Of a DNA stretch of 32,000 nt, positions 1 to 32,000 are shown one piece after another. This stretch comes from Candidatus Jordarchaeales archaeon (GTDB lineage Archaea > Asgardarchaeota > Jordiarchaeia > Jordiarchaeales > Freyrarchaeaceae): positions 441,424 through 473,423 of the forward strand of contig JAWAHN010000002.1 in assembly GCA_038889235.1 (NCBI GenBank), in the 5' to 3' direction. The notes below the pieces were generated by a model, which was not told the DNA's origin, did not search any database, and saw nothing but the letters and a program-made list of their open reading frames with translations. Made by a program: the position numbers and the translations under genes. Position 1 is the stretch's first letter. Each line of letters opens with the position of its first letter.

Positions 1-2
1 GG

Positions 3-581
3 GTTCCAGGGGGTGTCGGGGATGAGGAAGCCGTTTTCACCGAACCCCTAGCCGCCTGCCTCGAAATAGCATCGCAGCTCCACATTAAACCAGAATGGTC
101 TGTATACATCCTTGGGGACGGGAGGCTCGGCCTTCTCGCATCCCAAGTCATGCGTCTTTACGGGTGCGAGACAGTTCTCATAGGAAAGCACCCGGAAAAG
201 ATGCGCGTGGCTGAAAGCCTAAAAATCGAAACTTTCCACTACACTAGCCCACCAAACAGGAAAGCTGACCTAGTCGTCGAGTGCACGGGACGCCCGGAAG
301 GATTCGAGCTCGCAAAGAAGCTCGTAAAGCCAAGGGGTATCATAGTGGCTAAGAGCACTTTTCACGGAACGGCAGCCATCAACTACTCGTCCATCGTGGT
401 GGACGAAGTTAGTGTTGTGGGTTCGAGGTGCGGTCCTTTCCCGCCAGCTCTCCGCCTGCTCTCCCAGAGGCTGGTAAACGTGAAGCCGCTTATAACAGAC
501 GTGTACCCGCTCGAGAAGGGATTGGACGCTTTCAGTCGGGCTGAGAGCAAAGAATCGATAAAAGTCCTCCTTAAACCCTGA
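3..581 (+). CDS. Zn-dependent alcohol dehydrogenase-like protein (MDR family), 5'-truncated by window edge
   Basis: Frame is open from base 3: FTEPLAAC, Rossmann motif ILGDGRLG, VVECTG, VVGSRCGPF, C-terminal KVLLKP typical of MDR/sugar-alcohol dehydrogenases. Confidence 0.85.
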   Translation, partial: VPGGVGDEEAVFTEPLAACLEIASQLHIKPEWSVYILGDGRLGLLASQVMRLYGCETVLIGKHPEKMRVAESLKIETFHYTSPPNRKADLVVECTGRPEGFELAKKLVKPRGIIVAKSTFHGTAAINYSSIVVDEVSVVGSRCGPFPPALRLLSQRLVNVKPLITDVYPLEKGLDAFSRAESKESIKVLLKP

Positions 582-596
582 CAGGGGGAAGCGCGC

Positions 597-1295
597 TTGA
601 AGTTCAAGGTTCTTGTAACGGACGTTGATGGGACAATTACTGGGCCGGACACATCCCTACACCTTCCAGCCATAGAGGTCATACGCAGGCTGGCGCAAAA
701 AATCCCCGTAGTCTTATGCTCGGGGAACACGGCGTGCACTCTTTGGACCCTAAGTCTTTACGTGGGCTCTAAGGGACCCTTTATAGCTGAGAACGGCGGC
801 GTAGTGGGCTCACCCTCATGGCAGCCTCCAATCCAGCTTCTCGCCTCCAAGGACGCACCGCTCAAGGCTCTCAACGTTTTGAGGAGGAGGATGGGCGACA
901 AGGTACAGGAAATCGACGGCCGGTTCCGGTTGACCGATGTGGCTCTCAGGAGAACAGTTGACGTTGACGGCATAGTTTCTGTTCTGAGGGAGGAGGGAGT
1001 GAAAGTCAACGTTTTCGACTCAGGGTATGCCATACACCTTTGTGACCCGAACGTCAGCAAGGCGATCGGCGTCAAAATAGTTCTCAGCAGGCTGGGTCTA
1101 AGTGGTGAGGAAGCTGTGGCAATAGGGGATGGTGCGAACGACATCGATCTGCTCAAGTCGTGCGGCTACGGTGTGGCCCTCAAAAACGCACCGCGGTCGC
1201 TTAAAGAAATAGCGGACTACGTGACCGAAAAGCCGTATGGGGAAGGGTTCGTGGAAGCAGTCACAAAGGTATTCAAGCACCTCCTTCAACCTTGA
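597..1295 (+). CDS. HAD-superfamily subfamily IIB phosphatase (archaeal phosphoglycolate phosphatase-like)
   Basis: Motif I DVDGTIT, LCSGN, SKAIG, motif IV AIGDGANDIDL; TTG start after AGGGGG. Confidence 0.85.
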   Translation: MKFKVLVTDVDGTITGPDTSLHLPAIEVIRRLAQKIPVVLCSGNTACTLWTLSLYVGSKGPFIAENGGVVGSPSWQPPIQLLASKDAPLKALNVLRRRMGDKVQEIDGRFRLTDVALRRTVDVDGIVSVLREEGVKVNVFDSGYAIHLCDPNVSKAIGVKIVLSRLGLSGEEAVAIGDGANDIDLLKSCGYGVALKNAPRSLKEIADYVTEKPYGEGFVEAVTKVFKHLLQP

Positions 1296-1446
1296 GCAGC
1301 CTTCTCTGGAGCGCTAGAACCCACTTCTGTCAGCGATCGTGGAAAAGGGGAAAATTATATTACTTCGCTGGCAGAATTAAGATTTTGTACAGTTTTTCTG
1401 TGTTGTCCCCGTGCGGGGTACCTGCCCTTCTATCCGAGGTGAGGTA

Positions 1447-2763
1447 ATGGAGTTTGTTATTGTTAAGGCGGGAGAACGAGAGGGAGCGGCTTTTCTAAAT
1501 CCTGAAGACGCGTCGTCGCTTGGCCTCCTAGATGGCACCGTGATAATTTTTGAGGACACTACGACGGGGAACTTTGGCGCTGCTCCAGTCTACACCGATA
1601 AAAGAATCGACAAGGGGAAAATCTATATAGATTCAACACTTGTTGAGTCGTGCGGCTTAGACGAGGGTTTCCCTGTCAAGATTGAGAAGTATAAGGGGAG
1701 GATCCACCCGGTTAGGGAGCTTGTCATAGGAATAGAACCTCTAGGAGACCAGAAGCCGGAAGATGTATTTAAAATGGCACAGGAGAGGCGGAGCGAGCTG
1801 AAGAAACTCCTCGACAAGCGTGTGGTCTTTAAGAAGATGAAGATAAGGTGGAAGGAGCTCAACGCGAACATCTCCATAGAAGCAACTAAGCCAGACTTGA
1901 CCGGTAGGGAGCTCGCCATAGTGAACTGGGCTGAGATGGAGAAAGCCGAAATAATCCCCATAGGGCCCGCCATGCCGTTCAACGCAATACTCCTAATAGA
2001 CATCTCTGGAAGCATGAGCACCAAGGACATGGAAGTGACGAACATAGCCCCAGCTAGGGAAGGTATAGTTAGCCTCCTAACCTCAGAGGACGTAGCCAGC
2101 TTTCTCGCAAAGTTCGAGGAAGGGGAAACTGTGAGGCGCAGGCACGGGGCAGCCTTCGCCGCCCTCCTATACCTGGCAGAGAAGGTCGGCAGAGGTTACG
2201 GTGAAAGGGTAGCCATAATAACCTACCACGACGAGGCTGAAATCTTGAAGTTCGACGGTAAAAACTACTTTGATGCTACGACAGGCAACCTCGAAGAGGT
2301 CGCAGACCTGATAATAAAGAAGGTCGCGTACACAACTGGAGGATACACAAACTTCTCGGATGCTCTCAGAAAAGCCCTCACCCTCCTGAGAAACGAGTTC
2401 AAGGACACCAACACTATGATAGTCTTCCTGAGTGACGGCTTCCCACAAGGAACAGACAACGAGGAATCTGTCAGAAGCATTGTGGAGAAGGAGTTCGCGC
2501 GGATGCCCAACGTTGTGATATACACTGTAGGTATAGGTGGAGAGGTAAACGAGGTTCTAATGCAGCACATAGCCTCGGCGACGGGTGGCGTCTACTTCAA
2601 GGCATCAGACCTTGGAAAACTGCTGAGCTGGTACAGTGAGCTCGCAAGGACGTTTACGAAGTCAATACACCAGAAAGGGCGCCCGGCGCCCGAAGCACAA
2701 GTAGAAGAAGGCAAGGAAGAAGAAAAAGGAGAGGAGAAAAAAGAGAAGAAAAAGAAGAAGTAG
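1447..2763 (+). CDS. vWA-domain protein with N-terminal CDC48/NSF-N-like domains and a Lys/Glu-rich tail
   Basis: MIDAS LLIDISGSM, later YTTGGYTNF and FLSDGFP; the N-terminal ~170 aa follow the double-psi barrel pattern (AAFLNPEDASSLGLLDGTVIIF...KIYIDSTLVESCGLDEGFPVKI). Start moved to ATG 1447 (RBS GAGGT). Confidence 0.75.
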   Translation: MEFVIVKAGEREGAAFLNPEDASSLGLLDGTVIIFEDTTTGNFGAAPVYTDKRIDKGKIYIDSTLVESCGLDEGFPVKIEKYKGRIHPVRELVIGIEPLGDQKPEDVFKMAQERRSELKKLLDKRVVFKKMKIRWKELNANISIEATKPDLTGRELAIVNWAEMEKAEIIPIGPAMPFNAILLIDISGSMSTKDMEVTNIAPAREGIVSLLTSEDVASFLAKFEEGETVRRRHGAAFAALLYLAEKVGRGYGERVAIITYHDEAEILKFDGKNYFDATTGNLEEVADLIIKKVAYTTGGYTNFSDALRKALTLLRNEFKDTNTMIVFLSDGFPQGTDNEESVRSIVEKEFARMPNVVIYTVGIGGEVNEVLMQHIASATGGVYFKASDLGKLLSWYSELARTFTKSIHQKGRPAPEAQVEEGKEEEKGEEKKEKKKKK

Positions 2764-2900
2764 TTGCAACCTTCTCCCTGAGAAGGGAAGCTGCCCCCTC
2801 TTAAAACCGGTGTGGAGCCGACGCAATGACTAGTAAAGATAAAAAATGTTAAATATAATATTGTTTAGAACTACTGGAGACAGTTCCTTTGGTGGTTGTG

Positions 2901-4436
2901 ATGCAAAGTCTTCAGCGTGAAGAGTTTCCTCAACTCCCATTCCAGACTAGAAGCATATGTCCTGAGTGTAAGAAGGTTATTGAAGCCACAGTCTACGAAG
3001 AGAATGGAAAGGTTATGATTACTAAGACGTGTCCTGAGCATGGACAAGTGACTGATGTGTATTGGGGGGACGCCGAGCTCTACAAGAAAGTGGCTAGGTG
3101 GAATTACAACAGGGTTAAGATAGAAAACCCGCAGGTTAAATCCTCCCAGGGTTGCCCCTACGACTGCGGGCTTTGCACTAACCACAAGACCTACACGGTT
3201 CTAGCCCTTATCGACGTAACAAACAGGTGTAATCTCCGCTGCCCCATATGCTTTGCCAACGCTGCAGTTACCGGTTACGTGTACGAGCCGAGCCAAGAGC
3301 AGATACGTTACATGCTGGAGGTCTTCAGGAAGAACTCGCCTGTACCCACCCCAGCAGTACAGTTTGCTGGAGGAGAGCCCACGGTTAGGGAAGACTTACC
3401 CGACTTGATAAGGATGGCTAGAGAAGTAGGCTTCACGCACGTCGAGATAGCCAGTAACGGCTTGAAACTCGCCCAGAGTGTCGACTACTGCCGGGAGCTT
3501 GTCGAAGCTGGGCTGAGCACGGTCTACCTCCAGTTCGACGGTGTGACTCCCGAGCCATACATAGCTGCGAGGGGGAAGAACCTGCTCCCGGTTAAGCTGA
3601 AGGCTATAGAGAACTGCCGAAAGGCGGGGCTTCACTCCATAGTCCTGGTTCCGACTGTTGTCCGAGGAGTGAACGACGGTCAGATAGGAGACATAATAAG
3701 GTTCGCCGTCGACAACCATGACGTCGTCAGGGGGATAATATTCCAACCTGTGAGCATCACAGGGCGGATAGATGAGTCGAAGAGAATGGAGATGAGGATC
3801 ACTATACCGGAGGTTTTGAAGGCGTGTGAGGAGCAGACCGGAGGACGCATAAAGGTCTCCGACTTCTACCCCTGTACGACGCCGACACCCTTGTCTAGGG
3901 CGTTGTCCGCCTACTTCGGCAGACCGGTCGTCGAATTCGGAAACCACATTCACTGCGGAATGGCGACGTTCATCAGGGTTGAAGGCGACGGAGAATATTA
4001 CCCGATAACGCACTACGCTGACGTAGAAAAAATAATGGCGACGTTCGAGAAGTGCGCTGAGGACTTCAGAGGAAACGCTCTGTCGAGGACTAAAGGGAGG
4101 ATTAGGCTGCTCTTGGGCATGCTTCGCCACTTCAAGAAGAGAGGTCTGCTCTTCAACCTGTTCAGGAAAGTTCTGGTTTCAGGGGATTACAGTTCCCTCG
4201 GCGACTTCATGAGGAGCGTAATCCTCATAGGGTCAATGCACTTCCAGGACCCATACAACTTCGACCTGGCAAGAGTTGAGAGGTGTGTGATAAACTACGG
4301 GACACCTGACGGGCGCATAATCCCCTTCTGCACGTACAACAGCTTACACCGGCCGGCAGTGGAGAAACGGTTCAGCATACCGGTGAGTGAGTGGCGCAAG
4401 AGAAGGGGCGGCGTCGCAGATGAAACAATAGATTAG
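2901..4436 (+). CDS. tes: Tetraether lipid synthase (Tes/GDGT-MAS), radical SAM
   Basis: N-terminal rubredoxin-like CPEC...CPEHG, auxiliary CPYDCGLCTNH, radical SAM CNLRCPIC, QFAGGEPT, HIHCG, C-terminal FQDPYNFDLARVERC...DGRIIPFCTYN: the motif order of the MJ0619/Tes family. Confidence 0.85.
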   Translation: MQSLQREEFPQLPFQTRSICPECKKVIEATVYEENGKVMITKTCPEHGQVTDVYWGDAELYKKVARWNYNRVKIENPQVKSSQGCPYDCGLCTNHKTYTVLALIDVTNRCNLRCPICFANAAVTGYVYEPSQEQIRYMLEVFRKNSPVPTPAVQFAGGEPTVREDLPDLIRMAREVGFTHVEIASNGLKLAQSVDYCRELVEAGLSTVYLQFDGVTPEPYIAARGKNLLPVKLKAIENCRKAGLHSIVLVPTVVRGVNDGQIGDIIRFAVDNHDVVRGIIFQPVSITGRIDESKRMEMRITIPEVLKACEEQTGGRIKVSDFYPCTTPTPLSRALSAYFGRPVVEFGNHIHCGMATFIRVEGDGEYYPITHYADVEKIMATFEKCAEDFRGNALSRTKGRIRLLLGMLRHFKKRGLLFNLFRKVLVSGDYSSLGDFMRSVILIGSMHFQDPYNFDLARVERCVINYGTPDGRIIPFCTYNSLHRPAVEKRFSIPVSEWRKRRGGVADETID

Positions 4437-4605
4437 CCGCCCAACTTTCTTTTCCAAAATTTTCCCTAAGCAACCCTTTCCCCGTGTTCGAAGACAAGTT
4501 TTAAACGGTGTTTCCCTCCAAGTTTCCCCAGAACATTTTAAGTTTTGTGGTTGGCTGTTTTAAAGGCGTGACCTATAGCTCCTTTTTGTAGAGCGGTGGT
4601 AGCCG

Positions 4606-5619
4606 GTGGAGCAAGGTAGGAGTAGGATTTTCAGGGTGGAGGACTCCCCGCTAGTCGGGTGCATAGCCTTCGGACTAATAGACAGGGGGACCAATCTAAT
4701 CCAGGTGAGGCCGACATCTATATGCCCCCTCTCGTGCGTCTTCTGCTCGACGGACTCTGGCCCTAAATCGAGGAGCAGGCTTACAGAGTACGTGGTTTCC
4801 TTGGACTGCATAGTTGAAGAGTTTAAGAAGCTGGCTTCAATAAAGGGGGATGGAGTTGAAGCGCATATAGACACGGTGGGCGACCCGCTGACATACCCGT
4901 GGCTCGTTGAGTTGGTCTCAGAGCTGAGGGGGGTGAGAGGCGTCAGCGTTGTCTCGATGCAGACCCACGGCTCCCTCCTTAACGAGAAGCTCATCGACGA
5001 TCTCTCGTCGGCTGGACTATCAAGGGTTAACCTTTCTATAGACGCCATGGACGTGGCGCTGGCCAAGCGCCTCTCAGACACCGAGTGGTACGACGTTAGT
5101 CGAGTAGCCGAGCTCGCCAGGTACATAGTTGACAACACGTCCATCGACCTACTAGTCGCCCCGGTCTGGGTTCCAGGAATAAACGACCAGGAAATTCCCA
5201 AGATAATAGAGTTCTCGATCAGGATAGGAGCGGGGAAAAAGTGGCCTCCTTTAGGAATCCAAAAATATGAGGCTCACAAGCGTGGAAGGAAGCCTAAAGG
5301 TGTACGCCCCCTCTCGTGGCGCGCTTTCTACGCGAAACTGAAAGAGTGGGAGGATGTTTTCAACGTTAAGCTGAGGCTTTCCCCAGCCGACTTCTCAATA
5401 AGAAAAGCCCCCTCTTTACCACTACCATACAAGCTGCTTGAAAAAATTCAGGTGAAAGTGGTTGGTCCAGGGTGGTTGAAGGGTGAGAAGCTCGCCGTCA
5501 CGTCCAGGGGGGACAGGCTGGTCACCCTAGTCAGAGCTGAACACATACCGGTAGGAGCGACTGTAAGGGCGAGGATAATCGCCAACAAACACAACATATA
5601 CATCGCCGAACCTCTATAA
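4606..5619 (+). CDS. Archaeal radical SAM protein with probable C-terminal TRAM domain
   Basis: PLVGCIAFGLIDRGTNLIQVRP followed by CPLSCVFC, GDPL, TRAM-like beta-rich C-terminus (VKVVGPGWLKGEKLAV...). Confidence 0.75.
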   Translation: MEQGRSRIFRVEDSPLVGCIAFGLIDRGTNLIQVRPTSICPLSCVFCSTDSGPKSRSRLTEYVVSLDCIVEEFKKLASIKGDGVEAHIDTVGDPLTYPWLVELVSELRGVRGVSVVSMQTHGSLLNEKLIDDLSSAGLSRVNLSIDAMDVALAKRLSDTEWYDVSRVAELARYIVDNTSIDLLVAPVWVPGINDQEIPKIIEFSIRIGAGKKWPPLGIQKYEAHKRGRKPKGVRPLSWRAFYAKLKEWEDVFNVKLRLSPADFSIRKAPSLPLPYKLLEKIQVKVVGPGWLKGEKLAVTSRGDRLVTLVRAEHIPVGATVRARIIANKHNIYIAEPL

Positions 5620-5658
5620 GCGATAGTTAAATAACCCGTTCAACCATCCTAACCTGAT

Positions 5659-7440
5659 CTAAAATCCTTTCTCCTTTAAAAACTCCTTAATTTCACGTTT
5701 CAACTCTTCAACGTTTATTTTTCCGCTGCTCGCCAAGGGAATCGCGTCCCTCACCAGGATCAGGTTGGGCCTCAGTACTGGTGGAAGGTTACGGCTACAC
5801 CATTCGTCGAGGACCTTCTCCGTCAACTTTCCCCGGTAGCCCTCTTTCGGTTCAACCACTAACGCCAGTAAGCTTCCACGGCCAGGAACTGTTACCGTCA
5901 CAGCTTTAGCTGCCCCCACGGCAGGGTGCTGAAGCACCCTCCGCTCAACCTCAATCGGATACACTTCAACCCCCTCCACGTCGAGCAGCCGTCCCATGAA
6001 ATAGAGGAACCCGTCCTCGTCGTACTTTCCTAGGTCCCCCGTCCGCAGCCATCCTCCAACGAACTTCTCCTCTGTTTCGTCAGGCCTGTTAAGGTAGCCC
6101 TTGGCTAGAGACGGTGACTTGATCACTATTTCCCCCACCTCCCCTAAGGGGAGCAACTCGCCGGTCTTGGGGTTAACTATCTTTATAAGTGTCCCTGGAA
6201 CGGGCACGCCGCAGAAGACACCACCGTGCTTTTCAGCCTTCCTCAAATCGAGGTCGTTCCTGTGAAATCCCCCAGCTATAGTATCCTTTGTGTGTGTCTC
6301 CGTCAGCCCGTAGCTTGACTCGCAAAGCGTCGTCCCAGTGAGGCTGAACCATTCTTTTCTAAGGCGCTGGGTTAAATGGGATTTTATGCTACTCCCAATA
6401 CAGCTCCTGAGGGAGCGAAGGTTGTACTTTCCGATTTTAGGGTATCTTAAAAGCTCGTCGTAGAGGCTGAACTCGAGGAACACGGATGTCACCTTGTATT
6501 TCTCTATGGCGTACAAGGCGTACTCCGGATTCCACTTAACCATTAGGACAACGGTGCCGCCGGCAAATATGGGTGCGTCGACACATGCCAGCTTACCCGC
6601 CACCCAGAATGCGGGCATCGCTCCGAGGTGCACTCCCCCCTCAAAGTGTTTCATCAAAATCTCAGCGTCAATCTGCTGATTCCCGTAGACGTCAACTATG
6701 AGCGCACTGGGGGAGTAAGTGCAAGCCACAGCAGCCTTGAACAAGACATTCCAATGGGTGTGGACGCACGCCCTTGGGACACCGTAGCTTCCCCCGGAAA
6801 ACAATATTACCGCGTCGTCGTCAAGAGACACGTTAACATCCACATGTCCTTTATTTTCCTCCAACAATTCAACCAGGCTTAGCCCACCCACCTCTTCAAC
6901 CCTAGACCTAACTTCGGGTGGCGCCTTCTCGTCAAGCTCCGTCACAAAATCTGAGAGACTCGTAGTTATAATGTACTCCACCCCGCCGATCTCCCTGACC
7001 ACGTTCGACGTCAAGGGATAAACGTTGTTGGTGCAGACTACGACGTCCGGCTTAACCTCCCCCAGCATGTATTCCGCCCCAGCAGCGCTAACCCAGGGGG
7101 CCATTAGTGCGCATGTGCACCCCGCCTTAAGCGTGCCAAAGTATGTCACGAAAAGGGAAGGGCAGTTTGGAAGCTGAAGAGCCACCACATCTCCCTTGCC
7201 GAAACCATGACTGGCGAGGAAGAAAGCAAACCTTTCGCTCAGCTCGTCAAGCAAACCATAAGACATGCTTGACCCATAATATATCAACGCGTTTTTCTCT
7301 GGACGTCTACGCGCCCTCCTCCTCAGGTACTCGAAAATAGGCACCCGCCCAAATGGATATATCGGCTCCCTCGGCAAGGGCCGAGGCCACACAAGCTCCC
7401 ACTTCTTCATCAAAACCTCAAAATATTCTTTCTCATCCAA
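5659..7440 (-). CDS. AMP-dependent acyl-CoA synthetase/ligase (long-chain fatty acid-CoA ligase-like)
   Basis: SYGLTET, WLRTGDLG...DGFLYFMGR, A10 lysine in SSGKI; P-loop divergent (FSGGSYGVPRAC). Start placed at TTG 7440 after GGTGG. Confidence 0.85.
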   Translation of the reverse strand: MDEKEYFEVLMKKWELVWPRPLPREPIYPFGRVPIFEYLRRRARRRPEKNALIYYGSSMSYGLLDELSERFAFFLASHGFGKGDVVALQLPNCPSLFVTYFGTLKAGCTCALMAPWVSAAGAEYMLGEVKPDVVVCTNNVYPLTSNVVREIGGVEYIITTSLSDFVTELDEKAPPEVRSRVEEVGGLSLVELLEENKGHVDVNVSLDDDAVILFSGGSYGVPRACVHTHWNVLFKAAVACTYSPSALIVDVYGNQQIDAEILMKHFEGGVHLGAMPAFWVAGKLACVDAPIFAGGTVVLMVKWNPEYALYAIEKYKVTSVFLEFSLYDELLRYPKIGKYNLRSLRSCIGSSIKSHLTQRLRKEWFSLTGTTLCESSYGLTETHTKDTIAGGFHRNDLDLRKAEKHGGVFCGVPVPGTLIKIVNPKTGELLPLGEVGEIVIKSPSLAKGYLNRPDETEEKFVGGWLRTGDLGKYDEDGFLYFMGRLLDVEGVEVYPIEVERRVLQHPAVGAAKAVTVTVPGRGSLLALVVEPKEGYRGKLTEKVLDEWCSRNLPPVLRPNLILVRDAIPLASSGKINVEELKREIKEFLKEKGF

Positions 7441-7608
7441 CAACAACCACCAACTGGGGAGAAAACACAAACCCTATAAAAATAGTTAGAAAAAATGGTG
7501 TAAAAACATTACTAATGGGCGCTGCTACCCCATCAGTCGTTCAATTATTACCCGTGTGAACTTTCGCTTACATGTTCATACTTTCTCGCGTCCTCCAACT
7601 GGGTGCTA

Positions 7609-8655
7609 TCAACTCTTGTATGCAATCGCGAAGTTTGAGAGGAAGAATGTGCACCTCTTAAATCCTGCTCGCTCGAAGAAGCTCTTAAGCTCTTCTTCAC
7701 TGTAAGTTTTGTTGCCCCCGAGCAGTTTTACCACGAGGTCGGTGGTTGTGCTCTTCTCCTGCTTCTTCATGGGTGTCGCCGTCATGAAGACTCCGTCGCT
7801 ATTTAGAACTCTCGCCGACTCGCTGATCAGCTCTTGAGGGTGGCTGCTCCAGTGCAGCACTTGGAAGCTGAAGACCGCATCCACGTAGCCGTCAGGTATG
7901 GGGAAGGGCTTTTTCATCGACGGGTCTAATGTGACAAACTCCACGTTTTTCAGATCCTTAAGGAGCTTCGTCTCTCCGTCCACTTTGACCTCCTTGTGCA
8001 TGCACTCGTCCACGATGTTTGGGAAGAAGTCGGCGCACACAAGGTGGCAGTCGAAGTCAAGGAAGTCCAGTATCAGCTTTGGCTCCACTCCAAAGCCGCA
8101 ACCCAAGTCGAGAATCTTCTTCCCCTTAAGTTTCCCCTTCCCGCCGCCGAGCTCGAGAAGCAACCTCCGCCCTAAACTGTAGGCTTCGCTCGCCGTTTGA
8201 ATGTAGTATGTGACAGCGACCTCTGGGGCCGCGAAGTCGAAGCTCGCCCCCCTCAAAACTTCAACCATAATCTCGTAGAGCACCCTCTCGAACCCAGATA
8301 GGAGGGGCTCCGAATCCCTGAACATCATGTTTTTTCTCGACCTCCTTATACTCTGCAACCTCTCGATTTCATCCCTGTTCACCCTGTACTGCGAGTCCTG
8401 CTTCACCAAAACTTGTTCTTCAGCAAGCGCTTCCAGTAGCTCCCCAAGAAGATCCATTCTCTTGACATCTCCTATGAAGGAAGCCACCTCGCTCAGAGTC
8501 CTAGGCTTCTCGAGGAATTCGAGAACCCCTATTTTGTCCAACCCTATGCTAAGGGCGAGGGCGTTAACCTTCCGTCCCATTCTCGCCACACTGAGCGTCT
8601 TGAGGTTCTTCAACAAGCTCAAGGAGCACTTAAACTTGCCTGAAACCGAAATCAC
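7609..8655 (-). CDS. Class I SAM-dependent methyltransferase with N-terminal winged-helix-like domain
   Basis: Motif I ILDLGCGFG, DAVFSFQVLHW, ARVLNSDG; N-terminal LEFLEKPRTLSEVA...LLEALAEEQVL resembles a wHTH/dimerisation domain. Start uncertain (GTG 8655 after GAGGGGG, or ATG 8580). Confidence 0.75.
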   Translation of the reverse strand: MISVSGKFKCSLSLLKNLKTLSVARMGRKVNALALSIGLDKIGVLEFLEKPRTLSEVASFIGDVKRMDLLGELLEALAEEQVLVKQDSQYRVNRDEIERLQSIRRSRKNMMFRDSEPLLSGFERVLYEIMVEVLRGASFDFAAPEVAVTYYIQTASEAYSLGRRLLLELGGGKGKLKGKKILDLGCGFGVEPKLILDFLDFDCHLVCADFFPNIVDECMHKEVKVDGETKLLKDLKNVEFVTLDPSMKKPFPIPDGYVDAVFSFQVLHWSSHPQELISESARVLNSDGVFMTATPMKKQEKSTTTDLVVKLLGGNKTYSEEELKSFFERAGFKRCTFFLSNFAIAYKS

Positions 8656-9206
8656 AACCACCCCCTCAAATCCTTTTACGTCAAACGAAGCATGCGGCCG
8701 GCCAGCGCTACAAGTCCACCGTAACTCCCGGCGGGGCGCCTCATGGTCGCCGAGAGCGAACTTAACCGCTCTTATTCTACGACCACAGACGGCCAATCGG
8801 CACAGCTACGTCCCATCCAGTGCAAACCACCACCCGCAACCACTTCCAACACCAACAGCTGCAACACAAGACCCTTACACAGCCTCGTTAACTCACGAGA
8901 GCCACGCCTGGGCTCAGCACCATAGCAGGCACCCACAAACTGAAGCCAGTGCTCGTCTAAGCCCAAAACCAGGCCCATGCCTCCAAGCCAACTCCCACAG
9001 CAAATTACAACTGCTCAAATTATTAAACATTTCTACGAAAAAACCATAAAAATATTTTAAATCACAACAAATCACAGGTGATTTTTTCATATTTTACCGA
9101 GAAAAAATGAACATTTTTTAAAAGTTGAAGTCGCAAGAAGCCGGTTGAAGACCAGCCACCTAGTCATCGAACACCTTCAAGCAAAAAAGGGAGGAAAAAG
9201 AGAGGT

Positions 9207-11249
9207 TCACTTCTTTCTAGACGTCACAACGGCAACAGCTATTACTATGACCAGTAGTGTTGCCGCTGCCGCGCCCAACTTCAATGACGCGGAAGCCGCC
9301 TGAGACTGCAAGATACTGCCCAAAGCGTACATGTTTAATGTTACCGCGAGGTCTTCAGGGCTGACAGTAAACCACTGCCAGGCAACTATCCTCCCCTGAG
9401 CCCTAGCGTATTCATCAGGTATAACTCCCTTCAACTCATCTTTAAGGTATAAGACCACGGCCTGCCACTCCGGAACTATACTAGTTCCACTGTAGAGAAG
9501 TACCTTACTTATGAACTCTCCCTCGTTTTCCGTGCCTATAGGTGTCCCGTTTTCGTATTTGGGTTCTATGCGGAAGACCGGGTACTGCTTGTTCACGGTG
9601 GGTATCACCGAGGCTATCCACATGTCCACGCAGACGAGGTACAGCTCGTTGTCCTTTATGGGTATGGTTTTCCCGTCGTCTGTGATTTTCTCAAGTTTAA
9701 TCACCTTCATTGTTGGTAGTCCTGTTGGGTCGTAGACGTAGCGTAGCCCTGATACCTGGAGCAGGAAGCCCATGGCTAGGGCAAGCTCAAGCGCTCTTTT
9801 AACCTCGTAGCCGTACAGGTAGAACGTGCACAGGGGTGAACCCAAGTACGGTCCAACGTAAGGTATTCCTCCTAGCGGAGCGACAGATACTGCGTCGTAA
9901 ACGGTTATGTTACTGCTATTGCTTTTCAGTGCATGGCGTAGGACGCCGCTCTCGACAAGTGCGAAGTCAACCTGCTTCCCGGTTATCTTCTCGGCAATCC
10001 ACCGCATTGCGTCAGCCACTAGGTCGCCTATCGGGTGCTCTTCGTCCTCCGAGCCTATCTCGACAACACCCCTAGCTATCACCTCGTTGTGAACTGGGCA
10101 TCCAAAGTTAGCGAGCAGCGAATTCATTGCCGGAATGTACTTCGAGTTAAGCTCACTCAGTATCGTGGTATTTTCCTCTATGCTGTCATCGATGCGTTTT
10201 GCAGTGTAGCTTCTAACACCTACTCCTTTGCCTGCGTTGCCAAGTGCAACGCTTATTTCGAGAACCCCTAGGTACTCCAGGTAGGCTTTCGCGTCGACTA
10301 TCGTCGTGTTCGTTCCGTCAGGCCTGGTAACTACGATTGGTTCCGTCAACAGTTTGTGGTCGTGGCCACCGACTATGACGTCTATTCCCGGAACCTTTTT
10401 CGCCAACTCCTTGTCCTCCTTCCAGCCGCTGTGCGACAAGAGCACGATCAAGTCAACTCCTTGGCTCTTGAGGTACTCAACCTGCTCCCTGGCGGCCTCT
10501 ACGGGGTCAGTTATTTTGATGTACCTCTGGTAGATCGCGCTCTTGTTCGCGTCATACCCTATCACCGCGAATAACCCTATCTTGAGGCTCTTACCGTTGG
10601 TCGTCACTTCCACTATGTGATTCTTCTTTATGAATCCGGATAGGTTGTTGTAGGTATCGTTTATGAAATTCAGGTTCGAGCAGATTATGGGCGGCAGTTT
10701 GAGACCCCAAGCTGCAAACGTATTGTTAGTGTTATTGAGTATGGTGGCTAGTCCGTGTTCCGTGTAGTCGAACTCATGGTTGCCCAGTCCGATGATGAGG
10801 CTATCTCCTCCGATTAGGGTTAACAAGTGGAGTTCAGGTGAGACGTTCAGCGGCGAAGTTGCCCCGGTACCTATCCAAGTGAAAGATGTCCCCATGAGGA
10901 AATCTCCCGCCACCAGGAATAAGACTGCTTCACCATCAGCAGCCTTTTCACCCCTTATCTGATCAACTAGCGTCGCTAGGCGTGCGATCCCCCCAACGCT
11001 AGCGTCGTTATTTGTACCTGGCTGGTAGTCTGCCAGCGGCCACGGCAGCAGCTCGGAGTGTATGTCGCTCAAGTGGAGAATCGTCAAGTTAACAGTTTCC
11101 ACTTCTTTTACTGTGACGACGCCGTTCGTTGAGGTTGTTGCCAGCAGCGGGGCGGCAGTTAAGCCTCCATTTTGCACTGACAACGGGGCAAGTATTACGG
11201 CGACGAGGAGCAGCGAGAGGGCTAAAGAGAGCAGTTTACCCCTACTCAT
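9207..11249 (-). CDS. Secreted, membrane-anchored 5'-nucleotidase/metallophosphoesterase (UshA/CpdB family)
   Basis: Signal peptide; motifs SDIH, AGDF, GNHEFD, LSHSG, GGHDH; 5'-nucleotidase C domain (IGDLVADAMR...ESGVLR); C-terminal hydrophobic helix plus RKK. Confidence 0.88.
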   Translation of the reverse strand: MSRGKLLSLALSLLLVAVILAPLSVQNGGLTAAPLLATTSTNGVVTVKEVETVNLTILHLSDIHSELLPWPLADYQPGTNNDASVGGIARLATLVDQIRGEKAADGEAVLFLVAGDFLMGTSFTWIGTGATSPLNVSPELHLLTLIGGDSLIIGLGNHEFDYTEHGLATILNNTNNTFAAWGLKLPPIICSNLNFINDTYNNLSGFIKKNHIVEVTTNGKSLKIGLFAVIGYDANKSAIYQRYIKITDPVEAAREQVEYLKSQGVDLIVLLSHSGWKEDKELAKKVPGIDVIVGGHDHKLLTEPIVVTRPDGTNTTIVDAKAYLEYLGVLEISVALGNAGKGVGVRSYTAKRIDDSIEENTTILSELNSKYIPAMNSLLANFGCPVHNEVIARGVVEIGSEDEEHPIGDLVADAMRWIAEKITGKQVDFALVESGVLRHALKSNSSNITVYDAVSVAPLGGIPYVGPYLGSPLCTFYLYGYEVKRALELALAMGFLLQVSGLRYVYDPTGLPTMKVIKLEKITDDGKTIPIKDNELYLVCVDMWIASVIPTVNKQYPVFRIEPKYENGTPIGTENEGEFISKVLLYSGTSIVPEWQAVVLYLKDELKGVIPDEYARAQGRIVAWQWFTVSPEDLAVTLNMYALGSILQSQAASASLKLGAAAATLLVIVIAVAVVTSRKK

Positions 11250-11560
11250 TTTTCCCTCTCCCTTCTTTAAAGGGTAAAAGTGGTTTTTCTAAGAAATAAG
11301 TTTTATTGCAAGGTTGCCCTTGGAACTCTCGGGGGAGGCGAGTCGCCGTTCTAGGGTCCCCACTTGGCGTCTGGCCGGCATCCAGGGTGGACAGCTCGCT
11401 CCCTCTCCAGGCAGGCTTCCGCCCTCCCAATACACAACTCATTGGGGCCCACGGGAAAACTATTTAAACCTTAAACTGAGGGCAGTGGCGTGAAGGCCGC
11501 CGCGTCCCCGGGCGAGCTGACCGTGTTGGCGTTAGCCTCTCAAGGCTCTGAGGTGTGCCG

Positions 11561-12889
11561 ATGTCTTGGCTCGTGTTCTATGGTGGGGTTGGGGAGATCG
11601 GGGGTAACAAGATACTGCTCGAAGACGGCGACACCAGAATCTTCCTCGACTTCGGTGTCTCCTTCTCACAGATGAGCAAGTTTTACTCGGCTCCCTTTCT
11701 GACCCCTAGAAGGGGAGAAGGGCTTGTTGAGCTCGGATTGTTGCCCCGCCTTGAAGGGGTCTACACCTTCGACGAGTCTCAGCCCTCCCTAGACGCGGTG
11801 GTGGTATCCCACGTGCACATGGACCACGTGGGCTTCCTCCCCTTGCTCAAGGAGGAGATCCCAATTCTGTGCGGGGAGACAACAGCTGTGGCAATGGAGG
11901 CATTCACCAGCCTTGAAAAGTGGGTTGTTGGGAGAGGTGTTAAGGGCGGTAGGGTTAAAACGTTTAGGACGGGTAGCAAGCTCAAGGTTGGAAGCGTGGA
12001 GGTCGTACCCGTCCACGTAGACCACTCCGTCCCCGGCTCCTACGGCTTCATCATTCACGCTTCGGAAGGAACGGTGGCATACACGGGGGACTTCAGGATG
12101 CACGGGGCCAGGAGGGATCTCACAGAGGACTTCGTGAGCCTGGCTGAGGAGGAGGGGGTTGACGTTCTCGTGACCGAAGCCACGAACATTCTAAACGCTT
12201 ATGTCTCGTCTGAGAGGGAGGTTGAGGAGAAGCTCGACTACATAGTGAGCAACACTGAAGGCCTCGTCGTAGCATACTTCGCCAGCACAGACATAGACAG
12301 GCTTAGAAGCTTCTACAACGTTGCGAAGAGGAATGGGCGGAAACTTATACTGTCCGCTAAGCAGGCCTACCTGCTGAACATGCTGCACCGCGACACGCGC
12401 CTTAAGATTCCAAGCCTAAAAGACGAGAACCTCATGGTTTTCAAGAAGAGGAAGAAGCAGTACACGAGGTGGGAGGAAGAAGTCATGGGGGAGGGGGTGG
12501 TGGTTGAGGCTGCGGACGTGTCGAGGATGCAGAGGGAAGCCATACTAGTCGCCTCGCTCTACGATTTCGAGGAGCTCATAGACGTCAAACCCATCCCGGG
12601 AAGCTGCTACATATACTCCTCCTCCGAGCCGTTCAGCGAGGAAATGGAGATAGACATGGCGAAGATGAAGAACTGGCTGGACCACTACGGGCTCCCCCAG
12701 TACAGCGTCCACGTCTCAGGTCACGTGATGCCCATAGAGCTGAAGAAAGTGGTTGCCAGAATAAAGCCGAAAACCGTGTTCCCAGTTCACTGCGAGCAGC
12801 CAGAGGCCTTCGCCAGGTTCGTCAAGGGAACCGGTGTAAAAGTCGCCGTCCCCGCAGTGGGAGAAAAACACCCGGTTAGAGGGGCATAA
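11561..12889 (+). CDS. MBL/beta-CASP ribonuclease (RNase J-like)
   Basis: GGVGEIGGN, LDFG, SHVHMDH, DHSVPGS, YTGDFRMHG, HVSGH, PVHCE; TTTAAA at 11463 and RBS GAGGTG. Confidence 0.85.
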   Translation: MSWLVFYGGVGEIGGNKILLEDGDTRIFLDFGVSFSQMSKFYSAPFLTPRRGEGLVELGLLPRLEGVYTFDESQPSLDAVVVSHVHMDHVGFLPLLKEEIPILCGETTAVAMEAFTSLEKWVVGRGVKGGRVKTFRTGSKLKVGSVEVVPVHVDHSVPGSYGFIIHASEGTVAYTGDFRMHGARRDLTEDFVSLAEEEGVDVLVTEATNILNAYVSSEREVEEKLDYIVSNTEGLVVAYFASTDIDRLRSFYNVAKRNGRKLILSAKQAYLLNMLHRDTRLKIPSLKDENLMVFKKRKKQYTRWEEEVMGEGVVVEAADVSRMQREAILVASLYDFEELIDVKPIPGSCYIYSSSEPFSEEMEIDMAKMKNWLDHYGLPQYSVHVSGHVMPIELKKVVARIKPKTVFPVHCEQPEAFARFVKGTGVKVAVPAVGEKHPVRGA

Positions 12890-12933
12890 GGGGTGGCGCG
12901 CGCCCTCGAACCAGAAACCCGCGGGCGCCGAGG

Positions 12934-13908
12934 CTAAAAGGGGCAGAGCGGGTCCGGCTTGAAAAAGGACCCAGTCTCAATGTACGCCCTCGCCCTACAC
13001 CCTCCAAGACACGTCTCCCTAATGGGGCAGGAAGAACACTTCCCCTCAAGCATCCTCCAGTCGAGTAAACCCGTGCCCTCGCGCACACAGTAAAGCTTCC
13101 TCCAGCTCTCCGGGCCACCGTCCCTCAGTATGTTTCCCACCTTGAAGTCCAGCACGTCGCAGAGCAACACGTCCCCCACAGTGTTTAAGTCCATAACCCT
13201 GTAATAGCACCCCCAAACCTTGACGTGCTTCGACCTCACAACCATCTCGGCGAACGGCGTACAGCGTACCTCAGCCGGGTAAGACAGGCTGTCCGCGGCC
13301 ACCCCTATCTCGATGAGCGCCTGCTTCAACTTTTCAGGCGTCAACGCTAGGCTTCTGTTCCCCTTAGCTGCCCCAGAGGGCATTAGGGTGAGAAAGGAGG
13401 CCATGCGGCCCCCCAAGTCGCAGGAGAAAGAGACAAACTTCCCCGCCTCGTGGAAGTTGAGGGCGCTTATGGCCATCACCGGCGTGAACTCCAGCCCGGA
13501 AGCCTTCATGACACCGGCCGCGGAGAGGATTTTCTCCCATGCCCCTCCCCCCCTCACACTCTCGCACACCTTCTTCGAAGCCCCGTCGACGCTCAGCAGA
13601 ACCCTCACCTCGAGCCTTGACAGCAACTCCGCAACCCGGCCGTCCACGAGGAAACCATTGGTAACTATCTCCACGCCCATCCCGAGGTCGACAGCGTAGC
13701 GCATTAGCTCCGGCAGGTCCTCCCTCATCAGAGGCTCCCCGCCGACGAACGAAACCATCCCAGCCCCAGCCTCAGCCGCCTCGGCTACAAGCCTCCGCCC
13801 ATCCTCGGTCCCAAGCTCAGCGTGAAACCGCCCCCTAACATAGCAGTGAACACACGCACCGTTACACCTCAACGTGCACGGCCAAACCACAGCCTCCAGT
13901 GGAACCAC
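12934..13908 (-). CDS. Radical SAM/SPASM domain protein (PqqE/Ahb/NirJ-like clan)
   Basis: CNGACVHC, GGEP, TNG, C-terminal CSSC...CLGGCRARA...DPLC. Start likely GTG 13908 (ORF extends to 13950). Confidence 0.82.
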   Translation of the reverse strand: MVPLEAVVWPCTLRCNGACVHCYVRGRFHAELGTEDGRRLVAEAAEAGAGMVSFVGGEPLMREDLPELMRYAVDLGMGVEIVTNGFLVDGRVAELLSRLEVRVLLSVDGASKKVCESVRGGGAWEKILSAAGVMKASGLEFTPVMAISALNFHEAGKFVSFSCDLGGRMASFLTLMPSGAAKGNRSLALTPEKLKQALIEIGVAADSLSYPAEVRCTPFAEMVVRSKHVKVWGCYYRVMDLNTVGDVLLCDVLDFKVGNILRDGGPESWRKLYCVREGTGLLDWRMLEGKCSSCPIRETCLGGCRARAYIETGSFFKPDPLCPF

Positions 13909-14000
13909 TCTCGAGCCCCCTACACAAATCACCTTTAAACTAACTGCCAAGAGAAAAGATAAAAATGGTTTTCGCGGGTCATCTCAGAAGGTGGTCACGC

Positions 14001-14894
14001 TTGGAGTTCAAGGTAGCCCTAGCCCAGATGAGTAGCGCGCGCGGCGACGTCGAGGGAAACCTCGAGAAAATGCGCCGCTTCGTCGAGGAAGCTGCAGCCT
14101 CCGGGGCGGAAATCGTGGTCTTCCCAGAAATGTGCCTCTGCGGCTACACGGTGATGGATGGAAGGGACTTCGAAACCTTTCACAAGTGCGTCCAGAGCCT
14201 CGACAGCCCACCCATTAGGAAGCTCTCCCGCCTCTCCTCGAAAAGCAACATCCACATAGTATTCGGCGCCCCCATGGAGGACCCGGCAAGGAAGGGTGTG
14301 GTCTACAACAGCGCGGTCCTCCTGGAGCCGGACGGCGGAGTACACGTCTACAACAAGATCCACCTTCCAACCGGGAGGTACGGGGAGAGCACCTTCTACG
14401 AACACATGTACTGCAAGCCTGGAAGCGAGCTGAAGCTCTGCGAAACCAGGCTTGGAAGGATAGGGCTGCAGGTTTGCCGCGACTACGCCTTCCCGGAGGT
14501 CTCAAGGGCCTACTGCTACGCGGGCGTCGACGTTATAGTCAACATATCAGCCGCCCCAGCCACCTCGAAGCGCTTCTTCGACATAATCCTCCCAGCGAGA
14601 GCCCTCGAAAACTCATCCTTCCTAGTATACGTCAACGCCGTTGGAAAGTACGGCGATGTGGAGTTCTTCGGCGGAAGCAGGATAATAAACCCGCTCGGAG
14701 AAACGGTCGTCGAGTGCAAGACAGGGGAGGAAGAACTAGCAGTGGGAACCATAAGCCTCGAACAGCTGAGGGAGACGAGAACCAGGCTTCCAATACTGAA
14801 AGACGTCCAACCACCAGAGTTCTACAACAAGCTCACGAGAAAAATCTTGGATGAAGATTGCCGACAAAAAACGGGGAAAAAGGGGAGGCCTTAG
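14001..14894 (+). CDS. Carbon-nitrogen hydrolase (nitrilase superfamily)
   Basis: KVALAQ, catalytic triad contexts FPE, YNKIHL, VCRD; TTG 14001 after AAGGTGG (ORF extends to 13965). Confidence 0.88.
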
Positions 14895-16537
14895 AACTCA
14901 CCGCCAGTCTCCGGCAGCTTCCCCGTCTCGCCCTTCTCCTTCTCTTTCTCTTCCTTGTGAGGCTTGCTCGCTATAACGTCGTCGATCCTCAGTATCATCG
15001 AAGCAGCCTCGCTGGCGCTCTTTATCGCGTGCTTCTTGACTCTCAGAGGCTCCAGCACCCCGAGCTTAAGCATGTCGTCCGGCTTGCCCGTCTGAATGTT
15101 CAACCCATAAGTCTTCTTGCCCTTGTCATGCTCAGCCCTCAAAGCCACCAGCGCGTCAAGCGGGTCGTGTCCACTGTTCTCAGCCAGCGTCTTCGGAACA
15201 ATCTCCACAGCGTCGGCGAAAGCTTCAATCGCCAGCTGCTCCTTCCCTCCAACGGACTCAGCGTACTTCCTCAGCTGCCTCGCCACCTCCACCTCGGCCG
15301 CGCCGCCACCAGCAACATACTTCTGGTCCTCTATAGCGTTCCTCACAACGCACAGCGCGTCGTTGAGTGCCCTCTCAGCCTCATCAACCACGTGCTCCGT
15401 CCCACCGCGCACCACGATGGTCACAGCCTTCGGGTTCTTGCACTCCCTCACGTAGACAACCTTGTCCTCGCCTATCTTAACCTCCTCGACGAGTCCAGCC
15501 TCGCCAAGCACGTCCGGCGACAAGTCGTCGAAGCTCGTCACTATCTTAGCTCCCGTGGCCTTCGCGAGCTTCTCCATGTCACTCTTCTTAACGCGGCGAA
15601 CCGCAAGAATCCCAGCCTTCGCCAAGAAGTGCTGAGCCAAGTCATCAATACCCTTCTGGCAGAACAGAACATTGGCACCGCTAGCCTTAACCTTGTCAAC
15701 CATGCTCTTCAAGATCTTCTGCTCCTCCTCCAAGAACAGCTTCATCTGCGACGGGTCAGTGATCCTGATCTCGGCGTCAAACTCGGTCTTCTCAACCTCG
15801 AGAGGCGCGTCGACAAGCGCAATCTTCGCATCCTTAACCCTCTTAGGCATCGCCGGGTGCACGACCTCCTTATCTATCACCATACCCCTGACAAGCTCTG
15901 TCTCAAGCAGACTCTTACCCTGCTTCTTCAAAATGTTAACCATGTCCCTGTCAGCCTCGTACTTCCCGTCCTTCTTCTCCGCAACCTGAAGTATGGCCTC
16001 AACAGCCACCCTGGCAAGGTGCTCCCTAGCGCCAGCCACAACCTTACTGTTAAGCGAGGTCATAGCAATCTTAGTCAAGGTCTCCACATCGTCCGGCTTA
16101 ACATCCATGGCGATGCCTTCAAGAACCTCGACAGCCTTAGCCGCAGCCTTCTTGAAACCGTTCACAATGACCGTCGGGTGAATCTTCTGGTCGAGAAGCT
16201 CCTCAGCCTTCCTCAAAAGCTCACCAGCAACTATGACCGCGGTGGTCGTCCCATCCCCCACCTCGTCGTCCTGCGCCTTGGCAACCTCAACCATCATCTT
16301 CGCCGCAGGATGCTGCACATCTATCTCGTCAAGTATAGTCGCCCCATCGTTCGTAATTGTGATATCGCCGAGGCTGTCGACGAGCATCTTGTCCATGCCT
16401 CTGGGGCCGAGCGTGGTCCTGATAGCCTCCGCGACAACCCTAGCCGCCATTATGTTGCTGCGCTGCGCATCCCTACCACGTGTCCTCTCGGTTCCCTCCT
16501 TAAGTATCAAGACGGGGACGCCACTAATCATCGCCAA
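14891..16537 (-). CDS. ths: Thermosome subunit (group II chaperonin)
   Basis: [51 protein letters not shown]; start TTG 16537 or ATG 16531 after AAGGAGG. Confidence 0.97.
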
Positions 16538-16594
16538 GCCAAATCCCTCCTTAGACACTCGTAGAGAAGTCATAGATTGGTGAAAATGCACTTC

Positions 16595-16610
16595 TATATA
16601 AAGTTAACGC
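16595..16610 (-). promoter_or_regulatory. Putative BRE/TATA of thermosome gene
   Basis: Minus strand GCGTTAACTTTATATA, about 60 bp upstream of the start codon. Confidence 0.55.
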
Positions 16611-16830
16611 TAGCCGCAGATCCAACAAACAACACCACGAAAGCCCGCAACACAAACAACCTCTAAAAACAAGCCACGAAAAACAGTGCACGCGTAGCAA
16701 AAGGGCCTGGGAAGGAAGGCAGCCCAACCGGGAGCAGCTCGGGCACGCGGCGTCGAAACAAAGTTCACAGGGACAACACCTAAAAAGGAAGCCAACCCTT
16801 GGAAGAACACCCGCCCCTTTTATCCCACTT

Positions 16831-17367
16831 TCATCCCTTCCCTCCAACCACCTCCTTTGGAATCTTCACTTCCAATATCCCATTTCTATAGCTTATCTTA
16901 AGCTCATCTGGCTTCACACACGCCGGCAACTTTATACGCTTGTAATACCTGTCCCCAGCCCTCACTTCAAGCTCATCCCTAGTACAGTTAACGGATATTT
17001 CGCTCTCATCAACCCCTGGGACCTCAACCGCAACTATCACTTCACCCTCCCCCTCAATAACATCAACAAGAGGCTCCCTAACCTCCTTTATCATCGAAGA
17101 AGGCTCAGAAGACGGCTGAAAGTTACCAAACTGTCTAACCTCAGGCTTACCATCCGGCCCAATCCTCACACTCCAACCCCACACTATCGGACCAGTAACT
17201 TCAGTTCCATCGGGAAGCCGCACCCTCGGCAACTCCCTCATCAACCTGTCAAACTCAGCGAAAGGCTCCCTGAAAAACCTCTCAACCATCTCCTCAAACT
17301 CCTCAAACCAGCCACCAAAAAAGTCATCAAAAGGCAACCGCCTCTTCCTTCTACGCTCCCAACCCAT
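16831..17367 (-). CDS. hsp20: Archaeal small heat-shock protein Hsp20
   Basis: GPIVWGWSVRIGPDGKPEVRQFGN, EPLVDVIE, VEVPGV, YRNGILEVKI; start at ATG 17367 (the longer ORF upstream is low-complexity sequence). Confidence 0.92.
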   Translation of the reverse strand: MGWERRRKRRLPFDDFFGGWFEEFEEMVERFFREPFAEFDRLMRELPRVRLPDGTEVTGPIVWGWSVRIGPDGKPEVRQFGNFQPSSEPSSMIKEVREPLVDVIEGEGEVIVAVEVPGVDESEISVNCTRDELEVRAGDRYYKRIKLPACVKPDELKISYRNGILEVKIPKEVVGGKG

Positions 17368-17410
17368 ACACACCACCACAACAAACCCAAGAAATACAAA
17401 GCAAAAAACA

Positions 17411-17426
17411 CATTTTAAAGTTACGC
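17411..17426 (-). promoter_or_regulatory. Putative BRE/TATA of hsp20
   Basis: Minus strand GCGTAACTTTAAAATG, about 45 bp upstream of the ATG; retains T/G residues inside an otherwise A/C-only tract. Confidence 0.5.
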
Positions 17427-17597
17427 CAACACAAACCAAAAACACAACCCACCAAAAACAACAACCCAAAACCACAAAACCCAGCAAACCAACCCCAAAC
17501 CACCCCAACCCCTCCCACTAAAAGAAACAATACAATATCTATTAACAACTATTAACAACAATAAGACACTTTTTCACCCCCTCCCGCCAAACCCCCA

Positions 17598-18899
17598 CTT
17601 TCAACTCTCTCACTAAGATTCATCTTTATGTCGAAGTACTTTCAACTCTCTCGCTGAGATTCCTTGCCCTCCTTAAGAAGCCTGGCGAACCGCCTCAGCA
17701 GCCTCCAGTAAACATATATTACAATTGCAATATAGAGTATCAGGCCAGCCAGCTCCAACCCGCAACCCCCCGCTATGCTTTCGGCAGCCTTTCAACTCTC
17801 TCGCTGAGATTCTGTGCTGTTGGTCACCGTCCTTATGGCTTCGACTGTTTCTTTCAACTCTCTCGCTGAGATTCTTAAGCCTGTGCAGCCTAGTTGCCGG
17901 TAAGCCCATCGACCTTTCAACTCTCTCGCTGAGATTCCACGTATGCTGTCCGCATAGTAAACGATGTGCTCGTCGGGCACCTTTCAACTCTCTCGCTGAG
18001 ATTCAGCCAAGCATATAGAGGCGGGAGAAGCGAAAGCTTCGTAAGCTTTCAACTCTCTCGCTGAGATTCAGAACGACATAGTGCCAGCGCTCGACGGTGT
18101 GTTTAACCTCTTTCAACTCTCTCGCTGAGATTCGTGGCCCCAAAAGGCGCCATAGTCGTTCTCAGGTACGAGACCTTTCAACTCTCTCGCTGAGATTCTG
18201 ATCCACTCGACCTCGAACTCCGCTCTAACGCCCTTGAACTTTCAACTCTCTCGCTGAGATTCACGAAGACGACTGCAAAAATAAGGGTTGCCGCGAGCAC
18301 CTTTCAACTCTCTCGCTGAGATTCGACAGCATACCCCATATATGCAACGACCACTAGAGAACTTTCATCTCTCTCGCTGAGATTCTTATTTTATTAGTTT
18401 TTGTTGGTGGTGTTTATGAGTCTTTCAACTCTCTCGCTGAGATTCGAATCAGTGGAGCTAAGAACAAGTGCGTTCAACCCCCAACCTTTCAACTCTCTCG
18501 CTGAGATTCTCTCCAACCACTCCTTTTCTCCACATTATGTATATTATGTCTTTCAACTCTCTCGCTGAGATTCTGGAAAAAGAGGGGGTTGTCGAGTACA
18601 GGGAGGCGCAGAGGAGGATTCTTTCAACTCTCTCGCTGAGATTCTTGTTTTACCGCATCTATGTTCCAACGCACACCAGCGTGCTTTCAACTCTCTCGCT
18701 GAGATTCTTAACAGCTGGCAAGCGTATGTTAACGGCTGGATCAGCAGCTCTTTCAACTCTCTCGCTGAGATTCTCACCTCGAACACGAAATCATAATGCG
18801 AACATCTATATTCTTTCAACTCTCTCGCTGAGATTCGCAGTATTTTGCAGAGAGAGCAGTTCCTGTTGTTGATCACTTTCAACTCTCTCGCTGAGATTC
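17598..18899 (-). CRISPR. CRISPR array: 20 repeats of 24 bp (GAATCTCAGCGAGAGAGTTGAAAG on minus strand), 19 spacers
   Basis: Repeat starts on + strand: 17598 (degenerate, 2 G>A), 17639, 17789, 17851, 17914, 17981, 18046, 18110, 18175, 18239, 18301, 18362 (one A>T), 18422, 18486, 18550, 18621, 18684, 18750, 18813, 18876. Spacers are 36-47 nt except 17 nt and 126 nt at the trailer. Orientation from the 3' GAAAG end and the degenerate trailer repeat. Confidence 0.99.
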
Positions 18900-27912: not shown

Positions 27913-28572
27913 GTGGCGGGAAGAGCTATAATTGTGACTTTGGGTTTCGACGAGAAATTCGTTATAAGGGCGATCATGCGTAACGCCCCGTTAAAGGAAG
28001 ATAAGGTCATAGTTTTCGTTCCATCTTTCAAGGATGAAAGGGCTGAGAGAGCACTCAGCTCACTTAAAGAGTTCTGCGCTAAGATAGGAGAGTTGCGTCT
28101 CGAGGAACAGGAGGTTCCCGTCACCGATGTCGAAGGCGCTATAGCGAAGGTGTACCGTGTCCTCAGCCGCGAATTGATGGATGGGAGGAAGCTCTGCTTC
28201 AACTTGAGCGGCGGGATGAGAGTGTTGATACTTGAAGTGTTGGCGGCCGCCCTCGCAGTTCTAAGAAGCATGCCCGAAACGAAGGTCGAGGTTGAACTGG
28301 AAAACCTTATGGGGCGGGTCGAGTTTAGTTTAAACCACTTCATGCTTTCACAGCCAAGCACACCTGAAAAAGACATTTTGTCGTGCATAGCCGAGCTCGA
28401 GGAGAAGGGGAAGGTTGCGACGCTCAACACTCTTACTTCAACGCTCAAGGAGCCGCGAACCACACTTTACCGCAAGCTCCTAGACTTAGCCGATAAAGGT
28501 TACGTGAAAGTGGAGAAGCTTGGCAGGTCCATGTTTTTCACGCTCACCAGCATTGGGAGAATATTCCTGTGA
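27913..28572 (+). CDS. csa3: Csa3 transcription regulator (CARF + wHTH)
   Basis: IVTLGFDEKFVIRA, NLSGGMR, C-terminal wHTH (RTTLYRKLLDLADKGYV...FTLT). Start GTG 27913. Confidence 0.92.
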   Translation: MAGRAIIVTLGFDEKFVIRAIMRNAPLKEDKVIVFVPSFKDERAERALSSLKEFCAKIGELRLEEQEVPVTDVEGAIAKVYRVLSRELMDGRKLCFNLSGGMRVLILEVLAAALAVLRSMPETKVEVELENLMGRVEFSLNHFMLSQPSTPEKDILSCIAELEEKGKVATLNTLTSTLKEPRTTLYRKLLDLADKGYVKVEKLGRSMFFTLTSIGRIFL

Positions 28573-28581
28573 GGGGGGTGT

Positions 28582-29520
28582 ATGAAGCGGATATTCTCCT
28601 TCACGCTCACTCTCTCCGTGGAAAGCCCGGTCTCTTTCCAGAGCTTCTCCGGCTTCGCGTCCTCCGGCCTCTTCTACAACATAGTTGCCTCGGCTGACGC
28701 CGTTTTCGCTGAGGAACTTCACCAATCGAAGAAAATCGCACCGTGGGCTGCGACGCCGATAACGCCAACGCTGAACCCGAGAAACGTCATATACAAGAAG
28801 CTAGAGGCTGACTCAGCTTTCAACGTGACTTTCACGGTGATGGATGAGAGGCTTGCCGAGAAGTTCAGGGACGCATTGTTCAACCCAAACCTGAAGCTGC
28901 ATCTGTCAACGGTTGAAGCACGCCTCCTCAACATATCAATAAAAACGCACAGCTTTTCCGAAATAGCCTCTAAAGCTGAACCCCTGCCGAGCAAGTTCGC
29001 GCTGGAATTCATAACACCAACGGCTTTTAGACGACCGGTGTACGAGTGCTGCCCGACCTGCCCGCTCTATAAAAAACACTTGGACAGCAACCAAAAAGGG
29101 GAAGGAAAACCATGCAAGCACGCCACCCCTCGAGGGGGGCAACTGGTCCCTCTTCCCCTCCCATCGCTCATGTTTAAGAACCTCGCGAGAATCTGGTCGT
29201 CTTTCTCGGACACGCCGATAGACGCGTGGGAGGCAGCCAAGTGGTCTGAAGACGCTATACTGGTAGCGGGCTTCCCCAAGGGTTTAAGAACCGTTAGGCT
29301 TTACGAACACACGACGACGAACAAGTGGATAGTGGGCTTCACGGGAACAGTGAGGTTCGCCATCGAGAGAGAAAAGTACAATAAGGAGCTGGCGAAAACA
29401 GCTCACGCACTGCTAAAAATGGCTGAGCTCACAAACGTCGGAGTAAGAAGGACAGCCGGACTAGGGATGGTAAGGTACATCCCGCCAGAGGATACAGCAG
29501 AAGAAGACGGCACGGCCTAA
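28582..29520 (+). CDS. cas6: Cas6 endoribonuclease with a Cys/His-rich insertion
   Basis: EELH..., FITPTAF, PLPLPSLMFKNL, VGFTGTVRF, Gly-rich loop NVGVRRTAGLGMV. Confidence 0.92.
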   Translation: MKRIFSFTLTLSVESPVSFQSFSGFASSGLFYNIVASADAVFAEELHQSKKIAPWAATPITPTLNPRNVIYKKLEADSAFNVTFTVMDERLAEKFRDALFNPNLKLHLSTVEARLLNISIKTHSFSEIASKAEPLPSKFALEFITPTAFRRPVYECCPTCPLYKKHLDSNQKGEGKPCKHATPRGGQLVPLPLPSLMFKNLARIWSSFSDTPIDAWEAAKWSEDAILVAGFPKGLRTVRLYEHTTTNKWIVGFTGTVRFAIEREKYNKELAKTAHALLKMAELTNVGVRRTAGLGMVRYIPPEDTAEEDGTA

Positions 29521-29626
29521 AAATTTGCGTGCTTCGTGACGGGTGTCGTCGCTCACTTTTGGTCTTCGGGGACGACTACCACGGATTGTTTACTGGTGTT
29601 CGTTTTGCGGCTGGTTCACGGTAACG

Positions 29627-29674
29627 TATATATGCCTGCTTGTAATAGTTTTGTAGTGGTGTAGTTTTGTAGTG
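29627..29674 (+). promoter_or_regulatory. Putative vapBC promoter with 13-bp direct repeat
   Basis: TATATAT at 29627-29633; TAGTTTTGTAGTG at 29646-29658 and 29662-29674. Confidence 0.4.
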
Positions 29675-29695
29675 ATATTGGCAGGTGGTTGCTTC

Positions 29696-29923
29696 ATGGT
29701 TAAGTATTCGACGATCTCGGTCCCGGAGGACGTTAAGAGGCTGCTGGAGAAAGAGAAGGGGGACAGGGAGTGGGGTGAGTTTCTTCTGAGTCTTTACGAG
29801 GATGTGAAGAAGCTTAGAGCTAGGGAGGCTTTTCGGAGGCTTACTGAGAGCCTTACGGACGAGGAGCTGGAGGACATCCTCCGCTCGAGCAGGGAGTTCA
29901 GGGAGAGCTTCAGGTTCAGGTGA
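29696..29923 (+). CDS. vapB: Antitoxin (VapB-type, RHH-like N-terminus)
   Basis: 75 aa, STISVPEDVKRLLEKEKGDREWGEFL; overlaps the PIN gene by 4 bp. Confidence 0.75.
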   Translation: MVKYSTISVPEDVKRLLEKEKGDREWGEFLLSLYEDVKKLRAREAFRRLTESLTDEELEDILRSSREFRESFRFR

Positions 29924-30276
29924 GCTTTATGAGGCTAATAGATACTGAAGCTCTAATTGAGCTTATTCGCAGAGGGGAACATGTCCCCGGAGCCATATCC
30001 ATAGTCACTTTGATCGAGGTGCTGAGGGGGGTTAAAGCAGAAAAGAGAGTCGCGGTCAAGGAAGCCCTCGAGGAGAGCTTCACGGTGATAGGGCTCGACA
30101 ACAGGGTGGTCTTAGCCTACTGCGAGCTCTACGACAGGCTGAGAGGCGAGGGCGAACTAGTACCCGACGCAGACATCCTAATAGCCGCGACAGCCATCAC
30201 CCACGACCTCGGACTAAAATCGAGAGACAAGCACTTCGAAAAACTGAGAAAGCACGGGCTAAAACTAGAACAATAA
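29920..30276 (+). CDS. vapC: PIN-domain toxin VapC
   Basis: LIDTEALI, TLIEV, DADILIAATA, SRDKHF. Confidence 0.9.
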   Translation: MSFMRLIDTEALIELIRRGEHVPGAISIVTLIEVLRGVKAEKRVAVKEALEESFTVIGLDNRVVLAYCELYDRLRGEGELVPDADILIAATAITHDLGLKSRDKHFEKLRKHGLKLEQ

Positions 30277-30792
30277 AGCGGAAACCATAAACCACAGGAA
30301 GGGCAATTGCGCCCTAATTAACCCGGCAGCTCCCCCGAGCGTTCGGTGGCTTCGCGGAAATTCTCCGTCCACGAAAGCCGGCTTCAGGCGCGGTTAAGAT
30401 ACACGTCTCTCACATAACCCACCAACCACAACACTACACTAATTTTAATGTTATTTTCAGGTACGTTTTTAGATAGAGTCTTGTTTTGTAAGTCTAGTGA
30501 CCTCCCTGTGTAAGATGCGCGGCTTTTAGGTAAAGGGGTCTTCTCGTCTCCCTGTTTTCCTTTTCGTGGGTGAAAGAAGCACGTTACTCCTTTCTCGATC
30601 CTAACTTTTCACATCTTCTCCAAGGGTTCCCTTTGCCTTCTGCTTGCTTTACTATGTTTTGGTTGAAGGATTAGTGAACTCGCCGCCTAGGCCCGGTCCC
30701 CGCTTCCCCTCAACAGAAGTTTATCAAGGCAGAATTAGAGATAATTTAGTTTTACCAATAGCCTGCGGTTCGAGTCGCTGCTGGGCTCCCGG

Positions 30793-31425
30793 CTAAACTC
30801 CGATTATTATGTCTTCTAGTCTGACGTGTATTCCTCTTTTTGTTTTGTTTACGAAGTTCACTAGTCCTGTGTGCGTGAGGTTCATCATGCAGTATCCTGG
30901 TAGGAATCGCTGCCGGTGGCCGAACATCGGCTCTTGGCTCACCACCTTCGCTAACCCCTCGAAGGCGACAAGCCTGTAGGGTCCGATCTCTTTGAAATCC
31001 CTGCTTCGCGAGTATTGGGGGCCGACGACCCATGCCGTTATAACGCAGAACTTGTCAACTTCTACCACCTCCAGCACGTGTTGAACTGGGCACCCTTGGC
31101 CCATTGGTCTCCCGACGACGATGTCACCCCTCTTGATGTCCAGCTCCCGTATGAGGAGGGGGTTGAAGGGCAAAATGTACTCTCTGCAGGACTTCTCGTT
31201 TGGAAGCGGCATCAAGATGAAGTCATACTTTTCGCCTATGACGTCTTTTCCAGTATACTCCGCGCACGTAACATCCCTTACCTCGTAGCCCTCTTCCAGA
31301 TACATGCACCTCTCGAGTAGGCTGGGGTTTTTCTCAGCCTCCTCCGCGAACCGGGCGCACGAGCTGAAGCCGCACATCCCGCAATTTCTGTTCTGCAGCC
31401 TCCTTAAGATCTCCTCTTTCTTCAT
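30793..31425 (-). CDS. Fe-S cluster-binding protein (N-terminal CxxCxxxxC...C domain)
   Basis: NCGMCGFSSC...C, GRPMGQGCPVQHV, PGYCMMNLTHTG; follows the GTPase gene directly (TAA ATG). Confidence 0.7.
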   Translation of the reverse strand: MKKEEILRRLQNRNCGMCGFSSCARFAEEAEKNPSLLERCMYLEEGYEVRDVTCAEYTGKDVIGEKYDFILMPLPNEKSCREYILPFNPLLIRELDIKRGDIVVGRPMGQGCPVQHVLEVVEVDKFCVITAWVVGPQYSRSRDFKEIGPYRLVAFEGLAKVVSQEPMFGHRQRFLPGYCMMNLTHTGLVNFVNKTKRGIHVRLEDIIIGV

Positions 31426-32000
31426 TTATTCACCCCGATAGAACAGGTCGCTTTCAAGCGTTCTCAGCATCCCAAAATGCTTCCTCCATCCTACTTCCTT
31501 CTTCCCAACGCATATAGTGCAAACGCCGAGGGGTGGCACACCTCTCAGCACAGGCTCCCCTGAGAGCTCGGGGTATCTCTCTATCTTCCTCACAAGGGGG
31601 TCAATTCCTATTCCGCGCAAGGCGTCCGCCTCTATGACTTGTACATCTGGAGCAACCTCGTTGATCCTAGCCCTAAACACCTCTCTCTCCGCCTGCGAAA
31701 CAAGGTCTATCTTAGTCATGACTGCGACGTCCGCAAGCGAGAGCAAGGGTCCCAGTTTTAGTGGAAGCTGGATGCCACTCGTAGCTTCCAGGACGACGAC
31801 TCCAAGCCCCCCTTCCACGTAGGGGGCACACCTCAAGCATAACCCGGCGGACTCAACTAAGAATATGTCGGCGCCCACGCTCCTAGCCCAGTCTAATCCG
31901 TCGCCGAGAACCAGCACATTCACATGGTCGGGGCACAAGTCTCCAGTGTACACCTTCTTTGTCGGTATCCCAAACGCCTTCCTGAACTCCTCATCCTCCA
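31426..32000 (-). CDS. HypB/UreG-like SIMIBI GTPase (metallochaperone-like), 5'-truncated by window edge
   Basis: Frame open to the edge (...EDEEFRKAFGIPTKKVYTGDLCPDH); VESAGLCLRCAP, G4 motif TKIDLV, terminal CTIC. Confidence 0.75.
   Translation of the reverse strand, partial: EDEEFRKAFGIPTKKVYTGDLCPDHVNVLVLGDGLDWARSVGADIFLVESAGLCLRCAPYVEGGLGVVVLEATSGIQLPLKLGPLLSLADVAVMTKIDLVSQAEREVFRARINEVAPDVQVIEADALRGIGIDPLVRKIERYPELSGEPVLRGVPPLGVCTICVGKKEVGWRKHFGMLRTLESDLFYRGE

Follow-up and report, generated by a model that had tools for sequence, protein, structure and literature searches.

A 126-nt spacer in a type I-A CRISPR array of an Asgardarchaeota genome, probably one piece of an invader's membrane-protein gene, and its candidate routes of entry

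The array described here raises the question of how a CRISPR array can come to hold a spacer three times the usual length, and whether such a spacer is a single piece of foreign DNA. In the window (i.e., the whole stretch of 32,000 nt that was analyzed, from contig JAWAHN010000002.1 of assembly GCA_038889235.1, a Candidatus Jordarchaeales archaeon), one array was found at positions 17598–18899, with 20 copies of a 24-nt repeat. Counted inward from the degenerate terminal repeat, the spacers measure 17 nt and 126 nt and are followed by 17 regular ones of 36–47 nt (mean 39.9, SD 2.5). The 126-nt spacer is thus ~34 SD over the array mean and falls outside the 36–47 nt length ruler of canonical spacers. 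The lengths and the spacer coordinates agree with a preliminary description of this DNA, which had called the 126-nt spacer the second-oldest and given 36–47 nt for regular spacers. The array and its surroundings are laid out as follows.

17598–17621, minus strand: degenerate terminal repeat with 2 mismatches
17622–17638, minus strand: truncated terminal spacer of 17 nt
17639–17662, minus strand: perfect repeat that flanks the 126-nt spacer toward the trailer and gives an in-frame TGA (17644–17642)
17663–17788, minus strand: oversized spacer (pseudo-spacer) of 126 nt, a coding-like and very probably contiguous fragment
17789–17812, minus strand: perfect repeat that flanks the 126-nt spacer toward the leader
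17813–18899, minus strand: remaining array with 17 regular spacers of 36–47 nt
18900–19050, minus strand: leader, from the array to cas4
19051–21889, minus strand: adaptation module csa1, cas1, cas2 and cas4, with intact ORFs and a Cas4 with four Cys
21976–29520, plus strand: type I-A effector genes csa5, cas7 (csa2), cas5a, a 410-aa ORF, cas3', cas3'', csa3 and cas6

Since the leader and cas4 are located to the right of the array, the crRNA corresponds to the minus strand. The type I-A adaptation gene set (csa1, cas1, cas2, cas4) is present, as is the effector set (csa5, cas7/csa2, cas5a, split cas3'/cas3'' and cas6), with a csa5 match under the curated cut-off. The 410-aa ORF, which had no Pfam or NCBIfam match, lies where cas8a would be expected, and its position suggests a putative cas8a. 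The 17-nt terminal spacer, under half the normal length, is kept in every assembly with this array. A strong strand skew (A/C versus G/T) was also observed at 17341–17600 and 18900–19600, and it flips across the array.

Arrays are error-prone in metagenome assemblies such as this one, and an assembly artefact was therefore considered. Separately assembled contigs were found via close variants of the neighboring Hsp20 and Cas4 proteins, and the Logan contigs of runs SRR21619497 and SRR27730019 contain both the 126-nt and the 17-nt spacer without a single difference. The SRR21619497 contig matches the window at 100% identity and may represent its source run, while SRR27730019 represents another strain, in which there is one additional spacer, the newest spacer is a different one and the flank shows small differences. 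Misassembly is very unlikely because two separately assembled runs, one of them from another strain, carry the identical spacer, and an artefact is barely credible. A comparison of arrays in related genomes had been proposed in the preliminary description; it showed that the spacer is shared with another strain and absent from other conspecific assemblies, whose array is a different one and from which most cas genes are gone. The spacer is thus inherited but, given conspecific populations without it or without the whole array, dispensable.

Some of these assemblies show further rearrangements. At a contig end of GCA_038894675, a single repeat and the leader directly adjoin the final 8 nt of the 17-nt spacer, and this empty or collapsed array adjoins intact cas4, cas2 and cas1. 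It could be ancestral or else collapsed; if it is ancestral, the 126-nt spacer was the first one gained. In GCA_038822405 (L149:3115-4709, with L150 and L153 alike), a different array with the same repeat is fused straight into csa3 at window position 27959; window positions 17483–27958, comprising the array, the adaptation genes and most effector genes, are missing, and cas6 is called as two pieces. In this array, two 24-nt repeats enclose a segment of 1,035 nt (L149:3335-4369) with a 142-aa ORF that has an internal duplication. Both ends of the segment are bounded by the other CRISPR repeat of this genome (36–37 nt) and a duplicated T/G-rich stretch, making the segment a hybrid of two array types. 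The second CRISPR type, with two variants of its 36–37 nt repeat, is found in the genome at the starts of contigs C1 and C2, at the end of C3 and on C5. Among its spacers, one overlaps with a spacer in the L149 array (24/25 nt) and another partly matches the newest spacer in the window (18837–18875, 26/31), so the two CRISPR types both seem to target related invaders.

The minus-strand translation of the 126-nt spacer runs end to end exactly as the preliminary description gave it, with a short loop, ~16 hydrophobic residues, an aromatic belt and an Arg/Lys-rich run. The plus strand in the same register is stop-free too. A stop-free frame was found in 42% of shuffled sequences, in 59–77% of simulated spacer fusions and in 89% of 126-mers from the host, and since 42–89% of null sequences have such a frame, as does the plus strand, an open frame alone is weak evidence. 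A stop-free frame combined with a hydrophobic stretch and a K/R cluster was far rarer (0.02% of shuffles, 0.2% of fused triplets and 0.4% of host fragments), yet this pattern separates contiguous from fused models only about twofold. The RNA fold of the 126 nt was no better than that of shuffles (z 0.31), and Rfam gave no match. Several further features were located in or next to the spacer.

17642–17758, minus strand: possible ORF of 38 aa that would begin at a TTG within the spacer, end at the stop of the adjoining repeat and have a G-run before it (putative)
17715–17734, no strand assigned: near-perfect AT-rich palindrome of 20 bp (9/10 pairs), with its center within 1 nt of the spacer midpoint
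17695–17704, plus strand: copy one of a direct repeat (9/10), TCAGCAGCCT
17781–17790, plus strand: copy two of the direct repeat (9/10), TCGGCAGCCT, which spans the spacer-repeat junction 86 nt from copy one
17663–17702, minus strand: putative original 40-nt spacer, which applies only under the recombination model discussed below

The 9/10 palindrome occurs in 0.4–1% of controls and a centered one in ~0.01%. A direct repeat like that at the junction was found in 0.7% of null sequences at a junction and in 2.2% anywhere, and cutting out the 86 nt between its two copies leaves exactly 40 nt, compared with an array mean of 39.9.

Whether the 126 nt represent one piece or several was assessed by codon phase with a three-periodic Markov model, for which host genes served as the training set. 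Each third of the spacer favors the same minus frame, and one piece is preferred to three fused spacers with a ln Bayes factor of 3.9. Contiguous fragments typically give such a value; 0–0.25% of fused simulations attain it. The corresponding density odds are ~10–25 to 1 and are approximate because the model was trained on the host and not the invader. With the AT-rich center left out, the two flanks each pick this same frame (posteriors 0.91 and 0.99). These results suggest that the 126 nt are very probably one contiguous piece. The gene behind it would most likely be a membrane-protein gene of an invader. A spacer reaching across a gene junction (a stop, then a TTG start) is disfavored by codon phase. 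Fusion of three ordinary spacers through clean loss of two repeats is improbable. Its appeal is that 126 nt is about 3 x 42 and that long spacers are usually caused by lost or degenerate repeats (PMC4869251); against it, two exact deletions would be required, one coding frame runs through all thirds, the separate pieces were found in no strain examined and, as had been noted before, there is no repeat remnant inside the spacer (the best repeat match is 11/24, below the shuffle mode of 12). The sum of 17 + 24 + 126 nt is 167 nt, as expected for three spacers and two repeats, a weak coincidence estimated at roughly 5–15%. The earlier reading of one membrane-gene piece as opposed to fused spacers is thus supported by codon phase, the lack of a remnant and the independent assemblies, while the source gene was not found in searches.

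No source for the spacer was found by blastn and tblastn against phages and plasmids (the check that had been recommended for it), by exact patterns in viral contigs, by peptide-based scans of viral, metagenome and genome contigs or by protein searches with both strands. ESM Atlas, PHROGs and NCBIfam, as well as 400 genomes of the phylum, also gave no source match, and the host genome holds no second copy. Three types of hits were set aside: an 18-bp exact-pattern match in viral contigs, rejected as chance; a single low-identity match to a repetitive protein in a phmmer search of 1.8 billion representatives, also judged to be chance; and weak sister-family matches, which represent another membrane gene read off-frame. 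Queries with two neighboring spacers found no virus. The absence of a host copy, together with what spacers usually are, points to an invader as the origin. As a separate observation, spacers of other hot-spring archaea (L062:540 and L105:183 regions) match two places in the host genome (C1:1022634-1022665 and C3:27042-27074) at 85–88% over 32–33 nt, possibly indicating shared mobile elements; the host itself probably lives in a hot spring.

Arrays with related repeats contributed 1,022 spacers, all of them 59 nt or shorter except for one gap artefact. A further survey drew on 251 genomes of the Thermoprotei, the class around a Desulfurococcaceae genome, and counted ~13,000 regular repeat pairs; its loci were the first 30 among the matches listed per search, and spacers of 91–122 nt lay outside it. 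Among the matches listed, the remnant-free long spacers measured 62 nt (with an internal duplication), 66, 75 and 78 nt, in addition to one of 142 nt. The 78-, 75- and 66-nt spacers (L173, L177 and L182, from three Thermoprotei genomes) each have near-perfect repeats and an open frame. The 142-nt spacer (L216:1500 region, genome G556) is composed of a 42-nt spacer and a MITE-like insert that has imperfect inverted ends and shows a target duplication of 11 bp. The 126-nt spacer is therefore rare, with the 142-nt MITE-like insertion the sole comparable case among ~1,000 related and the listed Thermoprotei spacers. A centered palindrome like that of the 126-nt spacer was found in none of the other long spacers.

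Untrimmed capture by Cas1-Cas2 is the best explanation for the entry of the 126 nt, although it can be put forward only tentatively. The spacer would have entered once, early in the history of the array in this lineage, as a mis-sized acquisition in which the prespacer was left untrimmed to ~40 bp by Cas4/Csa1 and host nucleases, Cas1-Cas2 joined both prespacer ends and the repeat was duplicated perfectly. Speculatively, the central AT-rich palindrome could have served as a hinge, or as a protected site, through which the two ends, ~63 bp from the center, came together. Cas6 would be expected to cut both repeats and release an RNA of ~150 nt, of which perhaps only the first 35–45 nt past the 5' handle would guide Cascade, the tail being trimmed or left over. 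Type I-A processing by Cas6 yields crRNAs with an 8-nt 5' handle. The perfect repeats on both sides of the spacer count for capture by Cas1-Cas2, and over-long capture seems to happen, since the remnant-free spacers of 66–78 nt in Thermoprotei have no junction microhomology. In type I-A, spacer length is set imperfectly by Cas4 and Csa1 (10.1101/486738), and in a type I-A reconstitution PAM-less ends were integrated largely untrimmed (PMC5815122). Trailer-end spacers would seldom be deleted, and the persistence of this spacer is explained by the reported stability of trailer spacers (PMC8047081). Against this explanation, searches gave no source or PAM; 126 bp amounts to three lengths of the Cas1-Cas2 ruler, and the acquisition studies compared report no such new length; Cas4 and Csa1 seem intact and the other 17 lengths look normal; and the junction microhomology (null 0.7%) fits recombination better. 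The centered palindrome, moreover, was spotted post hoc.

The preliminary description held that the length implies integration of an untrimmed prespacer. This does not follow, since spacer-target recombination yields the same product and the junction microhomology fits it; an untrimmed prespacer is plausible but not implied. In that alternative, which is possible if rather unlikely, a normal 40-nt spacer (17663–17702) paired with its own protospacer, and a single crossover or template switch was resolved at a microhomology 86 nt further along the invader that resembles the spacer's own end. The product would be a repeat, 40 nt, an 86-nt flank and a repeat, the fragment still being one contiguous gene piece. 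The 9/10 direct repeat across the leader-side junction and the exactly 40 nt left without the 86 nt support this alternative, as does the frame, whose continuity at the 40/86 boundary is favored ~5 to 1. The route was also proposed for the pseudo-spacer SiL-E1 (PMC3718332), and spacer-target recombination in bacteria has been reviewed (PMC8616872). However, the direct repeat was noticed post hoc, and the model needs just 7/8 nt of it, the two further matches being chance under it. The three other clean long spacers lack this junction signature (5/10), the 40-nt form was found in no strain examined and the centered palindrome is left unexplained. The PAM of Sulfolobus type I-A systems is CCN; the core considered here has GAG at the PAM position on the crRNA strand, although CCN may not be the PAM of this system. 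At least one of the two features, palindrome or junction repeat, is probably due to chance. Insertion of a small mobile element where spacer and repeat meet, with duplication of a 10-bp target, is quite improbable: the direct repeat does take in 2 nt of the CRISPR repeat, the 142-nt spacer is a precedent with its MITE-like insert and target duplication, and a 132-bp MITE in an array has been published (PMC4390879), but the copies differ by one base, terminal inverted repeats and a second genomic copy are absent and frame continuity speaks against it ~5 to 1. It is very improbable that the slot owes its retention to a 38-aa membrane peptide encoded by the array transcript (start at the TTG at 17758, stop codon within the repeat). 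A start codon, an upstream G-run and an in-frame stop are present; on the other side, codons before the TTG prefer the same frame, as they would in an internal piece of a gene, the spacer or the entire array is missing from conspecific populations, searches gave no homologues and Cas6 cleavage, given the usual 8-nt handle, would part the stop codon from the ORF.

Whether oversized inserts enter by faulty trimming or by spacer-target recombination was undecided in 2013. The 126-nt case carries one clue for each route, and a single event without a found source decides neither. If entry by Cas1-Cas2 is true, ends separated by 126 bp are within reach of a type I-A integrase, a point of relevance to the ruler model as well as to DNA-writing tools. 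Should recombination be true, arrays would have a second route by which to gain invader DNA, and the locus would provide sequence-level evidence of array rewriting and of giant spacers without sizing by Cas1-Cas2.

Compared with known systems, the gene set (Cas1, Cas2, Cas4, Csa1), the perfect repeat duplication and the regular spacers of 36–47 nt resemble canonical type I-A acquisition, in studies of which modal lengths were near 39–41 bp (10.1101/486738; PMC5815122), as opposed to 126 nt here. MITE/IS insertions (PMC4390879; L216) share an apparent spacer on the 130–140 nt scale with a flanking direct repeat. Of the hallmarks of a MITE, neither terminal inverted repeats, an exact target duplication nor other genomic copies were found here; the 126-nt spacer has an imperfect duplication and a continuous frame. 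In locus F of S. solfataricus, an array contains an 899-bp pNOB8-like fragment (PMC4390879), which likewise is foreign DNA between two repeats of a crenarchaeal-type array (24–25 nt) but is seven times longer and has a partial plasmid match. The closest parallel is SiL-E1, a pseudo-spacer of ~2 kb with five ORFs and a pING1-like plasmid as source, in CRISPR_2 of Sulfolobus islandicus LAL14/1, for which faulty processing or recombination with an existing spacer was proposed (Jaubert et al. 2013, PMC3718332). Both have oversized DNA between two perfect repeats, normal units after it and the same two candidate routes, and the structure of a SiL-E1-type pseudo-spacer, i.e., perfect repeats with normal units following and no remnant, is found here in both respects. 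Collinearity with a mobile element was sought in searches that returned no source, and contiguity was judged from codon phase alone. The present case differs in its length of 126 nt, its content (part of one gene, with searches returning no source), its host among the Asgardarchaeota and its candidate junction microhomology. The two Cas4-family genes, despite which the preliminary description saw the length arise, are indeed there, but oversized inserts in type I-A arrays bearing Cas4 and Csa1 were already published (PMC4390879, PMC3718332). The 126-nt spacer is a short new example of the pseudo-spacers already published for Sulfolobales, at 899 bp and 2 kb.
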